Shown: positions 1 to 64,000, counted from the first letter of the stretch. The stretch is DNA of 64,000 nt from an uncultured Dehalococcoidales bacterium (GCA_964547375.1 CAZJMW010000001.1:2319-66318), one strand, 5' to 3'. A program made the numbers and translations. The notes: generated by a model from the letters alone, not told the origin.

Positions 1-1682
1 GCAGAAATAAAAGTCTTGTTTTTATGCAGATTGTGATGATATCCGATGGCAAAGCGGTGTGCCTCATCCCTGACACGCTGTAAAAGTTGCAGCGCAGGAG
101 AGCTTTTCGGCAGGATTATCGGCTCTGAAACACCGGGCGTGAATATCTCTTCATTTTCTTTTGCCAACCCGATAACCTGAAACGATTCAACGTTGATGCT
201 TTTGAGGATTTCCATTACCGAACTGAGTTGTCCTTTACCACCGTCTATCAACATCAGGTCGGGTATGATTTTCCATGTATCGGAAGTCTCCTGATTGCTG
301 CTCTTGTATCTGCCGAAACGACGCTTGATAACCTCCTGCATCATGGCAAAATCATTGGGCTGTTCTATGGTTTTGATTTTAAAACGGCGGTAGTGGGCGC
401 TTTTGGGGCGGCCTTTTTCAAAGACTACCATGCTGCCGACGGCATCTTTTCCCTGTATATTGGAAATATCATAACCCTCAATCCTTAGCGGTAAAGCGGG
501 CATTTTAAGAGCATTTTGCAATTCCTCCAAAGCTGTGCTGATACCGGCCTGGCTGGATATCTGTTTTATCTTAAGTTCCTGCAGCCCGCGCCTGGCATTT
601 AAGGCTACTGTATCCACCAATTGCTTTTTATCTCCCCTTACAGGCGATTGTATTCGTACGGAGCTGCCTTTTTTCTTTCCCAGCCAGCCTTCGATGACGG
701 TTTTATCCAGTATCGGGTATTGAAGGAGAACAAGAGACGGAATATAAGCCGCCGAAGAGTAAAACTGCTTTACGAAATCGGTCATTACCTGCATCGGTTC
801 TTCTGACTGCGTCCCCTGAATGGTAAAGCCTTCTTTGCCGATAATTTTCCCGCCGCGTATAAAAAATATTTGCGCATAAGCCGTATCTCTATCCTGGGCA
901 AAGGCAATTACGTCCTGTTCACCCTTTACTTTAGTTGCCAGCTTTTGCCAGTTAATAACTTCTTTTATGGCTTTAATGCGGTCTCTGAGTACTGCCGCTT
1001 TTTCATATTCCAGTTTTGAAACAGCTTTTTGCATATAATCTTCCAGTTGCCGCACAACCTTTTCCTGTTTGCCTTCCAAAAACAGTATCAATCTGTTTAT
1101 AGATTCCATATAATCTTCACGGGTAATTGCACTAATACAGGGGCCGGGGCATTTGTGGATATCGTATTCCAGGCAGGGGCGGGTAACTTTTTTACTCAAG
1201 TCTTTCGAGCAGGAGCGGAAGGGAAATATTTCCTTAACTGTTTTAAGTGTCTGCTTGATGGAGTAGGCGCTTGAAAAAGGACCGAAATAACGTGCGCCGT
1301 CATCTTCCAGCTTGCGGGTTATCTGAACGCGCGGATAGTCTTCAGTGAGGGATATTTTCAGATATGGGAAGGTCTTATCATCCTTCAACCTGATGTTATA
1401 ATACGGTTTGTGCCTCTTGATAAGGTTAAGCTCGAGAATCAGCGCTTCTTCTTCGGATGCCGTTATAAAGTAATCGATATCGTTTATACGGGGCACCAGG
1501 TGCGTAATCTTAAAACTCTGTTCCTGCGAATTATTGAAATAGGACCTGACGCGGTTTTTCAGATTCACTGCTTTGCCGACATATATAATAGTACCATCGG
1601 AATCCCGCATAATATAAACACCGGGATTTTCCGGCAATCTCGCTACCTTTTCCAGCAACTGATTATCAATTGCGTCTTTCAA
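1..1682 (-). CDS. uvrC: Excinuclease ABC subunit C (UvrC), N-terminal ~560 codons; 3' end runs off the window
   Basis: Absent from the ORF track because there is no stop codon inside the window. My reverse-strand translation starts at TTG 1682, with SD AAGGAAG just upstream. It reads LKDAIDNQLLEKVARLPENPGVYIMRDSDGTIIYVGKAVNLKNRVRSYF (GIY-YIG), then ...HKCPGPCISAITREDY... and ...EYEKAAVLRDRIKAI (UVR domain), and stays open to position 1. Confidence 0.9.
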   Translation of the reverse strand, partial: MKDAIDNQLLEKVARLPENPGVYIMRDSDGTIIYVGKAVNLKNRVRSYFNNSQEQSFKITHLVPRINDIDYFITASEEEALILELNLIKRHKPYYNIRLKDDKTFPYLKISLTEDYPRVQITRKLEDDGARYFGPFSSAYSIKQTLKTVKEIFPFRSCSKDLSKKVTRPCLEYDIHKCPGPCISAITREDYMESINRLILFLEGKQEKVVRQLEDYMQKAVSKLEYEKAAVLRDRIKAIKEVINWQKLATKVKGEQDVIAFAQDRDTAYAQIFFIRGGKIIGKEGFTIQGTQSEEPMQVMTDFVKQFYSSAAYIPSLVLLQYPILDKTVIEGWLGKKKGSSVRIQSPVRGDKKQLVDTVALNARRGLQELKIKQISSQAGISTALEELQNALKMPALPLRIEGYDISNIQGKDAVGSMVVFEKGRPKSAHYRRFKIKTIEQPNDFAMMQEVIKRRFGRYKSSNQETSDTWKIIPDLMLIDGGKGQLSSVMEILKSINVESFQVIGLAKENEEIFTPGVSEPIILPKSSPALQLLQRVRDEAHRFAIGYHHNLHKNKTFIS

Positions 1683-1861
1683 TTATTACTTCCTTTGATG
1701 TGTTAATTGTATTTTATCACAGCGCAGCAGGGGGGCAAACAATCAAAAAGGAACATCATAGTCTGCTACGGAGATTACAGGAAATGAAATTAGCAACCCG
1801 CTACTCCGATTATTGAAAACTGAGGAGCGGATAAAAACATTGTTGAAGCTTGCGTTAATAC

Positions 1862-2506
1862 TCAGGACTTTGAGTCATTATTCAAAGCGTCTAAAGTCTT
1901 TGTTGTCTCTTCGGCTTTATTTAGAAGTTGTTCCGAAAGCCTGGTAAGGGTTGCTGCCGCTTCTATTATGGATTTTACCGAGAAGGTCGCCAGCGCTGCA
2001 ATTTCGGAAGCTGCTTTATCAGCTTTGTCAGCAGCCAGTTCGCCGGCCTTACGCAGCTCGTCGGTTTTTCGGGTGGCTTCGTCGGATAGTTTTTTGAATA
2101 CCTCAATAGCCTCCCTGGCCGCTTTATCGGCCTGGTCTGCTTTTTGTGCTGCCTGTTCGGATGCGTTGATGGCACCATTAGCTATCAATTCAGCTTTATT
2201 GGCGGCGTCGGTTGCTGCTTTGGTAGCCTGAGCGGCCGCCTGCTCGCCGGCCTGCCTGGCCTCTTCGGCTCCTTTGCTGGCTTCTACAGAGGCATTGGTT
2301 GCTGATACTGCGGCATCATTGGATGCTTTGGCTGCTGCTTCAGCGCGTCTTGCGGCTTCTGCTGCTGCTTCTATGTTGTCATCCATTTCGTCAAGTATTT
2401 GGGGTAAAGGCTTGGTAAGTATTTTGGCGCGTTTATATTGAGCTCCCTCTTCTGAAGCGGAATCGGTTACTTTTTCATTTTTATTCTTATCATTATTTAA
2501 AGACAT
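1862..2506 (-). CDS. Alanine-rich coiled-coil protein, function unknown
   Basis: ORF 1862..2596. I prefer the internal ATG at 2506 (MSLNNDK...) because GGAGG lies 5 nt upstream. The N-terminal extension in the track is hydrophobic with no SD. Sequence is low-complexity, A/E/K/Q-rich and helical. Confidence 0.6.
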   Translation of the reverse strand: MSLNNDKNKNEKVTDSASEEGAQYKRAKILTKPLPQILDEMDDNIEAAAEAARRAEAAAKASNDAAVSATNASVEASKGAEEARQAGEQAAAQATKAATDAANKAELIANGAINASEQAAQKADQADKAAREAIEVFKKLSDEATRKTDELRKAGELAADKADKAASEIAALATFSVKSIIEAAATLTRLSEQLLNKAEETTKTLDALNNDSKS

Positions 2507-2671
2507 ATATCCTCCATGCCGACAACTGTTAACTATCTCAAGATAAATACTTGCAGGGACATTGAATAGTATTATTAAAATAATTATACTTGTCAAACGA
2601 ACCCGACTAAAACTTAAATAATTTATTGAGTTATGTTAAAATAGGGGAAACTCAAGCAGTGAGGAGGAAAC

Positions 2672-3586
2672 ATGAAAGAGGATATAGAAGGCTTTTTAAA
2701 TTACCTTACTGTAGAAAAAGGCTTTTCGGGAAACACAATCGAGGCCTATCGCAATGATTTAACACAGCTTTTGGAATTTGCGGAAAAAGAAACGCTGAAT
2801 AAAAGCATCATTCCGGCCTGGGATAATTTCAGCCGTCAGAGCATGTTAGCCTATGTATTGAATCTGAAGGAACGAAATTATGCCGTTACCACCGTTGCCC
2901 GTAAAGTGGCGGCCGCCAAGTCGTTTTTCGGTTTCATGGTTTCCGAAGGAAAGCTCAGGGAAGACCCGACAGAGAACGTAAGTTCCCCCAAAGTGGGCAA
3001 GCCGTTACCGGATGCTCTTTCCATCAGCCAGGTCAGGCATTTGATTGAACAACCTGCCAAAATCAATACTCCGGATGCCAAACGCGACCGGTCAATGCTT
3101 GAGCTGCTTTATGCCAGCGGTATGCGAGTGAGCGAACTTACAGCATTGAACCTGGGTGATATCGACATCAGTAATTGTTTTGTGCGTTGTTTCGGAAAAG
3201 GCAGCAAGGAGAGAATGGTTCCCATTTATCCGCAGGCTGCCAAAATAGTCGATGAATATATAAGGGAAGTCAGGCCTTTATGGGCTCATCGGGATACTGA
3301 AAAGGCTTTGTTTTTAAACCAGCGCGGTGAGCGTTTAACAAGGCAGGGGCTTTGGCAGATTTTAAAGAATTATGCCAGGGAGGCCGGGCTTGATAAACAG
3401 GTTACTCCGCATACCTTAAGACATAGTTTTGCCACGCACATGTTAAGCGGGGGGGCAGACCTCAGGTCGGTTCAAGAGTTACTGGGTCATGCCAATATAT
3501 CCACCACCCAGATATATACTCACCTGACATCGGAGCATGTCAGGAACACCTATGAGAAAGCTCATCCAAGAGCCAAGCAATCTTAG
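2672..3586 (+). CDS. xerD: Tyrosine site-specific recombinase XerC/XerD family
   Basis: SD GAGGAGG before the ATG. N-terminal SAM-like domain (NTIEAYRNDL). Catalytic region reads LRHSFATHMLSGGADLRSVQELLGHANISTTQIYTHL. The C-terminal HPRA resembles XerD. XerC versus XerD cannot be settled from sequence alone. Confidence 0.9.
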   Translation: MKEDIEGFLNYLTVEKGFSGNTIEAYRNDLTQLLEFAEKETLNKSIIPAWDNFSRQSMLAYVLNLKERNYAVTTVARKVAAAKSFFGFMVSEGKLREDPTENVSSPKVGKPLPDALSISQVRHLIEQPAKINTPDAKRDRSMLELLYASGMRVSELTALNLGDIDISNCFVRCFGKGSKERMVPIYPQAAKIVDEYIREVRPLWAHRDTEKALFLNQRGERLTRQGLWQILKNYAREAGLDKQVTPHTLRHSFATHMLSGGADLRSVQELLGHANISTTQIYTHLTSEHVRNTYEKAHPRAKQS

Positions 3587-3613
3587 ATTTTACGCAGTTT
3601 TCGGAGGTCTTTT

Positions 3614-3913
3614 ATGGCGGCAAACCAGAAACACGGTAAAGGGAAATATGCCTACCAGGCTAAAAAGGCCGGCAAGCAAATGGAGCGGCCGGCGACTGCT
3701 GTACAGTCTGTTGTTTCCGATAGCGGAAAAAACGCAAATGATACAACAGGTATTGTAAAGAGAGATAACGGTGTTACCCTGGCAAAAAACAATACTGCGG
3801 TAATGCCTATTAACATCGGCAAAATCGATTTAGCATATGAAGTTAAACGTATTGCTATTATAGCAGCCGTTATAATCGCATTGTTAATTATTTTATTTAT
3901 TGTGCTAAAATAA
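3614..3913 (+). CDS. Small tail-anchored membrane protein, hypothetical
   Basis: GGAGG SD 5 nt before the ATG. Basic hydrophilic N-terminus and a single C-terminal TM helix (IAIIAAVIIALLIILFIVL). Confidence 0.55.
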   Translation: MAANQKHGKGKYAYQAKKAGKQMERPATAVQSVVSDSGKNANDTTGIVKRDNGVTLAKNNTAVMPINIGKIDLAYEVKRIAIIAAVIIALLIILFIVLK

Positions 3914-3937
3914 GCTGTAAATTGAGGTTTGCTCATC

Positions 3938-4576
3938 ATGGATTATCAGGCAGCGAGAATTGCGCTGGTAAATAATTTTAAAGCAGACATCGATGATGAG
4001 CGGGTTCTGAAAGCCATATTGCGCGTACCACGGGAGTTATTTGTTCCCCCGGAAGAGAAGCACCTGGCTTATGAAGACAGGCCTTTGCCCATCGGTATGG
4101 GGCAGACTATTTCACAGCCGTATATAGTGGCTCTAATGACGCAGGCACTGGAGCTTGCAGTTGAGGAGAAAGTCCTCGAAATAGGTACGGGAAGCGGTTA
4201 TCAAACAGCTGTTTTAGCTGAACTGTCGAAATTGGTGGTTACCGTTGAACGTATTCCCGAATTAGCCCGGGCGGCAAATGACAGGCTAAATGTACTTGGA
4301 TATAAGAATATTATTGTTCAGATAGCTGAACCAGATATTGGCTGGCAGGCCGGAGCGCCGTATGACGCAATCATTGTTACGGCTGCAGCCCCGTTTATTC
4401 CGGAAAAACTTCTGGCACAACTGGCGGTTGGAGGAAGGATGGTAATACCGGTGGGTTCTCGTTATGAACAGGACTTATATAAAGTCATAAAACACGAACA
4501 TAAAAGCGAAATCCACAATTTGGGTGGATGCCGCTTTGTGTCTCTAATTGGGGAAGACGCCTGGGATGAAGAGTAA
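3938..4576 (+). CDS. pcm: Protein-L-isoaspartate O-methyltransferase
   Basis: Motifs GQTISQPY and VLEIGTGSGYQ. I prefer ATG 3938 (MDYQAARI) over the track's TTG 3929. Confidence 0.9.
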   Translation: MDYQAARIALVNNFKADIDDERVLKAILRVPRELFVPPEEKHLAYEDRPLPIGMGQTISQPYIVALMTQALELAVEEKVLEIGTGSGYQTAVLAELSKLVVTVERIPELARAANDRLNVLGYKNIIVQIAEPDIGWQAGAPYDAIIVTAAAPFIPEKLLAQLAVGGRMVIPVGSRYEQDLYKVIKHEHKSEIHNLGGCRFVSLIGEDAWDEE

Positions 4577-5192
4577 TCAAGAAATCACAGGAACGCTAAG
4601 CCCTACTATCTCTTTCTGGAATCAATTTCCTGATATCGGTATTAAAAAATGGATTGTCATCTCCTCTGTTCTTTTTACTGTCGGCCTGTTAATTGGAATT
4701 ATTAACCCCAGTATCGATATATTCAACAGCCTGGATTACCTGATAGATATCGCCGGTAGCACAGAATCCTTATCCTCATTCGGCATTTTCATTTTCTACA
4801 TGATTAACAATATCTTTAAAATTATATTATCCTTTGTTTTTGCGCCATTTTTTTGCATCATGCCTGTTTTATCTCTAATTGTTAACGGTTGGATAATATC
4901 AAATGTGGGATATTTTATTGTCGAGATTAATCAATATTCAATCGGATATTACCTGATGGGTATATTGCCGCACGGTATATTTGAAATCCCGGCTTTAATC
5001 ATTGGACAGGCGGCTGCTTTAGGCCTGGGTGCTATGACGATTGCGGCAGTATTTTCAAAAGACAGGCGGGAAGAGTTATTCCCGTATCTAAGAAAAAGTA
5101 TAAAATATCTCGGCGTGGTAATTTTGTTACTGATTATTGCGGCCGGAATTGAGGCATTTATTACACCGCCGGTATTAGGTCTTTTTGAATAA
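4566..5192 (+). CDS. SpoIIM-like (DUF95) integral membrane protein
   Basis: Multi-TM protein with the GILPHGIFEIPALIIGQAAALG motif typical of the stage II sporulation protein M family. ATG 4566 overlaps the pcm stop. The track start is TTG 4548. Confidence 0.7.
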   Translation: MKSNQEITGTLSPTISFWNQFPDIGIKKWIVISSVLFTVGLLIGIINPSIDIFNSLDYLIDIAGSTESLSSFGIFIFYMINNIFKIILSFVFAPFFCIMPVLSLIVNGWIISNVGYFIVEINQYSIGYYLMGILPHGIFEIPALIIGQAAALGLGAMTIAAVFSKDRREELFPYLRKSIKYLGVVILLLIIAAGIEAFITPPVLGLFE

Positions 5193-5270
5193 ATAATGAT
5201 CCGACAAGAATTGCTGAATTAAAAAGCATTATAATATTCTTGGAAATAAAAAAGGAGAGCAGGTGGACAG

Positions 5271-7349
5271 ATGAAACAGTATCAGCCGGAAAACATTAAA
5301 AATGTAGTTTTGCTATCGCATAGCGGTGCCGGCAAGACATCGTTATCGGAGGCAATGTTGTTTAATGCCGGGGTTATCAACCGTTTAGGTAAGGTTGACG
5401 CCGGTACTACCACTTCGGACTATGACCAGGATGAAATAAAACGAAAAATAAGTATAAATACAACATTAATGCCATATGAATGGCATGATATTAAAGTAAA
5501 TATTCTGGATACTCCCGGATATTCCGATTTTGCTGGAGAGGTCGATGCCGCTGTCAGGGTTTGTGAAAGTGCGGTTATTGTGGCAGCTGCGTCATCCGGA
5601 ATGGAAGTCGGAACCGAGCAGGCATGGGCTTATTGCGAGGATGCTAAACTGGCTCGCATGTTTTTTATCAATAAGATGGACCGGGAAAATGCCAACTTCG
5701 GTAAAATAACAGGTGAAATTCAGGCAAAATTCGGTACTAAATGCATACCTGTACAGATGCCGGTAGGTGCACATACTGATTTTAAGGGCGTAGTAAGTCT
5801 TCTTACAATGAAATACTATAGCGGCGAAAAGGGCGAAGAAGCAGATATCCCTTCCGAACTAAAAGAGCAAGCGTCATCTATGCGTGAAAAGATGGTAGAG
5901 GCTATTGCTGAGACAGATGACCAGTTAATTGAAAAGTACTTAAACGGCGAAGAGCTCAGTCAGGAAGAACTGTTGTCTACTTTAAAGAAAGCAGTAGCCG
6001 ATGTTAAGATATTTCCGATTTTAGCCGGTTCGGCCTTGCAAAACGTGGCTATAAACAGGTTGATGAGCATGATAAACGAATATCTGCCTTCACCCCAAAA
6101 TGCCGAGATTCAAACTACCGAGGATTCAGCCATAAAGGATATCAAAATAAATTCTGCCGGACCTCTGGCCGCCCTGGTTTTTAAGACCAGCGCAGACCCG
6201 TATGTAGGCAAACTGACTTACTTTAAGGTATTTTCAGGGGAACTGGAAAGCAATTCGCAGGTTTGGAATGTTAATCAGGGCAACGCCGAAAGGCTCGGGC
6301 AGCTTTTTATCATAAGGGGAAAGACCCAGGAGCCAGTAGCTAAAATCAGCGCAGGGGATATGGGCGCAGTTGCCAAATTGAGTATTACAGCCACCGGCGA
6401 TACACTGGGAATGCAGGATAAACAGGTAAAAATTGCTCCGGCTGTCTACCCTAAAACACTCTTCAGCGTGGCCGTATTACCCAAAACCAAGGCTGATGTC
6501 GATAAACTGGGTCCGTCTCTTACCAGGTTAGCGGAAGAAGACCCGACGCTGATTGTTCATCGCGACCCGGATACCGGGGAAACCATTCTATCAGGGCTTG
6601 GTGAGACACAGGTTGAAGTTGCAGCTGAAAAAATCCAGCGCAAGTTCGGTGTGGCCGTTGAACTAAAGGCTCCCAAGGTTCCGTATAAGGAAACGATTAC
6701 GAGGTCGGCTAAAGGCGAATATAAGCATAAGAAACAAACCGGCGGGCACGGACAGTATGGGCATGTAATACTTGAACTTGAACCTATTACCGGCGGCGGG
6801 GAAAACGAATTTGAAAACAAGGTAGTCGGCGGAACAATCCCCAAGAACTATATCCCTGCCGTTGAAAAGGGTGTGCATGAGGCTATTAAGGAAGGCGCCA
6901 TTGCCGGATATCCGATTGTCAATATCAGGACTCTGGTAATGGATGGAAGTTTTCATCCGGTGGATTCTTCGGAAATCTGTTTCAAGATTGCCGGAGCGGG
7001 CGCTTTCAAGAAAGCAATGTTGGATGGTAATCCCATTTTACTGGAACCGATTGTAAATATGAAAATTAAAATCCCCGGTGATTATACCGGAGATATTATC
7101 GGCGACCTGAATACAAAGCGCGCCCGTGTACAGGGCATGAACCCTGAAGGCAGTAATAACACTGTTGATGCGCAGGTGCCGCTGGCGGAGATTTTGCGTT
7201 ATGCTATCGATTTGAAATCGATGACGCAGGGCAGGGGTTCATTCAGTTATGAGTTCGACCACTATGAAGAAGTTCCTTCTCATATAACCCAGAAGATAGT
7301 TGCCGAACATGAAGCGGAAAAACTGAAGATGGCTGAGGGTAAAGCTTAA
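5271..7349 (+). CDS. Elongation factor G paralog (EF-G2-like translational GTPase)
   Basis: 692 aa with five-domain EF-G architecture. The G1 motif is SHSGAGKTS rather than AHVDAGKTT, as in EF-G2-type paralogs. DTPGYSDF and NKMD motifs are present. Confidence 0.85.
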   Translation: MKQYQPENIKNVVLLSHSGAGKTSLSEAMLFNAGVINRLGKVDAGTTTSDYDQDEIKRKISINTTLMPYEWHDIKVNILDTPGYSDFAGEVDAAVRVCESAVIVAAASSGMEVGTEQAWAYCEDAKLARMFFINKMDRENANFGKITGEIQAKFGTKCIPVQMPVGAHTDFKGVVSLLTMKYYSGEKGEEADIPSELKEQASSMREKMVEAIAETDDQLIEKYLNGEELSQEELLSTLKKAVADVKIFPILAGSALQNVAINRLMSMINEYLPSPQNAEIQTTEDSAIKDIKINSAGPLAALVFKTSADPYVGKLTYFKVFSGELESNSQVWNVNQGNAERLGQLFIIRGKTQEPVAKISAGDMGAVAKLSITATGDTLGMQDKQVKIAPAVYPKTLFSVAVLPKTKADVDKLGPSLTRLAEEDPTLIVHRDPDTGETILSGLGETQVEVAAEKIQRKFGVAVELKAPKVPYKETITRSAKGEYKHKKQTGGHGQYGHVILELEPITGGGENEFENKVVGGTIPKNYIPAVEKGVHEAIKEGAIAGYPIVNIRTLVMDGSFHPVDSSEICFKIAGAGAFKKAMLDGNPILLEPIVNMKIKIPGDYTGDIIGDLNTKRARVQGMNPEGSNNTVDAQVPLAEILRYAIDLKSMTQGRGSFSYEFDHYEEVPSHITQKIVAEHEAEKLKMAEGKA

Positions 7350-7375
7350 CAAGCAGTCTCAAACAACTGATACAG

Positions 7376-7414
7376 ACCGGCAGAGCGAGCAATCATTCTG
7401 CCGGTTTTGTTTTT
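7376..7414 (+). terminator. Rho-independent terminator after the EF-G2-like gene
   Basis: Perfect 9-bp stem ACCGGCAGA (7376-7384) / TCTGCCGGT (7397-7405), 12-nt loop, then TTTGTTTTT. Confidence 0.8.
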
Positions 7415-7848
7415 ATAATAATTTTATAGCAAATCAGTCTCGGTCTCCCTTTTCCAAAGTAGAGGAATAGCTCTCTTTTTTTTATTATGCCCATCCTGAA
7501 CATAGTGAAGAATCTTAATGCAAATCCGATATCCATCGCCGTTCTCATCCTAAAGGGGACTGTGTGTTCGACAGGCCTAAGACGCGCGGATACTATTAGA
7601 GTTCTGATAAATTGGGATTTCATTCCGGCAAGCAGGAACTCAACATACGGAGGTGAGCTGTATTTCGACATTCGTCCCTGTTGTCGTAGTTACCTTTGTT
7701 CTGTTTCTCCCCGCCGCCCCGGATTCTTCATTCGTCCCTTATTTATACTTAGCGTAGCTAATGTACGAATTCTGAATGACAAATTACCAATATGCCATGT
7801 GGAGTAATTAAAGGGCATTGCAGGGACCGTCTTGCTTTCAAACCGGGT
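7415..7848. other. Orphan convergent intergenic region; candidate structured ncRNA, identity unresolved
   Basis: No protein-like ORF. The plus strand has the tmRNA-like 5' motif GGGGACTGTGTGTTCGACAGG at 7555-7575. An 11-nt direct repeat CATTCGTCCCT occurs at 7669 and 7729. No T-arm or CCA end was found. Confidence 0.25.
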
Positions 7849-8679
7849 CTATGCGAAGGAGGCGCAGACTATGCGGTCAATGCCTCTTAAATCGGGGATG
7901 ACCTCCACGTCTTTTACGGATGGAATCCCTTTTAGAAGTTCAACTACGGCATCTTTCTGCCCCAGTCCTATTTCAAGCAGCAGGTGTCCGACGGCATTTA
8001 TTTTGTCTTCAATCTGATTGCACAGAACTCGTATAATATCCAGACCGTCGTCTCCACCGTCCAGGGCAAGTCTCGGCTCGCCGGTATTCCCCGGTATATC
8101 CTCTTTTTTAACATATGGCAGATTGGCGGCTATAATATCTGCTTTTTGAGGTAACGGTTCCAGTAAATTCCCGCAAAGCAGGGTTATCCTGTTATTTACA
8201 TTATGCCTGTGGCAATTTATATCCGCTGTTTTTAAGGCGGCGAAGGATACGTCTATGGCAATAATTTTAGCCGATGGCAGATTTACCGCAAGGCTGACGG
8301 CAATGGCTCCGCTGCCGGTTCCGATATCGGCTATAAGCAGATGTTCATATGCGCATGCCAGCGAAAGCGCTTTCTCAACCAGGTGTTCGGTCTCGGGGCG
8401 GGGGATAAGAACGTTATTATCGACATAGAAATCGAGGCCGTAAAACTCTTTGTGTCCGGTAATATAAGCTGTCGGTTCGCCGCGCAGCCTGCGGTCAATA
8501 ATCGACTGCAGGACACCTGCTTTATCATACGGAAACTCCTGCTCCATATTCTGGTAAAACAGTATACGGGTGAAGTTTAACACATGCCTGATAAGCAGTT
8601 CGCTTTCCAGTGAAGCGTCATCGATGTTGTTATTCGAAAAAAGGCTGCGGGTTTGATTAAAACAATCCCTGAGAATCAT
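7849..8679 (-). CDS. prmC: Release-factor glutamine N5-methyltransferase PrmC/HemK
   Basis: SAM motif [11 protein letters not shown]. The catalytic tetrapeptide reads NLPY (8113-8124) instead of NPPY. 4-nt overlap with upstream prfA. Confidence 0.85.
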
Positions 8680-9746
8680 TCCAGGTGCGACTCTAAAAGC
8701 TTGGCCTGTTCATCAGCGGCTAGCGAATCGAGTAAATCATCCAGGTTTCCTTCCATTACATTCGGAAGGTTGCGAAGCGTTATTCCTCCGCGATGGTCGG
8801 TAATCCTGTCCTGCGGGAAATTATAGGTGCGGATTTTTTCAACGCGTTCGGCGGTGCCTACCTGGGAACGGCGTTCTTCCACGATGTCGCCCTCCTGCTT
8901 GCGCTGTTCCATGTCAAGCAGTCTGGCTCTTAAAACAGACATGGCCTTGGTTTTATTCTTAAGCTGTGAACGTTCGTCCTGGCAGATGACAACAATGCCG
9001 GTCGGAATGTGGGTAATACGAATGGCAGTGGCTACTTTGTTTACATTTTGTCCGCCGGCGCCGCCACTGTGAAAAACATCGATTCTGAGGTCATTCTGAT
9101 TAATATCTACTTCAACTTCATCTGCGACAGGTAGAACGGCTACAGTGGCTGTCGAAGTATGAATACGTCCTGAAGCCTCGGTGGTGGGTACCCTCTGTAC
9201 GCGATGCACCCCCCTTTCATACTTTAGTCTGCTGAATGCTCCTCTGCCGCGGATTTCAAATATAACTTCACGGATACCGCCGGTGCCGATTTCATTGATA
9301 TCGATAATATCTGTAGACCAGCCTTTGATTTGAGCATAACGAGTATACATTCTGAAAAGGTCGGCGGCGAAAAGCCCGGCTTCCTCGCCGCCGGTCCCGG
9401 ATCTTATCTCCACTATAATGTCTTTTTCATCGTTGGGGTCTTTCGGGAGCAGAGCCACTTTTAAATCCTGAAGCTGTTTATCTACCCTGGCTTCAAGACT
9501 ATCGATTTCCTGTTTAACCATCGATAACATTTCTTCATCAAGGCTATCGTTAAGAATTGACCTGGTGTCTTCAAGCGCTTTTACCGATTTCTGGTATTGA
9601 CGGTACAGGTTAACCAGTTCTTCCAACCGTGCCCTTTCCTGAGCCAGTTCCTGCATTTTTTTGGGATTGTATACAGCCTCATCAGAAGCCATTTGTTTTT
9701 CGATTTCAATATATTGCTGCTCGATTTTAGCAAGACGTTCTAACAT
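8676..9746 (-). CDS. prfA: Peptide chain release factor 1
   Basis: GGQ motif ([12 protein letters not shown]), the RF1-type tripeptide region RVPTTE, 356 aa. Confidence 0.95.
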
Positions 9747-9865
9747 TTATTATCTTCATCCCTCTAGGTGACTTTTTTACATTATAACACAGCAAACGCA
9801 ATGCCTTTTTACGACATTGCGTTTTTAGCGGATTATCTGTTAAACAATTACAACATTGTAATTTA

Positions 9866-10954
9866 TCAGTTGATTATGGTATTCGGAGAAACGAGTCGTC
9901 CGGCTTTAAGATGTTGCCCGTAGCCGATAATTGTATTATTTCCGATGACTGCCTGTTCGATAACGCTCCCCGAACCGATATGGCTGTTATTTGCAATGAT
10001 GGTATGTTTTATCTGGACAAGTGGTTCTATATGCACGGAGTTCCATAAAATGGAATCATCTATAGTCGAATAGTTTGAAATCTGGCAATTTGAGCCGATG
10101 ACAACCGAACCGTTTATTTTGACATCCTGACCTATAGTGCAATTGTTGCCTATGACGGCGGGGCCTGAAATCTGGGCGGACGGATGAATAATGCAATTTG
10201 TGCCGGTTACAAATTTTTTCTTGCCGTTATTAAAACGATACTGGTTGCTTTTCCCGTTAAGCAGGTCATAATGCAATTGGAAGTAGTTCTCCGGTTTACC
10301 GATATCAATCCAGTAACTCTCTGCCTGGTAGGCAAAAACATCTTTCTTTTTACGCAAAAGCATAGGAAAGATGTCTCTTTCAAAACTGCAATTAGTATTT
10401 TCAGGTATAAGAGAAATCACCTCCGGTTCAAGTATATACGTGCCGGCATTTATCATATTGGTAGTGATTTCATCAGGATTCGGTTTTTCCAGAAAACGTA
10501 CTATCCTGTTCTGTTTGTCGGTTTCTACCAGTCCGTAACTGGTAGGGTCTTCCACCGGAGTTAGCGCAATGGTGAGCATGGCTTTGTTATTTTTGTGATT
10601 TTCAATCATATCGGTCAGGTCCAAATCGGTAAAGATATCCCCGTTGAAAACAAGTGTTGGTTCATCGATGAATCCACCGGCATTTTTGACAGCGCCGGCA
10701 GTCCCCATAGGAATTTCCTCGACTGTATAGGAGAGGTTAACATCAAATTTACTGCCGTCGCCGAAGTATTCTTTTATCGGCTCTGCCAGGTAACTGACAG
10801 CAAGAGCAATATCAGTAACTTTATGCGATTTCAAACGTTTAATAAAGTATTCAAGGAAGGGAATGTTAAGCACCGGAACCATGGATTTAGGGGTATTTAT
10901 AGTTAAAGGTCTTAACCTGGTACCGAAGCCGCCGCTTAAAATTACTGCTTTCAT
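9866..10954 (-). CDS. NDP-sugar pyrophosphorylase (nucleotidyltransferase domain plus C-terminal left-handed beta-helix)
   Basis: MKAVILSGGFGTRLRPLT signature at the N-terminus. Hexapeptide repeats in the C-terminal third. I prefer ATG 10954, preceded by AAGGGGGGA. Confidence 0.8.
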   Translation of the reverse strand: MKAVILSGGFGTRLRPLTINTPKSMVPVLNIPFLEYFIKRLKSHKVTDIALAVSYLAEPIKEYFGDGSKFDVNLSYTVEEIPMGTAGAVKNAGGFIDEPTLVFNGDIFTDLDLTDMIENHKNNKAMLTIALTPVEDPTSYGLVETDKQNRIVRFLEKPNPDEITTNMINAGTYILEPEVISLIPENTNCSFERDIFPMLLRKKKDVFAYQAESYWIDIGKPENYFQLHYDLLNGKSNQYRFNNGKKKFVTGTNCIIHPSAQISGPAVIGNNCTIGQDVKINGSVVIGSNCQISNYSTIDDSILWNSVHIEPLVQIKHTIIANNSHIGSGSVIEQAVIGNNTIIGYGQHLKAGRLVSPNTIIN

Positions 10955-11173
10955 TATTGATTCCCCCCTTGAAGAAAGTGAATTGGTCACTGTGCCTGAG
11001 TTAATATAGTATATAATATTAGACTTAGTTTTAAAAGGATTTAAATTGCACTGTATCGGCTTAAGGGCTTATAATTACAGCATTATTGTTAAGAATAAAA
11101 AGCAACTTTCCGGCATTTTTAAAATATGCCCGGTTGTTCATATATCTGAAAATACGGGGGAGAAGTAACGACA

Positions 11174-12433
11174 TTGAATAAAACGCCGAACAAACCTAAA
11201 ATGACGCATGTAGCAAAAGAACAAAGACGTAGAAATTTTAACGACATAATAAAATTTGCTGTTTTTAGTGTAATTGCCATAGTGGTTGGCCTGGTAGGGG
11301 TAGGGATACAGCACTGGTATGAAGATGATTATAAACCGATGCATGAAACAGTAGTCGATGTAAACGGGACCAAGTTCGATATGTCATATTATATCGATAT
11401 GCTCAGATATGTTTCCGGAGAATACTCACAATATGCGGAATATTTTACCGCATATGCACTACAGTATATAGAGTATTACGAGCTTATTAAACAGGGCGCA
11501 GAGGAATTGGGTATCACTGTTTCCGAAAAGGAAATTACAGTGATGATTAAAGAAAAGGAATACGACAATACTTGCGCTGCCAGGGATATGATAAGAGCAA
11601 GTCTGCTTGTTCCTTTGCTGGAAGAACACTTCGGTTCACAAATAGAGACTTCTGCTGAGCACAATTATGTTTGGGCAATGTTTCTCGAAAGCCAAGCCCA
11701 GGTCGATGCTGTTAAAAACAGAATTGCCAACGGCGAATTATTTAAAGACATAGCTACGGAATTATCTCTTGATTCAGTTACAAAAGAGGCCGGCGGTGAC
11801 CTTGGATGGCTGCCTGCTGGTGTAATCGATAATATCCTGAGCAATAAGGTTTTAAGCGATGAGCTTATTTCAAATGCCGCTATCGGAGAATTGAACTCGG
11901 TTAAGGATGAGACAAAAACGAAGAAGGTCGGCTATTGGATTTTAAAGGTAACTGAAACGGAAACCATAACTGATGACGAAGGAAATGTAACTACAAATGC
12001 TAATGTAAAGGCAATTTTAACCGCCAGTCTGGCAGAAGCGCAAGAAGTATTGGCTTCACTTAATAGGGGTGGCGATTTCGATACTCTGGCTGAGCAATAT
12101 TCGCAGAAATGGAGTAAAGAAACGGGTTCTGTTTTAGCAGTTTCTACAGGAGATTATTCGGATGTTTTTGAGGATTATGCTTTAGATCCAGAAGTTGGTA
12201 TAAACGTTGTCAGTGAAATTATCAAGGATACGGATATCGATACCAAAGGTGGTTACTGGTTATATCAGGTTGCCGCAACGGAGACTCAGGACATATCCGA
12301 AGATAATTTGGACATATTAACCGGTGATTCTCTGGATGCCTGGATGGAAACTTTTGATTACGATACGGTTGTGGTAGCAGAGAATATAGATGAAATGAAA
12401 GAATTTGCAGCCGCTAAAGTAAAAGGGTCGTAA
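11174..12433 (+). CDS. Membrane-anchored parvulin-type peptidyl-prolyl isomerase (SurA/PrsA-like)
   Basis: N-terminal TM helix, then two PpiC-like segments including GGDLGWLPAG. The start is uncertain (TTG 11174 or ATG 11201). Confidence 0.7.
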   Translation: MNKTPNKPKMTHVAKEQRRRNFNDIIKFAVFSVIAIVVGLVGVGIQHWYEDDYKPMHETVVDVNGTKFDMSYYIDMLRYVSGEYSQYAEYFTAYALQYIEYYELIKQGAEELGITVSEKEITVMIKEKEYDNTCAARDMIRASLLVPLLEEHFGSQIETSAEHNYVWAMFLESQAQVDAVKNRIANGELFKDIATELSLDSVTKEAGGDLGWLPAGVIDNILSNKVLSDELISNAAIGELNSVKDETKTKKVGYWILKVTETETITDDEGNVTTNANVKAILTASLAEAQEVLASLNRGGDFDTLAEQYSQKWSKETGSVLAVSTGDYSDVFEDYALDPEVGINVVSEIIKDTDIDTKGGYWLYQVAATETQDISEDNLDILTGDSLDAWMETFDYDTVVVAENIDEMKEFAAAKVKGS

Positions 12434-12465
12434 TTAATAAAAATTATTAGATAGGATAAATTATC

Positions 12466-13767
12466 ATGGAAAAGAAAAGTATCGGGGTCGGCTTGATGGG
12501 TTTCGGCATAATCGGAAGCCAGGTCGGGCACGTTTTGCTGGACAGGGCAGCCCATATCTCCGAGCAGGCCGGCTGCGAGGTCGTACTGCGTAAAATAAAA
12601 GTAATCGAACAGGATTTGGGGACTCCAAAAACAGTGGGGATTGACCCCGGGCTGTTTACCACCGATGAAGATGAGTTTTTTAATACTCCCGGAATGGATA
12701 TCGTTATAGAGGTAATCGGTGGTGTCAAACCGGCTCGCTCGTATCATGAACGTGCCATTAAAGCGGGGAAGCACACTGTTACCGCCAACAAGGAACTGAT
12801 TGCCAAGCATGGATCGGAAATGATGCAACTGGCAAAGAAAAATAATGTAAGCCTGAATTATGAAGCTGCGGTCGGTGGAGGAATTCCGTTGATTGCACCG
12901 CTTCAAAAAGATCTGGTAGCTAACAATATCGAGGGAATATATGCCATTATCAATGGCACCACAAATTATATACTGACACGCATGTCTTTAGAGGACATAG
13001 ATTTTGCTCCGGTTTTAGCTGAAGCGCAGAAACTGGGTTATGCCGAAGCCAATCCGAAAAATGATATTGAGGGCATAGACGCCGCTTATAAACTGGCGAT
13101 TATGGCTTCGCTTACCATGGAGACCAGGGTTAGGCCTGAAGATATCTACTGCGAAGGGATTTCAAAACTGGAGAGCCGTGATTTCCGCTATGCCAGCGAG
13201 TTGGGATATAGCATTAAACTGTTAGCGATAGCCAGAAACAGCAGTGATTCGGTTGAAGTCCATGTCTACCCTGCTTTTGTCCCCGGTGACAGTTTCCTGG
13301 CAAAAGTTGATGGCGTTTACAATGCTGTCCTGGTCGAGGGCGATTTGGTAGGCAAGGTAACTTTCTGGGGCGAAGGCGCCGGTGCCAAACCGACATCGAG
13401 CGCTGTTGTTGCTAATGTAATACAGGCTGCCAGGAAAATCGCCTGCGGAGATTCTTCCCATAGCTATTGGAAGGTTAAGCCGGGTAAAAAAGTCAAACCG
13501 ATGTCGGAGATCACCACAAGATTTTATATCAGGCTTAATATAAACGATATGCCGGGTGCATTGGCCGGTATTGCGGGTGTATTCGGTGATTGCGGAATCA
13601 GCATTTCGACCGCTCTGCAAAAAGAGGACAACATCGAGGAAAAATCGGCCGAAATTGTTATCATGACACATCCGGCCAGAGAAGAAGCAATGCAAGCAGC
13701 TTTGATGGCGTTAGATAATTTGGCGGTTGTTAAGAAAATTAATAATTTTATACGAGTCGAGGAATAA
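12466..13767 (+). CDS. hom: Homoserine dehydrogenase
   Basis: N-terminal GxGxxG (GLMGFGIIG), the catalytic-domain motif NGTTNYIL, and a C-terminal ACT domain. Confidence 0.9.
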
Positions 13768-13768
13768 G

Positions 13769-14821
13769 ATGGCAAAATCAGGTGTACTATTTAGATATAA
13801 GGATTATTTACCGATAACTTCGAAAACACCGATGTTTTCGATCGGAGAAGGCGATACTCCTTTAGTACGTTCGAAGAATCTGTATAATGAAATCGGCTGT
13901 GCCGAGTTGTATTTCAAGCTGGAAGGCTGCAATCCTACCGGTTCTTTTAAGGACAGGGGTATGGTAATGGCGATGGCGAAGGCAATAGAAGATGGCAGCA
14001 AGGCTGTTATCTGTGCATCCACCGGCAACACCAGTGCCTCGGCGGCAGCTTATGCGGCAGCCATGGGCTTGAAGTGCGTTATCATTATCCCGGAAGGGAA
14101 AATTGCCAAGGGCAAACTGGCTCAGGCGATAATTCACGGGGCAAAAATCGTTGCTATCGACGGCAATTTCGACCAGGCGCTTAAAATTGTGCGTACCATT
14201 ACCGAAAAACATCCCATAGCCCTGGTAAACTCTTTGAATCCCAACCGTATCGAAGGGCAGAAGACCGCTGCTTTCGAAATAATCGATGAACTGGGCGATG
14301 CCCCCGACTATCTTTTTATCCCTGTCGGCAACGCCGGAAACATTACCGCTTACTGGAAGGGCTTTGTCGAATATTACGATATGAAAAAGTCCACCAGGAA
14401 GCCGCAGATGATGGGCTTTCAAGCTGAGGGCGCGGCTCCTATAGTTCATGGCTATCCCATCGAAAAGCCGGAAACCGTAGCAACAGCTATCCGCATCGGA
14501 AATCCGGCCAGCTGGGAGAAAGCAACTCGTGCGCGCGATGAGTCGGGCGGCCTCATCGATATGGTCAGCGATGATGAAATACTGACGGCACAGAAGATTA
14601 TGGCAGCCAGGGAAGGCATCTTCGGTGAGCCGGCTTCGGCAGCGCCCTATGCCGGGCTTTTGAAGATGGTTAAGAAAGGTATGGATTTCTCGGGAAAGAA
14701 AATCGTATGTATCGTTACCGGAAACGGCATCAAGGATGCCGATACCGCTATCAAGAACGCCGAGCCGTTCCTGCAGCTTCCGGCAGACCTGCCTGCTATT
14801 GAAAAAGCCCTTGGGTTTTAA
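13769..14821 (+). CDS. thrC: Threonine synthase
   Basis: PLP lysine motif [11 protein letters not shown] prefer ATG 13769 (MAKSGVLF), preceded by GAGGAA. The track start at 13727 lies inside hom. Confidence 0.9.
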
Positions 14822-14832
14822 GAAAAATGGCT

Positions 14833-14867
14833 GTCGTTGCGAATCCCGAGTATCGGGATGAAGCATC
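14833..14867 (+). repeat. R1 hairpin element, copy 1 (GTCGTTGCGA-ATCCCGA-gta-TCGGGAT-GAAGCA)
   Basis: Starts 11 nt after the thrC stop. Matches copies at 15690, 16762 (rc) and 18151 (rc). Confidence 0.85.
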
Positions 14868-14875
14868 GGAAAAAC

Positions 14876-15036
14876 GGCTTCCCTTGGGGGAAGCTGTTGA
14901 ACGAAGTGAAACTGATGAGGGATAATACAAATCGACCCTCATCCGTCATTTAGATATGCCTGTCCGCCATCCCGATATAATCGGGACGTCTTTCAGGCTT
15001 CCCTTGGGGGAAGTCCCGACCCGTCGGGAATGAAGG
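14876..15036. repeat. Composite of truncated MITE-like units and hairpin modules
   Basis: Contains GGCTTCCCTTGGGGGAAG twice (14876, 14996), the inverted pair ACTGATGAGGG (14911) / CCCTCATCCGT (14936), and hairpins CCCGATATAATCGGG and TCCCGACCCGTCGGGA. It is the reverse complement of the units at 16513 and 17967. Confidence 0.85.
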
Positions 15037-15094
15037 ATATTGAACAGTCATATATTACTATTAAATCCAAAATAGAAAATATTCGGGGGTCAAA

Positions 15095-15682
15095 ATGGCA
15101 AAGAAAGTAGTAGATAACGTCGGTACCTTTTATCAGCATTATCCGCGCATTGCGCTGGTGGTCACCGCAGCATCGGGCGGCAAGGAAAACGCCATGACGA
15201 TTGCCTGGCATATGCCGATGTCAAAGGACCCGCCGTTAATCGCTTTTGTTACCGGAACATCCCATTTTACCTATAAACTAATCAAGGAAAGCGGTGAATT
15301 TGCCATTAACCTGATGCCGGAAACACATTCCGAAATCGTTGCTGCTATCGGCGGCAGCAAGGGTGAGGAATGCGATAAGTTTGCAACCTACGGCATTGCA
15401 AAGGATAAATCCGTAAAAACCTCAGCGCCCATACTGGCGGATGCCTATACCGCTTTCGAATGCAAGGTGGTGGATGAAAAGGTTTACGACGGGCACAGCA
15501 TGATTATCGGCGAAGTAGTGGCTACCCATGTTCAGGAAGGATGTTTGTGGGATGACGGGACTGTAAATCTGGAAAAAGTCTTTCCGGTATTATATATGGG
15601 AAGCGAGCAGTATATCAGTGTCGAGAAGGCCAATGTGCACACCCTGAGAAGGGATGTTTACGCCAAAGAATTGAAGTTGTAA
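15095..15682 (+). CDS. Flavin reductase-like FMN-binding protein
   Basis: 195 aa. Flavin reductase domain signature around MTIAWHMPMSKDPPLIAFV. Confidence 0.75.
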   Translation: MAKKVVDNVGTFYQHYPRIALVVTAASGGKENAMTIAWHMPMSKDPPLIAFVTGTSHFTYKLIKESGEFAINLMPETHSEIVAAIGGSKGEECDKFATYGIAKDKSVKTSAPILADAYTAFECKVVDEKVYDGHSMIIGEVVATHVQEGCLWDDGTVNLEKVFPVLYMGSEQYISVEKANVHTLRRDVYAKELKL

Positions 15683-15689
15683 GCCGATT

Positions 15690-15733
15690 CGTCGTTGCGA
15701 GTCCCGCTTTATCGGGACGAAGCAATCTCTACC
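15690..15733 (+). repeat. R1 hairpin element, copy 2
   Basis: CGTCGTTGCGAGTCCCGCTTTATCGGGACGAAGCAATCTCTACC. Starts 7 nt after the flavin reductase stop. Confidence 0.85.
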
Positions 15734-15942
15734 TGTGGGTATCGTCTAGTCTATGCTTTTTTATTGATTATCGGTAATGGATTTCATGTCTGGTGTGGAG
15801 CGAGGTAATCAAGAGGCTTTGTAGTGATTGCTTTGCCTTCCTTTCAGGTATGGACTCGCAAAGACAGTATTAAAAGGCTTGCCGAATCACTGCTGCGGTG
15901 TTAATCTAATAGCATCAAAATAATAACAAAGAGGATAGTGAA

Positions 15943-16509
15943 TTGTTCGACCAGGATAAAATAAAAAGAGCTGTTGAAGAAATTATCGTTGCCATTGGAG
16001 AAGACCCGAACCGAGAGGGTTTGCTTGAAACGCCGCGGCGTTTTGCCGAGATGTATACCGAGCTTTTCATGGGTATGGATATGGACCCTGTCGAGGAGCT
16101 GAAGGTCGGCTACGAACTGGGGCACCGCGAAATGGTCATACTCAAGGACATTCCCTTTTATTCGATGTGCGAACATCATCTTTTGCCGTTTTACGGCATA
16201 GTCCACATCGGCTACATTCCCAATAAAGAGGGCAGGGTGGTAGGTATCAGCAAGCTGGCGAGGGTAGTGGAAATCATCGCCAAGCGTCCGCAAATACAGG
16301 AGCGCATGGCAACAGATATCGCCGATTCCATTGTCAAGGGATTAGCTCCGGATGGTGTCGGTGTCGTCATTCAGGCCGAGCACATGTGCATGACTATGCG
16401 CGGCATCAAGAAGCCGGGTGCCAGCGTCATTACCTCTGCATTGCGTGGAACTTTTAGAAGCCGCGCCGACAGCCGCGCCGAGTTCTTCTCGCTGATTCAC
16501 GTGAAGTAG
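15943..16509 (+). CDS. folE: GTP cyclohydrolase I
   Basis: SMCEHHLLPF motif and QERMT region. TTG start with AGAGGA upstream. Confidence 0.9.
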   Translation: MFDQDKIKRAVEEIIVAIGEDPNREGLLETPRRFAEMYTELFMGMDMDPVEELKVGYELGHREMVILKDIPFYSMCEHHLLPFYGIVHIGYIPNKEGRVVGISKLARVVEIIAKRPQIQERMATDIADSIVKGLAPDGVGVVIQAEHMCMTMRGIKKPGASVITSALRGTFRSRADSRAEFFSLIHVK

Positions 16510-16512
16510 ACG

Positions 16513-16620
16513 CCCTCATCAGTCTAGCATTAATGCTCGACAGCTTCCCCCAAGGGAAGCCTGAAAAACGTCTCGATTATATCGGGGTGGCAGACAGATA
16601 TATCTGGATGACGGATGAGG
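16513..16620. repeat. MITE-like unit (~108 bp) with terminal inverted repeats, complete copy
   Basis: Starts with CCCTCATCAGT and ends with ACGGATGAGG. Internal hairpins are GCTTCCCCCAAGGGAAGC and a CGATTATATCG-centred hairpin. Begins 3 nt after the folE stop (16510-16512). Confidence 0.85.
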
Positions 16621-16761
16621 AAAACCAACCGTCTTTGCGAAATTTTCCGCTACATTGTCTTTCTGAGGCAAAGACGAAGAATCTATATAAATCAGAGAAG
16701 AAAATTGAAGCAATCTCTACCGTTAATATTGTCTGGCTACCGTATTATTAATTAGTATCAA

Positions 16762-16810
16762 AGAGATTGCCGCGTCGTCCCGCCGATACGGGACTTCTCG
16801 CAACGACGAC
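16762..16810 (-). repeat. R1 hairpin element, copy 3 (reverse orientation)
   Basis: The reverse complement reads CGTCGTTGCGAGAAGTCCCGTATCGGCGGGACGACGCGGCAATCTCT. Lies 3 nt beyond the yjbQ stop on the minus strand. Confidence 0.8.
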
Positions 16811-16813
16811 TTA

Positions 16814-17230
16814 TTACTCCCCCATCACCTGCACCACCACATCCCTCTTGCGCGGGCGGTTATCGAAGTCTATAAGCACGATTTGCTGCCACGTGCCGAG
16901 TACCATTTTGAAGTTTTCGAATGGGATGACCAATGATGCACCCAGCAGTGACGCCCTGATATGTGAATAGCCGTTGCCGTCTCCCCATGTTTCGTTGTGG
17001 GCATAGGGGATGCCCTTGGGAGCAATCCTCTAGAACGCCTCTTTGATATCTGCCACCAGCCCCGGTTCGTACTCGATGGTAGTTATCCCGGCGGTGGAGC
17101 CGGTAACGAAGACGGTCACGATGCCGCTTTTGAGGTTGGATTTAGACAATATCGCTTCCACATGGTGCGTGATGTTTACGACATCGCACTCGCCGTTGGT
17201 TTTAAGACTGATGGTTTCGGTTATTAGCAT
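16814..17230 (-). pseudogene. yjbQ: YjbQ/UPF0047 family gene (secondary thiamine-phosphate synthase family) with one in-frame TAG at 17030-17032
   Basis: The track stops at 66 aa (...DIKEAF*). Reading through the TAG in the same frame gives RIAPKGIPYAHNETWGDGNGYSHIRASLLGASLVIPFENFKMVLGTWQQIVLIDFDNRPRKRDVVVQVMGE then TAA TAA. That is the conserved C-terminal half of the family. Total length is 139 codons, normal for the family. Confidence 0.85.
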
Positions 17231-17399
17231 AGAGAGCCTCCTTGATAGTGATATAGATATTATAGGCTATTTAGAATTCAGAATCATGAAATAAATATTC
17301 TCTGCTATAACGTCTCAGGATTGAAAAATAATTTACATAAATATAATAAAGTTCAAATAGGAGTATACTGGTATGTATATAGGAGAATGTAAAAAATAA

Positions 17400-17552
17400 A
17401 TGATAAATAAAAACTTTTCCAAATCGACACGAATACACATCCGCAATGAAAAGGCGCGCATTCGCAGGACTGTCGGCGACCCGAAAGAACAGGAAAAATT
17501 AATCAACGACCTGTATCTACAATCCCGGATGAACTCCGGCAATGCCTTATAG
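17400..17552 (+). CDS. Possible small basic protein (50 aa), hypothetical
   Basis: Below the track threshold. Reads MINKNFSKSTRIHIRNEKARIRRTVGDPKEQEKLINDLYLQSRMNSGNAL. GGAG lies 14 nt upstream, which is rather far. The 128-aa minus ORF covering it is not protein-like. Confidence 0.3.
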   Translation: MINKNFSKSTRIHIRNEKARIRRTVGDPKEQEKLINDLYLQSRMNSGNAL

Positions 17553-17603
17553 GAACACTTTTTGTAGCGGCAATATCCGGTAAATATTAAAGAGCGGTGA
17601 ATT

Positions 17604-17780
17604 ATGAAATTGTGTGTAAAGAAAACATGGTGCGGAAACTGCAAGATGCTGGTCGGCGGCGAAGAAAAGAAAGTTGACAACACGACCCAAATCTTCTGTT
17701 TAAAATGCAAACAACCCATTTGGCAGCATGAAAGCGCAAGCTGGAAAAGTATGCGCCAGAACGTCTTGAAAAAAGATTAG
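17604..17780 (+). CDS. Small zinc-ribbon protein (58 aa), hypothetical
   Basis: Below the track threshold. Reads MKLCVKKTWCGNCKMLVGGEEKKVDNTTQIFCLKCKQPIWQHESASWKSMRQNVLKKD, with two CxxC pairs. Confidence 0.4.
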   Translation: MKLCVKKTWCGNCKMLVGGEEKKVDNTTQIFCLKCKQPIWQHESASWKSMRQNVLKKD

Positions 17781-17966
17781 GGATAAAACCCTATTGCCTT
17801 TGCAAAATTAAAGACGACAGATAAAAGAATATTCTGACAGGTTTAGCGATGACCCGGTTTATCTTCCGATAATTTAAGATAGGCAGGGTCTTCGTAGTTT
17901 AGGCTGTTCTTTTTAATCCGAAGTCCCGATTTACCGGGACTGACGGAAGAGGGTGACTTGTATTAT

Positions 17967-18073
17967 CCCTCATCAGTCTCGCCTTTTTGCTCGACAGCTT
18001 CCCCCAAGGGAAGCCGTTTTAAGTCCCGACCTGTCGGGATGGCAGACAGATATATTTGGATGACTGATGAGGG
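17967..18073. repeat. MITE-like unit (107 bp) with perfect 11-bp terminal inverted repeats, complete copy
   Basis: CCCTCATCAGT (17967-17977) ... ACTGATGAGGG (18063-18073). Internal hairpins are GCTTCCCCCAAGGGAAGC and GTCCCGACCTGTCGGGA. Confidence 0.9.
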
Positions 18074-18150
18074 AGGTGTCTATCACTGTCCTGCCTTAAT
18101 AAATCCTTTTTGCAGCTAATTAATAAAACATAACCGTGTTTTAATTCATC

Positions 18151-18194
18151 GGTAGAGATTGCTTCATCCCGATACATCGGGATTCGCAACGACA
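18151..18194 (-). repeat. R1 hairpin element, copy 4 (reverse orientation)
   Basis: The reverse complement reads TGTCGTTGCGAATCCCGATGTATCGGGATGAAGCAATCTCTACC. Lies 19 nt beyond the GIY-YIG gene stop. Confidence 0.85.
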
Positions 18195-18213
18195 ATAGGA
18201 CTCAGGCATAACA

Positions 18214-18507
18214 TTACCCGTCTTTATCCAGATATGAAGAAATTATCTTATCGATGCGGCTGTCGTCACGTATCAAACACTCTTTTTGTGCTTTCGTTAA
18301 CTGCTTGATTCTGTGTTCTACCACAAGCGCCAGGTTCCTGCTGCCTACTTTCTTTTGCAATTCCAGGGTAACCGGTCTTCTGCAACGGACATATTTTGAC
18401 CCGTTGCCGCTTTGATGTTCCGCAAAGCGGCGTGCAACATCGGTAGTGATGCCTGTGTACAGGCTTTCGTCTTTGCACCTGATAAGGTATATATACCAAT
18501 CCGGCAT
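18214..18507 (-). CDS. GIY-YIG nuclease superfamily protein (UPF0213/YhbQ-like)
   Basis: 97 aa with WYIYLIRCKDESLYTGITTDVARRFAEH. The start ATG overlaps the tex stop as TAATG. Confidence 0.8.
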   Translation of the reverse strand: MPDWYIYLIRCKDESLYTGITTDVARRFAEHQSGNGSKYVRCRRPVTLELQKKVGSRNLALVVEHRIKQLTKAQKECLIRDDSRIDKIISSYLDKDG

Positions 18508-20675
18508 TAACTGCTTCCCGCTTCCGCCTGTACCCGTGAAAGGGCGTCGGTCTTCATCGAAAGGGAAATGCGCCTGCGCTGCGTATCCACCGACATCACG
18601 GTTACGCTTACTTTTTGATTAACGCTGACGATATCGGCAGGGTTATTTACAAACTTATCGGACAGTTCGCTGATATGAACCAGCCCGTCCTGGTGCACGC
18701 CGATATCGACAAATGCTCCGAAGTTGGTGACGTTGGTAACGATACCGGCCATAATCATACCGGGGGCCAGTTGCTCTATCGATTTGATGCCTGCCGCAAA
18801 TGCGGTTGCCTCGAACTGCTTGCGCGGGTCGCGTCCCGGCTTGGCAAGCTCGGCAAGGATATCCTGTAGAGTCGGCAGACCGTAATCCTCTTCGATATAG
18901 TTATCGAGCCTGATTTGAAGCCTGAGGTCGTCACGGCGCATCAGGTCGGTTATACTGCAAGACATGTCTTTGGCCATTCTATCGACGATATGGTAGCTCT
19001 CAGGATGCACTGCGCTGGCATCGAGAGGGTTCTTGGCGTCATCGATGCGCAGGAATCCCGCCGCCAGCTCGAAGGCCTTCGGGCCTAACCTCGGCACTTT
19101 CTTTAGTTCGGCGCGGCTGCGGAAAGGGCCGTTCTCATTTCTGTAGGCGATAACATTTTTAGCCAGCGTCGGTCCCAGACCGGATACATAAGTGAGCAGT
19201 TGTTGGCTGGCGGTGTTTACCTTTACACCGACCTCGTTGACGCAGCTCATGACGGTTTCATCGAGGTTATTCTTAAGCTTCCCCTGGTCGACATCATGCT
19301 GGTATTGCCCGACACCGATGGACTTGGGGTCTATTTTAACCAGTTCCGCCAGCGGGTCTAACAACCTGCGTCCGATGGATACCGCGCCGCGCACGGTAAT
19401 ATCGTGGTTGGGGAATTCTTCACGCGCAACAGCGGAGGCCGAATAAATCGATGCCCCGCTTTCGTTTACCATGATAACCGGGATTTCACCCGGCAGATTT
19501 AAACTCCTGATAAACTCCTCGGTTTCCCTGCCGGCAGTGCCGTTCCCGATGGCAATAGCCTTGATATCGTATTTTTTAGATAAATCGATAATTGTCTTTT
19601 CGGCTTCTTTAGCCTTTGCCGCCGATTGCTCGATAAAGATAACGGTATGGTCGAGTAGCTTGCCCTGCGGGTCGAGGCAGACTACCTTGCAGCCGGTACG
19701 GTAACCGGGGTCGATGGCAAGGATGGCGCGCGGCCCCAACGGCGGGGCCATCAGCGTATCACGCAGGTTGCGGACAAAGACACGCAGCGCCTCGTCGTCG
19801 GCACGCTCTTTAGCCTGCTGGCGGATATCGGTTTCAATCGACGGCGCAAGCAACCTGGTATAGCTATCTTCCGCAGCTAAGATTACCTGTGCGGATGTTT
19901 CACCCGTTCCTTTGACAAAGTTACGGTGTAATATGGATAACGCTTTGTCCTGAGGCGGCCTGATTTTGAGTTTCAACAAGCCCTCGTTCTCACCGCGAAA
20001 CATGGCAAGCAGGCGATGGCTGGGTACACGGTTAACCGGTTCCTGCCAGTCGAAGTAATCCCGGTACTTGATAGCTTCGTTGTCTTTATCCTTCACCACG
20101 GCGGATTGGATAACGCCTTCCATGTAGAACAGGCGGCGAATACCTTGACGTGTCGTGGCGTCTTCATTTATCCACTCGGCAATGATATCGCGCGCACCTG
20201 ATAAAGCGTCATCGACTGAGGCGACGCCTTTTTCGTCGTTAATATATGCCAGGGCTTCATGGGCCGGGTCTAAAATCTCCTGAGCCAGTATCAAAACGGC
20301 AAGGGGTTCCAATCCCTTTTCTTTAGCCATAGTGGCACGGGTGCGCCGCTTGGGGCGGTAGGGCAGGTAAATATCCTCAAGCGTGTTCATTGTTTCAGCC
20401 GCTTCGACTGAAGCGCGGAGTTCATCGGTAAGCACATTCTGTTCCGTAAGTGATTCCAGGATTACCTTGCGCCTGTCATCAAGGGCTTCCAGGCGCGCCA
20501 GTTCGTCACGTATTTGGCCGATAACAACTTCATCGAGCGAGCCGGTTTTTTCCTTGCGGTAGCGCGCGATGAACGGTATGGTGGCTCCTTCGGAAAGCAG
20601 GGATTGTACTGATTCTACCTGTTTAGTCGAAACCTTTGCTTTTTGGGCTATGGTTTGAATATGTTTTTCATTCAT
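18507..20675 (-). CDS. tex: Tex-like transcription accessory protein (YqgF/HHH/S1 domains)
   Basis: N-terminal IPFIARYRKE motif and C-terminal S1 domain (GAFVDIGVHQDGLVHISEL). I prefer ATG 20675 (MNEKHIQTIA). Confidence 0.9.
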   Translation of the reverse strand: MNEKHIQTIAQKAKVSTKQVESVQSLLSEGATIPFIARYRKEKTGSLDEVVIGQIRDELARLEALDDRRKVILESLTEQNVLTDELRASVEAAETMNTLEDIYLPYRPKRRTRATMAKEKGLEPLAVLILAQEILDPAHEALAYINDEKGVASVDDALSGARDIIAEWINEDATTRQGIRRLFYMEGVIQSAVVKDKDNEAIKYRDYFDWQEPVNRVPSHRLLAMFRGENEGLLKLKIRPPQDKALSILHRNFVKGTGETSAQVILAAEDSYTRLLAPSIETDIRQQAKERADDEALRVFVRNLRDTLMAPPLGPRAILAIDPGYRTGCKVVCLDPQGKLLDHTVIFIEQSAAKAKEAEKTIIDLSKKYDIKAIAIGNGTAGRETEEFIRSLNLPGEIPVIMVNESGASIYSASAVAREEFPNHDITVRGAVSIGRRLLDPLAELVKIDPKSIGVGQYQHDVDQGKLKNNLDETVMSCVNEVGVKVNTASQQLLTYVSGLGPTLAKNVIAYRNENGPFRSRAELKKVPRLGPKAFELAAGFLRIDDAKNPLDASAVHPESYHIVDRMAKDMSCSITDLMRRDDLRLQIRLDNYIEEDYGLPTLQDILAELAKPGRDPRKQFEATAFAAGIKSIEQLAPGMIMAGIVTNVTNFGAFVDIGVHQDGLVHISELSDKFVNNPADIVSVNQKVSVTVMSVDTQRRRISLSMKTDALSRVQAEAGSS

Positions 20676-20806
20676 TATAGTTTTACTCCGGTTTGGGGAT
20701 AATCTAATTGTACTACACATGATGATATTTTGCTTATCAGAACTCCGGGGGTTGATATCTTAACTACCTTCTATTTTGTCTACGGATCGATATCGCATAA
20801 ATTCTG

Positions 20807-20835
20807 TTGACAGTATCACTCTAATGGCGTAACAT
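20807..20835 (+). promoter_or_regulatory. Candidate sigma70-type promoter (TTGACA-17-TAACAT)
   Basis: TTGACA at 20807-20812, a 17-nt spacer, TAACAT at 20830-20835. Lies about 50 nt upstream of the 19-codon ORF. Confidence 0.4.
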
Positions 20836-20885
20836 CGTGGGGAATGCGCTATAGCTTTTGCGTAGTTATTTAAGGAGAAAAACTA

Positions 20886-20945
20886 ATGGGAAGCAAAGGA
20901 AGAAAAAACGTAAAGAAACCCAAGAAGGCGGAAGAAAAGAAGTAA
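20886..20945 (+). CDS. Tiny lysine-rich ORF (19 aa) MGSKGRKNVKKPKKAEEKK
   Basis: Strong SD AAGGAG 7 nt before the ATG. Candidate promoter upstream and a T-run (GGTGGTTTTTTTT, ~21013-21025) downstream. Confidence 0.4.
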   Translation: MGSKGRKNVKKPKKAEEKK

Positions 20946-21173
20946 AAGACACAGGTTTGACCTTCTGATACTATTTAAATCGGAGTACTAAAATTGCGCT
21001 CCTGTTTGGCAGGTGGTTTTTTTTCGGCCATTTTTAACTATTTAATCCCCAAAAACCCGCATGCAATCATATATTATAGGTAACGGATGATTATACGACC
21101 ATAAAACGGTTTGTGTCTCTTCCATTACGGATAAATCGACAGGCTAGATTCTTCCTATAATACAAAAACAAGA

Positions 21174-21482
21174 CTATTTTACCGAAATCCCTATCATTAT
21201 TGTCTCGGAATCGACGTTGTTCCAAATCGAATGGGGAACATTGCCTTTTACCCGGCAGGATTCATATTCGTTAAGTATTATGGTTTCATTACCGTAAAGT
21301 ATCTTTGCCTGGCCTTTGGTAACGATGAAGATATGGTCGTGGTCATGAGTGTGGTTATCTTCCGGGCCACCTCCGGCGGGGCCGATAATGGCAACCAGGC
21401 AATCGTTGATATTACCACCTTCTGAAAAAAGCCTCTTTGCCTTAAAGTTGACATGATAGGGAAAGGATAAATATTCCTCCAT
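21174..21482 (-). CDS. Cupin-domain protein
   Basis: 102 aa. His-rich motif HTHDHDHIFIV and a second motif with G..PHS. Confidence 0.7.
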   Translation of the reverse strand: MEEYLSFPYHVNFKAKRLFSEGGNINDCLVAIIGPAGGGPEDNHTHDHDHIFIVTKGQAKILYGNETIILNEYESCRVKGNVPHSIWNNVDSETIMIGISVK

Positions 21483-21522
21483 AAGAAAACTCCTTCATCC
21501 GATAATTCAGCCGCCACAGGTC

Positions 21523-21551
21523 TTTAAAAACTTTGACACAGGCAGTATAAT
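21523..21551 (+). promoter_or_regulatory. Candidate promoter (TTTAAA-17-TATAAT)
   Basis: Perfect TATAAT at 21546-21551. TTTAAA at 21523-21528. Confidence 0.4.
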
Positions 21552-21605
21552 ACTCTAAACTCAAACACAAAAAATATACTACTATCAAGGGGGCATAAAG
21601 TAAAG

Positions 21606-22541
21606 ATGGAAAACACCGAAAATAGCGCTGAGCAAACTAAAAAAGATGCCGGCCAGGCTGTCCCGGAAGAAAATAAGATTGCCATACAGGGCCATACTAT
21701 TTTCAGGGAGGGTGACGATAGCAGTGGTTACAGTATTGTCATTGAGCTGAATATTAAGAATGTAATGAATAAAACGGTAGGCAGTGTCGTATTTGAAGCA
21801 TCATTTTCGGATAAAGACGGCAATGTTAACGATATCGTGGAACAGAAAGTATCCGGATTGGGGCCTGAGGCCAGCCGGACCATACGCCTGGTTCATAAAG
21901 AAGACCCGGCCAAACCGGTCGAGAACTATAACGTCAAGGTAAGGGATATAGTGATGGTTCCCGAATCTGTTGCCTGCGGCAACGATATGGTTGCTATAAA
22001 AAAGCATAATTTTAAATATCTCGAAAATGTAATTCTTGAAGGGGTCGAGTGCGGTATACAGAATATTTCCGATAAAACAATTGCTACGCTGATAATAGAA
22101 TGCACTTTCTTTGACGGCGATGGGAATGTTCTAAATGTAACAAAACACAAGGAAACCAACCTGCTGCCCGGCAACATACGCGGTATTATAATTACGCCGC
22201 CTATTACAGTGGAAGGTTTCAGAATAAACACTTACAATGTAAGGATTTTTCGCGTCGTAACTGCCGATGTTGAAAAAGTACAAGTTATAAAAAATGAAAT
22301 TAGAACGAATGGCAATGAAAAAGAGGTTTCTTTAATTTGTAAGAATATCAGTTCGGAAAAAACCGATGCCGCTATCATCGTCAAATTCTTCAATGATAGC
22401 AAGGATGATATCGGAACCAAGGTCATACCGGTAAAGGATTTGGAACCGGGTACGACCCGCCAGTTGAAATTAAATTTTAAGCCTGCTGCCGGTGATAATG
22501 TCAGCCGTCATGAAATTACCGTCGGCGACTTGGTCGACTAA
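21606..22541 (+). CDS. Protein with three tandem ~95-aa beta-rich repeats (FxLYD-like), no signal peptide
   Basis: Internal repeats are marked by ASFSDKDGNV, CTFFDGDGNV and VKFFNDSKDDIG. Each is followed by L.PG..R and a short beta segment. Confidence 0.6.
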   Translation: MENTENSAEQTKKDAGQAVPEENKIAIQGHTIFREGDDSSGYSIVIELNIKNVMNKTVGSVVFEASFSDKDGNVNDIVEQKVSGLGPEASRTIRLVHKEDPAKPVENYNVKVRDIVMVPESVACGNDMVAIKKHNFKYLENVILEGVECGIQNISDKTIATLIIECTFFDGDGNVLNVTKHKETNLLPGNIRGIIITPPITVEGFRINTYNVRIFRVVTADVEKVQVIKNEIRTNGNEKEVSLICKNISSEKTDAAIIVKFFNDSKDDIGTKVIPVKDLEPGTTRQLKLNFKPAAGDNVSRHEITVGDLVD

Positions 22542-22615
22542 AGTATGGAATCGACTATTTCTATACAATTATTCTGATTAACCGGTGTGTTGTTATAGCA
22601 ATAGGAATCAATCGG

Positions 22616-22660
22616 AATCCCCGAATAGTACTTTAGGACTATTCGGGGATTTGTTTTATT
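22616..22660 (+). terminator. Rho-independent terminator
   Basis: Perfect 14-bp stem AATCCCCGAATAGT (22616-22629) / ACTATTCGGGGATT (22638-22651), 8-nt loop, then TGTTTTATT. Confidence 0.85.
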
Positions 22661-22707
22661 TATCCTTCAATGACATGCATGCAGTTATTTATATTTAAAG
22701 AAATTTA

Positions 22708-22736
22708 TTGACAAATACAGTCCAACATAATACTAT
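22708..22736 (+). promoter_or_regulatory. Candidate promoter (TTGACA-17-TACTAT)
   Basis: The TTG used as ORF start in the track is the first three bases of a consensus -35 hexamer. Confidence 0.45.
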
Positions 22737-22857
22737 TACTTTCGTACTGGTTCCTCGTCTTTACCGGCTAAGAAATATCCTTCACGGCGTTATTGCAAAG
22801 AATAAGAAGAAATATACAATGCACTTCGATAATTCGGTATATAAGGGTGGTAATATT

Positions 22858-23430
22858 ATGGATATGTTTAATGCTAAGACGCTTGAACAGGCTGACATCT
22901 CCAATAAAAAGCGGGTTAAGATACAGGTATTTACCCGGGACGCTACTTTCAACGGATATATGTGTTGTTCCGGCAGTATGCGATTATTGGATGTACTTAA
23001 CGGCGGAGTAGTGTCTTTTTGCTCGGATTCGAGGTTTGTCTGTATATCAAGGTGTGAAAATGATACTGACGATATCAATGAGCTGCAGAAGAATGCGGCT
23101 CAAATAAACAAAAGCAAGATTCTCTTTCTCCGGGAAACCCAGATGGGCAACGAAACGGAAAAACTTATTAAGAAGAATCGTAATGCATATCCGTACGTTG
23201 AAAAAACGACTACTTTATGCCGGGTAAAAATGATGTCGTATACTTTGGAAGGCTATGTGCATCACCTGAAAGGGCAAGGTATTAACGATATACTTAACTG
23301 CGGCAGTCATTTTCTGCCGATGACGGATGTTAAAATCAATTCGGAACAAGAAGGCGTTATGGACGAAGCCGGATTTGTTGCCGTAAATAAAGGCCAGATT
23401 TCATACCTGGAGAATGTGTTTATTAATTAG
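22858..23430 (+). CDS. Hypothetical protein with two copies of a ~70-aa module
   Basis: I prefer ATG 22858 (MDMFNAK), preceded by GGGTGG. Module 1 reads ...VKIQVFTRDATFNGYM...RLLDVLNGG. Module 2 reads ...CRVKMMSYTLEGYVHH...INDILNCGSHFLPMTDV. Confidence 0.5.
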   Translation: MDMFNAKTLEQADISNKKRVKIQVFTRDATFNGYMCCSGSMRLLDVLNGGVVSFCSDSRFVCISRCENDTDDINELQKNAAQINKSKILFLRETQMGNETEKLIKKNRNAYPYVEKTTTLCRVKMMSYTLEGYVHHLKGQGINDILNCGSHFLPMTDVKINSEQEGVMDEAGFVAVNKGQISYLENVFIN

Positions 23431-24768
23431 CTAAAGATTTGCGGTTCCGGCAAGGTCGTATATCATGGCCTTATCTATATGAACGGAAACCATTTCGCCA
23501 GCAGGCAACTCTCCATTTACCAGTACCAGCCCGTCCACCTTCGGCGCATCGCGGTAACTGCGCCCGATAGATATATCCTTCCCTGTCCCTTCTATCAAGA
23601 CCTCCAGTTTTTGCCCGATAAATGTACGGTTGCATTCGAGCGATATCTGCTGTTGTTTCTCCATCAGTCTCATCAGCCGTTCCTGTTTAACTTCATCGGG
23701 AATCGGGTCTCCAAGGGGTTCCGCCGGTGTTCCTTCTTCAAATGAGTACTTGAATGCGCCCAATTTATCGAATTTTATTTCGTCGATAAAATCGAGCAGG
23801 GTTTGGAATTCCGCCTCACTTTCTCCGGGATAGCCGACAATAAAGGTGGTACGCAAGGCCAACCCGGGAATGTATTTGCGCATTTTTTCAATAGTCCTGT
23901 AAACCCATTCGATATTGGCAGGGCGGTGCATGCTTTTTAGTATATCGGGATGGGCGTGCTGCAAAGGCAGGTCCAGGTAGGGAACGATTTGCTTGCTGTT
24001 TGCCATAATTTCGATTAACTCATCGGTAACATAACCGGGATAAGCATAAAGTATACGTATCCAGTTAACATCCGGAATCTCGGCAGTCATTTGCTTCAGC
24101 AGGGTGGCCAGTCCGTTTTTCATTTCGAGATCATAACCATAATCGGTGGTGTTCTGGGCTATCAGCACGATTTCCCGTGTGCCTTCTTCCTGCAACAGTC
24201 GCGCTTCAGCCAGAATCTTATCCATCGGACGGCTGACCAGCGGCCCTTTAATATGAGGGATTATGCAATAAGCGCAGGAACAGCGGCAGCCGTCGGCAAT
24301 TTTCAGATAGGCGCTGGCGCCTTGAACGGAAACACGGGCTATTCCACCTTCATCGGTTCCAATGCTGGTGGCAGATAGAGGCAAATGGCAATATGGCCTT
24401 TTCTGATTAGCGCTTAATATCCTGTCTATAACATCGATGATATCCATCCAGCGGCGGGTGCCGATTATGCCGTCGATTTGGGGTATGCGCCTGGCTACCT
24501 CAATGCCGTAACGTTGTGTCAGGCAACCGGCTGCAATCAGAATTTGCCCGCTTTTCTTTTTGGCCGCCAGCTTTTCAAGTGCATTATAGGATTCCTCTTT
24601 CGAGGAACCGATAAAGCCGCAGGTGTTTACAATAATGACCTTTGTTTTTCGCAACTCGGAAACAGGTTCGTAACCCGAATTTATTAAAAGTTGTGACATC
24701 GAATCCGAATCAACAGTGTTCTTATCGCAACCCAGCGAAACCATGTGAAAGCTTTTGTTTATATTCAT
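23431..24768 (-). CDS. rimO: Ribosomal protein S12 methylthiotransferase RimO
   Basis: N-terminal SLGCDKNTVDS, radical SAM cysteine motif CRCSCAYC, C-terminal TRAM domain. Confidence 0.85.
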   Translation of the reverse strand: MNINKSFHMVSLGCDKNTVDSDSMSQLLINSGYEPVSELRKTKVIIVNTCGFIGSSKEESYNALEKLAAKKKSGQILIAAGCLTQRYGIEVARRIPQIDGIIGTRRWMDIIDVIDRILSANQKRPYCHLPLSATSIGTDEGGIARVSVQGASAYLKIADGCRCSCAYCIIPHIKGPLVSRPMDKILAEARLLQEEGTREIVLIAQNTTDYGYDLEMKNGLATLLKQMTAEIPDVNWIRILYAYPGYVTDELIEIMANSKQIVPYLDLPLQHAHPDILKSMHRPANIEWVYRTIEKMRKYIPGLALRTTFIVGYPGESEAEFQTLLDFIDEIKFDKLGAFKYSFEEGTPAEPLGDPIPDEVKQERLMRLMEKQQQISLECNRTFIGQKLEVLIEGTGKDISIGRSYRDAPKVDGLVLVNGELPAGEMVSVHIDKAMIYDLAGTANL

Positions 24769-24927
24769 GTCAATATTATAGAGAAATACCAGTATTAAGG
24801 GAATTTTGTGCAGCCATCATATCAAACACGGCACTTGGCAAATTCTACATTATAGAGTAGAATAATGTTTTGTAAAAAAATATTGTAGCAAAAATTCGGA
24901 AATATTATTTGCAGGAGCAATTGTTAT

Positions 24928-25110
24928 ATGCGTACGAACAAAGCAAAATTCTGCCCCAAGTGCGGCAGTAAAAGTCTCTATTTGGAAAACGATGAAGGTA
25001 TTATTTCTGAGCATTGTTTTCTATGCGGTTATGAAGTATTAACGCAGAAAATACCGGACATTATTGAGCTGGAGAATTCGGCAGAACTTGTTGAACAACA
25101 TGCCGTTTAA
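24928..25110 (+). CDS. Small zinc-ribbon protein (60 aa), hypothetical
   Basis: CPKCG...CFLCG. AGGAG lies 10 nt before the ATG. Confidence 0.5.
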   Translation: MRTNKAKFCPKCGSKSLYLENDEGIISEHCFLCGYEVLTQKIPDIIELENSAELVEQHAV

Positions 25111-25230
25111 GGGTGTCGAGCAAAGGCTGACTCAGTATAAATAGATAACGCTGAATAAGTAAAATAGGTATCATGCTTGATATATAAGTGAATACACTTA
25201 TTCGATAGCTTGATATTGCCATAAGTGTTT

Positions 25231-26070
25231 CTATTTATTTTCATCCGTTATTTTACTGTAAAACTCGGGTCTCCTGTCGGCAAAAAAGTTGATTTCAAAT
25301 TCACCGGCTTTAAAGATAACCTGTTTTTGGCGCGCTTCCGATATGCTGATATCCCCGTATACTATTTGTTCGCCATCGTCCGAGGTAGCGGCAATTATGT
25401 TCCCCTGCGTATCGATGATTCTGCTTAAACCGATGAAATGTGTATTGCGTTCAATTCCGATGCGGTTTGCGGCTACAAAATAGACCTTATTTTCATAGGC
25501 GCGGCATGGAACAACATGTTCGGCTATTTTCTGTCTTCCGTCAGGCCAGTTAGTGGGCAGCACCAAAATATCGGCACCCATCAAAGCCATCACGCGTGCG
25601 CATTCCGGGAAATTGCAGTCGTAACAGATATGCATACCGATATTTCCGATGTGGGTATTATATACTTTAAACGGTTGGTCTCCTTTATCTATATACCGGT
25701 CGATGCCTAAATACGGCAGATGAATCTTGCGGTACTTACCGATAATCCCTTCCGGTCCGATTAGCAACGATGTATTAAAATGCTTGTCGCCTTCTTTTTC
25801 CAGCAGACCGGCAACAATATGTACATTAAGTTTTTTCGCCTGTTTTGTAATCTCATCAGTAAAAGGCCCCGGTACTGTCTCCATGTAAGGAAGGGCTTCG
25901 TCGAGGCTGGTAAACAAATATCCTGAAAGGACGCATTCGGGGAATACGATAAGTCGTGCCCCTTCTTCTGCTGCGATTTGAATATTCTCTATAATAACAT
26001 CGAGGTTATACCCGGGTTGCATTAGTTTAGGTTCCATTTGAACTGCGGCAACCTTTATTACATCAGACAT
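25231..26070 (-). CDS. Carbon-nitrogen hydrolase (nitrilase superfamily)
   Basis: Glu-Lys-Cys triad context: FPECVLSGY, YRKIHLP, ICYDCNFPE. Confidence 0.85.
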   Translation of the reverse strand: MSDVIKVAAVQMEPKLMQPGYNLDVIIENIQIAAEEGARLIVFPECVLSGYLFTSLDEALPYMETVPGPFTDEITKQAKKLNVHIVAGLLEKEGDKHFNTSLLIGPEGIIGKYRKIHLPYLGIDRYIDKGDQPFKVYNTHIGNIGMHICYDCNFPECARVMALMGADILVLPTNWPDGRQKIAEHVVPCRAYENKVYFVAANRIGIERNTHFIGLSRIIDTQGNIIAATSDDGEQIVYGDISISEARQKQVIFKAGEFEINFFADRRPEFYSKITDENK

Positions 26071-26194
26071 GACTTTACCTCACGAGTAATTTATAAAATG
26101 ATTATAACCGCGAGACGGTATTATGGCAATGTATACATAGTACTTGAATAATCGGTTCTTATATAACATAATAAGCTATATAATCTATTTGGAT

Positions 26195-27073
26195 ATGATT
26201 ATGGATATAGTTTTATGGATTGTTTTGGGACTGATATTCATATATTTGCTAACCTCTTTTCTCATAGCGAACGGTATAGCTATGAGCTTAAGAAGGCCAT
26301 TAACGATGACTCCTGCCGATTTCGGTCTTTCGTATGAAGATATCAGCTTTTGCAGCCGTGTCGATAACCTTCTTTTAAAAGGCTGGTACATACCGTCCGG
26401 CAGCAATAAAACCATAATAGCCATGCCAGGTGGTAAACAGACCAGGGAAGACCGCTCGACGAAAATGCTGGAACTGTGCGTTGAACTGGCAAAAAAAGGC
26501 TATAACATACTGGTTTTTGAAAGAAGAGGGTGCGGGCAATCGCAGTCGGCAAGATTCAAGTATCGTTCTATATTAGGCAGGGATTTCAGCGGAGCGATAG
26601 ACTACATCAGGAACAGAAGCGGTAAAGCCGAGCATATTGTTCTGCTGGGAGTATCTATCGGCGCTTCCGCCGCCATAGCATCCGCCAGGGAAAACGATGA
26701 TATCGAAGCAGTAATCTGCGACAGTTGTTTTACCAGCATACCGGAAATGACGCAAAGGGTTCTGACTAACACATTTAAGCCTTTTGTTATTTTTAAACCG
26801 GGTTCGGTTTTAATGGGACGGCTCTTTTTCGGGCTTGATAGAGAAAGCGCTATCGATAAAGTGCCTTATATTAACTGCCCCATGTTCTTTATTAACGGTT
26901 CGGAGGATACATCGGTGCCGCCTTATGATGCTTACAGCCTGCTGAATGCGTCAAATAACCCGGCAGACTATATCTGGATAGCCGACGGGGCGGCTCACAG
27001 CCAATCATACATGACTTACCCCGAAGAATACGTGGAAAAGATAGATAAATTTATATCCGCCAGAGTAAAGTAA
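26195..27073 (+). CDS. Alpha/beta hydrolase with N-terminal membrane anchor
   Basis: Nucleophile elbow GVSIGAS and an N-terminal TM helix. The start is uncertain (track TTG 26144; ATG 26195 begins the TM segment). Confidence 0.7.
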   Translation: MIMDIVLWIVLGLIFIYLLTSFLIANGIAMSLRRPLTMTPADFGLSYEDISFCSRVDNLLLKGWYIPSGSNKTIIAMPGGKQTREDRSTKMLELCVELAKKGYNILVFERRGCGQSQSARFKYRSILGRDFSGAIDYIRNRSGKAEHIVLLGVSIGASAAIASARENDDIEAVICDSCFTSIPEMTQRVLTNTFKPFVIFKPGSVLMGRLFFGLDRESAIDKVPYINCPMFFINGSEDTSVPPYDAYSLLNASNNPADYIWIADGAAHSQSYMTYPEEYVEKIDKFISARVK

Positions 27074-27121
27074 CCGATTTATCGCTAACGGTGGTTAAAC
27101 GGATTTTTTTTCAACTTTTAA

Positions 27122-27328
27122 CTAGAGCATCGACTGCCGTATTTTCATAACCACAACCGATAATGTCAGGCTGCATATGGCCACGAAAAAGTCGAGGTAT
27201 GTTTCAATAGAAGCCGTGTCCGGGCCGGTCGAAAAAGCCATTACCAGGCTGACAACTAACCTGATTATACCGAAAATAAACAGTACCCATATTACCGTGG
27301 TCGCTAAGCCTTTGAACAAGTTCGACAT
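27122..27328 (-). CDS. Small two-TM membrane protein, hypothetical
   Basis: AAGGAGG SD 6 nt before the ATG. 68 aa with two hydrophobic helices. Confidence 0.6.
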   Translation of the reverse strand: MSNLFKGLATTVIWVLFIFGIIRLVVSLVMAFSTGPDTASIETYLDFFVAICSLTLSVVVMKIRQSML

Positions 27329-27372
27329 AGATAAGCCTCCTTAGTTACAAAGATTAACAAGGGATAACCGGT

Positions 27373-28098
27373 CTAAATGTCCGCCAGTTCATCCCATAAT
27401 ACATCGTCGAATTCAAAGACAGGCCCGTCGTGGCAAACCTGTTTCAATCCGTTTTTCGTCTTAATCGTACACCCGTAACAAACACCCATACCGCAAGCCA
27501 TGCGCACTTCCAGCGATACCTGGCAGGGTTTATGATTTAAGAGGTTGTTTTTATACATTGTGCGGTACATTGGAGCAGGCCCGCAGGCGAATACCTGGTC
27601 TGCTTTATTTAGATAATCCGGTAGTAAATCGGTGGTTCTACCTTTGATACCCGTTGAGCCGTCGTCGGTGGTTACAATGCATTCAATACCGGCTGGAATA
27701 AACTTTTCCGGGAATACCATGGCTGCCTTCTGCGCTCCCAGCAGTAATGTGACCTTTTTTCCCTGATTGCCAGCCGATTCCGCCAGAAACAGAAGAGGGG
27801 CTATACCCATTCCGCCGGCAACCAGCAGCAGGTTTTTGGTATCGTCCATAATCCCGTAACCGTTTCCCAGCGGCCCCAGGATGTCAATCGGGGCGCGCTC
27901 TTTCTGCTTTGAAAGCCATTGGGTGCCCTTGCCTAATTTGGCATATAAAACCGCTAATCTATTTCCATCGATGCGGTGGATGCTTATCGGCCTGCGCAGC
28001 AGTGTATCATCACCGCATTGCATCATAATGAATTGCCCCGCTTTTGCCTCACCGGTGATATCGGGCGCTTCCATCCACATCAGGAAAACACCGGGCAT
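27373..28098 (-). CDS. pyrK: Dihydroorotate dehydrogenase electron-transfer subunit PyrK (annotated from first ATG; true 5' end probably ~25-30 codons upstream)
   Basis: FAD/NAD-binding fold and the C-terminal 2Fe-2S motif CGMGVCYGCTIKTKNGLKQVCHDGP. The frame stays open upstream to the carB stop and encodes PyrK-like ...CKVVSNDEI, but without ATG, GTG or TTG. Confidence 0.85.
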   Translation of the reverse strand: MPGVFLMWMEAPDITGEAKAGQFIMMQCGDDTLLRRPISIHRIDGNRLAVLYAKLGKGTQWLSKQKERAPIDILGPLGNGYGIMDDTKNLLLVAGGMGIAPLLFLAESAGNQGKKVTLLLGAQKAAMVFPEKFIPAGIECIVTTDDGSTGIKGRTTDLLPDYLNKADQVFACGPAPMYRTMYKNNLLNHKPCQVSLEVRMACGMGVCYGCTIKTKNGLKQVCHDGPVFEFDDVLWDELADI

Positions 28099-28188
28099 TA
28101 TCTCGTCATTTGAAACAACTTTACATATCGAATGTCTGGCTTTACTTAGCGTCTTACTGTCTATTTCATTCTCCTGCGTTGCGACTAT

Positions 28189-31100
28189 TTAACGGTTGCG
28201 GTATTCGGGCATCGATAATACATTATAGTTATACTGACCGTTAACAAGCACTTCGGCAACTGCCCTGGCGGTATCCAGTGATGTAAAGCAGGGGATGCGT
28301 CTTTCGGCAGCAGCGCGGCGGATATGGAAGCCGTCTCTCAGTGAAACCCTGCCTCCGGTTATGGTATTAATCACACCGTTAACCGTTCCGTCATGAATTA
28401 TATCTATTACGTTGGGATGCCCTTCATCCAGTTTCTTGGTTATCATCGAAACCGATATTCCGGCGTTGCGTAAAAGTTCGGATGTGCCTTCGGTAGCGTA
28501 TAGCTTGAATCCGGCTTCGTAGAAATTCCTTATTATCGGCAGAGCTTCTGCCTTATCGCGGTCGGCGATACTGAAAAGCATGCTGCCTTTTTCGGGAAGC
28601 ATCAAACCGGCGGCCAGCAAGGCTTTTACCAGCGCTCCGTTAAAGGTGGTATCGATTCCCATAACCTCGCCTGTGGATTTCATCTCCGGCCCCAAATATG
28701 TGTCTACTCCCAGCAGTTTCGACATCGAAAACACCGGGGCCTTGATGGCAATCAGGTTCTTGCTTGGGTACAGCCCTGTCTGGAAACCCTGTTCCTTGAG
28801 GCTTTGTCCGAGCATAACTCTTGTGGCAACATCTACTATCGGTACGCCGGTAACTTTTGATATAAAAGGCACGGTGCGGCTGGCGCGCGGGTTAACCTCC
28901 AGCACATAAATCTTTGATTTACCGGTGCTGTCCCTGACCACATCGAACTGGATATTCATCAGTCCTTTAATGCCGAGGGCCAGACCGATGCGAACCGAGT
29001 AATCGACAATAGTATCGATTTCGGTTTTGGTCAGCTTGATGGCCGGATAAATAGCCGTCGAATCGCCGCTGTGAACACCGGCTCTCTCGATATGTTCCAT
29101 AATACCGGGTATAAAGACGCTTTCACCGTCACCGATGGCATCGATTTCGCACTCTTTACCGAGCAGGTATTTATCGATAAGTACAGGATGACCGGTATCG
29201 AGGTCTGCTGCCAGTTTTACATAACGGGCGAGTTCATTGACGTTGTGAACGATTTCCATGGCTCTGCCGCCCAGCACGTAACTGGGGCGCACCAGTACCG
29301 GGTAGCCGATAAGCTCGGCTATTTTTATGGCTTCTTCAACCGTTGTCACCGCTGCGCCCGGAGCCTGAGGGATGCCCAGTTCGCTTAAGAAGTGTTCGAA
29401 TCTTTTCCTGTCTTCCGCGAGGTCGATTGTCTCGGAACTGGAACCGATAAGCGGCAGTCCCGCCCGTGTCAGCGGAGTAGCCAGGTTGATAGCAGTCTGA
29501 CCGCCGAATTGCACGATACAGGGTGGTTCTACTGCGTTGCTGTTTTCGTCATCCGTATAGTATCCTTCATTCTCGATTATATCCCGCATACTTTCTTCGT
29601 CCAGGGCTTCGAAGTATAGCCTGTCGCTGGTATCGAAGTCGGTGGAGACCGTTTCCGGGTTTGAGTTCACCATAATGCTCTGGTATCCCGCTTTATGCAA
29701 TGCCCAGGCAGAATGTACGCTGCAATAATCGAATTCAATGCCCTGTCCGATACGTATAGGGCCGCTGCCGATTACAATTGCTTTATTGCGGTGTTCACAG
29801 ACTGCTTCGTTTTCTTTTTCATAGCTGCTGTAGAAATAGGGGGTGGCGGCATCGAATTCAGCGGCGCAGGTATCTACCATTTTGTAGACCGGCTTTAATC
29901 CCCAGTCATTTCTTAACTGCCTGACCTGTGCCGTCAGCCTGTCTGCCAGCGTTCCAATCTGGCTGTCGGAAAATCCGTAGCGTTTTGCCTGCCATAATAA
30001 TTCGGGAGTTAAGGATTCTGACAGCAATCTCTTTTCCATATCGATAATATTCCGGAATTTATTCAGGAACCACAGGTCATACCCCGTGTGTTCAGAAATT
30101 TCCTCAACCGATTTTCCGCGGCGCAGCGCAGCCATAACCGCCCATAACCTGAGGTCGTTTGGATATAGTGGATACGATTTTATATCATCCGTAAGTTCCC
30201 ATTTCGGGTCTTCCCATAAAAGAGAACGTTTCCCGAATTCCAGCGAGCGTACTGCCTTTTGTATGGCGGCTTCAAAGCACCTGTCGATAGCCATTACCTC
30301 TCCGGTGGCTTTCATTTGTGTACCGATAACCCTGTCTCCGGATTCGAACTTGTCGAACGGCCAGCGGGGTATCTTGGCTACTATATAGTCGATAGAAGGT
30401 TCGAAAGAAGCCATAGTTTTACCGGTAACGGCATTGGGGATTTCATCCAGCCTCTTGCCGATAGCGATTTTGGAGGCAACACGGGCAATCGGGTAGCCGG
30501 TAGCCTTACTGGCAAGCGCGGAACTGCGGCTGACACGCGGGTTTACTTCAATTACAAAATACTTGTCGCTCTTCGGGTCGAGGGCAAACTGCACGTTGCA
30601 TCCGCCTTCTACGCCCAGTGCGCGAATAATTTTAAGGCTGGCAGTTCTCAGCATCTGGCATTCTTTGTTGGTGAGCGTCTGGGTGGGCGCCACAACAATG
30701 CTGTCGCCGGTATGTACACCCATCGGGTCGATATTTTCCATATTACAGATGGTAATGCAGTTGTTGGCGCCGTCACGCATCACCTCGTATTCGATTTCCT
30801 TCCAGCCGACAAGTGACTTTTCCAGGAGTACCTGGTGAATCGGGCTGGCATTAAGCCCTGTGGTAACAACCTCATCGAACTCTTCCCAGGTGTTGGCAAA
30901 TCCGCCGCCTGTTCCACCGAGTGTATAAGCGGGACGGATAACCAGCGGTAATTCCAATCGCTGTGCAACTTCATGAGCTTCCTTGAGATTCTTTACCGTA
31001 GCGCTGGGCGGTACCGGTTCTCCGATTTCCTCAAGCATTTCCTTGAAGAGTTCCCTGTCTTCGCCCTTGCGTATGGCTTCAATCGGGGTTCCCAGTGATT

Positions 31101-31434
31101 TGACGTTATACTTTTCAAGCACTCCGGCATCAGCCAGGTCAACCGCCAGATTTAAACCGGTTTGTCCTCCAAGCGTAGGCAGCAGACCATCGGGGCGTTC
31201 CTTTTCTATAATACGGGTAATAACTTCGACGGTAAGCGGTTCTATATATACGAAATCGGCAATATCGTCGTCAGTCATGATGGTAGCCGGGTTTGAGTTG
31301 ACAAGTATGGAGATAATCCCCTCTTCCCGCATGGCTTTGCAGGCCTGAGTTCCGGCATAGTCGAACTCTGCCGCCTGACCGATAACGATTGGCCCCGAAC
31401 CGATAATCAATACTTTTTTAGGTTTGTCAGTCAT
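28189..31434 (-). CDS. carB: Carbamoyl-phosphate synthase large subunit
   Basis: ~1080 aa with duplicated ATP-grasp halves and a C-terminal MGS-like domain. I prefer ATG 31434 ([15 protein letters not shown]). Confidence 0.95.
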
Positions 31435-31546
31435 TTGTTTCCCTTTCAAGTTTTCTGCTGTCCTTCTGGTACTGTTTTGTTACTATTCTCTTTTAAATCC
31501 CTCTCAATCTCCCTGTGCACAAAAGAGAGAATCCTATACTTTATAA

Positions 31547-31650
31547 TGTCTTGCTGGAGTCCCGACTTGTCGGGACGAAGTATCTGGGGTTGGTGAGGAT
31601 TACTCCTCCCCCAGGATTCTTCAGTCGTTTCACTCCTTCCAGAATGACAG
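31547..31650. repeat. Family-3 inverted-repeat element (104 bp) in the carA-carB spacer
   Basis: TGTCTTGCTGGAG-TCCCGACTTGTCGGGA-CGAAG...CTGGGG..CCCCAG...CCAGAATGACAG. Related to the copy at 38728-38837. Confidence 0.8.
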
Positions 31651-31658
31651 TTCCCTTC

Positions 31659-32750
31659 TTATCTGCTCTTATCAATCATTCCTAAAAACTGTTTAAAGAG
31701 ATAAGTCGTATCCAGCGGGCCGGGAGATGCTTCCGAGTGATACTGGATACCGAAAATCGGCAGTTCCTTGTGTCTGACACCCTCTACCGTGCCGTCATTA
31801 AGGTTGATAAAACTGACTTCAAGCCCGTTTGACACCGTATCCGGGTCTAAGGCAAAGCCATGATTCTGGGCGGTAATGTGAATTCTGCCGTTAGAAAGTT
31901 CCTTAACCGGGTGATTGCCGCCGCGGTGACCGAACTTCAGTTTAAAAGTTTTAGCCCCGAAAGCGCGTCCTATCAACTGGTTGCCGAGGCAGATGCCCAT
32001 AATCGGCTTTCTTTCAATAAGCATTTTTACGTTATCGACAATATAATCTAAAAGTTCGGGATTTCCCGGTCCGGGTGACAGCAATATACCATCCGGATTA
32101 ATTTTCAGTATTTCACTTGCCGGTGTATCACATGGAAATACCTTTAAGCTGCAATTGAGTGCGCTTAACTTTCTAAGTATGCTGAATTTTAAACCGCAAT
32201 CCAGAACGGCAATTGTATAGGCGCTTTCAGTACACTTTTCAGCTTGCCAGTCATAAATTTCGGGTGATGAAACCTTGTGTACAAAATCGGTGTTGCTGTA
32301 ATCCGGCTTCAACTTTATTTCGGCTAAAGCCTGCTGCGGTGTCTTTTCACAGGTTATAATGCCTCGCATAACGCCGCATGAACGTAAAAGTCTTGTAATT
32401 GCACGCGTATCTATTCCGTGTATTCCGGAAATACCGTTATCAGCCAGGTAATCATGAATATTATTTCTACTCTGATAGTGGCTGGGTTCCTCGCATTCTT
32501 CCCTGACAACGAATCCGCTGACCTGTATCCGTTTGGATTCAAAGTCGTTATCATTAATACCGTAATTTCCTATCATGGGATATGTCGGCACTACGATTTG
32601 CCCGGCATAGGACGGGTCGGTCAGTATTTCCTGGTAACCTGACATGCTGGTATTGAATACCACTTCCCCATAGGTTTCCGTATCAGACCCGAAAGAATAG
32701 CCCTCAAAAATCGAACCGTCTTCCAGTACCAGAATAGCTTTTTTGTTCAC
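31659..32750 (-). CDS. carA: Carbamoyl-phosphate synthase small (glutamine amidotransferase) subunit
   Basis: GATase active site GICLGNQL. 4-nt overlap with pyrC. Confidence 0.95.
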   Translation of the reverse strand: MNKKAILVLEDGSIFEGYSFGSDTETYGEVVFNTSMSGYQEILTDPSYAGQIVVPTYPMIGNYGINDNDFESKRIQVSGFVVREECEEPSHYQSRNNIHDYLADNGISGIHGIDTRAITRLLRSCGVMRGIITCEKTPQQALAEIKLKPDYSNTDFVHKVSSPEIYDWQAEKCTESAYTIAVLDCGLKFSILRKLSALNCSLKVFPCDTPASEILKINPDGILLSPGPGNPELLDYIVDNVKMLIERKPIMGICLGNQLIGRAFGAKTFKLKFGHRGGNHPVKELSNGRIHITAQNHGFALDPDTVSNGLEVSFINLNDGTVEGVRHKELPIFGIQYHSEASPGPLDTTYLFKQFLGMIDKSR

Positions 32751-34066
32751 GCTTTAACTCCTAGTTTTACCGAATTGTCTTTATAAACCACGTTACCGTT
32801 AAATATTGTCGCCATGACTTTACCCTTTAACTTATGACCGTTAAGGGGGGTATTTTTACCCTTTGAATAAAAGTCTTTTATATTTACCGTCCATTCCGCA
32901 TCGGGGTCGAATATGGTGATATCAGCCATTGTTCCTTCTTCAAGTGTACCCAGTTTGCCGAACCTGTTACCGATAATTTTTGCCGGCTCCGTGGTCATTT
33001 TGGATATTAACAGATTGATGTCGATATCACCTTTATGAAAAAGCTTCATCAAGCTGCCCAACGCCGTTTCGAAACCGCTGATGCCGAACGGGGCCTTTGA
33101 GAATTCACACAGTTTTTCATTTGCGGTATGCGGGGCGTGGTCGGTGGCAATGATGTCGATAGTGCCGTCTTTAAGTCCCGAAATCAGTGCCTGGATATCT
33201 TTTCGGGTGCGCAGCGGAGGATTGACCTTGGCATTGGTATCATAACCGAGTACCATTTCCTCATCCATTGTCAGGTGATGGGGTGTTACCTCCGCAGTTA
33301 TTTTTACGCTGTCCTTTTTAGCATTGCGGACAAGCTCAACCGAACCCTGTGTACTGATATGACAGATATGAATCCTGGCTCCTGTCAGTTTTGCCAGGGC
33401 AATATTCCTGGCGATGATGTTTTCTTCAGCCGCATTGGGAATTCCTCTCAAGCCAAGCCGTGTAGCAATTATACCTTCATTGATTTTGCCGCCTTCCGAA
33501 AGCATGGCATCCTCGCAGTGGTCGCTAATGGGCAGGTCGAATATGGTGCTGTATTCGAGCGCCTGTTTCATTATGCGCGAATCGGCAATAGTCGAGCCGT
33601 CATCGCTTACGGCAACCACACCGGCTTCAGCCAGTTCTCCCATATCAGCCAGTTCCTTACCGGCACGGCCTTTGGTAATACATCCTATTGGCAGAACACG
33701 TATACAGGCTTCTGCAGCAGAGGTAGCTTTGATATAATCTACGGTTGCTTTGTTATCTAGGGGAGGTTCGGTATTGGGCATGCAGCAAATGGTGGTAAAA
33801 CCTCCTCTGGCAGCCGCTTTGCTTCCCGTTGCAATGGTTTCTTTTTCCTCGAATCCGGGTTGCCTTAAATGGCAATGGAAATCGATAAACCCTGGACAGA
33901 CGACCATTCCTTTTGCATCCAGTATGGTACAATCCGCAGGGATTTCATCAATACTCGCTGCGATTTCCTTTATTTTACCGTCGTTTATCAGTAAATCTCC
34001 CGTCATGTCCATGTCCTGCGACGGGTCGATGATGCGGCCGTTTTTTATAAGTGTCGGTTTATTCAT
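32747..34066 (-). CDS. pyrC: Dihydroorotase
   Basis: Metal-binding DFHCHLR motif and TDHAPH. Confidence 0.9.
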
Positions 34067-35066
34067 TGTGACTGCCTCCGGCTAACAGATAGAACAATGC
34101 CATACGCACGGCTACTCCATTGGTAACCTGTTCGGTAATTACCGATTTTTCCCCGTGGACTAATGCGGATGCAATTTCTATATCTTCATTCACAGGACCC
34201 GGATGCATTACGATTACATCCTTATCAGCTTTAGATAACCTTTCTTCGGTAATTTGATAAAGTCTGGCGTACTCTCTTATACTGGGTAACAGTCCGCTTT
34301 GCTGTCTTTCAAGCTGCAATCTCAGCCCTATGACTACATCGGCTCCTTTAATCGCCTTATCGATATCTGTCGTAACTGTTACCCTGGGAAAATACGGTTG
34401 CGGATTATCCATGCCTTTCGGTATTAATGTAGAAGGTCCGCAGATGGTGACATCGGCTCCCATTTTAGTCAGGCTCCAGATATTGGAATGGGCGACACGG
34501 CTGTGAATGATATCGCCGATAATCGTTACCTTCAGGTTTTTTATACTGTTTTTATATTTCAGCATTGTGTACATATCGAGCAATGCCTGCGTGGGGTGGG
34601 CATGCCAGCCGTCTCCGGCATTTATTATACTGGCCTTGATATGTTTGGATGCCAGGTTGGGTGCGCCTGAACATGGATGCCTCATTACCACAATGTCGGC
34701 GCCGAGCGCTTCCATAGTTTCCAGCGTATCGATAAGGCTTTCGCCCTTGGTGACACTGGAGGACGAAACTGTCAGGTTGCTGATATCGGCGCTCAGGTTC
34801 TTGGCAGCCAGTTCAAAAGAGGAGCGCGTGCGCGTGCTGGCCTCGTAGAAAAGGGTAACCACCGTTTTACCGCGCAGAGTGGGCACCTTTTTTATCGGGC
34901 GAGAAAGAATTTCATGCATGGCATCCGTAGTTTGCATTACCAGGTCTATTTCCGCCGGGGTAAAGTCATCGAGGTCGAGAATGTGCTTATGTTTCCACAC
35001 TTTTTGCCCGGGCTGCGGATTCTCGACTTTCATGTCTATTTCTTTCAATTGTTTTACTGCTTCCAT
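34059..35066 (-). CDS. pyrB: Aspartate carbamoyltransferase catalytic subunit
   Basis: STRTR motif ([11 protein letters not shown]), HPTQ and MHPGP. GGGAGGG SD 7 nt before ATG 35066. Confidence 0.95.
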
Positions 35067-35068
35067 GA

Positions 35069-35617
35069 TTAACCCTCCCTTCCGGGTTTGGGGATAATTG
35101 CTACTTCATCGAGTCCGTCAGTTTCTGTCAGGCGAACCTGTATTTCTTCATCCTTGGAAGAGGGGATATTCTTGCCGACATAGTCTGCGCGTATCGGCAG
35201 TTCGCGATGACCGCGGTCAACCAGTACCGCCAACTGTATGGAAAGCGGGCGCCCTAAATCTATAATTGCATCCAGAGCTGCCCGTGCGCTGCGCCCGGTA
35301 TACAGGACATCGTCAACCAAAACGATTACTTTTCCGTCTACGCTGGAGGGGATATCGGTGCTTTTAATTACCAGCGGGATATCCTGAGATGAAATATCAT
35401 CGCGGTACAGGCTGAAATCGAGGATACCGACAGGAATTTTTATTCCTTCAAATGATTCGATATCCGATGCAAGACGGTTGGCAAGGGGAACACCGCGCGT
35501 GCGCATCCCGACCAGGATGATATTTTTTGTAGATTTATTATGCTCGATGATTTCGTGTGAAATTCGGGCCAGCGTACGCTTGATGTCGGCTTCCGTCAGA
35601 ATTATTTTTTTGGTCAT
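35069..35617 (-). CDS. pyrR: Bifunctional pyrimidine operon regulator / uracil phosphoribosyltransferase PyrR
   Basis: I prefer ATG 35617 ([23 protein letters not shown]). PRPP motif [12 protein letters not shown]. The track's longer N-terminus covers the leader terminator. Confidence 0.9.
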
Positions 35618-35700
35618 AAAAAAACCCCTTACTGTAACATTGCCAGCAAGAGGTAAACTCGCGTACATTCACATTACCCTTGCCAGCCTCTCTGGACTAG
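35618..35700 (-). promoter_or_regulatory. PyrR-dependent transcription attenuator (binding loop plus intrinsic terminator)
   Basis: The minus strand carries AGTCCAGAGAGGCT (35698-35685), the consensus PyrR-binding sequence. An 11-bp terminator stem follows, ACCTCTTGCTG (35654-35644) / CAGTAAGGGGT (35634-35624), then T7 directly before the ATG. Confidence 0.85.
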
Positions 35701-35847
35701 CGTTAAAGGTGTTATTTAACTGGAAATTATTATATCACTCCATATATCGATAATGCAAAGAAAAAATATAATATTTTTATTTACAGTTATTCTTTATTTC
35801 CGGTATTAACTCAGAAACCACCATTTTAATCTGGGCACAAATTCTTC

Positions 35848-36309
35848 TTACATCATCAGGGGTTTTATTTTTTGTGTTAATCCTTTAATTACCATACCGC
35901 CTGCAACAACCGATAAAATATTCTGTACTATCGACGAATTAGACAGCGCTCCAACAATTAAACTAAAGCTTCCCGCCCCATAAGTGAACGGGAAATTTAT
36001 CCCAAAGAGCATTACGAATGTCCAGGTCGGAATCAGGCTGATCACAAATAACAGTATTCCGAAGGCGCACAACGCCGAAAAGCTTACGCGTATTTCTTTT
36101 TTTACTAACATTAACGTTTTACGCCACTCTGTCAACACGCCAAACAAAAAGGCAAATGCCGCGCCGAGAATATGCCACATAATGAGCCCGTCTATATCAA
36201 ACTTTTTCATAAATTCATTCATATGAAGTTGTGCTGTGGCAACAAGATTTAATAGCAATATTCCCAAAGCTACAACGATAATGTAAGGAATAATCTTTCC
36301 AGTTTTCAT
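35848..36309 (-). CDS. Integral membrane protein (4-5 TM), hypothetical
   Basis: Hydrophobic 153-aa ORF. GGAG upstream of the ATG. Confidence 0.55.
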   Translation of the reverse strand: MKTGKIIPYIIVVALGILLLNLVATAQLHMNEFMKKFDIDGLIMWHILGAAFAFLFGVLTEWRKTLMLVKKEIRVSFSALCAFGILLFVISLIPTWTFVMLFGINFPFTYGAGSFSLIVGALSNSSIVQNILSVVAGGMVIKGLTQKIKPLMM

Positions 36310-36465
36310 AACATTCTACTTCTCCAAATATATACAACCTTTATATACATCATATAGGATAAATCAAGTTAATATTGATGTCAATACTATTTTGTATAAA
36401 GACGATAAAAAATCAGGGCAAAATGCGAGGGGATTATTATAACGTTCTTCTAAGAGACAGACGCC

Positions 36466-36885
36466 TTATTTTATAGCGGCATCATTTTCAATATCGGCTA
36501 TTAAGTCGACAACTCTTCTCTTTATCTCATCCCGAATCCTTTTCACGTCGTCAATGGATTTTCCCTGCGGGTCTTCCAGTGCCCAGTCCTCGGTCTCTAT
36601 AAACCTGGCGGGGCAAACCCCCTCGGTATCTGCGCCGCAGCCCATGGTAATCATCCTGTCCGCAGATTGCACCATTGCCATCGTAAGTATTTTAGGTTTA
36701 TTGTTACTGATATCTATTCCCAATTCCTGCATTGCTTCAACAACTATCGGATTAACACTATCAGACGGAAGGGTTCCGGCAGAGATAGCCTTTGCTTTGC
36801 CTTGAGCCATCTGATTGAAGAAAGCCTCTGCCATCTGGCTTCTGCCGGAGTTATGGACGCAGACGAACAGTACGGTTTTAATCAT
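36466..36885 (-). CDS. arsC: Arsenate reductase, LMW-PTPase/thioredoxin-coupled type
   Basis: CVHNSGRSQMAE P-loop plus downstream Cys pair in MGCGADTEGVCP. 4-nt overlap with ygiQ. Confidence 0.8.
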   Translation of the reverse strand: MIKTVLFVCVHNSGRSQMAEAFFNQMAQGKAKAISAGTLPSDSVNPIVVEAMQELGIDISNNKPKILTMAMVQSADRMITMGCGADTEGVCPARFIETEDWALEDPQGKSIDDVKRIRDEIKRRVVDLIADIENDAAIK

Positions 36886-38594
36886 CTGTGCCCCCCGGAA
36901 GACTTTTGTAATACGACATCCTTCTGTTGTTCTTTCCGGTGCGGGTCTTTTTCAACAAACAACTTTTTACCGATAAACGGGTCGGTTTCGGTATAGTACA
37001 TCAATGCCGAATAGGTGGAGGGAGCCGGGCAGAATATCTGTACCTGCTCAGGGTTCATCTTAAGCTCACGGCCGGCAAAGCGTTTTAAGCTGTTCATATC
37101 GTTTAGTGTGCAGCCGGGATGGGCAGCAATTAAGTAATATGTCAGGAACTGCTCTTTTTTTGCCCTGCGATTAATGCTCTCAAACAACTCCTTGAATTGT
37201 AAAAGCAGAGCCTTGCCGGGCTTTCCCATCCTTTGCAGGACGCTGTCCTCGGTATGTTCGGGAGCAATTTTCATCTGCCCGGAAATATGGTATTTTACCA
37301 ACTCCTCAAGATAATCCTTGCCGTACTGTTTATCACTTAACAGCAGGTCATAACGGATTCCCGATCCCACAAAAACCTTTTTTACTCCGGGTATGCGCCT
37401 GATTTTGCGCAGCAATTCGATTTGGGGATTATGATTTGCTTTCAATGACGGGCAAATCTGTGGGTAGAGGCAGCGTTTATCTGTACAGCTTCCTGTTTTT
37501 AGTTTTTTAGTGCATTCGTAGCCGTACATATTAGCAGTAGGCCCGCCGACATCGACGATGTATCCCTTGAAATCGGGGAGTGAGGAGATTTTTTGCGCTT
37601 CGTTGAGAATGGACTTCTGGCTGCGCCATTGCACCGTTCGGCCTTCGTGAACCGTAATAGCGCAGAAGTTGCACTCACCGTAGCAGCCGCGGTGGGTCGA
37701 AACGGAAAACTTGATGGTTTCCAGCGCTTTCACTTTTCCCTGGCGTTCGTAATAAGGGTGCTGGGCGCGTTCGAAATCGAGTGCGTATACCCCGTCAAGC
37801 TCCTGTTGAGTAAGCGGAAGGGCGGGCGGATTATGAACCAGGTAACGCGTTCCGTGTTTTTGATAAAGTCCTTTGGCAGTAAAAGCATCATTATTGCGGT
37901 AAAACGTATGGAACATGTTTATAAATGCTTTATTATCGGTCTTAACAGTATCGTAGGCAGGTAGTTCGAGGTAGTCTACTGGGATATCCTGCTCCTTGCC
38001 TGCAATATAACACAGCCCCCTGATTTTCCTCGCATCCTCACCGGACTTTATCGCGTAGGCAAACTGTATAACGGATTTATCTGCCATGCCGTAGAGCAGG
38101 TAATCCGCTTTCGCATCGAAGAGGATGGAGGAACGCACGCTGTCAGACCAGAAGTCGTAATGGGCAATGCGGCGCAGGCTGGCTTCGATGCCGCCGAGCA
38201 GAATCGGTTTATTGCTTTTAAAATATTGCTTGATAAGGTTGGTATAAATAATAGCTGCCCGGTCGGGACGACGGTTATTGATTCCTCCCGGGGTGTAATC
38301 ATCGCTCTTTCTTTTCTTCTTCAGTGACGTATAGTTGGCAATCATCGAATCGATGCTGCCTCCGGAAACTCCCCAGAAAAGGCGCGGTTCTCCCAGCCTG
38401 GTGATATCTTTTTCGGAATGGATATCAGGTTGTGCGATTACAGCGACACGGTATCCGGCGTCGGCAAGCACCTTACCGATAACGGCAATGCCGATAAACG
38501 GGCTGTCGATATAGCTATCGCCGGTTACCAGGATGATATCCGGCTGATGCCATTTAAGGCTATTCAATTCGTCACGCGTAGTAGGTAAGAACAT
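36882..38594 (-). CDS. ygiQ: YgiQ family radical SAM protein (UPF0313)
   Basis: 570 aa. Radical SAM cysteine motif CYGECNFC. N- and C-terminal YgiQ-type extensions. Confidence 0.8.
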   Translation of the reverse strand: MFLPTTRDELNSLKWHQPDIILVTGDSYIDSPFIGIAVIGKVLADAGYRVAVIAQPDIHSEKDITRLGEPRLFWGVSGGSIDSMIANYTSLKKKRKSDDYTPGGINNRRPDRAAIIYTNLIKQYFKSNKPILLGGIEASLRRIAHYDFWSDSVRSSILFDAKADYLLYGMADKSVIQFAYAIKSGEDARKIRGLCYIAGKEQDIPVDYLELPAYDTVKTDNKAFINMFHTFYRNNDAFTAKGLYQKHGTRYLVHNPPALPLTQQELDGVYALDFERAQHPYYERQGKVKALETIKFSVSTHRGCYGECNFCAITVHEGRTVQWRSQKSILNEAQKISSLPDFKGYIVDVGGPTANMYGYECTKKLKTGSCTDKRCLYPQICPSLKANHNPQIELLRKIRRIPGVKKVFVGSGIRYDLLLSDKQYGKDYLEELVKYHISGQMKIAPEHTEDSVLQRMGKPGKALLLQFKELFESINRRAKKEQFLTYYLIAAHPGCTLNDMNSLKRFAGRELKMNPEQVQIFCPAPSTYSALMYYTETDPFIGKKLFVEKDPHRKEQQKDVVLQKSSGGHR

Positions 38595-38727
38595 TTATCC
38601 CTTTTCCTGATTATAATAGTGCATTATACACTGATGAATCGGTTTCTCTAAATACTATCGGCTATCGCTATGGCTTGATGGCCTTCTTTATTAATGCTCG
38701 GGATAGGCATAACAAGTATAAAACAGT

Positions 38728-38837
38728 CTGTCATCATGGAGTCCCGACTCGTCGGGACGATGAATCTGGGGGGTGGGGATATAATACCACCCTTCCCGGG
38801 ATACTTCGTCCGCCTGCGGCGTCCTCCAGCAAGACAG
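38728..38837. repeat. Family-3 inverted-repeat element (110 bp)
   Basis: CTGTCATCATGGAG-TCCCGACTCGTCGGGA-CGATG...CTGGGG..CCCGGG...CTCCAGCAAGACAG. The track ORF 38648..38866 is an artefact of this element. Confidence 0.8.
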
Positions 38838-38890
38838 TTTAAATGCCTATGATTTGAATCTGACAAATCGGTATTTCGCCATGACGTCCT

Positions 38891-39139
38891 TTATTCCTTT
38901 GCCAGTGCCGTTGTAATAAAGCCGGTAATCTCAGCTTTGCTCGGCACTTTACCGGAACTGACAACTGTTTCGTTTATCACCAGCCCCGGGGTAGTTAGAA
39001 TCGGGTACTCCATGATGCTGGTAATATTTTTGACATAATATATTTCGGCATCGATCTCCAAGTCTTTAACAGCTTCTTTAACTAATTGCTCCAGTTGGTG
39101 GCACTTGGCACAACCGCTTCCCAAAATCTTGATTTCCAT
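38891..39139 (-). CDS. Thioredoxin-fold protein (redox-active disulfide protein 2-like)
   Basis: I prefer ATG 39139 (MEIKILGSGCAKCHQLE), preceded by AAAGGAGAG. CxxC motif. About 82 aa. Confidence 0.8.
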   Translation of the reverse strand: MEIKILGSGCAKCHQLEQLVKEAVKDLEIDAEIYYVKNITSIMEYPILTTPGLVINETVVSSGKVPSKAEITGFITTALAKE

Positions 39140-39152
39140 TATTTCTCTCCTT

Positions 39153-40190
39153 TTAATCAGCAATGAATCCGAAAATAAAACCGGTAATAGTAGCCATGAT
39201 AACAACCAGTCCTACATAAGTGGCGGTTTTCTTGATTCCCATGATACGGCTTAGAGTAATCATCGCGGGAAGTGATAATGACGGGCCGGCCAAAAGCAGC
39301 GCCAGCGCCGGGCCTTTACCCATTCCCAAATCCATAAAAGCCCTGATAATCGGTACTTCCGTCAGCGTGGCAAAGTACATCAACGCACCGAATATCGAAG
39401 CAATAAAATTGCCGGATATAGTGTTACCGCCAACGTATTCGACCACCCATGATTGCGGAATCAGGTATGTCAGGATCCCGGCAATAAAAACACCCAGCAG
39501 CAGCCAGGGAATTATCAGCCTGGTAAAATGAAGGGTTTCCCTTAACCACTGCACGATTTCGCCCTTTTTAAACCATCTCCACAAGATTATCACCAGTATA
39601 ATGACAAATATACCCATTATTATCCAGTTCTTGGAGGCGGCAAAAACCAGTATGCCGATTAATGTTCCGATAAAGGCAACCTGCTGCTGGATGCTCTTGG
39701 CATCGGGATCTTTTTCAAGGTTGGAAAAGACATCGACATCGCTTTTGCTTTTTTCCTTGCGGTAGATGAAAGCCATTATTAAGCCGATAACCACTGAGAA
39801 TATAATGGCGGCGATGATACGGGCAATACCTAAATCCCAACCCAAAAGCTTTGCCGAATATACGATTGCCAGAACGTTGATGGCAGGCCCGGAAAAGAGG
39901 AATGCTATTGCCGGTCCTAAACCGGCTCCCCTTTTAAAAATGCCGGCAAAGAGCGGCAGTACCGTGCATGAACAGACTGCCAGTACCGCTCCGGATACAG
40001 AGGCAATGCTGTAAGATACTACCTTTTTAGCCTTTGCACCGAAGTATTTCAGTATGGCAGCCTGCGAAACGAAGGTCGCAATTGCCCCGGCGATAAACAG
40101 GGCAGGCACGAGGCAGGTTATTACGTGCGCCGAAAGGTATTCCAAAAGCCCGTTCCAACCCGCCTGTAAAAGTTCAATCAATATGGTCAT
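39153..40190 (-). CDS. Permease of the two-repeat PF03773/ArsP-like family
   Basis: 345 aa, about 8-10 TM. The CSCTVLPLF motif is typical of this family, which is commonly paired with the small thioredoxin-fold gene and ArsR. Confidence 0.75.
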   Translation of the reverse strand: MTILIELLQAGWNGLLEYLSAHVITCLVPALFIAGAIATFVSQAAILKYFGAKAKKVVSYSIASVSGAVLAVCSCTVLPLFAGIFKRGAGLGPAIAFLFSGPAINVLAIVYSAKLLGWDLGIARIIAAIIFSVVIGLIMAFIYRKEKSKSDVDVFSNLEKDPDAKSIQQQVAFIGTLIGILVFAASKNWIIMGIFVIILVIILWRWFKKGEIVQWLRETLHFTRLIIPWLLLGVFIAGILTYLIPQSWVVEYVGGNTISGNFIASIFGALMYFATLTEVPIIRAFMDLGMGKGPALALLLAGPSLSLPAMITLSRIMGIKKTATYVGLVVIMATITGFIFGFIAD

Positions 40191-40221
40191 ATATTATTTC
40201 TCACTTGTATTAAATATCAGG

Positions 40222-40578
40222 TCAGGAGCAGGTAGGGCAAACTCTTTTAGATTTTTCCAACCGTGCGATATCCGCTTGGGCTGATTTATTGTTTTCGAGC
40301 GCAGACGAAACTGCCTGAATGATGTAATCCAGGTACTTCTTGTTGTTTCTATTAATGCCTTCTCTATCTATTGAATATATAGTCCACAAGCCTTCTTTTC
40401 GCTGGCTTAAAAATCCGGCATCATATAATATCGAAAGGTTGCGCGAGGCTCTTGTCTGTGATATTTCCAGCGCTTGCATTACCTCGCAGACACAGCATTC
40501 CCTGGCTAATAAAATATTCAAAATCCTGAGGCGGGTAATATCCGATAGTGCCGCTGTCGCTTTAATAAAGTCCTGCAT
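40222..40578 (-). CDS. arsR: ArsR/SmtB family metalloregulator
   Basis: wHTH with CCVCE metal-site motif. Extra C-terminal CPTC. Confidence 0.85.
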   Translation of the reverse strand: MQDFIKATAALSDITRLRILNILLARECCVCEVMQALEISQTRASRNLSILYDAGFLSQRKEGLWTIYSIDREGINRNNKKYLDYIIQAVSSALENNKSAQADIARLEKSKRVCPTCS

Positions 40579-40603
40579 ATTTATACTCCCGGTTAATAAT
40601 TAT

Positions 40604-40623
40604 ATATGCACATATACGCATAT
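40604..40623. promoter_or_regulatory. Candidate ArsR operator (ATATGC-N8-GCATAT)
   Basis: Inverted repeat 26-45 nt upstream of the arsR start, in the divergent arsR/gerW intergenic region. Confidence 0.3.
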
Positions 40624-40800
40624 AATATAGCAACCGGAAATAAATGTCAATAAGCGGTTAATAATCCCAGCGGTCTTTCAAGAAAAATTTAACAAGAAAA
40701 ACAGCTTTATGCGATATTTAAAGTATATTGACATCACCATAAAGCAGGGTATAACCTTTTATATGTGGGTTCTTGAATAAAATTAAAGGAGGAAAAATTC

Positions 40801-41187
40801 ATGGATGATTTAGAGAGTTTGATAAAAACAACCATGGGTGAAATCGAAAGGCTGGTTAATACCAAGACACTGGTCGGCGACCCGATAGTTGTCGGTGATA
40901 ACACCTTGATTCCTTTAATCAGTGTCGGCTTTGGCTTCGGAGCAGGTTCTAACTCCGGTATCAGTACGACTAAACAAAAAGGCGAAATGTCTGGAGCGGG
41001 AAGCGGCGGCGGCGCCGGTATTAAACCTGTTGCCGTAATCGTTGTCAGCAAGGATGAAGTAAAAGTCGAGCCGGTAATGAGCGGAGTATCGGGGGCTATT
41101 GAAAAAGTAACCGAGATGGCACCCAAAGCTATCGAAAAGATCTTCGAGGGCAGGAAAGAAAAGAAAGAAGAAAAGAAGGAAAAGTAA
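40801..41187 (+). CDS. GerW/YtfJ family protein
   Basis: GDPIVVGDNTLIPLISVGFGFGAGS...GGGAGIKPVAVIVV matches the Spore_YtfJ family pattern. Lys/Glu-rich tail. Confidence 0.75.
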   Translation: MDDLESLIKTTMGEIERLVNTKTLVGDPIVVGDNTLIPLISVGFGFGAGSNSGISTTKQKGEMSGAGSGGGAGIKPVAVIVVSKDEVKVEPVMSGVSGAIEKVTEMAPKAIEKIFEGRKEKKEEKKEK

Positions 41188-41760
41188 TTGTGGGCGCTTG
41201 TTGCTCTTGCCTGCCTGGTCGCCCTGATTATCATTCTTCTTTGTATACCTGTCGATATTTTTTTTCGTATTGAACGCTACGAAGAAAGTAAATTCAGCGT
41301 ACATTTTGTCTGGCTGTTCGGGCTTGTTAACAAGGAATTAAAACAGGCTGAAAAGAAACCGGATAAAAAGAAGAGCAGTCATTTTTCGTTTGGTATACTG
41401 AAGGAACTCCCAATTAAGCGATTACTAAAGCAGATAAAGCGGCTCTTAGAGGATATTTCGGGGCTTTTTAACATCAGGAACGTAAATGTGGATATGACGG
41501 CAGGGTTCGATGACCCTGCGGATACGGGTTATCTCTGCGCTGCCGTCTATCCCGTACTTACCTTTTACTCATCTGAAAACTGCCATATCAACTTTAATGC
41601 GTCGTTCGAAGGCAAGTGCATTCTTCAGGGTTTCGCTGCCGGTGAGCTGCGGTTTTTCCCTGTCAGGTTTGTTGTCCCCTTATTAAGGTTTATCTTCTCG
41701 GGTGCTGTGTTCAAATCTATTAGAATTATGATGTCAAAAAGATGGAAAAAGAAGAAATAA
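41188..41760 (+). CDS. DUF2953-like membrane-anchored protein (YtfI-like)
   Basis: GTG start abutting the gerW stop. N-terminal TM helix. The family is typically adjacent to ytfJ. The assignment is from memory of the family and its context. Confidence 0.5.
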   Translation: MWALVALACLVALIIILLCIPVDIFFRIERYEESKFSVHFVWLFGLVNKELKQAEKKPDKKKSSHFSFGILKELPIKRLLKQIKRLLEDISGLFNIRNVNVDMTAGFDDPADTGYLCAAVYPVLTFYSSENCHINFNASFEGKCILQGFAAGELRFFPVRFVVPLLRFIFSGAVFKSIRIMMSKRWKKKK

Positions 41761-41987
41761 TCGTCGATACTCCGGTTGAATTCAACGGGTTGCGAATTAT
41801 ACCTGTAGTTCAGGTTGCCACTCACTGCTATTCAAAAAAGAAAAGAGTATCCGCTTTCTGTTCAAAAAAACCGCTATTTGTAATAATAATCAGGGAATCC
41901 GATATAAAAGCCTTCGATATGGATGGTTCAAGTGTTGATATTGATGAGTTAACCGGTTCGGTGCCGGGGTTGAGGGAAGTGCTGTGA
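41742..41987 (+). CDS. Short GerW-like protein (81 aa)
   Basis: VEFNGLRIIPVVQV resembles the GerW N-terminal strand. Overlaps the previous gene by 19 nt. Confidence 0.4.
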   Translation: MEKEEIIVDTPVEFNGLRIIPVVQVATHCYSKKKRVSAFCSKKPLFVIIIRESDIKAFDMDGSSVDIDELTGSVPGLREVL

Positions 41988-42019
41988 TTAAATAGATAAT
42001 TAATGCGGGAGATTATAAA

Positions 42020-42337
42020 ATGCAAATGTTTTTATTCTGTACCAATGTATTCTTCTTCCTCGTTACACTTGTTTTTGCTCTATACGCTATTGGTTACGCT
42101 GAAGGGGGCAATTCAATAGCAGAAGCTTTAAAATGGATAGAAAAACTTTGGTGGTTAGCTAGCATAGCTCTAGCGGCGGGGATAGGTTTTGGTATTAATG
42201 ATATTGTTAGCAAGCGCAGGGCAAAAGATTTTCATAAGCGAAATTTATTAGAACGCTTACCAAGTGAGGATATTATCATAGAATTTGCGCAGGCTATACA
42301 AGACTTAAGAGTGGATTTAAATAAAAGGAATCAATAA
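42020..42337 (+). CDS. Two-TM membrane protein, hypothetical (AT-rich islet)
   Basis: 105 aa with two hydrophobic helices and a basic C-terminal tail. Confidence 0.45.
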   Translation: MQMFLFCTNVFFFLVTLVFALYAIGYAEGGNSIAEALKWIEKLWWLASIALAAGIGFGINDIVSKRRAKDFHKRNLLERLPSEDIIIEFAQAIQDLRVDLNKRNQ

Positions 42338-42420
42338 TATTGTGCAAAGAGGGGTTAATTACCATGTGTCATCTTTAAGTATATTGGAAAAATAAGTAGA
42401 ATTTATTAGGATTATAAGTT

Positions 42421-42777
42421 ATGGCAAAATCCGATTATAATAATGATAACTCAGACTCTATACCAAAGTTTTGTAGAACGTGTACTCGATATTTAAATGA
42501 CGTATTGCCAAAACCATCATGCTATAATTATTGTCCAAAAAACGATCCTATAAAGGAAATTGAGTATAGTCTTAACAACAATCAGGAATCAATTTTAAAA
42601 ATATGCCCAAAGTGTCAAAAGAAAACACTTTTTTGGAATAAGTTTCAGTTATTGTATGAGTGTTTAATATGTAAGAGAAACTTCTCTGTCGATACTTTAC
42701 GGCTAGCGTATATTAATGCTGCAAATGATAAAAATTCGACGGGCTATTTAGAAGCTGGTGATGGGTATGATGCATAG
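42421..42777 (+). CDS. Cys-rich zinc-ribbon protein, hypothetical (AT-rich islet)
   Basis: CRTC...C..YC and CPKCQ...CLIC motifs. Confidence 0.45.
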   Translation: MAKSDYNNDNSDSIPKFCRTCTRYLNDVLPKPSCYNYCPKNDPIKEIEYSLNNNQESILKICPKCQKKTLFWNKFQLLYECLICKRNFSVDTLRLAYINAANDKNSTGYLEAGDGYDA

Positions 42778-42798
42778 CTTTATTTAATATTTGATAAT

Positions 42799-43194
42799 TT
42801 ACATACCATAAAATTTGTTGAATAGTCTTCCGCCGGGTTGCCAATCAATTTCAGTTTGTTGATTGTATTTCCATATTTTCTTCTTAACTCCTTTAAGTTT
42901 TAATATATCCCAAACGTCGTCTATGTCGGAATCCATACAGTAAATCATCAATCCCCAAGACTTATAAATACCGGGAACAGGTGCGCCATACTTCAGAGAT
43001 ATTATTTTTCCTTTTGTTAAATATTTACCTAATTTATTAGCTAGGGGAATAATCTGCTGTTCATTCCCAAATACCATGAGTTTTCCACCATGTTCTTCCC
43101 ATCCTGATGGTAACTCATAATCAGTATTAGGTTCTATATAAGTCCAATAGTCACCTTTCGTTATTATCGGTTTAGAAGATGTCCCTTTTTTCAT
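42799..43194 (-). CDS. Hypothetical protein, possibly DUF1917/UPF0696-like
   Basis: 131 aa. The pattern GKLMVF...KGKIISLKYG...GLMIYCMDSDIDDVWDIL...WKYNQQT recalls that family. The assignment is weak. Confidence 0.4.
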   Translation of the reverse strand: MKKGTSSKPIITKGDYWTYIEPNTDYELPSGWEEHGGKLMVFGNEQQIIPLANKLGKYLTKGKIISLKYGAPVPGIYKSWGLMIYCMDSDIDDVWDILKLKGVKKKIWKYNQQTEIDWQPGGRLFNKFYGM

Positions 43195-43328
43195 TTTATA
43201 ACCTCATGTTATGACATAAATCTAATACTGCTAAAGTCGAATGTCAATGAACAGTGAATAAAGAATAATAAATAATATTAAATAGGTGTATTCTCTTATC
43301 CCAATCGTTAAAATGACCTCACCAGCCC

Positions 43329-45557
43329 ATGCGTGCTATAATTAACGCACTTATGGATATACTTTCCGCATTAAACCCCGAACAAAGAAAAGCCGTCGAA
43401 GCCATTAACGGGCCTGTGCTTATTATTGCCGGACCCGGCAGCGGCAAGACGCGTGTAATCACACATCGCATTGCCTATCTTATCCGCGTTTGCGGAGTAA
43501 GCCCGCACCGCATTATGGCGGTTACCTTTACCAACAAGGCAGCCAAGGAGATGGTGATGCGCCTGAATAACCTTATCAGCGCAGCGGTAAAAGACCTCAC
43601 CATCGGCACCTTTCACGCTATCTGTGTACGTATATTACGACAGGATGGAGAAATTATCGGTGTCGAAAAGGGTTTTGTTATTTATGATAACGACGACCAG
43701 ATCAGCCTGATAAAGAAGTGCTTCCAGTCGTTAAATCTCGACCCCAAGCAGTACTCCGCTTCCACCATTCTTTCACATATCAGCAATGCCAAGAGCCGCA
43801 TGTTAACTCCCGAAACGTATATACAGCAGGGAGGCAGCTATTTCGAAGAGGTGGTCGGACGCGTTTATGAAAAGTATCAGCAGATGCTTGAAAAAAGCAA
43901 TGCGCTCGATTTCGACGACCTCTTGATGAAAACGGTAAAGCTGTTTAAAAAGCACCCGGATATCCTGGAAAAATACCGTTCGCGCTACCTGCATGTAATG
44001 GTGGATGAATTTCAGGACACCAACCAGGTGCAGTATCAATTGGTAAAACTGCTGGCGGGGGGATACCGCAATATCTGTGTCGTAGGAGACCCCGACCAAT
44101 CGATATATTCATGGCGCTCGGCGGATGTGCGCAATATCCTCGATTTCGAAAAGGATTTTCCTGATGCCAAAACGGTTATGCTTGAGCAGAATTACCGCTC
44201 CACCAAGAATATCCTGGCAACGGCTTCATCGGTAATATCCACCAACAGTCAGCGCAAGAAAACCGAACTGTGGACGGATAATGAGCCTGGCGGCAAAATC
44301 GAGGTAATCGAGACCTTTACCCAGCAGGAAGAGGCTCAATTCGTTGTACGCGAAGTCGAGAGACTACTAAAAACAGGTGAAGCAAAGCTTTCGGATTGTG
44401 CTGTGATGTATCGTACCAATGCCCAGTCCCGCGCCTTGGAAGAGGCGTTTATCCGTTATGGTACTCCTTACAAGCTGGTAGCAGGCACCCGTTTCTATGA
44501 AAGACGTGAAATCAAGGATATCATCGCCTACCTGAAACTGATTCACAATCCGCGCGATACCGTCAGCCTGTTGAGAGTAATCAATGTCCCGCAGCGCGGT
44601 ATCGGCGACCGCACTGTCAGCCTGCTTACGGAATGGGCGTCATCTATAAATATCTCCCAGTATCAGGCTTTAAAATCGCTTGCTACTTCGCAGGATTTTA
44701 GCAATACTCCCTTCAATGCCCGCAGCGCGCGCCTGCTAATCGAATTTTACAATATGATAGACGAACTGGAAAAAATGAGCCATGAATTAAAACCGGATGA
44801 GCTTTTCGACCGTGTCGTTGACAAGACAGGTTACAAGGCCTATATAAAGAGCTTGACCGATGATGAAGACCGCTGGGATAACATACTGGAACTGCGCACC
44901 GTTGCCAAGCAGTATGCCGATTTCGAGCCGGAAGAGGCGCTCTCCGCCTTACTCGAAGGTGTGGCGCTGGTATCGGATGTCGATGGACTGGATGATGTTG
45001 TGGATGCGGTAACGCTGATAACTCTGCATCAGGCTAAAGGACTGGAGTACCCGGTCGTTTTTATGGTGGGCATGGAGGAAGGAATCCTGCCTCATATCCG
45101 CTCTTTTGACGACCCTGCCCAGATGGAAGAAGAAAGGCGCTTATGCTATGTCGGCATCACGCGTGCCAAGAAGAAGGTTTACCTGGTGAGAGCATTCCGC
45201 CGCAACCTGATGGGTAACAGTACGGTAAACAGTCCATCCCGATTTTTAAAGGATATCCCGTCGAACCTGGTAAAAAACAGCGGCAATGGTTTCGGTCAGA
45301 ATCAATACCATGAAGACAGACCGGCAAAAAGCGATATGTACGCCTGGGAAAGAAACATACCTGCTCCTGTTGCCGCTCCTGCCGGTAGTCTACCCGATTT
45401 GAAAGCCGGGGATAGGGTAAAACATGCCCAGTTCGGGCAGGGCACCGTTATAAGCTGCAAACCGTCGAAAAACGATAGTGAGGTCGTAATCGCATTTCCC
45501 GATATCGGTATTAAACGGCTGCTTTTAAGCTTTGCCAAACTGGAGAAGGTGGAGTAA
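43329..45557 (+). CDS. pcrA: ATP-dependent DNA helicase PcrA/UvrD
   Basis: SF1 motifs AGPGSGKT, VDEFQDTN, YRS, and VTLITLHQAKGLEYPVVF. C-terminal Tudor-like tail. Confidence 0.95.
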   Translation: MRAIINALMDILSALNPEQRKAVEAINGPVLIIAGPGSGKTRVITHRIAYLIRVCGVSPHRIMAVTFTNKAAKEMVMRLNNLISAAVKDLTIGTFHAICVRILRQDGEIIGVEKGFVIYDNDDQISLIKKCFQSLNLDPKQYSASTILSHISNAKSRMLTPETYIQQGGSYFEEVVGRVYEKYQQMLEKSNALDFDDLLMKTVKLFKKHPDILEKYRSRYLHVMVDEFQDTNQVQYQLVKLLAGGYRNICVVGDPDQSIYSWRSADVRNILDFEKDFPDAKTVMLEQNYRSTKNILATASSVISTNSQRKKTELWTDNEPGGKIEVIETFTQQEEAQFVVREVERLLKTGEAKLSDCAVMYRTNAQSRALEEAFIRYGTPYKLVAGTRFYERREIKDIIAYLKLIHNPRDTVSLLRVINVPQRGIGDRTVSLLTEWASSINISQYQALKSLATSQDFSNTPFNARSARLLIEFYNMIDELEKMSHELKPDELFDRVVDKTGYKAYIKSLTDDEDRWDNILELRTVAKQYADFEPEEALSALLEGVALVSDVDGLDDVVDAVTLITLHQAKGLEYPVVFMVGMEEGILPHIRSFDDPAQMEEERRLCYVGITRAKKKVYLVRAFRRNLMGNSTVNSPSRFLKDIPSNLVKNSGNGFGQNQYHEDRPAKSDMYAWERNIPAPVAAPAGSLPDLKAGDRVKHAQFGQGTVISCKPSKNDSEVVIAFPDIGIKRLLLSFAKLEKVE

Positions 45558-45570
45558 TTATGATAGGTTT

Positions 45571-45693
45571 CTATTTCCGTTGTAATCCTTCGACAGGCTC
45601 ATCCCGAGTCTGGGACAGGTGACGAACGGAAATAGACATAACCTAAATCGCTTGTGGTCTTGTCCCATTGCAAAACGGGATGAGCTTGTCGAA
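45571..45693. repeat. Nested inverted repeats in the pcrA-mutL spacer
   Basis: CTATTTCCGTT (45571) / AACGGAAATAG (45625). TTCGACAGGCTCATCCC (45589) / GGGATGAGCTTGTCGAA (45677). The core CCCGAGTCTGGG is related to the other hairpin modules. Confidence 0.65.
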
Positions 45694-45734
45694 TCATAGC
45701 GGCATCATATGCGGTTAACAGGGAGTATTTTATT

Positions 45735-47438
45735 ATGGCCATAGAGGTATTAAAAAACGAGGTCATCAATAAAATAGCCGCCGGAGAGGTGGTTGAAAGA
45801 GCTTCCTCAGTTGTTAAGGAACTGGTAGAGAACTCCCTAGATGCCCGTTCTACCCAGATAACCGTTGAAATTGCCGGCGGCGGTCTTGCACTTGTTAGCG
45901 TAACGGATAACGGTAGCGGTATCCCGTCTGATGAAATCGAGCTGGCTTTCAAAAGGCATGCTACCAGCAAGATATCCACCTTCGAGGATTTATCAGAAAG
46001 TCATAGCCTGGGTTTTCGCGGAGAAGCATTGCCCAGTATTGCTTCTGTTTCTGATGTTGAAATCACTTCCTTTAATATCAATGACAATTCTGGTATTTAT
46101 GCCGAGCTTGAAAAGGGAATCGTTATTAAACAGCAGAAACAGGCCCGCTCACAGGGAACTACGATAGCGGTCAAGAACCTTTTTCGCAATGTGCCTGCCA
46201 GGTTGAAGTTCATCAAATCGAAAACAACAGAAAACAGCCATATCGCCAATGTCGTCAGCCAGTATGCCTTAGCATTCCCTGAGGTGCGTTTTGCTCTTTT
46301 TATCGACGGACGCGAGAGCCTTAAAACGCCGGGCACGGGAAATCTGGTAGACAGCATTAATTCTGTCTACGGTATCGAAATTGCTTCCAATATGCTGCCT
46401 ATAAATAATAGTCAGGATTTCACTGCCGATGAAAAAGGTATCAAAATAAGCGGCATGGTGGCATCCCCCAGGGTCAGCCGTTCCAATCGTAACTATATCA
46501 GCCTCTTCGTTAACCGTCGCTGGGTTGCTAACCGCAACCTGGTCTGGGCAGTCGAGGAAGCCTATCACGGTTTACTGATGACGGGTAAGCATCCGGTGGC
46601 TGTTATCAATATAGAAGTACCGCTTGCCGATGTGGATGCCAACGTCCATCCGACAAAAACAGAGGTGCGCTTCAAAGAGGAAGGCAATGTTTATTTAGCG
46701 CTGCAAAGGGCTGTGCGGCAGGCGCTGGTAAACACTGCGCCGGTTCCGAAAGTGGAGGAAATTACCGCTTCCTATCGCGGACAGTCACAGATAATTGTTC
46801 CTCCGGAACAGAGACATATGGACATGAAAATTGTTTTCGAAGAAGTGCTGGGGACACCGGTTGTCTCGTCGCTGCCGGTGCTGCGGGTGCTGGGGCAATC
46901 AATGAACAGCTATATTGTCGCTGAAGGGCCGGATGGAATTTATATCATAGACCAGCATGCGGCGCATGAGCGCATCATGTTCGAAAAGATATCGAAGCAA
47001 AAGGAACAGCAGGGAGTAGAAGTACAAGGACTGCTGGAGCCGGTAAGTATCGAGGTTTTGCCTGTACAGGATGAAATCCTTAGCAAAAACTATAAATACC
47101 TGGCAGAATTCGGATTTACAATCGAACCTTTCGGCAACAGGAATTATTTAGTCAGAGCTGTCCCCTCGATAATGTATAAAAAAGACTGGCAAGCGGCTTT
47201 GAACGAACTTATCGACAAATTGTCTGTTAAAGACAAAGCAGATATAACTGAGCATATTATTGCTACCATGGCATGCCACAGCGCAGTCAGGTTCGGGCAG
47301 AGCTTGTCACATGATGAAATGCGCGAACTGGTAAGGCAGATGGAACAGGCCGACCTGCCGCATGCCTGCCCGCACGGCCGCACTACCATGATTCACATCA
47401 CAAAAAAACAGCTGGAAAAAGAATTCGGCCGGGTTTAA
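45735..47438 (+). CDS. mutL: DNA mismatch repair protein MutL
   Basis: GHKL ATPase N-terminus (INKIAAGEVVERASSVVKELVENSLDA, DNGSGI). C-terminal endonuclease motif region and CPHGRT. Confidence 0.95.
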   Translation: MAIEVLKNEVINKIAAGEVVERASSVVKELVENSLDARSTQITVEIAGGGLALVSVTDNGSGIPSDEIELAFKRHATSKISTFEDLSESHSLGFRGEALPSIASVSDVEITSFNINDNSGIYAELEKGIVIKQQKQARSQGTTIAVKNLFRNVPARLKFIKSKTTENSHIANVVSQYALAFPEVRFALFIDGRESLKTPGTGNLVDSINSVYGIEIASNMLPINNSQDFTADEKGIKISGMVASPRVSRSNRNYISLFVNRRWVANRNLVWAVEEAYHGLLMTGKHPVAVINIEVPLADVDANVHPTKTEVRFKEEGNVYLALQRAVRQALVNTAPVPKVEEITASYRGQSQIIVPPEQRHMDMKIVFEEVLGTPVVSSLPVLRVLGQSMNSYIVAEGPDGIYIIDQHAAHERIMFEKISKQKEQQGVEVQGLLEPVSIEVLPVQDEILSKNYKYLAEFGFTIEPFGNRNYLVRAVPSIMYKKDWQAALNELIDKLSVKDKADITEHIIATMACHSAVRFGQSLSHDEMRELVRQMEQADLPHACPHGRTTMIHITKKQLEKEFGRV

Positions 47439-47483
47439 CAGATAGTTTAACTATAAAATCATTAATTAGTCTTCGTTTTCGAC

Positions 47484-48056
47484 TTATTTTGCAGGTTGAC
47501 TGCTTGAACCGAGTTTTACCAGTGGAATTCCGGCGGCGCACAGAGGGCAGGTTTCCGGTTTGTAGGTGATTGTTTTTGAACGCAGGCAACTGAATAGAGG
47601 TGCGCCGAAATCGTGTTCCTGCTCGGAACGGTCAACCAGAACACCGATACCTGCCACAACTCCATCCTGTTCTCGTACCAAATCCAAAACTTCACGCAGA
47701 GATTTCCCGGTAGTCAGAATGTCGTCAACAACCAGCACCCGTTCCCCCGGATTAACACCGAAACCACGTTTGAATGCCCTTTTATCGCCCTCTTTTTCAG
47801 CGAACAGGCTTCGAACATTTAGTTGCCTGCCCACTTCGTGAGCCAGGATTATGCCCCCGGTGGTAGGTCCGGCAACAATCTCGATGCCGGATTCTAAGAA
47901 ATGCTGACTGATAAGATTGCAAAGCTGTTCAGTGTAACGGGGATGCTGTAAAACGTGAAATTTCTCCCAGTAAACAGGTGAGTGCAGCCCTGAAGTCAGC
48001 AGAAAATGGCCTTCAAGTACGGCGCCGGCTTTTTTGAATATTTCTTCTGTATTCAT
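47484..48056 (-). CDS. pyrE: Orotate phosphoribosyltransferase
   Basis: PRPP-binding motif VLVVDDILTTGKS. 190 aa. Confidence 0.9.
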   Translation of the reverse strand: MNTEEIFKKAGAVLEGHFLLTSGLHSPVYWEKFHVLQHPRYTEQLCNLISQHFLESGIEIVAGPTTGGIILAHEVGRQLNVRSLFAEKEGDKRAFKRGFGVNPGERVLVVDDILTTGKSLREVLDLVREQDGVVAGIGVLVDRSEQEHDFGAPLFSCLRSKTITYKPETCPLCAAGIPLVKLGSSSQPAK

Positions 48057-48060
48057 AGCT

Positions 48061-48639
48061 CTATTTAAATGAATAATTTAATACCAATCCGAAATCCGAT
48101 AGCGGAGAGTAGGAAAACCAGGCCTTGCCGACAATATCGGAACGCGCAACAAACCAGCCGTAATGCGAATCGCCGCTGTTATTGCGGTTGTCTCCAAGGA
48201 CAAAGTACTGATTTTCGGGTATCACATCGCTGGTATAGGTATAATCGGGGCTATCGGCAATATAAGTCGATTCATCCAGCGCAATTATATTGCCATCAGC
48301 CTGGTGAATATAAACCGTGCCGTTTTTTATCTCAACGTACTCTCCGGGAAGCCCGATAACTCTCTTGATATAATCGTTTTCCGAAAATACGGGCGGGTCG
48401 AAAATAATGATGTCCCCCCTGTCGGGTTCCGAAAACAAATAGGCAACCTTATTAACCAGTATCTTTTGCCCGTGGCTGAGGTTGGGCTCCATACTGGAAC
48501 CGTCCACTATGGCCTTGGTGGCGAACGCCTGTACCAGCAGAAAGATGGCAACCGCCAGTGCCAGAATTCCTACAAACTCGAGCAGCAGATTTTTTACATT
48601 ATCGGTATTAAACAAATTATTTTCCAAGTTACTCAGCAT
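48061..48639 (-). CDS. lepB: Signal peptidase I
   Basis: N-terminal TM helix. GSSMEPNL (catalytic Ser), the Lys box RVIGLPGE, and GDNRNNSGDSH. Confidence 0.9.
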   Translation of the reverse strand: MLSNLENNLFNTDNVKNLLLEFVGILALAVAIFLLVQAFATKAIVDGSSMEPNLSHGQKILVNKVAYLFSEPDRGDIIIFDPPVFSENDYIKRVIGLPGEYVEIKNGTVYIHQADGNIIALDESTYIADSPDYTYTSDVIPENQYFVLGDNRNNSGDSHYGWFVARSDIVGKAWFSYSPLSDFGLVLNYSFK

Positions 48640-48755
48640 TATAAACTATTTACCCTGGCTTGCCAAACAGAAACAGCAGGTTTTACAGTTAGTTCTCTAT
48701 AGAAGTATAATTGAGCGGTTATATCATATTTAAGTAATATAAAAGGAGAAAAACA

Positions 48756-49505
48756 ATGAAAAAATATTCATTAATTATCATGGCTTTGATTTCCCTGCTC
48801 ATGGTAGCGGGACTCTCCGGCTGCGATATGTATGGGGATTCGAGTACTGATACCGTGGTACAATCAATAAACAGCGACCAGGACCTCGGTATTTCGGTAA
48901 CCGGTATCGGAGAGGTAGATGTAGCACCTGACCTGGCTATTGTAAGACTGGGTGTTCTGGTACAAATGGACACTCTGGCACAGGCGCAGCAGCAGGCTAA
49001 TGTTTCTATGAATGCCATTATGGGCGTTTTAAGCGGTCACAGTATAGCTGATAGCGATATTCAAACTGCCGGATATTCTATAGAGCCGGTATGGACATGG
49101 AAAGATAACGAATCTGTATTTCTTGGATATAAAGTAGCCAATACCGTCAACGTTAAATTGAGGAATATGGACGGAATCGGGGTTATCATAGACGATTCTG
49201 TCGCTGCCGGCGGAGAGTACGTTGTGGTTAACGGAATCAATTTTACAATCGATGACCCAAAACAATATTATGATCAGGCTCGCACAGCGGCAATGGCGGA
49301 TGCAAAAGATAAAGCGACGCAACTGGCTAAAGCCGCTGTAGTAAAGGTTGGTATTCCGATAAGTATCATTGAAAGCAGTTACTATGATTCCAGAGAATCG
49401 TCTGCCTTTTTTGTCGGTACGGCAGACGGCTCCGCCACCAGTATAAGTCCCGGTGAATTGACCATTACGATTACCGTAAACGTGGTTTATACAATCGGGC
49501 AATAG
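48756..49505 (+). CDS. SIMPL/DUF541 domain lipoprotein
   Basis: Lipobox LSGC at the signal peptide end. SIMPL-like repeats (DLAIVRLGV..., ...GELTITITVNVVYTI). Confidence 0.75.
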   Translation: MKKYSLIIMALISLLMVAGLSGCDMYGDSSTDTVVQSINSDQDLGISVTGIGEVDVAPDLAIVRLGVLVQMDTLAQAQQQANVSMNAIMGVLSGHSIADSDIQTAGYSIEPVWTWKDNESVFLGYKVANTVNVKLRNMDGIGVIIDDSVAAGGEYVVVNGINFTIDDPKQYYDQARTAAMADAKDKATQLAKAAVVKVGIPISIIESSYYDSRESSAFFVGTADGSATSISPGELTITITVNVVYTIGQ

Positions 49506-49543
49506 GCGTTATTTTAAGATTATACGTAAAATATGCTATGATA

Positions 49544-49580
49544 TTAAGGGCTTAATAATGTTTTAAGCCCTTAATTATAT
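49544..49580 (+). terminator. Palindromic terminator hairpin
   Basis: Perfect 12-bp stem TTAAGGGCTTAA (49544-49555) / TTAAGCCCTTAA (49563-49574), 7-nt loop, T-rich tail. Confidence 0.6.
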
Positions 49581-49613
49581 TAAAAATCCCGCTGTAAGGA
49601 TAATGAATTAATC

Positions 49614-50606
49614 TTGGTTTGGCTTAAACTGGTACTATGCTGTCTGATTATACTATTTGCCGGTACTAAACTCGCCCGGTATGGGGATGCTATCTCGGAA
49701 CGAACCGGGCTTGGGCGCATGTGGATTGGCCTTATCCTGATTGGTCTGGTTACTTCAATGCCGGAAATGGTTACCGGCGTCAGTGCGGCAGCTATCGTCG
49801 GTCAGCCGGACCTTGCTCTCGGAAATTTCTGGGGCAGTTGTATTTTTAACCTGTCCATACTGGCTTTTCTCGATATGTTTCACCGAAAAGGTCCTCTGCT
49901 TTCAGCCGCCAGTAGCAGGTATATTCTGCCGGCATTTCTGGGTATAGCATTAATTTCTGTGGCAGGAATCAGTCTTTTAATAGGCGATGGAGTTACCGGG
50001 ATATCTATCGGATGGCTCGGATTAACCAGCATTTTTATCTTTACATTATACATATTCGGCATCCGCCAGATGTTTATCTATAATAAAAATCACCCGGAAG
50101 CGATTGTTGAAGAAGAATCGCAGTATAACGAACTCAGCAATTTAAAGATATACGGCACCTTTGCTATAGCTGCTCTGGGGATTATAGGCGGCGGAATCTG
50201 GCTGTCGTTTATAGGTGACGAAATAGCAGTTACCTATAATCTGAGCGCCAACTTCGTAGGCAGCCTCTTTTTAGCTATCGCTACTTCTCTGCCGGAAATT
50301 GTGGTGGCCATAACCGCATTGCGTATCGGAGCTATAGACCTTGCGGTCGGTGATATCCTGGGTGCCAATATGTTAAATACCGCCAATATTTTTATTACCG
50401 ATATATTCTATACCGGTGGCCCGTTGTTATCAGAAGTGTCTTCAAAAAATCTTTTTACCGCCTTAGCAATGATAGTAATGACACTGATAGTTATTCTGGG
50501 GCTTAGATTTAAAAATAAACGTAAAACATTCAAAATTATCAGCTGGAACGCCCTGTTGATTCTGGCAATATATATATCGACTTCACTATATCTATTTAAT
50601 AATTAG
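49614..50606 (+). CDS. Ca2+/cation antiporter (CaCA, YrbG-like)
   Basis: Two alpha-repeats: GNFWGSCIFNLSIL and GDILGANMLNTANI. About 10 TM. TTG start. Confidence 0.8.
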   Translation: MVWLKLVLCCLIILFAGTKLARYGDAISERTGLGRMWIGLILIGLVTSMPEMVTGVSAAAIVGQPDLALGNFWGSCIFNLSILAFLDMFHRKGPLLSAASSRYILPAFLGIALISVAGISLLIGDGVTGISIGWLGLTSIFIFTLYIFGIRQMFIYNKNHPEAIVEEESQYNELSNLKIYGTFAIAALGIIGGGIWLSFIGDEIAVTYNLSANFVGSLFLAIATSLPEIVVAITALRIGAIDLAVGDILGANMLNTANIFITDIFYTGGPLLSEVSSKNLFTALAMIVMTLIVILGLRFKNKRKTFKIISWNALLILAIYISTSLYLFNN

Positions 50607-50692
50607 GTACACGCCTTTCATTGTAAAGTATAGTTATGGTATATATTCCTCTCTGTTTGCACTTATAAAAAAGGTAGTGTTAGAATGGTAGC

Positions 50693-51787
50693 ATGGACTA
50701 TATGGAACAGGCTCTATCAATGGCCAAGCTGGCATTGGGGCAGGTAAGCCCGAATCCGGCGGTTGGGTCTGTGATAGTTAAAAATGGTGAGATAATCGGC
50801 AAGGGATATACACAACCACCCGGGTCGGCTCATGCCGAAATTATGGCTCTGGAGCAGGCAGGTGACAACACGCAAGGGGCTGTAATGTATGTTACTCTTG
50901 AGCCGTGCTGCCATTACGGGCGCACACCACCCTGTACCCAATCCATTATTGAAGCCGGTATCAGCGAAGTACATATGGCAATTCTTGACCCGAACCCTGT
51001 TGTTAACGGCAAGGGAAGGGCTGAGCTTGAAAATGCCGGTATAAAGGTATTTCTTGGTGAACGCGATAAAAAAGCCAGGGAAATTAACGAAGCCTACTTA
51101 AAGTACCAGTTAACCGGCTTGCCTTTTGTTACGGTTAAGTACGCTATGAGCCTCGATGGTAAAATAGCCGCCTTTACAGGGGATTCCAAGTGGATAAGCG
51201 GTGAGGAATCACGGCACTTTGTACACAATCTGCGGTATATAAATGATGCCATTATGGCCGGTGTAAATACGGTGCTGACAGATGACCCCCAACTAACCGC
51301 CAGATGCGGTGGGGGACGGGGTGGAACGGCGAAGAAACAACCGCTCAGGATAATAATTGACGGAACGGCATCGACGCCGGTAACCGCAAAAATTTTCGGA
51401 GAACCGGGAGATACTATTATCGTTATTGCCAGAGAAGCCACACAAAATGAAAAAGATGCTTATAAAAGTGTCGGGGCGGAATTGCTGGAGATACCTTCGG
51501 CAAATGGCTATATCGAACTTAAAGAGCTGATGAAGGAACTGGGGAAAAGGCAGATAATGAGCGTTCTGGTTGAGGGAGGCAGTATTCTTTTCGGTTCTTT
51601 ATTCGACCAGAAGCTGGTGGACAAGGTTTACGCTTTTGTAGCTCCGATAATAATCGGTGGAGAAAATGCAAAGACAGCAATAGGTGGCAGAGGAGTTGAA
51701 AGGATAATGGATGCTGTCAAGCTTAAAAATCTGAGTGAAGAACGATTCGGCGACGATATCATGTTTGTCGGGTATGTGAAGGAATAA
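50693..51787 (+). CDS. ribD: Bifunctional riboflavin biosynthesis deaminase/reductase RibD
   Basis: Zinc deaminase motifs HAEIMAL and TLEPCCHYGRTPPC. C-terminal reductase domain. Confidence 0.95.
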   Translation: MDYMEQALSMAKLALGQVSPNPAVGSVIVKNGEIIGKGYTQPPGSAHAEIMALEQAGDNTQGAVMYVTLEPCCHYGRTPPCTQSIIEAGISEVHMAILDPNPVVNGKGRAELENAGIKVFLGERDKKAREINEAYLKYQLTGLPFVTVKYAMSLDGKIAAFTGDSKWISGEESRHFVHNLRYINDAIMAGVNTVLTDDPQLTARCGGGRGGTAKKQPLRIIIDGTASTPVTAKIFGEPGDTIIVIAREATQNEKDAYKSVGAELLEIPSANGYIELKELMKELGKRQIMSVLVEGGSILFGSLFDQKLVDKVYAFVAPIIIGGENAKTAIGGRGVERIMDAVKLKNLSEERFGDDIMFVGYVKE

Positions 51788-51791
51788 TCGT

Positions 51792-52430
51792 ATGTTTACA
51801 GGTATTGTTCAGGAAATCGGTATCATAAAGGAGATATCCCCTAACAGGATTACCTTGATTGCCTGCAAGGTTTTAAAAAATATGCAGTTGGGTGACAGTA
51901 TTGCGGTTAACGGGGCTTGCTTGACGGTTACGGAATTTACGGAAAACAGCTTTACCGTAGATGTAATGCCCGAAACCTTAAAAAGAACGACACTAAAACA
52001 ACTCAGAAAAAATGAAGAGGTTAACCTTGAAAGGGCATTGACTTTAGAAAGTTTGCTGGGTGGTCACCTGGTTCAAGGGCATGTGGACGCAACTGGTATA
52101 ATAATTTCTATTAAGGATGATAACGGCGCTTTCGTATTAAAAATACAGGCACCCAGGGATGTCATGAACTACGTGGTGGAAAAAGGGTCAATTACCGTTG
52201 ATGGTATCAGCCTGACGGTTATGGGAAGAAGCGATAACACTTTTGATGTATCTATCGTTAATTTCACTATGGAAAATACGGTTATGTGCAACCGTAAAGC
52301 GGGGGACATGGTTAACCTGGAGGCAGATGTCCTGGCTAAATACACGGTTCACTTTAAGAGCACGGGCGTTCCTGACAGTAATATTACTTTTGATTTTCTG
52401 CAGGAAAACGGATTTTTATCGGCAGGATAA
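51792..52430 (+). CDS. ribE: Riboflavin synthase
   Basis: [11 protein letters not shown]-terminus and duplicated lumazine-binding repeats. Confidence 0.95.
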
Positions 52431-52452
52431 TCCTGTCTTCGTAGAGGTATAA

Positions 52453-53649
52453 ATGGTTTTATCGAGTATAGAAGAAGCAATCAAGGATATTAAAGAGGGC
52501 AAATTCGTTATCATAGTTGACGATGAAGACCGTGAAAACGAGGGCGACCTGGCGATAGCTGCCGAGAAAGTAACCACCGAAGCGGTCAACTTCATGGTAA
52601 AGCATGCGCGCGGGCTGGTTTGTTTACCCATAAAAGGGGAACGCCTGGATGAACTGGAAATCCCGATGATGGTTTCACATAATACCTCCAAGTTTACTAC
52701 CGCCTTTACGGTTTCTATAGAAGCTAAACATGGGGTTACTACCGGTATATCGGCAAAGGACAGGGCTGAAACGATAAAAGCGGTTATCAATCCGGAAACC
52801 AAACCGTCGGATATTGCCCGCCCGGGGCATATCTTTCCGTTAAGAGCCAGAGAAGGCGGGGTTCTTGTCAGGGCAGGGCATACCGAAGCAGTAGTAGACC
52901 TGGCTAAAATGGCAGGCCTGTATCCGGCTGGTGTCATCTGTGAAATCATGAGTGAAGACGGAACGATGGCAAAGCTGCCGGAGTTGAAAGAAATCGCCGA
53001 TAAATTCGGGATAAAAATAGTAAGCATTGCCGATTTGATTACATACAGGCGCAGACATGAAAAGCTGGTAAGGCGTGTGGCCGAGGCGAAGCTGCCGACG
53101 AAGTATGGAGAATTCAAAATACTCGCCTATAAAAGCGATATGGATGCCGACCAGCATGTAGCGCTGGTAATGGGAGACATAGAAGCTGATGAACCGGTGC
53201 TGGTGAGGGTGCATAGCGAATGCCTTACCGGTGACGTATTCGGCAGCCTGCGATGCGATTGCGGCGAACAAATAGATATGGCACTGCAGATGATTGCCAG
53301 AGAGAAACGCGGTGTGCTGCTTTACATGAGGCAGGAGGGAAGGGGTATCGGTCTTCATAACAAGATCTGTGCCTATGAATTACAGGATAACGGATTGGAT
53401 ACCGTGGAAGCTAACCTCTCGCTGGGTTTTCCGGCTGATTTAAGGGATTACGGCATCGGGGCGCAGATATTAAACGATTTAAAGCTTAATAAAATAAGAC
53501 TTTTAACCAATAACCCGAAGAAGGTCATTGGGCTTGAGGGCTACGGGCTTGAAGTGGTGGAAACGGTTCCCATTATAATAAAAGCAAATCCTAATAATAA
53601 GCGTTACCTGGATACAAAAAAAGAAAAAATGGGTCATATACTGGAATAG
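52453..53649 (+). CDS. ribBA: Bifunctional 3,4-dihydroxy-2-butanone-4-phosphate synthase / GTP cyclohydrolase II
   Basis: [11 protein letters not shown] (DHBP synthase) and [21 protein letters not shown] (GCH II). Confidence 0.95.
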
Positions 53650-53680
53650 TAAATAAACACTATCGTCAGTGGAGGGTTTC

Positions 53681-54148
53681 ATGAATAAGAATTTTGAAGG
53701 AATGCTGGTTGGCAAGGGTTTAAAGTTCGGTATAATCATTTCCCGTTTCAACGAGTTCATATCAAACAAACTGCTTGACGGATGCAAGGACGCGCTGGTA
53801 AGACACGATGTAAATGAAGAAGACATTTACGTGGCATGGACGCCCGGTTCTTTTGAAATACCGCTGGTAGCTCTTAAAATGGCAAAGACAAAAAAATACG
53901 ATGCTATTATATGCCTGGGGGCCGTTATACGCGGTGGTACTCCACATTTTGATTATGTGGCTTCGGAATATACCAAGGGTATTGCTAAAGTAGCGCTTGA
54001 TACCGAGCTGCCGGTAATCAACGGTGTCATTACTGCCGATAACCTGGAACAGGCTATCGAAAGAGCGGGAGCCAAGATGGGTAATAAGGGCTTTGCCGCA
54101 GCCACGAGCGCCATCGAGATGGCTAATTTGCTTAAGGGCATCAATTAA
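53681..54148 (+). CDS. ribH: 6,7-dimethyl-8-ribityllumazine synthase
   Basis: I prefer ATG 53681, preceded by GGAGGG. Motifs [12 protein letters not shown] and VPGSFEIP. Confidence 0.95.
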
Positions 54149-54161
54149 ACATTAGAACTTA

Positions 54162-54413
54162 TTAAACTACTTTATAGACTATATCGCCGGGTCTGACGCG
54201 CTCGGTAACTTTAATTCCGATTGCGTCGCCGGCTTTTGCGGAAGAAACCTGGTTATTATCCACCTGCATGGAAGATACAACGAGTTCTAAATCAGTGGTA
54301 TGACCCTTGATTCGAATCAGGTCACCCGTATTGAGTTCTGCCGAAAGCTCGATACCGGCGACAACCGGATGTGCAAAGAAATCGGAGACTGTCCCAATCA
54401 TTATTTCAGGCAT
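54162..54413 (-). CDS. Small EF-Tu domain 2-like beta-barrel protein (translation elongation factor-like)
   Basis: I prefer ATG 54413, preceded by AAAGGAGGG. GDLIRIKGHTTDLE...AKAGDAIGIKV resembles GTP_EFTU_D2. Confidence 0.6.
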   Translation of the reverse strand: MPEIMIGTVSDFFAHPVVAGIELSAELNTGDLIRIKGHTTDLELVVSSMQVDNNQVSSAKAGDAIGIKVTERVRPGDIVYKVV

Positions 54414-54582
54414 TTCCAACCCTCCTTTATTTAGTGGCTTCCTCGTTTAGTATATGATAGGGATATTACTAAAGCAATAGAAAACGCTAATAATTTTTGA
54501 CATATTCATTACCGTCACGTATAATTAGCCTGTTTTTATCCTGTTTTTTACTGGTAGAATTCTTAAAATATGAGGTTGGAAA

Positions 54583-54807
54583 TTGGCAAAAGATAACCAG
54601 GGCGGAGCCAAGCAACAGGCTGATAGTATTGATAAGCTGGAGCGGCGTCTTGATATGATGGACCGTCGTTTAGATGATATAGACAGCATGGTGTCTGCCG
54701 CTATTGAAAGGGTTATGAGCCAGCCGGTGGTATTACTGGTTAATTGCCCCAATTGCGGTAAAAATATAGAGATATCTCTTGTCGGTGTTAAGAAACCCGG
54801 GATCTAG
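54583..54807 (+). CDS. Hypothetical coiled-coil protein with C-terminal CPNCG knuckle
   Basis: TTG start with GAGG upstream. 74 aa. Sits directly upstream of bioY. Confidence 0.4.
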   Translation: MAKDNQGGAKQQADSIDKLERRLDMMDRRLDDIDSMVSAAIERVMSQPVVLLVNCPNCGKNIEISLVGVKKPGI

Positions 54808-54828
54808 GCTTAGTGCTGGAGGAAATTT

Positions 54829-55446
54829 ATGCAATTAGTCTCATCAATCGACAGAACCAGATATAGCATATTTGAATGGCGCTATAATTTAAGTATCCCT
54901 ATGAAACTGGTCATGGCACTAGCTATGGCCGGAATGACCGGTTTACTGGCACAGGTCAGGATATTTGTTGAATGGAGTCCTGTTCCCATTACAGGTCAGA
55001 CACTGGCAGTTTTACTGGCAGGTGTACTGCTTGGGAGGCGTTGGGGCGGCGCCAGCATGGCAATATATGCCGTACTCGGCATTGCCGGAATACCATGGTT
55101 TAACGGTATGACCAGCGGTTTGGGTGCTACCGGCGGTTACCTTATCGGTTTCGTATTAGCCGCTCTCTTTATCGGTTATGTTACAGATAAGTATATTAAA
55201 TCCAGATATTTTATAAGCATGCTTGGTGTTATGCTTTTTGCCAGCTTAATTCTTATATATGTTCCGGGTGTTCTCTGGTTAGGCATCTGGTTAAAAGCTG
55301 TTAGCGGTGTATCGGTCAGTATCATTCCGTTGTTCACAATGGGGGTTGTTCCCTTTATTATCGGTGATATTGTAAAATGCGTCGCTGCCGCGGTGATTAC
55401 TAAAGCGGTAACACCTAAAAAGGATTACACCGGTAGTAATCGTTAA
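54829..55446 (+). CDS. bioY: Biotin transporter BioY (ECF S-component)
   Basis: PITGQTLAVLLAGVLLGRRWG and GYLIGF motifs. About 5-6 TM. Confidence 0.9.
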   Translation: MQLVSSIDRTRYSIFEWRYNLSIPMKLVMALAMAGMTGLLAQVRIFVEWSPVPITGQTLAVLLAGVLLGRRWGGASMAIYAVLGIAGIPWFNGMTSGLGATGGYLIGFVLAALFIGYVTDKYIKSRYFISMLGVMLFASLILIYVPGVLWLGIWLKAVSGVSVSIIPLFTMGVVPFIIGDIVKCVAAAVITKAVTPKKDYTGSNR

Positions 55447-55457
55447 ATAATAATTAA

Positions 55458-55486
55458 TTGACTAAATCAGGCATAATTAGTACAAT
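55458..55486 (+). promoter_or_regulatory. Candidate promoter for tRNA-Val (TTGACT-17-TACAAT)
   Basis: The -10 hexamer ends 17 nt before the tRNA 5' end. Confidence 0.5.
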
Positions 55487-55503
55487 TACTTGTCCTCACT
55501 TTA

Positions 55504-55580
55504 GGGCGGTTAGCTCAGTTGGTTAGAGCGCTGCGTTGACATCGCAGAGGTCATTGGTTCAAATCCATTACCGCCCACCA
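55504..55580 (+). tRNA. tRNA-Val (anticodon GAC), CCA encoded
   Basis: Cloverleaf by hand. Acceptor GGGCGGT/ACCGCCC. D arm GCTC-AGTTGGTTA-GAGC. Anticodon stem CTGCG/CGCAG with loop TTGACAT. T loop TTCAAAT. Terminal ACCA. One T-T mismatch in the T stem. Confidence 0.9.
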
Positions 55581-55695
55581 TTCTGTACAATAGGCAGAAC
55601 TTCTTCATTATTAGTCTTATATTAACCATCCTCATGTTAATGCGAATCATTGTTTTGATTTGGTTGCCAAAGACTGATGATAAAGAACAAACCTC

Positions 55696-57234
55696 TTATT
55701 TCACACTTATTACAAAGCTTCCCTGGCGGGTAAGGGTGTATTTATTGAAAGCCAGCGCTTCGGCGTCGTGATTATACAACGAAAGTATGACTACATTGAA
55801 TCGCTCGTTTATCTTTGTCTTAGCCTGAAATAGGGCTTTAGTACATGGATTACTGTTGGAACCGCTATTTAAGACGCCGTATTCCAGTTTCAGCAGTTCT
55901 GAAAGCTTTCCGGAGGGCTTTGTGTCAATCTTGCTTAGCCGGTTGATATTTGACCGTAACCTTAAAACATCCGGCGGGTTCAGATATTTTACGGGGTTTG
56001 AATGGATAACCAGTTTTTTAACAATCCGCAGCGCATATGAAACAAGCTGGTTCGATGAAAGAGCAGGAGTAGTCATTACTACCTTTTCTTTATCATAGAC
56101 AGCAAAAGAGGCAGGAATATTGGCTTGCCCCAGGGTTACTGCGGTTATCAGTATATCGTGAGCCAGTTTATCCAATTCATCATCATCGCCGGCTACAAGG
56201 TTAACCAGGATAACAGCCGGCTGCCCGCGGAATTCGTCAAATTCCTTGCTTATCAGTTCATCGTATTTAACAGAAGCCTTCCAGTTGATGTTTTTTAAAC
56301 TGTCGCCTGCCTGGTATATCCGGTTGCCATAGTATTCAATTCCCTGCCTGAAACCCTGTAACGTTTTGGAAACATTAGTGTTCGATATAAGCGGAAGATT
56401 CCCCTGTCTTGTTCCCGACATATACCTCAACGCCAGCCACGTGGCATATTTGGCCCTGGGAATCACAACCAGTTTGACCGGTTCCATTTCAAATGATGTC
56501 TGAAACAGGCTCCACCGGTCGATGGCATAACCTTTTAATTTAACAATTGATGGCCCGGATAAAGCGGGTGTTATCGATAGTTCCAGTGACATTGGTGTGT
56601 CTTTTAAATAAATGCGCTTGTTTTTTATTTTTATCCAATCGAATTGCGATTCAAAGAACAGAGCCATTCCGTATCTAATAACCGGACTCAATTGGATTTC
56701 TAAATCCTCCGTTTTCCCGGCAAGAATACGATACAGGATTTGTTCTTCCTTAACGGGTTTATGAGGTACTCTTCTTATAACAAATAAGCTTAAACAAATG
56801 AAATAGATAATTAGCACAGAGGCGGATATGATGAGTGTTAAATCGGATAAAAGTAGTGCTAGTGCAAAGATTGATAAAATTATAATGCATTGAACAATAT
56901 ATAGAGTGGTAGGGCGACGTTTAGAGTGTTGACTATAAGATTTTATTATGTGAGCGCTTTTACTTAGACTTCGAGTAATCAGCAGCAGTACCGGCAAAGC
57001 AAATAAAGGTGCAATGTATTCCGGCAACATGGTTGAATATAACAATGCAATCGCAAGGAATATGAAGTACTGGGAAAGCACATCTATAACCGGTGAAATA
57101 ATGCGGCGCCATTGGAAAAGGTAAAACGCCAGTAGTATTATCGGTATAATGGAAAAATTGGATGGCGAAAGAATCGCAGCGACTAATAAAGTTGCGATGA
57201 CATAAAATTTCAAAAAGATTGCCAGTACTTTCAT
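55696..57234 (-). CDS. DUF58-domain protein with N-terminal polytopic membrane region
   Basis: 512 aa. About 5 TM helices, then the DUF58 core motif YQAGDSLKNINWKASVKYDELISKEF. Confidence 0.7.
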   Translation of the reverse strand: MKVLAIFLKFYVIATLLVAAILSPSNFSIIPIILLAFYLFQWRRIISPVIDVLSQYFIFLAIALLYSTMLPEYIAPLFALPVLLLITRSLSKSAHIIKSYSQHSKRRPTTLYIVQCIIILSIFALALLLSDLTLIISASVLIIYFICLSLFVIRRVPHKPVKEEQILYRILAGKTEDLEIQLSPVIRYGMALFFESQFDWIKIKNKRIYLKDTPMSLELSITPALSGPSIVKLKGYAIDRWSLFQTSFEMEPVKLVVIPRAKYATWLALRYMSGTRQGNLPLISNTNVSKTLQGFRQGIEYYGNRIYQAGDSLKNINWKASVKYDELISKEFDEFRGQPAVILVNLVAGDDDELDKLAHDILITAVTLGQANIPASFAVYDKEKVVMTTPALSSNQLVSYALRIVKKLVIHSNPVKYLNPPDVLRLRSNINRLSKIDTKPSGKLSELLKLEYGVLNSGSNSNPCTKALFQAKTKINERFNVVILSLYNHDAEALAFNKYTLTRQGSFVISVK

Positions 57235-57245
57235 AACATCCGTAA

Positions 57246-58199
57246 TTACATATCAAATCTTGGTACGGGTATCGAATCGAGCGTTTTATTTATAATCATG
57301 CGCGGCGTAACATCGTCCATTTCTGCTTCCGGCCTGATGCGCAAGCGGTGTTCGATGGTAAAATATGCCAGGCGTTTAACATCATCGGGAATAACGTATT
57401 CCCTGCCGTCCAGTACGGCAAACACACGGGCGCATTTGAAGATAGAGATACCACTCCTGGTGCTTAATCCGTAAATCACGTCAGGGTCGGTGCGAATAGT
57501 ATGTACTATAGAAGTGATATATTCTATGATATCCGGAGAAACATGCACATGCTTTGTTAACTCCCGGAGTTCCATTATTTCATTTACTGTAACTACCTGT
57601 TTTATATTAGGGGCATCAATGGCATCTATCTCGCTGATAACCCGCATTTCTTCATCGCTTGACAAATATTGACTGTAAATGCGCAACAGGAAACGGTCCA
57701 TCTGAACATCTGTAAGCGGGTAGGTGCCCTCACCTCCGGCAAGTACCTGAGTTGCAATTACCATAAACGGGAGCGGCAATGGCATTGTTTTACCTTCAAT
57801 AGAAACTTGGTGTTCCTGCATAGCCTCCAGGAGGGCGGACTGGGTGCGTGGCGTGGTTCTGTTCAGTTCATCCGCCAGTATTATATTGGCAAAAATGGGT
57901 CCTTCCAAAAAGGAGAAAGTCCCCGTAGTGGAATAAAGGTTGAAACCGGTGATATCGGCTGGCATCATATCAGGGGTAAACTGTATCCTTTTAAATGTTC
58001 CGCCGACAACTTTAGCGAAGCTTTTAGCGATGGTTGTTTTTGCCGAACCGGGGGGGCCTTCAATAAGAACATGCCCTCCGGCTATAAGACCTAACATAAG
58101 CCCTTTAATAATCTCGTCCTTACCTATTACCGCCTTATTAATTTCACTTTTTATTTTTTTATATATCTCCGCAACCATTTCAATATCCATATTAACCAA
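57246..58199 (-). CDS. MoxR-family AAA+ ATPase
   Basis: Walker A GPPGSAKT and Walker B ILADELNR. About 317 aa, typical MoxR size. Confidence 0.9.
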   Translation of the reverse strand: MVNMDIEMVAEIYKKIKSEINKAVIGKDEIIKGLMLGLIAGGHVLIEGPPGSAKTTIAKSFAKVVGGTFKRIQFTPDMMPADITGFNLYSTTGTFSFLEGPIFANIILADELNRTTPRTQSALLEAMQEHQVSIEGKTMPLPLPFMVIATQVLAGGEGTYPLTDVQMDRFLLRIYSQYLSSDEEMRVISEIDAIDAPNIKQVVTVNEIMELRELTKHVHVSPDIIEYITSIVHTIRTDPDVIYGLSTRSGISIFKCARVFAVLDGREYVIPDDVKRLAYFTIEHRLRIRPEAEMDDVTPRMIINKTLDSIPVPRFDM

Positions 58200-59088
58200 T
58201 TGCCTCCTCCTTCTTTAATGCAAAAGCAGCCACCGGAATAAAAATAATAGCTATCATACCCAGTAATACATAACGGTTATTTAAAATTTCTTTTACTTTT
58301 TCCATACTGATCTTTGAAACATCGAGGGGTGTCTTTGTAATATGCGCTCTATCGAGATAAATCTTTTCGGGAGTATTGTCAAATGTAATTAGATAATCTA
58401 TAAATTTGTAATTATCATTCTGGCCTACCATGGTATTTATCGTTATGCTTGGGTCTGATACCAGCATTATCTTACCTTTCCCAAAATCGTATTCAGCCGC
58501 TACAACCAGCGGGCCTTCCTGTTCATCTTCATCAAGTATCCCATTGTTATTTGCATCCGCAAAACTGGTTGGGGATGACCTGGCTAAAATATGAGATTGC
58601 CCGACATTAATCAGATTAGAAGCGTGATTTAAGGTGATTGCTTCTATGCCGCTTTCGATTATCTCTGCAGAGAAATCGGTGGTGCGCGGTAAATATTGAT
58701 TTTTATAATTAAAAAGCGGGTCTAGCAAAATCATATTACTGAAGCGTGCTTCTATTCCAAGAGACTCCAGTATTTGATTGCCGTAACCGAAATCGTCCAA
58801 CAGTAAAACAAGATTGCCTTGATTTATAAACTCTTTAATCGATAACAGTTCTTCATCGGAATACTCAATATAGGGTATACAGACCAATACTTCATGTTGA
58901 GCTCGGGGGGATATCTCAGCCAGTGAATCAGTATTCTCGGCATTGAATTCCTTTACAAAATTATGGATGCCGTTCCAGGCTTTGTTACTCGACATAAAGT
59001 CATTAATAGATGGATAAAACAGGATTCCCAACAGCGACACTGTCAGGATAATACCAATAATTGCCAGTATAAGGCCTGAAATTCTCAT
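58192..59088 (-). CDS. DUF4350-like membrane-anchored protein
   Basis: N- and C-terminal TM helices flank an extracytoplasmic domain. GKGKIMLVSDPSITINTMVGQNDNYKF resembles the DUF4350 signature. Assignment is from memory. Confidence 0.55.
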   Translation of the reverse strand: MRISGLILAIIGIILTVSLLGILFYPSINDFMSSNKAWNGIHNFVKEFNAENTDSLAEISPRAQHEVLVCIPYIEYSDEELLSIKEFINQGNLVLLLDDFGYGNQILESLGIEARFSNMILLDPLFNYKNQYLPRTTDFSAEIIESGIEAITLNHASNLINVGQSHILARSSPTSFADANNNGILDEDEQEGPLVVAAEYDFGKGKIMLVSDPSITINTMVGQNDNYKFIDYLITFDNTPEKIYLDRAHITKTPLDVSKISMEKVKEILNNRYVLLGMIAIIFIPVAAFALKKEEAIG

Positions 59089-59089
59089 T

Positions 59090-61033
59090 TTAAAGCCGCT
59101 CTTTCCTTATGGCATCGGAATAGTTCCGGCTCACAGCAACGTCTTCTTCGTTTGGCTTGCAACCTGAATAAAGCAACCTTTCGATAAAGCCGGTAAACTC
59201 GTTGAATAGCTGGCTTAGAAATCCCAGTTTCGGACTGGTTTCTTCGGCATATTCCCGGATGGTCTGCTGCGGTTTTATTGTGGTAGATGTAATTTCAGCG
59301 ATAATTTTCAGGCTTCGGATATACCAATCTACAATGCGGGCGTACAGGCTGTTTTTTTCATGTTTATTCCAGATGATCACTGTATCCGGGCCTATTTTTG
59401 CTTTAGTTAACGATATTGGAGCAGGCGATTGCTCTTCTGTAAGTCCTGTTCCCAATTGCGGGCTCCATCTACTGCGTTTGCCTATTTTCACACGCAGCAC
59501 TATGGTGAGAATAATAAGAACTGCCAGGATAATTCCAAGATTGGCGACATTTATAACATATATATCCCGGTTGACTTCAAGCGGTGCATTCCACGCTTCG
59601 GAAGGTTGAATTTGAATATTAATTTGTTGATAACCAAGCAGGCTGAATTCCATCCCTTTATTAATACCGCCTGTAAATGCCCCCTCCATCGATGATTGCG
59701 ACTGGGCTGTTTTATCACTCATTTCCATGGTTATTAACGCATTTTTTAGGGGACCTAATTCAGAGTACAACTCACCATCGATGCTTATTGTCCCCGGAAT
59801 CAGACATAGGTTAGGTAATGAAAGGTCGAGATAAGTCTTGGCTTGAGATACGGTAATATTTAAAAAAGAGATGACGGGAGAGTATCGCTTGTAAGCGGGG
59901 GATGATGCTATTATCGTATGATTTCCCAGAGCTATTTCATTGGGGATATCGACGGGAGTATTAAAAGATGTTTCCGTAATCACATTTGAAGTAAAATTGT
60001 CGTCAATATGGATATTGAGCAAACGGTCATTCATGACAGGAGAGTCTTCATAGTCAATTGTTCCGTATAAAGCAATCGATTTCCCCGGATATGCCTGCCC
60101 TGTAATAAAAAGCTCCAGTTCGCAGGAATAGTACTTTACGAATATGTTAGAAATCCGGCTTACCGAACCCAAATAGCTGCCGATATCGGAGCCCTCGGGG
60201 TAATAGATTGCCTGTATTTCTATTTCAGGGATGTACCAATACGGCAACTCTAATTTTCCCCGGTAATTTCCCTGGTCATCGATAGCAAACTCTGAATAAC
60301 TGATACCGTTTAAAGCAAGAACTACGTTTCTACCGGGTAACGGCTTACCATTTGAGTATAATGAGACGGTAAAATTGATTTCATCTCCGACAAAGGCTTC
60401 CAGCGGTTCAACTGTAAGCATCACCTGGCTTGGTTCATAGTTGTCATGCAAATGTTCTGGGTCAACCAATGGACGGCTGAACAAATCCAGCATATCCTCA
60501 ATCCGTTGCAATTTATCGAGGATTTCATTGTAAATCAATTTTAAATCGCTTTGAGAAGATTCTTTTTCTATCGCCAGGTAACTTCCGATAGCTTCCACAG
60601 ACGAAGTAACCTGCCCAAGCTCATCATATGCGCGGGGTAAATTTTCGATTATCTGTCGGCGGATTATCTCGGCTTCATCCAACAGATATTGGTATAATAA
60701 TTCGCCTTCTCTCTGCCAAAAAGCATCGATCTCATCTATTGAGTAAGACAATGCTATGCTATAGTTATTGAAGTCTTCGGTTGACGGATTAAGTTTACCG
60801 GGTATATTGGCAAACGGCATAATAACAAGCAGGCTTTCAGTCTTTTCGGGATTAATTTGTAAAATAGTATCGAGGGAATTCGAATAGTATTGAAGCAGAG
60901 AGATGCTGCTGAATATCTCACCGGCTGTTTCGGGGTCTTCGTGGTATTCGATTCCGTCCGCATAGATGGTTAAAACCGGGCTGAAAACAACTGCCAGCAT
61001 CAATAATATTCCCGTAATACATCTCTTTACCAT
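59090..61033 (-). CDS. Large membrane protein: signal/anchor, Ig-like extracytoplasmic region, TM, C-terminal DUF4129-like domain
   Basis: 647 aa. Late TM helix (NLGIILAVLIILTIVL) followed by ...TIREYAEE...FIERLLYSG...EDV, resembling DUF4129. Confidence 0.55.
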   Translation of the reverse strand: MVKRCITGILLMLAVVFSPVLTIYADGIEYHEDPETAGEIFSSISLLQYYSNSLDTILQINPEKTESLLVIMPFANIPGKLNPSTEDFNNYSIALSYSIDEIDAFWQREGELLYQYLLDEAEIIRRQIIENLPRAYDELGQVTSSVEAIGSYLAIEKESSQSDLKLIYNEILDKLQRIEDMLDLFSRPLVDPEHLHDNYEPSQVMLTVEPLEAFVGDEINFTVSLYSNGKPLPGRNVVLALNGISYSEFAIDDQGNYRGKLELPYWYIPEIEIQAIYYPEGSDIGSYLGSVSRISNIFVKYYSCELELFITGQAYPGKSIALYGTIDYEDSPVMNDRLLNIHIDDNFTSNVITETSFNTPVDIPNEIALGNHTIIASSPAYKRYSPVISFLNITVSQAKTYLDLSLPNLCLIPGTISIDGELYSELGPLKNALITMEMSDKTAQSQSSMEGAFTGGINKGMEFSLLGYQQINIQIQPSEAWNAPLEVNRDIYVINVANLGIILAVLIILTIVLRVKIGKRSRWSPQLGTGLTEEQSPAPISLTKAKIGPDTVIIWNKHEKNSLYARIVDWYIRSLKIIAEITSTTIKPQQTIREYAEETSPKLGFLSQLFNEFTGFIERLLYSGCKPNEEDVAVSRNYSDAIRKERL

Positions 61034-61052
61034 ATGGTATAACCTTAACTTG

Positions 61053-61304
61053 TCACTTTAGAATTTCAATTACTTCCATGGTTACAACTACCAGAAATGC
61101 GGCAAATATAATAGCGCTTAAACCGTTTAAAGCGGATTTTGCCCTGGGATTAAGATAAACATAAAGCAGGGTTATAATTAAATAAGCGATGGCATTTACA
61201 ATAAAATAAACCGAGATGTCATCCTGGCCAAGAAAAGCCAGTAGTACATTTATAATACCGAAGGCAATTGCCAGTGAGATAATCAGCCTGTTGAAAATTC
61301 TCAA
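61053..61304 (-). CDS. Small three-TM membrane protein, hypothetical
   Basis: 83 aa, hydrophobic. 4-nt overlap with the upstream gene. Confidence 0.5.
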   Translation of the reverse strand: MRIFNRLIISLAIAFGIINVLLAFLGQDDISVYFIVNAIAYLIITLLYVYLNPRAKSALNGLSAIIFAAFLVVVTMEVIEILK

Positions 61305-62095
61305 GTCAATACCTCTAATGTAATATGATATTTACCTTTATGGTACTTCTCTTCGAGTATACGAACCGGCTTCTGCAACGCTTCACTGGAAACGGCAGCA
61401 GTAATCGAGGCTATCGGGCTTCCCAGGCAGTAGTAGTACCAGATTTCCTCATATGCCATTTTGGCATTTCTGACATCGATATTAACTCGGGCTTCGGTCA
61501 TATCTACTTTTACACCATCCGCGATATCCAGTAAACCGGTAAGAATGTAGCCGATTGCCGCCTCTATTTCATAAGCATTCGGCCCGGGCGGGCTTTCAAG
61601 CATTTCCAGATTGATGCTGCCCGGAGTGGTAACTGCAATTGCCATATCATCTGCATCAGGGCCGTATCTGACAATCAGACGGCCGGGTAATTTATCCCTA
61701 ATTTTCTTGATATTGCAATCTTCTTTTACAGGTATAATCGCTTGCGGATAACCGTTTCTCATCTTAGCTGGTAAATAAATGGCCTTGTTTCTGATTCCGA
61801 TTTCCTCTAAAAGTGCGGCTGTATTTTCCATGCCGGCCTTCAACAGTATTTGAGATGCTTCGGGTGAAATATAAGGACGTGCACTTGCCAGAAAGAAACT
61901 GGCCAGGCCTAAAATTATCGATGAAAGGGCGGCAGCAGTCAGCGGCACCGATGCAAAAAAGAAATAGAACAAGGGGGCCATAATAGCACCGGCTACGGAT
62001 AGTATAATACCTAATATCTTATACGGATTCTTCACAAACGCAACCTCAAAAACTATTATGCTTATTATAGAATAAAAGATCAAGCAATTGGGCAT
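61301..62095 (-). CDS. Membrane protein with 2-3 N-terminal TM helices and a soluble C-terminal domain, hypothetical
   Basis: First gene of the co-directional cluster. The start is uncertain (ATG 62095 or downstream GTG). Confidence 0.5.
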   Translation of the reverse strand: MPNCLIFYSIISIIVFEVAFVKNPYKILGIILSVAGAIMAPLFYFFFASVPLTAAALSSIILGLASFFLASARPYISPEASQILLKAGMENTAALLEEIGIRNKAIYLPAKMRNGYPQAIIPVKEDCNIKKIRDKLPGRLIVRYGPDADDMAIAVTTPGSINLEMLESPPGPNAYEIEAAIGYILTGLLDIADGVKVDMTEARVNIDVRNAKMAYEEIWYYYCLGSPIASITAAVSSEALQKPVRILEEKYHKGKYHITLEVLT

Positions 62096-62315
62096 TTATC
62101 GGCAAAAAAATGAAAATATTTAAAATATTAGTGAACAATTCAAATACTTAGTCCTGTAACTATAAAAGGACAGAACATAGTTATCGCCTCCCTTCGATGG
62201 ATTACATAAAGTAATTAAAACTACATAAAAACAGCAGTACTTTAGTCCTTGAATTCAAAAAAGTGCATGAAAATGACCATAATAGTAATTGACAAACCAT
62301 ACGTCTAATGATTCA

Positions 62316-62588
62316 ATGAATTTATTATACATAAAAAGGATTGATGCTAAATTGTTAATAAACGCTTTAGGGGCCACTTTGAACCAAGCCTCGGTAGGGG
62401 TGCTCTTAATGTCATTAGGTGTTTCTCTGCTGATTACACTATTTGCATCCCTGGTTGTCAGGGAGCTATCAACCGGGAATGGTTTTACGTCAAAGCTAAT
62501 CAATGCCAACTTTGATGTAGTATTAATTCCTGCCTTTTTCATCTTCTGTTTTATATTTATTGTTAAATTAGTGACTGCAGTCACATAA
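62316..62588 (+). CDS. Possible small two-TM membrane protein (90 aa) in an AT-rich gap
   Basis: The plus-frame ORF has two hydrophobic segments. A fully overlapping minus ORF (62255..62584) is less protein-like. No clear SD. Confidence 0.25.
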   Translation: MNLLYIKRIDAKLLINALGATLNQASVGVLLMSLGVSLLITLFASLVVRELSTGNGFTSKLINANFDVVLIPAFFIFCFIFIVKLVTAVT

Positions 62589-62836
62589 AACTTAACTGAT
62601 CAAATATATAATCACTGTATTCTAAAAAATAGCAAATCATACTAAGCGATACGATTCTGTTATTTATATTCTGATTTTAGATGTGTATGGTCAATATGGT
62701 ACTTTTAAATAGAATTGTAAAATAAACTAGTGGACAGTAATGGACAATACGGCATATTTGTACTATTATAAAATTAATAAATTAAACTATTGATATAAAG
62801 AGGATTTTCACGTAATAACAATATTGGGTGTTATGA

Positions 62837-63385
62837 ATGCAAAATAGCAAGAAAGACCTGATGACATTAAAAGAAGTGGCGTTATATCTGCGGGTAACGG
62901 AAAAAACGATACACAGGTTATTAGATAAAAATGCCATCCCCGCTTCCAAGGTGGGGAAATTGTGGCGCTTCGATAGAGAAGTATTAAATGACTGGTTAAA
63001 AGACAATGCGGTTTCCGCAAAAAATCGCATTCTGGTAATTGATGATGAGAAGAATATCGGCAAATTGATTGAAATGACTCTCGGGAAAAATGGGCATGAG
63101 GTAATTATTGCTGATTCGGCTTTGCAGGGACTGGAAATTGTAAAAAATGAGGATCTGGACCTCGTCTTTCTTGATTTAAAAATGCCCGATATCGATGGAG
63201 CTGAGCTGTTTAAAAAGATTCGGCAAGCCAAACCGGAAATACAGGTTATTATCGTAACAGGTTATCCTGAGAGCGAACTGATGATGAAAGCATTAAAGTA
63301 TGGCCCCTTCGGCGTAATGCAGAAACCATTTAGCGGCCCCGATATAATACAGGTTGTAAACTGTTTCTTGCGAATTCCTCAATAA
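62837..63385 (+). CDS. Response regulator with N-terminal excisionase/MerR-type HTH and C-terminal receiver domain
   Basis: MTLKEVALYLRVTEKTIHRLLDKNAIPASKVGKLWRFDREVLNDWL, followed by REC (ILVIDDE...DLVFLDLKMPDIDG...IIVTGY). Confidence 0.8.
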   Translation: MQNSKKDLMTLKEVALYLRVTEKTIHRLLDKNAIPASKVGKLWRFDREVLNDWLKDNAVSAKNRILVIDDEKNIGKLIEMTLGKNGHEVIIADSALQGLEIVKNEDLDLVFLDLKMPDIDGAELFKKIRQAKPEIQVIIVTGYPESELMMKALKYGPFGVMQKPFSGPDIIQVVNCFLRIPQ

Positions 63386-63755
63386 AACAGACCTTAAATG
63401 TAATTTTTTGTTTTTCAGTTTTGCTTTCGGTTTAATCTTTCCGCTAACACCACTTTCATTTTCCGGTTCGGGATTATCTATTACGGCAGAATAAACGGCG
63501 CATCTATAGACATAGAGCCGGCATTAATCTAATTTAACACCTTTTAAGGTACACCATCTCCGGTACATTTCTTACGGGTTTTGAATGTTAAAGATGAAAC
63601 AGATGTATACCCAAGCATTACCTATCCTTCCCGGTTTTTATGACTACGCCGGGGATTATAATTAATCCGGTTATAATAAAACATTTCTCATGTTAATAAT
63701 ACGCTTTTAATTTGAAGAGTTGAGCCGATTCCTTTTATACAGGGTATATCTCCAT

Positions 63756-64000
63756 TTAAACAACCTTTTCTTGATAGCTTTTTGCTATATCGATAGCAAT
63801 ACCGGCAACTGTAATTGCATCTTCTCCCAGGGCTACGAAAAGCGGTTCCTTGCCCCAGCCGTCTCCCTCATAGAATAAGCGGGGCAGGCCGCCGGAGCTT
63901 GAGACCAGTTGCTTTATTTTCCAAGGCATCGATGTCCCGTCCCTCTTCATTATCTCATCGGGTTCCTTGCTACGGTCTATCCAACCGAAAAGACACCCGT
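63756..64000 (-). CDS. C-terminal part of an unidentified protein; 5' end beyond the window
   Basis: The frame is open from position 64000 (GCLFGWIDRSKEPDEIMKRDG...) to the stop at 63756. I recognise no motif. Confidence 0.4.
   Translation of the reverse strand, partial: GCLFGWIDRSKEPDEIMKRDGTSMPWKIKQLVSSSGGLPRLFYEGDGWGKEPLFVALGEDAITVAGIAIDIAKSYQEKVV

Follow-up and report, generated by a model that had tools for sequence, protein, structure and literature searches.

The window analysed here, a stretch of 64,000 nucleotides from an uncultured Dehalococcoidales bacterium, carries four hairpins that lie just past the stop codons of four unrelated genes. This raises the question of whether they constitute a dedicated 3′-UTR signal or belong to something more general. 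The preliminary description had identified four copies of the element (R1), each following a gene on the same strand, and had taken the strict position and orientation as an argument for a 3′-UTR function. The four copies do lie after stop codons in the orientation of their genes, at gaps of 2-19 nt, and Pfam agrees with the names given to the adjoining genes (PALP for thrC, Flavin_Reduct for the flavin reductase, UPF0047 for yjbQ, and GIY-YIG). Two degenerate copies had been overlooked, at 15820-15867(-) and 16631-16721(+). The sequence GTCGTTGCGA, which opens copy 1, has four exact matches in the window, at 14833(+), 15691(+), 16798-16807(-) and 18184-18193(-); with at most one mismatch it has 8 matches versus 2.6 expected. 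The features are listed below, with bit scores from a covariance model trained on family members including the four R1 copies, so that the matches of these four are by construction.

14833-14868 (covariance-model span 14831-14871), plus strand: R1 copy 1, 33.4 bits, 11 nt past the thrC stop (14819-14821)
15691-15733 (covariance-model start 15689), plus strand: R1 copy 2, 56.8 bits, full frame with a CTCTACC tail, 7-8 nt past the flavin reductase stop (15680-15682)
15820-15867, minus strand: degenerate inverted partner of copy 2, 17.3 bits, E=0.016, reading GTCTTTGCGAG...GCAAAGCAATCACTACA
16631-16721, plus strand: composite or degenerate copy with the left frame GTCTTTGCGA, a degenerate right end GAAGAATCT and a lone right end GAAGCAATCTCTACC (16707-16721)
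16759-16809, minus strand: R1 copy 3, 37.8 bits, 2-8 nt past the double TAA stop of yjbQ (16813-16818)
17921-17944, plus strand: orphan inner hairpin AAGTCCCGATTTACCGGGACTGAC
18151-18195, minus strand: R1 copy 4, 56.9 bits, full frame, 19 nt past the stop of the GIY-YIG gene (18214-18216)
18214-18507, minus strand: GIY-YIG gene adjoining copy 4 (PF01541), of the YhbQ/UPF0213 type

The copies differ in completeness. Copy 1 has the layout GTCGTTGCGA-ATCCCGA-GTA-TCGGGAT-GAAGCA and is without the ATCTCTACC tail; GAAGCA is followed directly by TCGG, the tail being truncated or replaced, and then by another, different repeat. Copy 3 diverges from the others in its longer inner stem, an extra GAAG and a GACGCG tail. 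Copy 4 is unchanged in a contig of the same strain (L124). The tags of copies 1 to 4 are TGTC, CGTC, CGTC and TGTC. Copy 2 and its degenerate partner form a pair with the GTC tags facing outward, and the composite copy and copy 3 form another tags-outward pair between the convergent folE and yjbQ genes. The orphan hairpin is possibly the decayed partner of copy 4, a link that we infer.

In each folded R1 copy a GA/GAA internal loop separates an outer stem from an inner hairpin, with RNA fold energies of -15 to -21 kcal/mol and z-scores of -2.2 to -3.8. The family to which the copies belong has the frame YGTC-(A/G)TTGC-GA-[variable hairpin]-G(A/T/C)(A/G)-GCAAT-CTC. An unpaired 5′ YGTC tag precedes a 5-bp outer stem (A/G)TTGC / GCAAT, which encloses a conserved internal loop, GA / G-N-R, and then an inner hairpin that is free in sequence if paired (loops of 3-12 nt); a C and a short tail follow the palindrome. 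GTC is invariant in the family alignment and GCAAT-C is at least 90% conserved; the C is found in window copies 2, 3 and 4, and copy 1 is truncated there. The stem differences between copies, already noted to preserve pairing, are compensatory. Among 90 distinct metagenome copies, with both positions of the A/G...T/C pair left free, 71 have G-C, 14 A-T and 5 another combination (Fisher p=3e-13). The inner helix covaries at all six of its six pairs, with a score of 0.41 versus 0.11 after shuffling (0 of 500 shuffles reach 0.41) and 0.04-0.09 in slid controls.

A conserved fold at gene ends could be a cis-acting RNA element selected at these four genes as a factor-dependent terminator, a block to 3′ exonucleases or a translation-termination hairpin. 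The position and co-orientation of all four intact copies fit this explanation, as does the strand asymmetry of the fold: folding favours the sense over the antisense strand by 2-6 kcal/mol, and 34 of 39 family members have G-U as their outermost pair. These gene ends have no intrinsic terminator, and for E. coli REPs that lie 15 nt or less from a stop a role as translational modulators has been discussed (PMC12306157). The earlier observation that no copy has a U-tract is confirmed, with no T-run in the sequence and no terminator predicted at R1; an Rfam scan at the gathering threshold returned tRNA only, and nothing relevant appeared up to E 5. Against an RNA element stand the same gene ends in close relatives. 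In syntenic relatives whose ThrC is 95%, 91% and 88% identical, the intergenic regions are without R1, hold a remnant of it or carry other repeats. In the 95% relative (L223) the site of copy 2 holds only the remnant TCATTGCGAG..CTCTAC, and the element orthologous to the composite copy begins 8 nt past the folE stop. Copy 3 after yjbQ is absent in both L223 and L226, and in one relative the intergenic regions are minimal, at 140 nt and 72 nt, and contain neither R1 nor the other repeat families of the window. Because the copies are absent, decayed or replaced at the same sites, a dedicated 3′-UTR RNA role is unsupported, and selection of such an element at the four genes is improbable. Very probably, the window copies arose as lineage-specific insertions or are what is left of tags-outward pairs.

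Between thrC and the GIY-YIG gene, the intergenic regions form a hotspot of repeat turnover and, probably, of rearrangement. Copy 4 and the composite element of a relative have homologous flanks, a hint of recombination at the ends of R1. This homology, together with an element that follows an unrelated gene in the same orientation each time, is also what could be read as a series of gene-cassette recombination sites of the integron attC type. The ends of R1 are, however, GTCGTTGC...GCAATCTC and not RYYYAAC...GTTRRRY, and its length of 35-49 nt falls under the attC range (at least about 55 nt). Moreover, the genes lie on both strands and include the housekeeping genes thrC and folE in conserved synteny, and no cassette-wise presence or absence of genes was seen, so that R1 is extremely unlikely to be an attC-like site.

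The frame of the R1 family is present in more than 15 phyla, among them Chloroflexota, Bacteroidota, Planctomycetota, Proteobacteria and Omnitrophota, in isolates as well, and also on phage contigs and plasmids. Part of the frame's conservation follows from search patterns that fixed it; different scans left the tag, the loop, the C and the inner pairing unconstrained. The canonical G-N-R loop occurs in 105 of 124 matches to a frame-only pattern in GTDB genomes, where GTC is preceded by T in 60% of matches and by C in 27% (87% together). Viral contigs hold 165 copies, about 93% of them with YGTC upstream when that position was left unconstrained, and some of the repeat-bearing viral contigs carry capsid and portal genes. 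The master copy recurs unchanged in 35 distinct sequence contexts, and some genomes have arrays in which as many as 27 copies carry mixed inner hairpins. Open reading frames running through repeat arrays were also found. Most likely, R1 represents a local subtype within a very large family of palindromic, oriented DNA repeats, the CGTC/TGTC-tagged REPs, now called Ssn-related motifs (SRM). The same frame in arrays, divergent regions and phages again argues against a 3′-UTR RNA element, and a 20-nt frame shared across phyla would be unexpected for terminators.

The family also accounts for the orientation of the copies. Adjacent family copies form 76 tags-outward, 59 tandem and 34 tags-inward pairs. 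With gene calls in foreign loci being naive ORFs, copies within 20 nt of a stop are co-oriented with the gene in 22 cases versus 5. Only clustered copies show this bias (20 co-oriented versus 0 opposite); true singletons do not (2 versus 5), which speaks against an RNA element. Since co-orientation near stops is confined to clustered copies, it follows from tags-outward pair geometry; orientation is a consequence of pairing and no property of the element as such. Proximity to stops is more pronounced in the window, where all four intact copies lie less than 20 nt from a stop versus about 10% family-wide, a difference that leaves room for local selection or function there. The position described at the outset is real, and the dedicated RNA role drawn from it is unsupported.

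The tags-outward pairs, an oriented unpaired end on a hairpin, mosaic clusters resembling BIMEs, and the GGTAG found at the 3′ ends of copies 2 and 4, whose tail reads GGTAGAG in reverse complement, would also suit a GTAG-type REP/REPIN mobilised by a RAYT, a Y1 HUH transposase. The window and the first 119 loci contain no RAYT or IS200-like ORF, and only two RAYT genes were found in 1.59 Mb of loci, flanked by GTAG repeats of their own and not by units of the R1 family. The ACC that forms GGTAG is not conserved beyond Dehalococcoidales, whereas the YGTC end is. Mobilisation by a RAYT is therefore very improbable.

A different nuclease gene accompanies the repeats. In other genomes a GIY-YIG gene of about 95 codons lies between a repeat and an inverted repeat with the tags outward. 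Within one GIY-YIG subfamily, all seven of seven independent genes in the sampled loci are bracketed by family elements, as are four of four genes in loci picked by protein alone; the bracketing elements in L180, L363, L364 and L365 are of the R1 subtype itself. Homologues in Neisseria, Sinorhizobium, Azospirillum, Novosphingobium, Planktothrix and Spirosoma have their own CGTC/TGTC repeats on their flanks. With the SsnA orthologue of N. gonorrhoeae, which has Y6, Y17 and E64, the partner proteins share 46-51% identity. Their gene calls range from 95 to 164 aa, and in the 132-aa call of L350 the extra N-terminal residues are translated flanking repeats. No gene of the Ssn subfamily occurs in the 64-kb window, the part of the genome examined. 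The GIY-YIG gene next to copy 4 matches an Ssn-like profile (E=2.6e-4) and is not of the Ssn subfamily; it is not bracketed in the Ssn fashion, and its geometry relative to copy 4 is the opposite. SsnA is part of an SRM-ssnA-SRM architecture and acts by strand-specific binding and cleavage of ssDNA only (Chenal et al. 2025, Nat Commun 16:2388, PMC11893778). As this characterised partner binds and cuts ssDNA and not RNA (PMC11893778), the 3′-UTR RNA role is further weakened. Among the roles first proposed for R1, a protein-binding site comes close to the truth, and a dedicated RNA function is the part that finds no support.

Most likely, then, the four hairpins are copies of a widespread, selfish-looking repeat and no dedicated 3′-UTR signal of the four genes. 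According to this proposal, a single-domain Ssn-family GIY-YIG nuclease of the cd10448 type, about 95 aa long, would bind the folded motif on one ssDNA strand and nick a few nucleotides upstream of the tag, as characterised elsewhere. The full unit would consist of a repeat, the ssn gene and an inverted repeat with the tags outward, the arrangement seen here in related loci, and gene-less pairs and singletons would be derivatives that spread and decayed. A compact genome would tolerate insertions in few places, just past stops and ahead of the next promoter. Because there would be few such places and the copies would be remnants of pairs, every intact copy would come to lie beside a stop with its tag toward the gene, and any effect of R1 on mRNA 3′ ends would be secondary. 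A more far-reaching reading is doubtful. It holds that the TTGCGAG-frame repeats are a very large, cross-phylum and phage-borne branch of the SRM with an Ssn specificity class of its own, and that stop-proximal copies are functional. The protein may read the frame only (tag, outer stem, GA/GNR loop and trailing C) and tolerate any inner hairpin. In compact genomes like the present one, stop-proximal copies whose tags point at the gene could additionally act on the non-template strand during transcription or, alternatively, could mark genes for ssDNA restriction during DNA uptake. If this reading were true, the stop-adjacent position would be functional instead of a by-product.

The preferred explanation, that of a widespread repeat, turns an apparently new 3′-UTR signal into a recognisable repeat class. 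In Dehalococcoidia and other uncultured lineages the units can be masked or labelled, which avoids spurious ORFs through repeats. For work on Ssn proteins, it points to a frame, abundant in phages and in more than 15 phyla, that escapes the published degenerate motif. Conserved flanks around a free inner hairpin amount to natural specificity experiments, and the loci offer new enzyme-site pairs for ssDNA tools.

Several known systems share features with R1. Like intrinsic (Rho-independent) terminators, R1 is a GC-rich hairpin just past a stop codon, but it is without a U-tract, has a sequence frame that crosses phyla and is not kept at orthologous gene ends. GTAG-type REP/REPIN/BIME elements with a RAYT (TnpA-REP) are likewise short oriented hairpins, often in inverted pairs or mosaic clusters; both kinds of repeat bracket a single-copy nuclease gene and occur at gene 3′ ends. 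They differ in the tag and in the fold of the enzyme, which is HUH Y1 for RAYT and GIY-YIG for Ssn.

The CGTC-tagged REPs are closer. They have a tag, a tail, tags-outside dimers, a location mostly less than 20 bp from ORF 3′ ends, and no RAYT (PMC3733652). R1 resembles families CGTC-1 to CGTC-4 (Di Nocera, De Gregorio & Rocco 2013) in its unpaired CGTC/TGTC tag and short unpaired tail, in a stem that begins with (A/G)T and ends with AT, in the predominance of tags-outside dimers (76 versus 34 tags-in), in a location within about 20 bp of ORF 3′ ends and in having no adjacent Y1 transposase. In contrast to the continuous 8-9 bp stem and 4-5 nt loops of CGTC-1 to CGTC-4, R1 has an outer stem of 5 bp that an internal loop separates from a variable inner stem; its tail is CTC(T) instead of CCA, and tandem copies and large arrays are common in some R1-family genomes. 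The TTGCGAG frame is absent from the text and supplements of that study, figures aside (PMC3733652). The kind of repeat has been described, contrary to the initial impression of no known family, and the exact frame lies outside the published search motif.

This motif, HGTCWYN(0-2)YYVSBRHN(0-5)WNVSBRGN(0-2)RNCYNB, has no match in the window and matches 0 of 706 family units. It matches the NTS and Azospirillum controls and also misses the ssn-flanking repeats of S. meliloti, Novosphingobium, Spirosoma and Planktothrix, being a search tool and no definition. Both the triplet upstream of the palindrome and the C that follows it matter to SsnA; the GTC triplet is needed for cleavage in N. meningitidis, and the C is the most important base for SsnA binding, with ssDNA binding and cleavage demonstrated for the Neisseria and Wolbachia homologues only (PMC11893778). 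On the strength of its frame and of ssn bracketing elsewhere, R1 is quite likely of the SRM kind, with binding and cleavage of R1 predicted. The R1 family departs from the SRM in its two-tier stem, made of the ATTGC/GCAAT frame, the GA/GNR internal loop and a freely variable inner hairpin. Like the SRM (NTS/dRS3 of Neisseria), it is an oriented hairpin of 20-50 nt whose palindrome is preceded by a conserved GTC and directly followed by C, it is mostly intergenic with hundreds of copies (those of the R1 family lying in other loci), and both the family and the R1 subtype itself form the unit of repeat, ssn and inverted repeat.

The GTCGTTGCGA end of R1 occurs exactly four times in the window, at 14833(+), 15691(+), 16798-16807(-) and 18184-18193(-), and every occurrence is followed by a TCCCG-loop-CGGGA hairpin. 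Ten such hairpins are observed in the window against 0.38 expected, eight of them within 14.8-18.2 kb. The preliminary description had placed four copies just after the stop codons of four unrelated genes and had noted that they lack a U-tract. Both points are borne out: no copy has a U-tract, and terminator prediction on the window places no terminator on R1. Two further copies had been overlooked. A family unit comprises a YGTC tag, an outer stem (A/G)TTGC/GCAAT, a GA/G-N-R internal loop, a free inner hairpin, and a C followed by a tail.

Repeats in the window
14833, plus strand: R1 copy 1, 11 nt after the stop of thrC (PALP threonine synthase)
15691, plus strand: R1 copy 2, 7-8 nt after the stop of the flavin reductase gene
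15820-15867, minus strand: degenerate inverted R1 copy found with a covariance model (E=0.016), previously overlooked
16631-16721, plus strand: composite R1 copy including a lone right end (16707-16721), previously overlooked
16759-16809, minus strand: R1 copy 3, 2-8 nt after the stop of yjbQ (UPF0047/YjbQ protein)
18151-18195, minus strand: R1 copy 4, 19 nt after the stop of the GIY-YIG gene
31547-31650: doublet of about 105 nt, TGTC tags outward; DNA folds end to end (-22 kcal/mol)
38729-38840: doublet of the same kind (-23.5 kcal/mol)
16513-16620 and 17967-18072, plus strand: R2 repeats of about 108 nt
14876-15030: rearranged partial copies of R2

The full consensus is found in copies 2 and 4, while copy 1 has lost its tail at the junction with the start of another repeat (GAAGCA/TCGG) and copy 3 is divergent. 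Folded as RNA, the sense strand reaches -15 to -21 kcal/mol and is more stable than the antisense strand by 2-6 kcal/mol. No target-site motif or duplication is visible at the R1 flanks. R2, which looks like a MITE, has terminal inverted repeats (CCCTCATCAGTC/GACTGATGAGGG) enclosing a TCCCG..CGGGA hairpin and, at 17997 and 14894, a terminator-like GCTTCCCCCAAGGGAAGC hairpin with a T-run after it.

The anatomy of R1 and its compensatory pairing are shown, as is the breadth of the family across phyla, phages and plasmids. A pattern fixing only the two ends, GTCGTTGCGA and GCAATCTCT, at a spacing of 10-40 nt matched at least 119 stretches when each GTDB species was represented by a single genome; by our own arithmetic the number expected by chance over the whole collection is in the same range. 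The matches are not random, because G-N-R recurs just 5′ of GCAAT in 105 of the 124 listed (GAA 76, GTG 15, GCG 10) and the base preceding GTC is mostly T (60%) or C (27%), although the scan patterns themselves fix parts of the frame. The other flanks of the listed matches show no conservation, and the majority fold into an outer stem, a 2x3 internal loop and an inner hairpin. In an alignment of 40 units both-sided changes are seen at all six pairs of the inner helix, with a covariation score of 0.41 against 0.11 for shuffles (0/500 reach 0.41) and 0.04-0.09 for slid controls; the 94% pairing in this alignment is inflated by the selection of units for the canonical fold. The first inner pair, left free in the metagenome scan, is G-C in 71, A-T in 14 and otherwise in 5 of 90 distinct contexts. 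Since it is mostly one or the other, the A...T copies (1 and 4) and G...C copies (2 and 3) of R1 are two compensated subtypes, and this stem difference, of the kind that the preliminary description had put up for checking, is indeed compensatory.

Isolates carrying family units belong to Bellilinea, Pseudopedobacter, Mariniflexile and Chryseobacterium, and metagenome-assembled hosts to Chloroflexota, Bacteroidota, Planctomycetota, Omnitrophota, Thermodesulfobacteriota, Proteobacteria, Ignavibacteria, Acidobacteriota and others. Unannotated copies are also present on plasmids of cultured cyanobacteria and proteobacteria. The head commoner outside the window is TGTCATTGCGAG; on viral contigs the upstream 5-mer is TGTCA in 110/165 and YGTCN in about 93%. 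A major capsid protein and an SPP1-type portal are present on some of these contigs. A phage clade sharing both proteins (among IMG/VR contigs L230-L349; e.g., L347, 1956-4712), each contig of which holds one to several TTGCGAG-frame units, is a possible vehicle for spread of the family between phyla. No Rfam family matches R1, whether at the gathering threshold or with E relaxed to 5, and one array drew weak Pedo-repair matches (E 0.1-0.5). Literature searches with the raw repeat sequence and with peptides translated from the repeats returned nothing relevant.

The preliminary description argued for a 3′-UTR function, a reading at odds with the turnover of R1 at orthologous sites. The gene order hom-thrC-flavin reductase-folE(-yjbQ) is kept in relatives with ThrC identities of 95% (L223/L224), 91% (L226) and 88% (L227-L229), in which copies are absent, reduced to remnants or replaced. 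At 95%, L223 lacks copies 1 and 3 as well as the R2 that begins 4 nt past the folE stop in the window; a remnant (TCATTGCGAG..CTCTAC) occupies the copy-2 site, and the orthologue of the 16631 element begins 8 nt past the folE stop. In L226 the same intergenic sites are occupied by other repeat families, and in L227, whose spacers are minimal (140 nt from thrC to the reductase gene and 72 nt from there to folE), no R1, R2 or R3-type repeats are found in the intergenic regions. By alignment, the stretch from the reductase stop to the folE promoter block is about 190 nt longer in the window, and an insertion or replacement has occurred past yjbQ. A covariance model run over 50 kb of the relatives' loci found no R1 except in the same-strain contig L124. 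The R1 copies are not conserved parts of the adjoining genes. An identical unit (GTCGTTGCGAGTCCCGATTTATCGGGACGAAGCAATC) recurs in 35 different metagenomic contexts, and in some genomes the units form arrays, up to 27 long, in which the inner hairpins are mixed; such shifting contexts and arrays are marks of a proliferating repeat.

Further features of these loci deserve mention. In L223 (8577-8700) the sequence past the composite right end (AAGCAATCTCTGCC/gatgaattacaactcggttatg) corresponds to the sequence flanking copy 4 in the window (18100-18150), not to that next to the 16707 right end there, which suggests rearrangement via recombination between R1 copies. The 72-nt spacer of L227 is essentially a promoter-like block common to all four loci. 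This block (TTGCCGAAT..N..GTGATAATCT; window 15905-15942, upstream of folE, orthologous in L223, L226 and L227) is the sole shared part of the reductase-folE intergenic region and probably the folE promoter. The flavin reductase gene of L226 (2371-2958) is split into calls of 117 and 60 aa by a frameshift or stop. In yjbQ(-) of the window, codon 67 (17030-17032) is an in-frame TAG where L223 and L226, whose YjbQ is intact at 138 aa, both keep a conserved Glu, indicating a pseudogene, a sequencing error or recoding.

The position and orientation rule, also part of the preliminary description, holds for clustered units and fails for isolated ones. Metagenomic copies of the R1 subtype, with the element taken as plus and genes called as naive ORFs, lie between tandem co-oriented genes in 17 cases, tandem opposite in 15, divergent in 10 and convergent in 8, so that no general co-orientation is seen. 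When distances to stops are taken from complete ORFs of at least 150 aa, likewise naive calls (377 distinct units), the 5′ tag follows a same-strand stop within 20 nt in 22 cases, versus 5 with the 3′ end next to an opposite-strand stop; at distances above 80 nt both arrangements are equally frequent. Among these stop-proximal units, those with another family fragment within 150 nt divide 20 to 0 in favor of the same strand, and isolated units 2 to 5. Pair geometry explains the rule: adjacent units have their tags outward in 76 cases, in tandem in 59 and inward in 34, and any gene followed by a tags-outward pair therefore meets a co-oriented unit. In the window, copy 2(+) forms such a pair with 15820-15867(-), as does the 16631 element(+) with copy 3(-), between the convergent folE and yjbQ. 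The doublets of about 105 nt consist of a left unit GTCTTGCTGGA-GTCCCG..CGGGAC-GAAGTATC and a right unit GTCATTCTGGAAGG...GAAGAATCC; the tag of 31547-31650 lies 8 nt from the stop of gene 31659-32750(-). An element resembling them lies after thrC in L226. In Di Nocera et al. (PMC3733652), such repeats are mostly less than 20 bp from ORF 3′ ends and tags-outside dimers (their HH) predominate.

Several other identities for R1 were considered. Sequence and spacing rule out attC and CRISPR, and the GA/GAA loop on inspection fits neither a K-turn nor a loop E. RAYT, the Y1 HUH transposase of GTAG-type REPs, was a candidate partner; no RAYT/IS200 association is found in the window or the first 119 loci (with approximate IS608 and ISDra2 queries), and the two RAYT genes detected at other loci carry GTAG repeats of their own on their flanks. 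These classical REPtrons (L196, 375-1100; L181, 250-1500), with GTAG-tagged hairpins GTAGTGCGACC..GGTCG and GTAGTGGCGGGG..CCCCGCC, lie within a few hundred nt of TTGCGAG-frame arrays, and thus both repeat systems coexist in one genome. An apparent transposon with R1 in long inverted repeats (L102, 2500-7320, a proteobacterial MAG contig) is actually a 4.8-kb near-perfect palindrome, its arms 94-100% complementary, and probably an assembly artefact. All-against-all BLAST of neighbor genes gave only generic families for genome loci and recovered one phage clade among viral contigs.

The partner of the repeat family is a GIY-YIG protein of the Ssn type. The association was missed by phmmer, which gave no match between the window's YhbQ-like protein and the ORFs of the 119 loci, because that protein is of another subfamily. 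Among ORFs situated between inverted family units with a spacing of 300-2500 nt, a single family recurs, a GIY-YIG protein of about 95 aa. The 2.65 Mb of loci contain seven independent genes of this subfamily, all arranged alike: the tail of an upstream unit ends 14-25 nt 5′ of the start codon, and at most loci the tail of an inverted downstream unit overlaps the stop codon (TGAGATTGC...CTCGCAATGAC). Exceptions are an inverted unit about 100 nt downstream (L180), a downstream unit in the same orientation without tag (L094), and a mutated stop codon with a degenerate unit (L120). A search by protein only, which removes ascertainment bias, yielded 7993 or more homologues with E no higher than 1e-10, and the loci so chosen show the bracket in 4/4 independent contexts with unrelated neighbor genes. 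On plasmids and chromids of cultured bacteria, tblastn finds homologues in Neisseria, Sinorhizobium, Azospirillum, Novosphingobium, Sphingobium, Planktothrix, Spirosoma and others; the six loci inspected (all of these named genera except Sphingobium) are intergenic, each flanked by its own species' CGTC/TGTC-tagged repeats. In Azospirillum lipoferum 4B (plasmid AZO_p3, 255506-255799) the homologue and the CGTC repeat pairs on its flanks lie within a housekeeping operon, with sufB on one side and sufC on the other.

Units of the R1 subtype proper enclose an Ssn homologue at L180 and at three syntenic loci, one on a 1.5-Mb contig, with cGTCGTTGCGAGGAAATCCCG...GACGAAGCAATCTCaagttATG upstream and GGGATTGCTTCGTCCCGAC..GTCGGGACTCGCAACGAC about 100 nt past the stop. 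In three related genomes (L363-L365, about 4001-4345; GC about 49-50%) the R1-bracketed gene lies at the same position, with a NuoF-like fusion gene on one side and a formate-dehydrogenase-like gene on the other; it has the appearance of a fixed copy, possibly a domesticated one. Proteins encoded within R1-family brackets share 46-51% identity with a recovered N. gonorrhoeae ORF that has Y6, Y17 and E64, the residues mutated by Chenal et al. (2025; PMC11893778). The GIY-YIG gene of the window itself is YhbQ/UPF0213-like, its product being 50% identical to E. coli YhbQ (approximate reference sequence) and reaching only E=2.6e-4 against an Ssn-like profile. It overlaps the end of tex and has no upstream unit, and copy 4 turns its tag, not its tail, toward it; this adjacency is treated as coincidence.

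The Ssn family comprises site-specific single-stranded DNA nucleases of the GIY-YIG type (cd10448) and has its own Ssn-related motifs (SRM), in the arrangement motif-ssnA-motif (PMC11893778). SsnA binds and cuts single-stranded DNA only, and one strand only, a few nt upstream of the motif (CGTCATTCCCGCGMAVGCGGGAATCYRG in Neisseria, the NTS), with no activity on double-stranded DNA or RNA. Cleavage is governed by three bases 5′ of the palindrome and binding by the C just 3′ of it, and the system modulates natural transformation in N. meningitidis (PMC11893778). The GTC and the trailing C are both retained in the R1 alignment. The preliminary description had not recognised R1 as a described repeat family; it is a Dehalococcoidales subtype of the published CGTC-tagged REP/SRM class, lying outside the published motif string. 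By inference this genome would encode a cognate Ssn, by which R1 would be bound and nicked as single-stranded DNA. Gene-less units may derive from a full repeat-ssn-repeat unit, the stop-proximal positions would be tolerated insertion sites, and R1 could have a secondary effect on mRNA 3′ ends. The published SRM search string matches 0/706 R1-family units and also misses several repeats flanking homologues in cultured species; that so abundant a frame falls outside the published motif definition is a useful by-product of the analysis.

Follow-up and report, generated by a model that had tools for sequence, protein, structure and literature searches.

Palindromic half-unit repeats in a Dehalococcoidales genome form a REP/BIME-like mosaic with a candidate DUF559 nuclease partner

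The window analysed here is a stretch of 64,000 nucleotides from an uncultured Dehalococcoidales bacterium. It carries short palindromic units, one of them next to folE and others in the spacer between thrC and a flavin reductase gene (Table 1). The repeats had been noticed in an initial annotation, and they are real, since their motifs are in large excess over chance: CCCTCATCAGT was matched 6 times at no more than one mismatch against 0.73 expected, and the 18-nt hairpin 4 times against 0 expected. Both complete plus-strand units of that annotation, A and B, were recovered where it had placed them, and unit B does start 3 nt past the stop codon of folE (TAG, 16507-16509). The segment 14876-15036 had been taken for two truncated copies, which is wrong, as it consists of a half-unit, a 14-nt linker and a complete variant unit. 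The box said to follow the hairpins in each unit, GGCAGACAGATATAT, is present in the two plus-strand units and absent from all others. With filters off, the covariance model R1 gave 8 half-unit matches within 14877-18073 and none elsewhere in the 64 kb. No transposase was found among window ORFs of at least 150 aa, as already annotated, and the same ORFs include no RAYT, Y1 transposase or DUF559; tblastn of the window with DUF559 was also negative.

Table 1. Repeat features of the window and their matches to the covariance model R1.
Feature	Position	Strand	Sequence and remarks	R1 match
Solo half-unit, 'right-end' type	14877..14921	(-)	minus-strand reading CCCTCATCAGT-TTCACTTCGTTCAA-CAGCTTCCCCCAAGGGAAGC	61.6 bits, E=1.8e-23, folded (+) strand
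14-nt 'inner' linker	14922..14935		ATAATACAAATCGA (reverse complement TCGATTTGTATTAT); joins two head-to-head half-units	
Complete variant unit	14936..15040	(-)	CCTTCAT-TCCCGACGGGTCGGGA-CTTCCCCCAAGGGAAGCC-TGAAAGAC-GTCCCGATTATATCGGGAT-GGCGGACAGGCATATCTAAATGACGGATGAGGG; DNA fold z = -3.1/-3.4	22.1 bits (14997-15036), 12 bits (14936-14967)
Complete unit B	16513..16620	(+)	right end ACGGATGAGG, one mismatch, without the final G	60.8 bits (16513-16560), 7 bits (16582-16621)
'Left-end' type half-unit remnant	17920..17953	(+)	GTCCCGATTTACCGGGAC-TGACGGAAGAGGG; absent from the initial annotation	6.4 bits (17897-17953), weak
13-nt inner linker	17954..17966		TGACTTGTATTAT; between remnant and unit A	
Complete unit A	17967..18073	(+)	perfect 11-bp ends CCCTCATCAGT / ACTGATGAGGG, 11/11 complementary; DNA fold z = -4.7/-5.7	60.6 bits (17967-18014), 14.7 bits (18021-18073)

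The functional module is the half-unit of ~47 nt, and the 107-bp unit is two of these in inverted orientation. A half-unit consists, in order, of an 8-nt box CCCTCATC (on the folded strand GATGAGGG), a tagged hairpin of the form (A/C)GTC-stem-G(A/C)CA, the stem of which differs by compensatory changes, and a fixed G+C hairpin GCTTCCC-CCAA-GGGAAGC (general form GCTTCCC-N4-GGGAAGC). Half-units alternate in orientation, with linkers of two kinds between them. An 'outer' linker joins the halves of the 107-bp unit, and half-units in the other phase, …GATGAGGG-14 nt-CCCTCATC…, occur in the window too. In the variant unit the first hairpin is TCCCGACGGGTCGGGA and the end box is degenerate (CCTTCAT), and a 77-nt arm is 90% complementary to unit B. 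The remnant and its 13-nt linker together (17920-17966) abut unit A on its upstream side; this linker is similar to the one at 14922-14935, a near-identical form of which, TCGATTTATATTAT, links units in three Dehalococcoidia loci (L009, L077, and L104). The 14-nt linker is conserved within Dehalococcoidia.

The pairing of the variable stem, not its sequence, is under selection. Among the matches listed, 73 half-units showed changes on both sides at 6 of the 7 pairs, with 137 double-change cells against 44.6 in shuffles (none of the 500 shuffles reached 137) and a covariation score of 0.308 against 0.100, and their fixed hairpin was 97% paired. One strand of the half-unit folds: the stem mismatches were T·C/C·T in 151 cases and G·A/A·G in 15 (binomial p = 2e-29), and the loops on the CCCTCATC strand read TNC, so that the complementary strand has tandem G·A pairs and GNA/GNNA loops. 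Stems measure 4-9 bp with no A·T rule at the base, and loops are mostly of 3 nt (TTC 35, TGC 18, TAC 11) or 4 nt. Among the matches listed, the tagged hairpin was of the form CGTC…GCCA in 54 and AGTC…GACA in 99 of 159 distinct halves.

The wider family was sampled by exact 18-mer matches in GTDB genomes, taken as 8-kb pieces (116 loci, ~0.9 Mb). Of the 131 matches listed to the 18-nt hairpin, 109 had the box within 50 nt upstream, which chance would give in ~0.5% of cases each. The hosts of half-units are Oscillospiraceae, Lachnospiraceae and Ruminococcus (Clostridia), Dehalococcoidia, and Anaerolineae, and several MAGs gave 5-10 loci each among the matches listed. Half-units occur singly, paired head to head across a fixed linker, and in alternating arrays (L009, L023, L103); close pairs among the matches listed were head-to-head in 35 cases and tail-to-tail in 17. 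A plasmid collection held no match to the units, and in a phage collection the only matches were to half-units, in five unannotated gut 'phage' contigs. Literature searches with the repeat sequence strings returned nothing relevant, and none was found on MITEs together with Dehalococcoidia. An autonomous element lying between distant inverted copies was rejected, since inverted ends 0.6-3.5 kb apart enclosed, among the matches listed, only housekeeping genes (tdk, uvrC, mnmE, tadA, mutL). The 97-aa GIY-YIG gene beside unit A was likewise rejected as a partner, having one weak homologue in the 116 loci.

Closely related genomes differ in these units. The 120 nt of the window that contain unit B (16510-16629) correspond to only 7 nt (cctttat) in the relative L125, with flanks ~96% identical; the filled site reads acg/aaaaccaac. 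Unit B is also missing at the orthologous site in L126, L129, and L117, and the proposed check for empty sites shows it to be polymorphic. Between thrC and the flavin reductase gene the window has 1.5 units, where L125 has none and L117 a single partial one. At the site of unit A, L125 has a different single half-unit, and the remnant at 17920-17953 is found there as well. No protein on record matched the flavin reductase of the window exactly. Synteny with L084 stops short of the unit of that locus. Such variation between close relatives is expected of a repeat that recombines or moves non-autonomously, not of a conserved regulatory RNA, and the description of the units as non-coding, repeated, and structured is supported. 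The companion check, for target-site duplications, found none: no direct repeats lie beside units A and B, nor, among the matches listed, beside the 26 readings of complete units from other genomes, counting both strands.

The units are a REP/BIME-like mosaic repeat near the "CGTC-tagged" REPs and not a classical MITE. The initial annotation had preferred a MITE-like element, with a composite REP/BIME-like structure as its alternative, and the alternative is the better description, as target-site duplication is lacking, half-units also stand alone or form dimers and arrays, and the 11-bp 'TIRs' are just the outer 8-11 nt of the ~47-nt half-unit. The CGTC-tagged super-family was surveyed by Di Nocera, De Gregorio & Rocco in 2013 (PMC3733652). 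Like the present units, its members are short palindromes headed by a tetranucleotide and ending in a CCA-type tail (here CGTC-stem-GCCA in the 'left-end' half); their stems differ in sequence but stay paired, inverted dimers predominate, and their placement is intergenic, mostly 3' of genes, with neither target duplication nor a known transposase (PMC3733652). They differ in that the tagged hairpin is here only the middle of a three-part module running from box to fixed hairpin, that the commoner half here is AGTC…GACA whereas their heads are CGTC (or TGTC/CCTC), and that our hosts, Clostridia and Chloroflexota, were not in the 2013 survey (PMC3733652). Their stems are of 8-9 bp with loops of 4-5 nt and begin with A·T pairs, unlike those described above, and the present family has a candidate partner gene, DUF559. 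Enterobacterial BIMEs and Neisseria NIMEs, which are mosaics of REP-type units, are similar in their alternating orientation, two unit types, conserved linkers, strain-variable array length, and placement 3' of genes (PMC2817692); their sequences are unrelated, and the unit here is longer, with two hairpins.

The candidate partner encodes a DUF559 protein (PF04480), which is Vsr-like with a restriction-endonuclease fold and has 3hrl as its closest solved structure; one member of this fold family is a proven homing endonuclease (PMC3239194, PMC3424549). Among the matches listed, DUF559 was the sole gene family adjoining units at least 3 times in the 116 loci. When six clusters of DUF559 homologues were picked by protein similarity alone, inverted half-units bracketed the gene in 6 of 6. 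The resulting cassette of ~0.5 kb has a DUF559 gene of ~380 bp in place of the 'inner' linker and half-units as its ~47-nt inverted ends. The ends are canonical in L131, L132/133, L136-139, and L145, and carry a variant box (GGAGGGA) with unchanged layout in L134/135 and L144; both box variants show the same contrast between left and right end (CC..GG-TGGC-..GACGGA versus GC..GC-TGTC-..GACTGA). One cassette, P0028, was found at a single site, plsY…leuS, in 10 of 10 places shown, which came from many samples; RAYTs have a similar single-copy habit (PMC5581495). In 83 of the 120 closest homologues the protein ends in a peptide that the box encodes when read in frame (PHQSA in 29, SL[SH][QR] in 54). 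Against the link stand Clostridia loci with canonical units (L012, L042, L043), in which DUF559 genes keep the upstream half-unit only, or none. One search returned more than 7,800 DUF559 homologues at E<=1e-20. We know of no established role for DUF559, nor of a biochemical report of its activity on such DNA. Also against the link, no DUF559 gene lies in the window or in ~15 Dehalococcoidia loci, so that the partner in this organism was not seen.

With moderate confidence, we read the units as gene-less REP/BIME-like palindromic repeats that have a DUF559 nuclease as their partner and would be mobilised by it. They probably depend on this nuclease in trans, and the cognate gene that is missing is unlikely to be a transposase, given the Vsr-like gene that half-units bracket elsewhere. 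The nuclease would have one or a few gene copies per genome, none of them in the window, and would recognise, at each end, the box together with the hairpins as folded on one strand. A nick could then start copying, or the recombination-mediated gain, loss, and exchange of units, in parallel to RAYTs and REPINs with another enzyme. Units would land in spacers 3' of genes without target duplication, and as a side-effect the fixed hairpin, often followed by T's, may end or stabilise transcripts. A derivation of the units as a cassette minus its gene fails to predict unit B, the cleanest insertion, since the phase of its ends is that of the inner, gene-proximal ends of the cassette. The link may also run in one direction only, the nuclease gene having homed into repeats that were already there.

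The most serious alternative, which we consider rather unlikely, takes this last possibility to its end: DUF559 would be only a parasite, a free-standing homing-type gene inserted in the middle of a head-to-head dimer, and the 'inverted ends' of the cassette just its split target, while the repeats persist by other means. The gene does sit exactly at the position of the 13-14-nt linker of gene-less dimers, L136-139 and L145 contain the gene in tandem along with repeated fragments of its 5' part, and a homologue in Sphingomonas is wedged between sufB and sufC. Vsr-like folds also include the EDxHD homing endonuclease I-Bth0305I, which likewise serves a selfish element (PMC3239194); its coding sequence, however, sits in a group I intron inside a phage gene, whereas the present gene is free-standing between structured inverted repeats. 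Against the parasite, cassette P0028 keeps to its one locus across many samples. The asymmetry of left and right ends and the box variants that co-vary with gene subfamilies suggest long co-evolution, and the arrival of gene-less units such as B at new sites would stay unexplained.

It is quite improbable that the units are strict REPs or REPINs, their hairpins processed as single-stranded DNA by a RAYT or an IS200/IS605-type HUH tyrosine transposase encoded elsewhere. Folding of one strand with GNA loops and G·A pairs, the missing target duplication, the dimers and arrays, and the REP-like placement 3' of genes (PMC3733652) all agree with such a system. REPIN-RAYT systems also resemble the present one in their non-autonomous inverted hairpin doublets and in a partner gene that lies between inverted units (PMC3116915, PMC3337134, PMC5581495) and can be single-copy and positionally stable (PMC5581495). 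However, the GTAG tag is lacking, no RAYT was found in the window or, among the matches listed, between inverted copies in the 116 loci, and CGTC-type REPs are reported without RAYT association (PMC3733652). The two ends moreover form a symmetric inverted pair, while recognition of IS200-type ends takes place on one strand only, and the enclosed gene is of the PD-(D/E)XK/Vsr-like DUF559 type and not an HUH tyrosine transposase. REPIN families are lineage-specific, while the present one spans phyla with near-identical boxes.

A host-selected RNA element (a terminator, a 3'-end stabiliser, or a translation-coupled regulator) spread by recombination is very unlikely. The sequence 3' of the fixed hairpin is T-rich (of 169 cases among the matches listed, 115, 104, and 81 had a T at +2, +3, and +4), 2 of the 4 fixed hairpins of the window pass a terminator scan, that of unit A with its T-run among them, and units lie mostly 3' of genes, unit B right at a stop codon. 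Their orientation to flanking genes is nevertheless unbiased by crude ORF-based gene calls, with 63 same and 57 opposite among the matches listed (7 and 14 for isolated halves); the strand with the T-run is not the one that has the stabilising mismatches and loops, units are absent or replaced at the orthologous sites in the four relatives, and no Rfam family matches them at gathering scores or even at E<=10. A hammerhead ribozyme, considered from CUGAUGAG (CUGAUGA), was rejected: no GAAA/stem II follows the box, 'left-end' halves read CGGAUGA, and Rfam gave nothing.

Least probable of all is a classical MITE, an internally deleted IS moved in trans by a DDE transposase binding the 11-bp TIRs, which like Correia elements and other bacterial MITEs would account for the perfect ends, the ~100-bp non-coding length, the polymorphic insertion, and a possible terminator effect, but not for the missing target duplication, the half-units that act as autonomous modules, solo and in both phases, the lack of a parent IS or any transposase-bearing element with half-unit ends in the ~0.9 Mb of sampled loci, a sole recurrent enclosed gene that is not a known transposase, or stems with compensatory change where a decaying deletion derivative would lose pairing.

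REP-type repeats are among the commonest non-coding features in bacterial genomes, and to our knowledge only the GTAG class has a known enzyme, the RAYT. The CGTC class was left without one in the 2013 survey (PMC3733652). We tentatively propose that DUF559/Vsr-like nucleases are the missing partners of a second REP class, including the transposase-less CGTC-tagged REPs, with the units of the window as non-autonomous members. This would be a REPIN-RAYT-like symbiosis built on a PD-(D/E)XK nuclease, and its logic would extend to the Proteobacterial DUF559 genes beside CCCTCCCC…GGGGAGGG and GGGTGGGG palindromes in Sphingomonas, Azospirillum, Sinorhizobium, and Neisseria. That a DUF559 subfamily and a structured repeat of gut Clostridia and Chloroflexota are repeatedly found physically linked gives both orphans a testable function. 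The units of the window mark fast-evolving spacers, one of them abutting the folE stop codon. Units of this kind also break metagenome assemblies and yield spurious ORFs, for example peptides of the type …PLGEA…LTDEG.

In the window, the motif CCCTCATCAGT (at most 1 mismatch) was found 6 times against 0.73 expected, and the hairpin GCTTCCCCCAAGGGAAGC 4 times where none was expected. The half-unit, a module of ~47 nt made of a box, a tagged variable hairpin and a fixed hairpin, was searched for with a covariance model (R1, filters off), which gave 8 matches, all within 14877-18073, and none in the rest of the 64-kb window. Direct reading agreed with the initial annotation on the two complete copies, one with perfect 11-bp TIRs (unit A) and one placed directly after folE (unit B), and Pfam identified this last ORF as GTP cyclohydrolase I. 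What had been described as two truncated copies at 14876-15036 is instead a half-unit, a linker and a complete variant unit.

Repeat copies and DUF559 cassettes (window positions unless a locus of another genome, L-number, is given)
Feature	Position or locus	Strand	Remarks
Complete unit A	17967-18073	+	direct reading and repeat table; perfect 11-bp inverted ends
Complete unit B	16513-16620	+	direct reading and repeat table; starts 3 nt past folE stop codon
Single half-unit	14877-14921	-	next to 14-nt linker
Complete variant unit	14936-15040	-	after 14-nt linker
Further remnant and linker	17920-17966	+	sequence reading
Second repeat family (~180 bp), complete	15691-15868, 16630-16808
Second repeat family, solo ends	14833-14870, 18151-18193
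Third repeat family	31546-31652, 38728-38839
Fourth repeat family	L117 6430-6560, L129 6021-6266, L125 4085-4500
Canonical DUF559 cassettes	L131, L132/133, L136-139, L145
Variant DUF559 cassettes	L134/135, L144		box GGAGGGA/TCCCTC and variant fixed hairpin

Scanning GTDB species genomes with an 18-nt hairpin gave at least 116 loci. A box C[CT][CT]TC[AT]TC lies within 50 nt upstream of the hairpin in 109 of the 131 matches listed (chance ~0.5% each) and is exactly CCCTCATC in 94 of the matches listed. The module comprises, in this order, CCCTCATC, (A/C)GTC-[variable stem-loop]-G(A/C)CA and GCTTCCCCCAAGGGAAGCC; in a full unit, the left half recurs on the right as a diverged, inverted copy (…CCTTCCCC-N-GGGGAAGG-TGGC-[hairpin]-GACGGATGAGGG). 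Among the matches listed, some half-units stand alone; others form close pairs, 35 head-to-head and 17 tail-to-tail (the phase of the ~107-bp unit first annotated), or arrays. The hosts of these listed matches are, on the Clostridia side, Oscillospiraceae, Lachnospiraceae, Ruminococcus, Acutalibacteraceae and Pseudoflavonifractor isolates and, on the Chloroflexota side, Dehalococcoidia, Anaerolineaceae and Brevefilum. A 1.8-kb "Treponema" contig (L045), in its part downstream of the hairpin, matches an Oscillospiraceae contig (L052) almost perfectly and is probably mis-binned, so the occurrence of the family in Spirochaetes is doubtful. The Clostridia MAG RGIG5933 contributes eight loci among the matches listed, one of them an array of at least 8 units spaced ~105-115 bp apart (L023, 3960-5030), which suggests a high copy number.

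The pairing of the half-unit is under selection. The variable stem has 7 pairs, and in an alignment of 73 half-units 6 of them have changes on both sides, with 137 double-change cells against 44.6 in shuffles (reached by 0 of 500), a signal that collapses in slid controls; the fixed hairpin is 97% paired. In 159 distinct halves, stem mismatches on the CCCTCATC strand are T·C/C·T 151 times and G·A/A·G 15 times (p = 2e-29) and the loops are TNC, the complementary strand carrying tandem G·A pairs and GNA/GNNA loops. Such pairs and loops are stabilising in single strands, and they mark one of the two strands. The skew in mismatches and loops therefore points to 5'-GGCTTCCC…GGGAAGC-TGTC[stem]GAC-TGATGAGGG-3' as the folded strand, as DNA or RNA. 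Whole units fold better than shuffles on both strands (z -3 to -5.7).

The window comes from a Dehalococcoidales genome: it is syntenic with contigs of Dehalococcoidales MAGs, in which its flavin reductase has homologues, and through these the loci L125, L126-128, L129 and L117 were reached (96%, 88%, 86% and 76% protein identity). The initial annotation had proposed looking for empty sites in relatives and for target-site duplications. The first were found: the folE 3' end reads TAG-acg-[108-bp unit]-aaaaccaac-cgtctttgcg in the window and TAG-cctttat-cgtctttgcg in L125, which lacks unit B between ~96% identical flanks, and unit B is likewise missing there in L126, L129 and L117. The thrC/flavin-reductase spacer holds no unit in L125 and one partial unit in L117, and at the site of unit A, L125 still has the remnant and linker that lie upstream, followed by a different single half-unit and a T-run. 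The second were seen neither at the window units nor at 26 complete-unit readings elsewhere (both strands counted). Presence and absence change rapidly without duplications. Such turnover at orthologous sites is incompatible with a conserved regulatory RNA. It is also evidence against a classical MITE and agrees with gain, loss and exchange of a repeat. Rfam gave no match to the units even at E<=10.

We are highly confident that this is a non-autonomous REP/BIME-like repeat, neither a classical MITE nor a conserved RNA; of the readings first offered, the REP/BIME-like alternative and the non-autonomous character stand, and the MITE-like reading loses support through the missing duplications. 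The nearest class on record, the CGTC-tagged REPs of Di Nocera et al. (PMC3733652), is defined by CGTC at the head and CCA at the tail; its members are mostly inverted dimers located after genes, and "no dedicated transposase" is reported for them. With its sequence CGTC-stem-GCCA, the left-end type of half-unit matches these tags. Stems and loops are of other sizes, and the hairpin with the tags is here one part of three. As in BIMEs, the halves alternate in orientation, with two linker types. No bias was found in unit orientation relative to neighbouring genes, although the fixed hairpin is often trailed by T's and a terminator scan accepts two hairpins of the window. Two other candidates were rejected, CUGAUGAG as part of a hammerhead and an element between inverted ends 0.6-3.5 kb apart, where the enclosed genes are housekeeping genes.

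The genes flanking the units are ordinary (homoserine dehydrogenase, a threonine-synthase-like PLP enzyme, flavin reductase, folE, a YjbQ homologue, a GIY-YIG protein of 97 aa, Tex and two small ORFs). A Pfam scan of every window ORF of at least 150 aa found no transposase, RAYT or DUF559, which upholds, for ORFs of this size, the initial statement that the window has no transposase.

Among 128 ORFs at most 200 nt from units (116 loci listed), the only family seen at least 3 times was a ~120-aa DUF559 protein (PF04480; nearest solved structure 3hrl). Window-type half-units physically bracket this subfamily: in 6 of 6 further homologue clusters, picked by protein identity alone, inverted half-units enclose the gene in a ~0.5-kb cassette. 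In the canonical cassettes the upstream end is GCCTTCCC…GGGAAGG-TGGC-[hairpin]-GACGGATGAGGG with the start codon 0-9 nt further on, and the downstream end is CCCTCATCAGTC-[hairpin with the stop codon inside]-AGCTTCCCCCAAGGGAAGCC, often then TTAA; the variant cassettes keep the layout and the left/right asymmetry. The in-frame box peptide forms the C-terminus in 83 of the 120 closest homologues. The exact end-linker-end layout of a cassette, with a 13-14-nt linker replacing the gene, is present at 14877-14995 (minus) and 17920-18014. One cassette occupies the same plsY…leuS site in 10 of the 10 places listed, from many samples, recalling single-copy RAYTs (PMC5581495). The DUF559 nuclease may recognise the box and hairpins and would in trans start copying or recombination of gene-less units, which might secondarily affect transcript ends. 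We give even chances to this full statement, a REP/BIME-like repeat with DUF559 as its mobilising partner; the main rival is that DUF559 only homes into pre-existing repeats. Among the 25 non-subscription papers found to mention DUF559, none connects it with repeats. L136-L139 carry, at ~720-1000, tandem repeats of half-unit plus the first ~60 DUF559 codons upstream of an intact gene, called in L137 as three 62-aa ORFs, and L145 (1-990) holds two adjoining cassettes.

As hot spots of palindromic repeats, the folE and thrC spacers contain several unrelated families. The second family has structured inverted ends of ~45 nt (GTCGTTGCGA(A/G)-TCCCG…CGGGA-(C/T)GAAGCAATCTCT … AGAGATTGC…TCGCAACGAC), which resemble a CGTC-type REP that has another hairpin nested in it; the family is also found in L125 and L126, and in the thrC spacer the window has its left end alone and L125 a whole copy. 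The third (TGTC…GGAGTCCCGAC-N4-GTCGGGACGA-…ATCTGGGG…CCC(A/G)GGAT(T/A)CTTC…TCCAG(A/C)A(T/A)GACAG) lies also in spacers of L129, L125, L117, L027 and L030. The fourth (CCGTTCG…GAGCCTGTCGAACCATAACGG … ATCCTTCGACAAGCTCAGG(A/T)CGAACGG) replaces the window's units in folE or thrC spacers of L117, L129 and L125.

The YjbQ/UPF0047 homologue (16814-17230, minus), an intact 138-aa protein in relatives, has an in-frame TAG at 17030-17032 where L125 has Glu (GAG), the mark of a pseudogene or else of an error in the sequence. The GIY-YIG nuclease gene beside unit A (18214-20720 block) overlaps the Tex stop codon by 1 base and has a single weak homologue in other loci; downstream of yjbQ, L126, L129 and L117 have other genes, not this block. 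A XerC/XerD-type tyrosine recombinase (2672-3586; Phage_integrase and SAM-like N-terminal domain) amid housekeeping genes probably serves as dimer resolvase of the chromosome.

In Proteobacterial replicons, too, distantly related DUF559 genes lie within palindromic repeats. On a Sphingomonas parapaucimobilis plasmid (NZ_CP155753.1; L143, 366-811) the gene separates sufB from sufC and has on its two sides the arms of a 33-nt inverted repeat (88% complementary), which includes the hairpin CCCCTCCCC-TTCA-GGGGAGGGG plus GGGGGTGGGG, and in Azospirillum, Sinorhizobium and Neisseria DUF559 genes adjoin palindromic repeats in related arrangements.

Follow-up and report, generated by a model that had tools for sequence, protein, structure and literature searches.

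A tightly conserved six-gene operon of a Dehalococcoidia bacterium encoding a predicted membrane-spanning complex with a MoxR ATPase

Introduction

What does a MoxR ATPase do when its gene lies among five others whose predicted products all sit in the membrane? MoxR ATPases also have unrelated roles, including cofactor insertion and stress tolerance. The question is raised by six co-directional minus-strand ORFs at 55696-62095 of the window (the whole 64-kb stretch of DNA analysed). An earlier note had described them as a tightly coupled set, and its coordinates and junctions were reproduced. The block is a tightly conserved chromosomal operon of a Dehalococcoidia bacterium, predicted to encode a membrane-spanning complex with a MoxR ATPase (Table 1).

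Table 1. Features of the operon and its flank; genes are numbered in transcription order
Feature	Position	Strand	Basis or remark
tRNA-Val(GAC)	55504-55580	+	convergent with gene 6; flank marker outside the system
Gene 6, divergent DUF58, 512 aa	55696..57234	-	AF2, Foldseek, PF01882
Gene 5, MoxR-family AAA+ ATPase, 317 aa	57246..58199	-	AAA_3 + AAA_lid_2
Gene 4, DUF4350 (arCOG01314-type, GldG/GIFT-like), 298 aa	58192..59088	-	PF14258
Gene 3, predicted bitopic surface protein, 647 aa	59090..61033	-	hydropathy, charge, DUF4129 profile
Gene 2, DUF8044 (PF26161), 83 aa, three TM helices	61053..61304	-	4-nt overlap with gene 1
Gene 1, DUF7982 (PF25939), 244 aa	61301..62035 (ORF 61301-62095)	-	precomputed Pfam
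Likely operon promoter and ribosome-binding site	62044..62083	-	consensus scan; function inferred

Junctions, start and flanks of the operon

With starts taken from the longest ORFs, genes 1 and 2 overlap by 4 nt and genes 4 and 5 by 8 nt; genes 2 and 3 are 19 nt apart, genes 3 and 4 are 1 nt apart, and genes 5 and 6 are 11 nt apart. Gene callers start the MoxR gene three codons in, at the ATG at 58190 (314 aa), and with that start the 8-nt overlap becomes a 1-nt gap.

Gene 1 had been given 264 aa. The ORF up to 62095 exists and does encode a membrane protein. However, its likely start is the GTG at 62035, and 244 aa is the length of most of its homologues. The ATG at 62095 is missing from relatives, one of which (L005) carries an ATG at the position equivalent to 62035. 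A consensus scan revealed a −35 sequence TTGATC (62083-62078), a 17-nt spacer and a −10 sequence CATAAT (62060-62055), with GAGG (62047-62044) 8 nts ahead of the GTG. When the window is aligned with L003, L004, L005 and L011, promoter and ribosome-binding site are almost invariant, and the sequence farther upstream is unalignable. Judged from scan and alignment, the conserved promoter is likely of the sigma-70 type, and the 60 nts upstream of the GTG are most likely not coding but a conserved promoter and ribosome-binding site.

The two flanks had been singled out earlier. The tRNA-Val gene is present, but its position is ordinary synteny, as L005 too has this tRNA after the block. The interval upstream of the operon is AT-rich (GC 0.316 for 62001-63000), but it is conserved in near-identical contigs only; an ORF of 78 aa called there on the opposite strand is unconserved. 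Neighbours of the block in the window are BioY, tRNA-Val and a response regulator, and the block is single-copy and syntenic amid bacterial housekeeping genes (riboflavin genes, BioY, tRNA-Val, EF-G and MutL), with a GC content slightly below that of the window. The SpoIIM gene that had been reported is present at 4566-5192, 50 kb away.

The six products

The ATPase specified by gene 5 matches AAA_3 (9.6e-54, 181.2 bits, cut-off 27) and AAA_lid_2 (1.6e-18, 66.7 bits, cut-off 22.7). Its motifs are intact (P-loop GPPGSAKT, Walker B IILADE), and hydropathy gives no TM segment.

In the AF2 model of the gene 6 product (pLDDT 79.5), six TM helices (residues 1-155) precede a beta-sandwich (160-258), which by Foldseek resembles PapD/MSP/ASH-type domains; a disordered linker then leads to a vWA-like alpha/beta domain (340-510). 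This last domain is without a MIDAS motif, having NLVAG where strand beta-1 would be expected to end in DxSxS, so it cannot capture ligands through a metal in the usual way. The DUF58 profile PF01882 scores 18.5 bits on the window protein, below its cut-off of 23.4. It is, however, matched by 37 of the 40 full-length orthologues (E <= 0.01; best 6.6e-08), archaeal positional orthologues reach 28.1 and 32.2 bits, and several orthologues are named DUF58 by NCBI; on these family-wide matches gene 6 is a divergent DUF58 member. K/R-rich loops follow TM2, TM4 and TM6, and the prediction for the soluble part is a cytoplasmic location. The fusion of a polytopic domain to DUF58, put forward as a peculiarity of this version, is a matter of degree, with N-terminal TM helices ranging from about two (archaeal L007) to six (the clade of the window).

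Hydropathy and charge give gene 3 a signal/anchor helix, an acidic ectodomain of ~470 aa, one TM helix (~499-517) and a cytoplasmic tail. The ectodomain begins with a coiled-coil-like part (weak coiled-coil matches at residues 80-210) and continues with beta-sandwich domains, CarboxypepD_reg or Big_3_5 being matched in six orthologues. In the tail, DUF4129 (PF13559) scores 17 bits at residues 584-633 (cut-off 24.8). The same profile is matched by 21 of 26 orthologues (E <= 0.01; best 4.2e-09), and at 35.9 bits by the counterpart in L008 at the equivalent C-terminal position; by these profile matches, the tail is a divergent DUF4129 member.

For gene 4, PF14258 scores 63.5 bits (cut-off 30.4) over profile positions 1-180 of 181, with weak matches to ABC_transp_aux and IFT52_GIFT. 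The earlier domain calls were thus upheld by Pfam, MoxR and DUF4350 above their cut-offs, DUF58 and DUF4129 below threshold in the window and confirmed at family level. Hydrophobic segments of gene 4 lie at residues 6-24 and 273-291, and the stretch between them is acidic (37 D+E vs 17 K+R), which points to a large extracellular domain held between N-terminal and C-terminal TM helices. This architecture agrees with that described for arCOG01314. GIFT domains are proposed sugar binders and are found in the OST subunit Wbp1 (PMC7226087).

Gene 1 encodes two N-terminal TM helices and then a ~180-aa domain that is probably cytoplasmic. DUF7982 is precomputed on nearly all of its homologues, its own match being marked weak, and DUF8044 on gene 2 and nearly all of its homologues; neither family was matched even at E = 10 in the local Pfam copy, which apparently lacks both models. 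The gene 1 family is small (in a set of 1.84 billion proteins it makes up 272 clusters at 50 % identity), a 61-sequence profile of it found no relative in Pfam or PDB, and its AF2 model is poor (pLDDT 57.9).

Conservation of the block and its archaeal copies

The block keeps its order across about 30 Dehalococcoidia/Chloroflexota contigs, with recurrence in 17-28 independent contigs at 30-80 % identity. Among loci with room for the gene in question, gene 1 is followed by gene 2 in 72 of 74, by gene 3 in 28 of 30, by genes 4 and 5 in 22 of 24 each and by gene 6 in 17 of 19, and on these counts the arrangement is far beyond chance. The proposal of a co-conserved, membrane-associated MoxR / DUF58 / DUF4350 / DUF4129 cluster is borne out by this retention of gene order in related genomes. 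Gene 3 is the fastest-diverging member of the block (29-38 % identity where MoxR keeps 60-66 %), as is typical of exposed surface proteins.

Archaeal contigs (L008/L009/L091 and L007/L092) carry the six families in the same order. One block-bearing contig is archaeal by its ribosomal proteins L18Ae, L31e, L39e and S19e, plus prefoldin, and another matches a Thermoproteota MAG. The archaeal and actinobacterial counterparts of which the earlier note spoke do exist. Its description of the two small membrane proteins as extra additions does not stand: both are conserved core genes with Pfam families of their own, gene 2 follows gene 1 almost throughout, and both are in the archaeal versions. In two loci gene 2 is uncalled and yet present (L090, E = 2.7e-40; archaeal L007, E = 3.2e-05). 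The published archaeal parts list already has 2-3-TM and 5-TM membrane proteins (PMC5898192).

In other genomes, DUF1616 (arCOG02884) genes flank the block in 11 or more related contigs. Its neighbours include nucleotide-sugar, flippase and glycosyltransferase genes in four contigs, and in one a gene for a surface protein of >2373 aa. In Haloferax, the DUF1616 protein HVO_2173 is N-glycosylated and encoded inside a glycoprotein cluster (PMC8241124). The 64-kb window has no tblastn match to DUF1616 and no glycan or S-layer genes, so the link to surface glycoproteins rests on the other genomes.

What the complex may do

There is about an even chance that the block encodes an ATP-powered, inside-out module for envelope assembly or remodelling, not a soluble chaperone, and is in this a bacterial copy of the predicted archaeal system. 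Hydropathy, charge and the one AF2 model suggest its layout. Outside the cell would be the acidic ectodomain of gene 3, with its coiled coil and beta-sandwiches, and the domain of gene 4 that resembles GldG/GIFT and may bind sugars; some 14-15 helices from genes 1, 2, 3, 4 and 6 would span the membrane. In the cytoplasm would be MoxR, presumably a hexamer as are characterised MoxR ATPases, and, placed on its side by the positive-inside pattern, the Ig and vWA-like part of gene 6, the DUF4129 tail of gene 3 and the globular domain of gene 1. MoxR would spend ATP via the membrane-anchored DUF58 adaptor, acting on the DUF4129 tail and/or the gene 1 domain. This action could cause the external complex of gene 3 and gene 4 products to assemble, insert or switch conformation, and that complex in turn may organise or anchor surface (glyco)proteins (DUF1616 proteins, S-layer-like proteins and giant adhesins).

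Makarova et al. 2015 (PMC5898192) preferred secretion; the membrane proteins here would then form a true conduit, and MoxR would energise export of large surface proteins encoded nearby. Such a conduit is in keeping with components that are mostly membrane or extracellular proteins, with the resemblance of DUF4350 to GldG of the gliding/T9SS-associated ABC transporter, and with the giant surface proteins and DUF1616 genes that adjoin the block in some contigs. However, none of the six components resembles a known translocase, secretin or channel, and no candidate cargo gene is adjacent in the window. To our knowledge MoxR ATPases (RavA, CbbQ, NorQ) are remodelling chaperones and not translocation motors, and with that record also against it export is unlikely. 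The second option in that paper was membrane remodelling (PMC5898192). A membrane-remodelling, vesicle or cell-division helper would work with SpoIIM/RDD-type proteins, and mycobacterial SpoIIM (Rv3694c) and RDD (Rv3695) genes do adjoin, and are co-regulated with, DUF58, MoxR and DUF4350 genes. Bacterial SpoIIM genes have been reported beside genes for vWA and COG0714 ATPase proteins, and the window itself has a SpoIIM gene. It is, however, remote from the block, SpoIIM is unlinked to the block in all annotated Dehalococcoidia or archaeal loci examined, and the same paper has SpoIIM-vWA-ATPase clusters 'never with other surface proteins', unlike the block; this option is decidedly unlikely.

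A classical MoxR chaperone, for maturation of or cofactor insertion into membrane enzymes, or a Bat-like stress/aerotolerance module, would be in line with the established role of the MoxR-vWA pairs RavA-ViaA, NorQ-NorD and CbbQ-CbbO, and with MoxR plus DUF58 defining the MRP subfamily, Bat operons included. That explanation is improbable in view of the vWA-like domain devoid of a MIDAS site, the lack by Pfam of BatA-E-type vWA or TPR genes in the block, and the lack of a co-conserved enzyme gene, the conserved partners being surface-exposed non-enzymatic proteins. The Pfam bpMoxR profile also matches gene 5, at 55 bits much more weakly than AAA_3 and because the ATPase fold is shared. That match, the rapid evolution of the surface protein and the composition of the Actinomycetes Esr system (MoxR, vWA and a surface filament) can be marshalled for a role in threat sensing or conflict like that of the MoxR-vWA ternary systems (Kaur et al. 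2020), and the variable gene 3 ectodomain would then be the sensor. Pfam reveals no beta-propeller, kinase, FHA, effector or toxin domain in the six products, though, PADLOC gives no specific match, and a single-copy block syntenic among housekeeping genes, with GC slightly below that of the window, is a very improbable conflict system.

An extension of the envelope-remodelling reading would make the block an autonomous machine that is traded between domains of life and that builds or maintains a proteinaceous, glycosylated envelope; Dehalococcoidia would on this view have acquired envelope biogenesis of the archaeal type. Cultured Dehalococcoidia have S-layer-like walls and no peptidoglycan. 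The cytoplasmic AAA+ ATPase, through the MIDAS-less vWA adaptor and the DUF4129 tails, would then have surface-layer components assembled or secreted across the membrane. This extension is doubtful; if true, it would add a new class to the systems for envelope assembly or secretion.

Comparison with known systems

RavA-ViaA, NorQ-NorD and CbbQ-CbbO are characterised MoxR-vWA chaperone pairs in which the adaptor gene is adjacent. Their adaptors rely on a MIDAS metal site and have enzymes, soluble or membrane-bound, as targets, whereas the block has no such site and its partners are non-enzymatic membrane and surface proteins.

The MRP modules, of MoxR and DUF58 with or without vWA, include the Bacteroides Bat operon, mycobacterial moxR1 and bifidobacterial PFNA (FN3-MoxR-DUF58-transglutaminase). 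The criterion for the subfamily, from Snider & Houry 2006 via PMC12067865, is a DUF58 gene directly downstream, and gene 6 begins 11 nts after gene 5. PFNA shares a further feature, since it also includes a membrane protein and a large surface protein with many Ig-like (FN3) domains. Unlike these modules, the block is without transglutaminase, kinase, BatA-E or MIDAS-bearing vWA and has DUF4350, DUF7982 and DUF8044. A Bat operon, in which MoxR-DUF58 would be followed by the MIDAS-vWA membrane proteins BatA/BatB and by BatC, a TPR protein, was considered and rejected: no vWA or TPR Pfam match is present in the block, and gene 6 is the last gene before the tRNA.

In mycobacteria the counterpart is Rv3689-Rv3693 of the Rv3689-Rv3695 cluster (MoxR2 region), where genes for a membrane protein, DUF4350 (Rv3691), MoxR (Rv3692) and a DUF58 membrane protein (Rv3693) are adjacent and co-regulated (PMC8191103). 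SpoIIM and RDD are adjacent within that cluster, whereas the SpoIIM gene of the window is 50 kb off, and the cell envelope is very different.

Though such clusters had been described as without assigned function, a published prediction had been overlooked, which makes the archaeal arCOG01314/arCOG02884 system a novel complex for secretion or membrane remodelling (Makarova, Galperin & Koonin 2015, Biochimie; PMC5898192). DUF1616 (pfam07760), frequent but non-obligatory in that system, is absent from the window and may be encoded elsewhere in the genome. The host here is bacterial (Dehalococcoidia), and the DUF7982, DUF8044 and DUF4129 components are not named explicitly in the paper. While the published archaeal model has the Ig-vWA protein outside the cell ('likely secreted'), the DUF58 protein of the window has its six TM helices and a soluble part predicted to be inside. 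Both have a DUF4350 protein that carries a signal/anchor and, at its C-terminus, a TM helix; a MoxR ATPase of COG0714; a DUF58-type protein joining Ig-like and vWA parts; a surface protein that is itself Ig-like; and small membrane proteins of 2-3 TM helices. A criterion for the archaeal system is DUF4350, COG0714 ATPase and Ig-vWA genes in one predicted operon, and genes 4, 5 and 6 are adjacent. By gene content and order, the block corresponds to the arCOG01314 + MoxR + Ig-vWA system, here in a bacterial copy.

Conservation of the block

The six minus-strand genes encode, in transcription order, a DUF7982 protein (gene 1), a DUF8044 protein (gene 2), a surface protein with a DUF4129 tail (gene 3), a DUF4350 protein (gene 4), a MoxR ATPase (gene 5) and a DUF58 protein (gene 6). 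They had been read as one block from the sequence, and they are indeed co-conserved, in unchanged order, in Dehalococcoidia MAGs at 54–84 % identity. A search of genome contigs with a single protein gave four loci, from close relatives only. A further 80 metagenome loci were retrieved with gene 1, the count for each gene being limited to contigs long enough to hold it. Gene 1 is followed by gene 2 in 72 of the 74 loci with room, by gene 3 in 28 of 30, by genes 4 and 5 in 22 of 24 each, and by gene 6 in 17 of 19. Three contigs break the pattern: L045 has genes 1 and 2 without genes 3 to 6, L087 has genes 1 and 2 with an 89-aa fragment of gene 3, and in L080 MoxR directly follows gene 1. These could be due to truncation or decay, rearrangement or assembly chimera. 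At loci whose gene 1 is about 60 % identical to that of the window, identity to the window is 60–66 % for gene 5, 41–61 % for gene 2, 41–48 % for gene 6, 37–51 % for gene 4 and 29–38 % for gene 3; with the lowest identity, the surface protein gene is therefore the fastest-evolving of the block.

The block is also present in archaea. P0303, a gene 1 homologue with about 32 % identity, is encoded on a 61–69-kb contig (L008) with a complete block in the order DUF7982, DUF8044, a 640-aa DUF4129 protein, DUF4350, MoxR and DUF58, then DUF1616, and all six products have detectable homology to their window counterparts. The taxonomic labels of this contig conflict, and its archaeal origin was doubted because the named relatives of its gene 1 are Dehalococcoidia. 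That doubt was dropped since the same contig carries, 16–19 kb from the block, ribosomal proteins L18Ae, L31e, L39e and S19e and prefoldin, for which reason it is taken as archaeal. [Proteins of this contig (L008/L009/L091; ENA k141_374045; JGI Ga0190367_1000087) fall in clusters at ≥90 % identity with those of short NCBI contigs, for which the bins are given as 'Bathyarchaeota' as well as 'Thermoplasmata'; one or more of these bin labels is therefore wrong.] A second contig (L007/L092), which is AT-rich and matches a Thermoproteota MAG, has the order GT2, GT1, DUF1616, DUF1616, gene 1, an uncalled gene 2, and genes 3, 4, 5 and 6. On the contigs compared, the gene order of the block is identical in bacteria and archaea and, the whole block being common to both domains, horizontal transfer between them is implied.

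At least 11 contigs, some bacterial and some archaeal, have DUF1616 (pfam07760, arCOG02884) beside the block. In L007, L008, L090 and the P0111 contig the block lies next to genes of the nucleotide-sugar, flippase, glycosyltransferase and deacetylase types. The window has no DUF1616 by tblastn over its 64 kb, and no glycan-biosynthesis or giant surface-protein genes; the neighbours of its block are BioY, tRNA-Val and a protein with HTH_17 and receiver domains. On the P0111 contig (ENA ERZ1426829) the block has beside it a surface protein of >2373 aa, in which Big_2 and Glucodextran_B domains occur, and a protein of 581 aa that matches CARDB faintly; both are possible clients of the system. A family of ~498-aa proteins without a Pfam match lies beside the block in the Chloroflexota contigs L090 (16509–18005), L040, L071 and L052, and is absent from the window.

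Operon layout and flanks

The six ORFs lie where the earlier note had placed them, and with longest-ORF starts its junctions also hold: a 4-nt overlap, a 19-nt gap, a 1-nt gap, an 8-nt overlap and an 11-nt gap. The start of gene 1 is revised. Alignment of its 5′ region from the window and four Dehalococcoidia relatives revealed an almost invariant non-coding block upstream of the gene, in which a likely sigma-70-type promoter and Shine-Dalgarno sequence of the operon are discerned (Table); the same promoter site was recovered independently by a consensus scan. Since the ATG at 62095, which opens the 264-aa ORF, is missing in the aligned relatives and the homologues are mostly 244 aa, the gene most likely begins at the GTG further 3′.

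Table. Features in and around the block, and parts of the gene 6 product
Feature	Position	Strand	Remark
SpoIIM-family gene	4566–5192	+	
74-aa coiled-coil and zinc-ribbon ORF	54583–54807	+	between rib genes and BioY
tRNA-Val(GAC)	55504–55580	+	convergent with gene 6
Gene 1, most likely extent	61301–62035	−	
Gene 1 start codon GTG	62035	−	ATG in L005
Likely promoter and Shine-Dalgarno	62044–62083	−	
Shine-Dalgarno GAGG	62047–62044	−	upstream of gene 1
-10 element CATAAT	62060–62055	−	
-35 to -10 spacer			17 nt
-35 element TTGATC	62083–62078	−	TTGACC in relatives
AT-rich gap	62036–62836		
78-aa hydrophobic ORF	62352–62588	+	inside the AT-rich gap
182-aa HTH_17 and receiver protein	62837–63385	+	divergent to the block
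Gene 6, six TM helices	residues 1–155		AF2 model
Gene 6, beta-sandwich	residues 160–258		AF2 model
Gene 6, disordered linker	between beta-sandwich and alpha/beta domain		AF2 model
Gene 6, alpha/beta domain, vWA-like	residues 340–510		AF2 model

The flanks are unremarkable. No intrinsic terminator was found 3′ of gene 6, and an Rfam search of the block flanks returned the tRNA alone, with no other RNA element. The interval upstream of the block is AT-rich (GC 0.316 over 62001–63000), and the gap there is not alignable with those of other relatives. The 78-aa ORF within it, a gene-caller prediction on an identical Logan contig, has no family match and is conserved in near-identical contigs only (L001, L010). 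In the divergent 182-aa protein an excisionase-type HTH_17 at the N-terminus is followed by a response-regulator receiver at the C-terminus, an unusual domain order; the protein is not kept beside the block in other lineages, with 33 % identity in L043 only. At the other end the 74-aa protein has a weak DUF7310 match, and a small ORF at its position is kept in the related contig L005 too. L005 retains the tRNA-Val, BioY and riboflavin flank, and adjacency to the tRNA is therefore plain synteny. A tRNA-linked genomic island was rejected on this synteny, on the small GC difference (0.415 in the block versus 0.447 in the remainder of the window), and on the bacterial core genome that makes up the remaining window (EF-G, Tex, CarB, PcrA/UvrD, MutL).

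Domain families

Pfam bears out the calls of MoxR for gene 5 (AAA_3 181 bits, AAA_lid_2 67 bits) and DUF4350 for gene 4 (63.5 bits against a cut-off of 30.4, full-length match). The window proteins of genes 6 and 3 score below the cut-offs for DUF58 (18.5 versus 23.4 bits) and DUF4129 (17 versus 24.8 bits). At the level of the family both earlier calls were upheld: 37 of 40 full-length orthologues of gene 6 match DUF58 (best 6.6e-08), and 21 of 26 orthologues of gene 3 match DUF4129 (best 4.2e-09). On the archaeal contig, the positional orthologues match above the cut-offs, and at equivalent positions (DUF4129 35.9 bits, DUF58 28.1 bits). By these profile matches, genes 3 and 6 of the window encode divergent members of the two families. 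Beta-sandwich models are found in 6 of the 26 gene 3 orthologues (CarboxypepD_reg in five, Big_3_5 in one).

Genes 1 and 2 are not orphans: precomputed annotation assigns gene 1, as a weak match, to DUF7982 (PF25939) and gene 2 to DUF8044 (PF26161). The two small membrane proteins considered 'extra' in the earlier note are core parts of the block. DUF7982 is a small family, to which 272 clusters belong in a set of 1.84 billion proteins clustered at 50 % identity; almost all are ~245 aa long, and a 61-sequence profile found no relatives in Pfam or PDB. The AF2 model of gene 1, from a shallow alignment, is too poor for a fold search (pLDDT 57.9). Single sequences and family profiles of genes 1, 3 and 6 gave no meaningful PDB match, those of gene 1 being to de novo designed proteins only. 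NCBIfam returned generic AAA+ matches only for the block, and PADLOC nothing specific. [In some contigs gene callers overlook the DUF8044 gene and call DUF58 without its complete TM-rich N-terminus (L090 10723–10983 and 14858–16465; L007 10669–10938); annotation-based censuses would therefore undercount both.]

Predicted topology

In MoxR the P-loop (GPPGSAKT) and the Walker B motif (IILADE) are intact and typical of the family; having no TM segment, the ATPase is placed in the cytoplasm. The gene 1 product has two TM helices and a ~180-aa domain, probably cytoplasmic, and that of gene 2 has three TM helices. The gene 3 product consists of a signal/anchor helix, a ~470-aa acidic ectodomain (69 D+E versus 26 K+R), one TM helix, a basic juxtamembrane segment and the DUF4129 tail, which is predicted to be cytoplasmic with MoxR. 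In gene 4 the DUF4350 domain lies between two TM helices.

The AF2 model of the gene 6 product (pLDDT 79.5) has four parts. Foldseek with the whole model gave matches confined to the beta-sandwich, which resembles PapD/MSP/ASH-type Ig-like folds, in line with the 'Ig-like + vWA' make-up described in the literature for the archaeal protein (PMC5898192). Loops rich in K/R follow TM2 (WRR), TM4 (SKSAHIIKSYSQHSKRRPTT) and TM6 (RRVPHKPVK), and by the positive-inside rule the Ig and vWA-like part is predicted to be cytoplasmic, on the same side as MoxR. An archaeal orthologue with two TM helices gives the same outcome. This placement, drawn from sequence, contrasts with the published guess that the archaeal Ig-vWA protein is 'likely secreted' (PMC5898192). 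The vWA-like domain lacks a MIDAS motif, with NLVAG in the window where DxSxS is expected, and the motif was found in none of the bacterial and archaeal orthologues.

Possible function

Our hypothesis is that MoxR-DUF58 is coupled to a complex of the gene 3 and gene 4 products. The membrane-anchored DUF58 protein would be the adaptor of MoxR, and the two together would engage the cytoplasmic DUF4129 tail of gene 3 and/or the gene 1 domain. ATP use by MoxR could then drive assembly or switching of the external gene 3–gene 4 complex, which would organise surface (glyco)proteins. In other bacteria MoxR and DUF58 recurrently occur beside membrane proteins with DUF4129 tails, which would suggest DUF4129 as the docking element. 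DUF4350 is related to the GIFT domains (GldG, IFT52, the OST subunit Wbp1), which are proposed sugar binders (PMC7226087), and the Haloferax volcanii DUF1616 protein HVO_2173 is an N-glycoprotein in a cluster of five (PMC8241124).

For the DUF4350 (arCOG01314) system itself the published prediction is a new type of secretion system or a complex for membrane remodelling (PMC5898192). That the block is a secretion conduit we consider unlikely, and slightly more so that it is a membrane-remodelling module acting with SpoIIM. In mycobacteria, orthologues of Rv3689, Rv3691 (DUF4350), Rv3692 (MoxR) and Rv3693 (DUF58) are adjacent and co-regulated, together with the neighbouring Rv3694c (SpoIIM) and Rv3695 (RDD) (PMC8191103). 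The window does have the SpoIIM-family gene that the first reading had noticed (PF01944, E = 3.3e-26), 50 kb from the block, and linkage of SpoIIM to the block was seen in none of the related loci examined. MoxR with DUF58 defines the MRP subfamily (PMC12067865); a role for the block as cofactor or stress chaperone is improbable. A conflict sensor is the most remote of these readings: MoxR-vWA ternary conflict systems and the Esr pathway require beta-propeller sensors, kinases or effectors and, unlike them, the block has none of these by Pfam and PADLOC.

Relation to known systems

Operons of arCOG01314 described by Makarova, Galperin and Koonin in 2015, 'in a wide range of archaea and in several bacteria', have a COG0714 MoxR ATPase, an Ig-vWA protein, Ig-like or S-layer-like and DUF1616-family proteins, and small membrane proteins with 2–3 or 5 TM segments (PMC5898192). 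Full-text literature searches found no experimental follow-up, and arCOG02884 was still dark matter in a 2019 listing. The bifidobacterial PFNA cluster combines FN3, MoxR, DUF58 and transglutaminase.

The block belongs to a kind of system that has been described before but is still uncharacterised, and the domain reading of the earlier note was largely right. As a system the block is not novel in kind, and it overturns no current views. To a conserved system predicted by comparative genomics since 2015 are added a six-gene parts list that includes DUF7982, DUF8044 and the DUF4129-tailed surface protein, the same gene order in Dehalococcoidia and archaea, the predicted cytoplasmic placement of the DUF58, DUF4129 and DUF7982 soluble parts with MoxR, MIDAS loss in the vWA-like domain, the repeated association of the block with genes for DUF1616 and glycan biosynthesis, a corrected gene 1 start with its likely promoter, and confirmation of DUF58 and DUF4129 at family level. 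Together these give a concrete, testable model of MoxR-DUF58 coupling to surface proteins. The block is a candidate envelope-biogenesis machine for Dehalococcoidia, where that process is poorly understood, and the system has tractable relatives in Haloferax, Thermococcus and Mycobacterium smegmatis.
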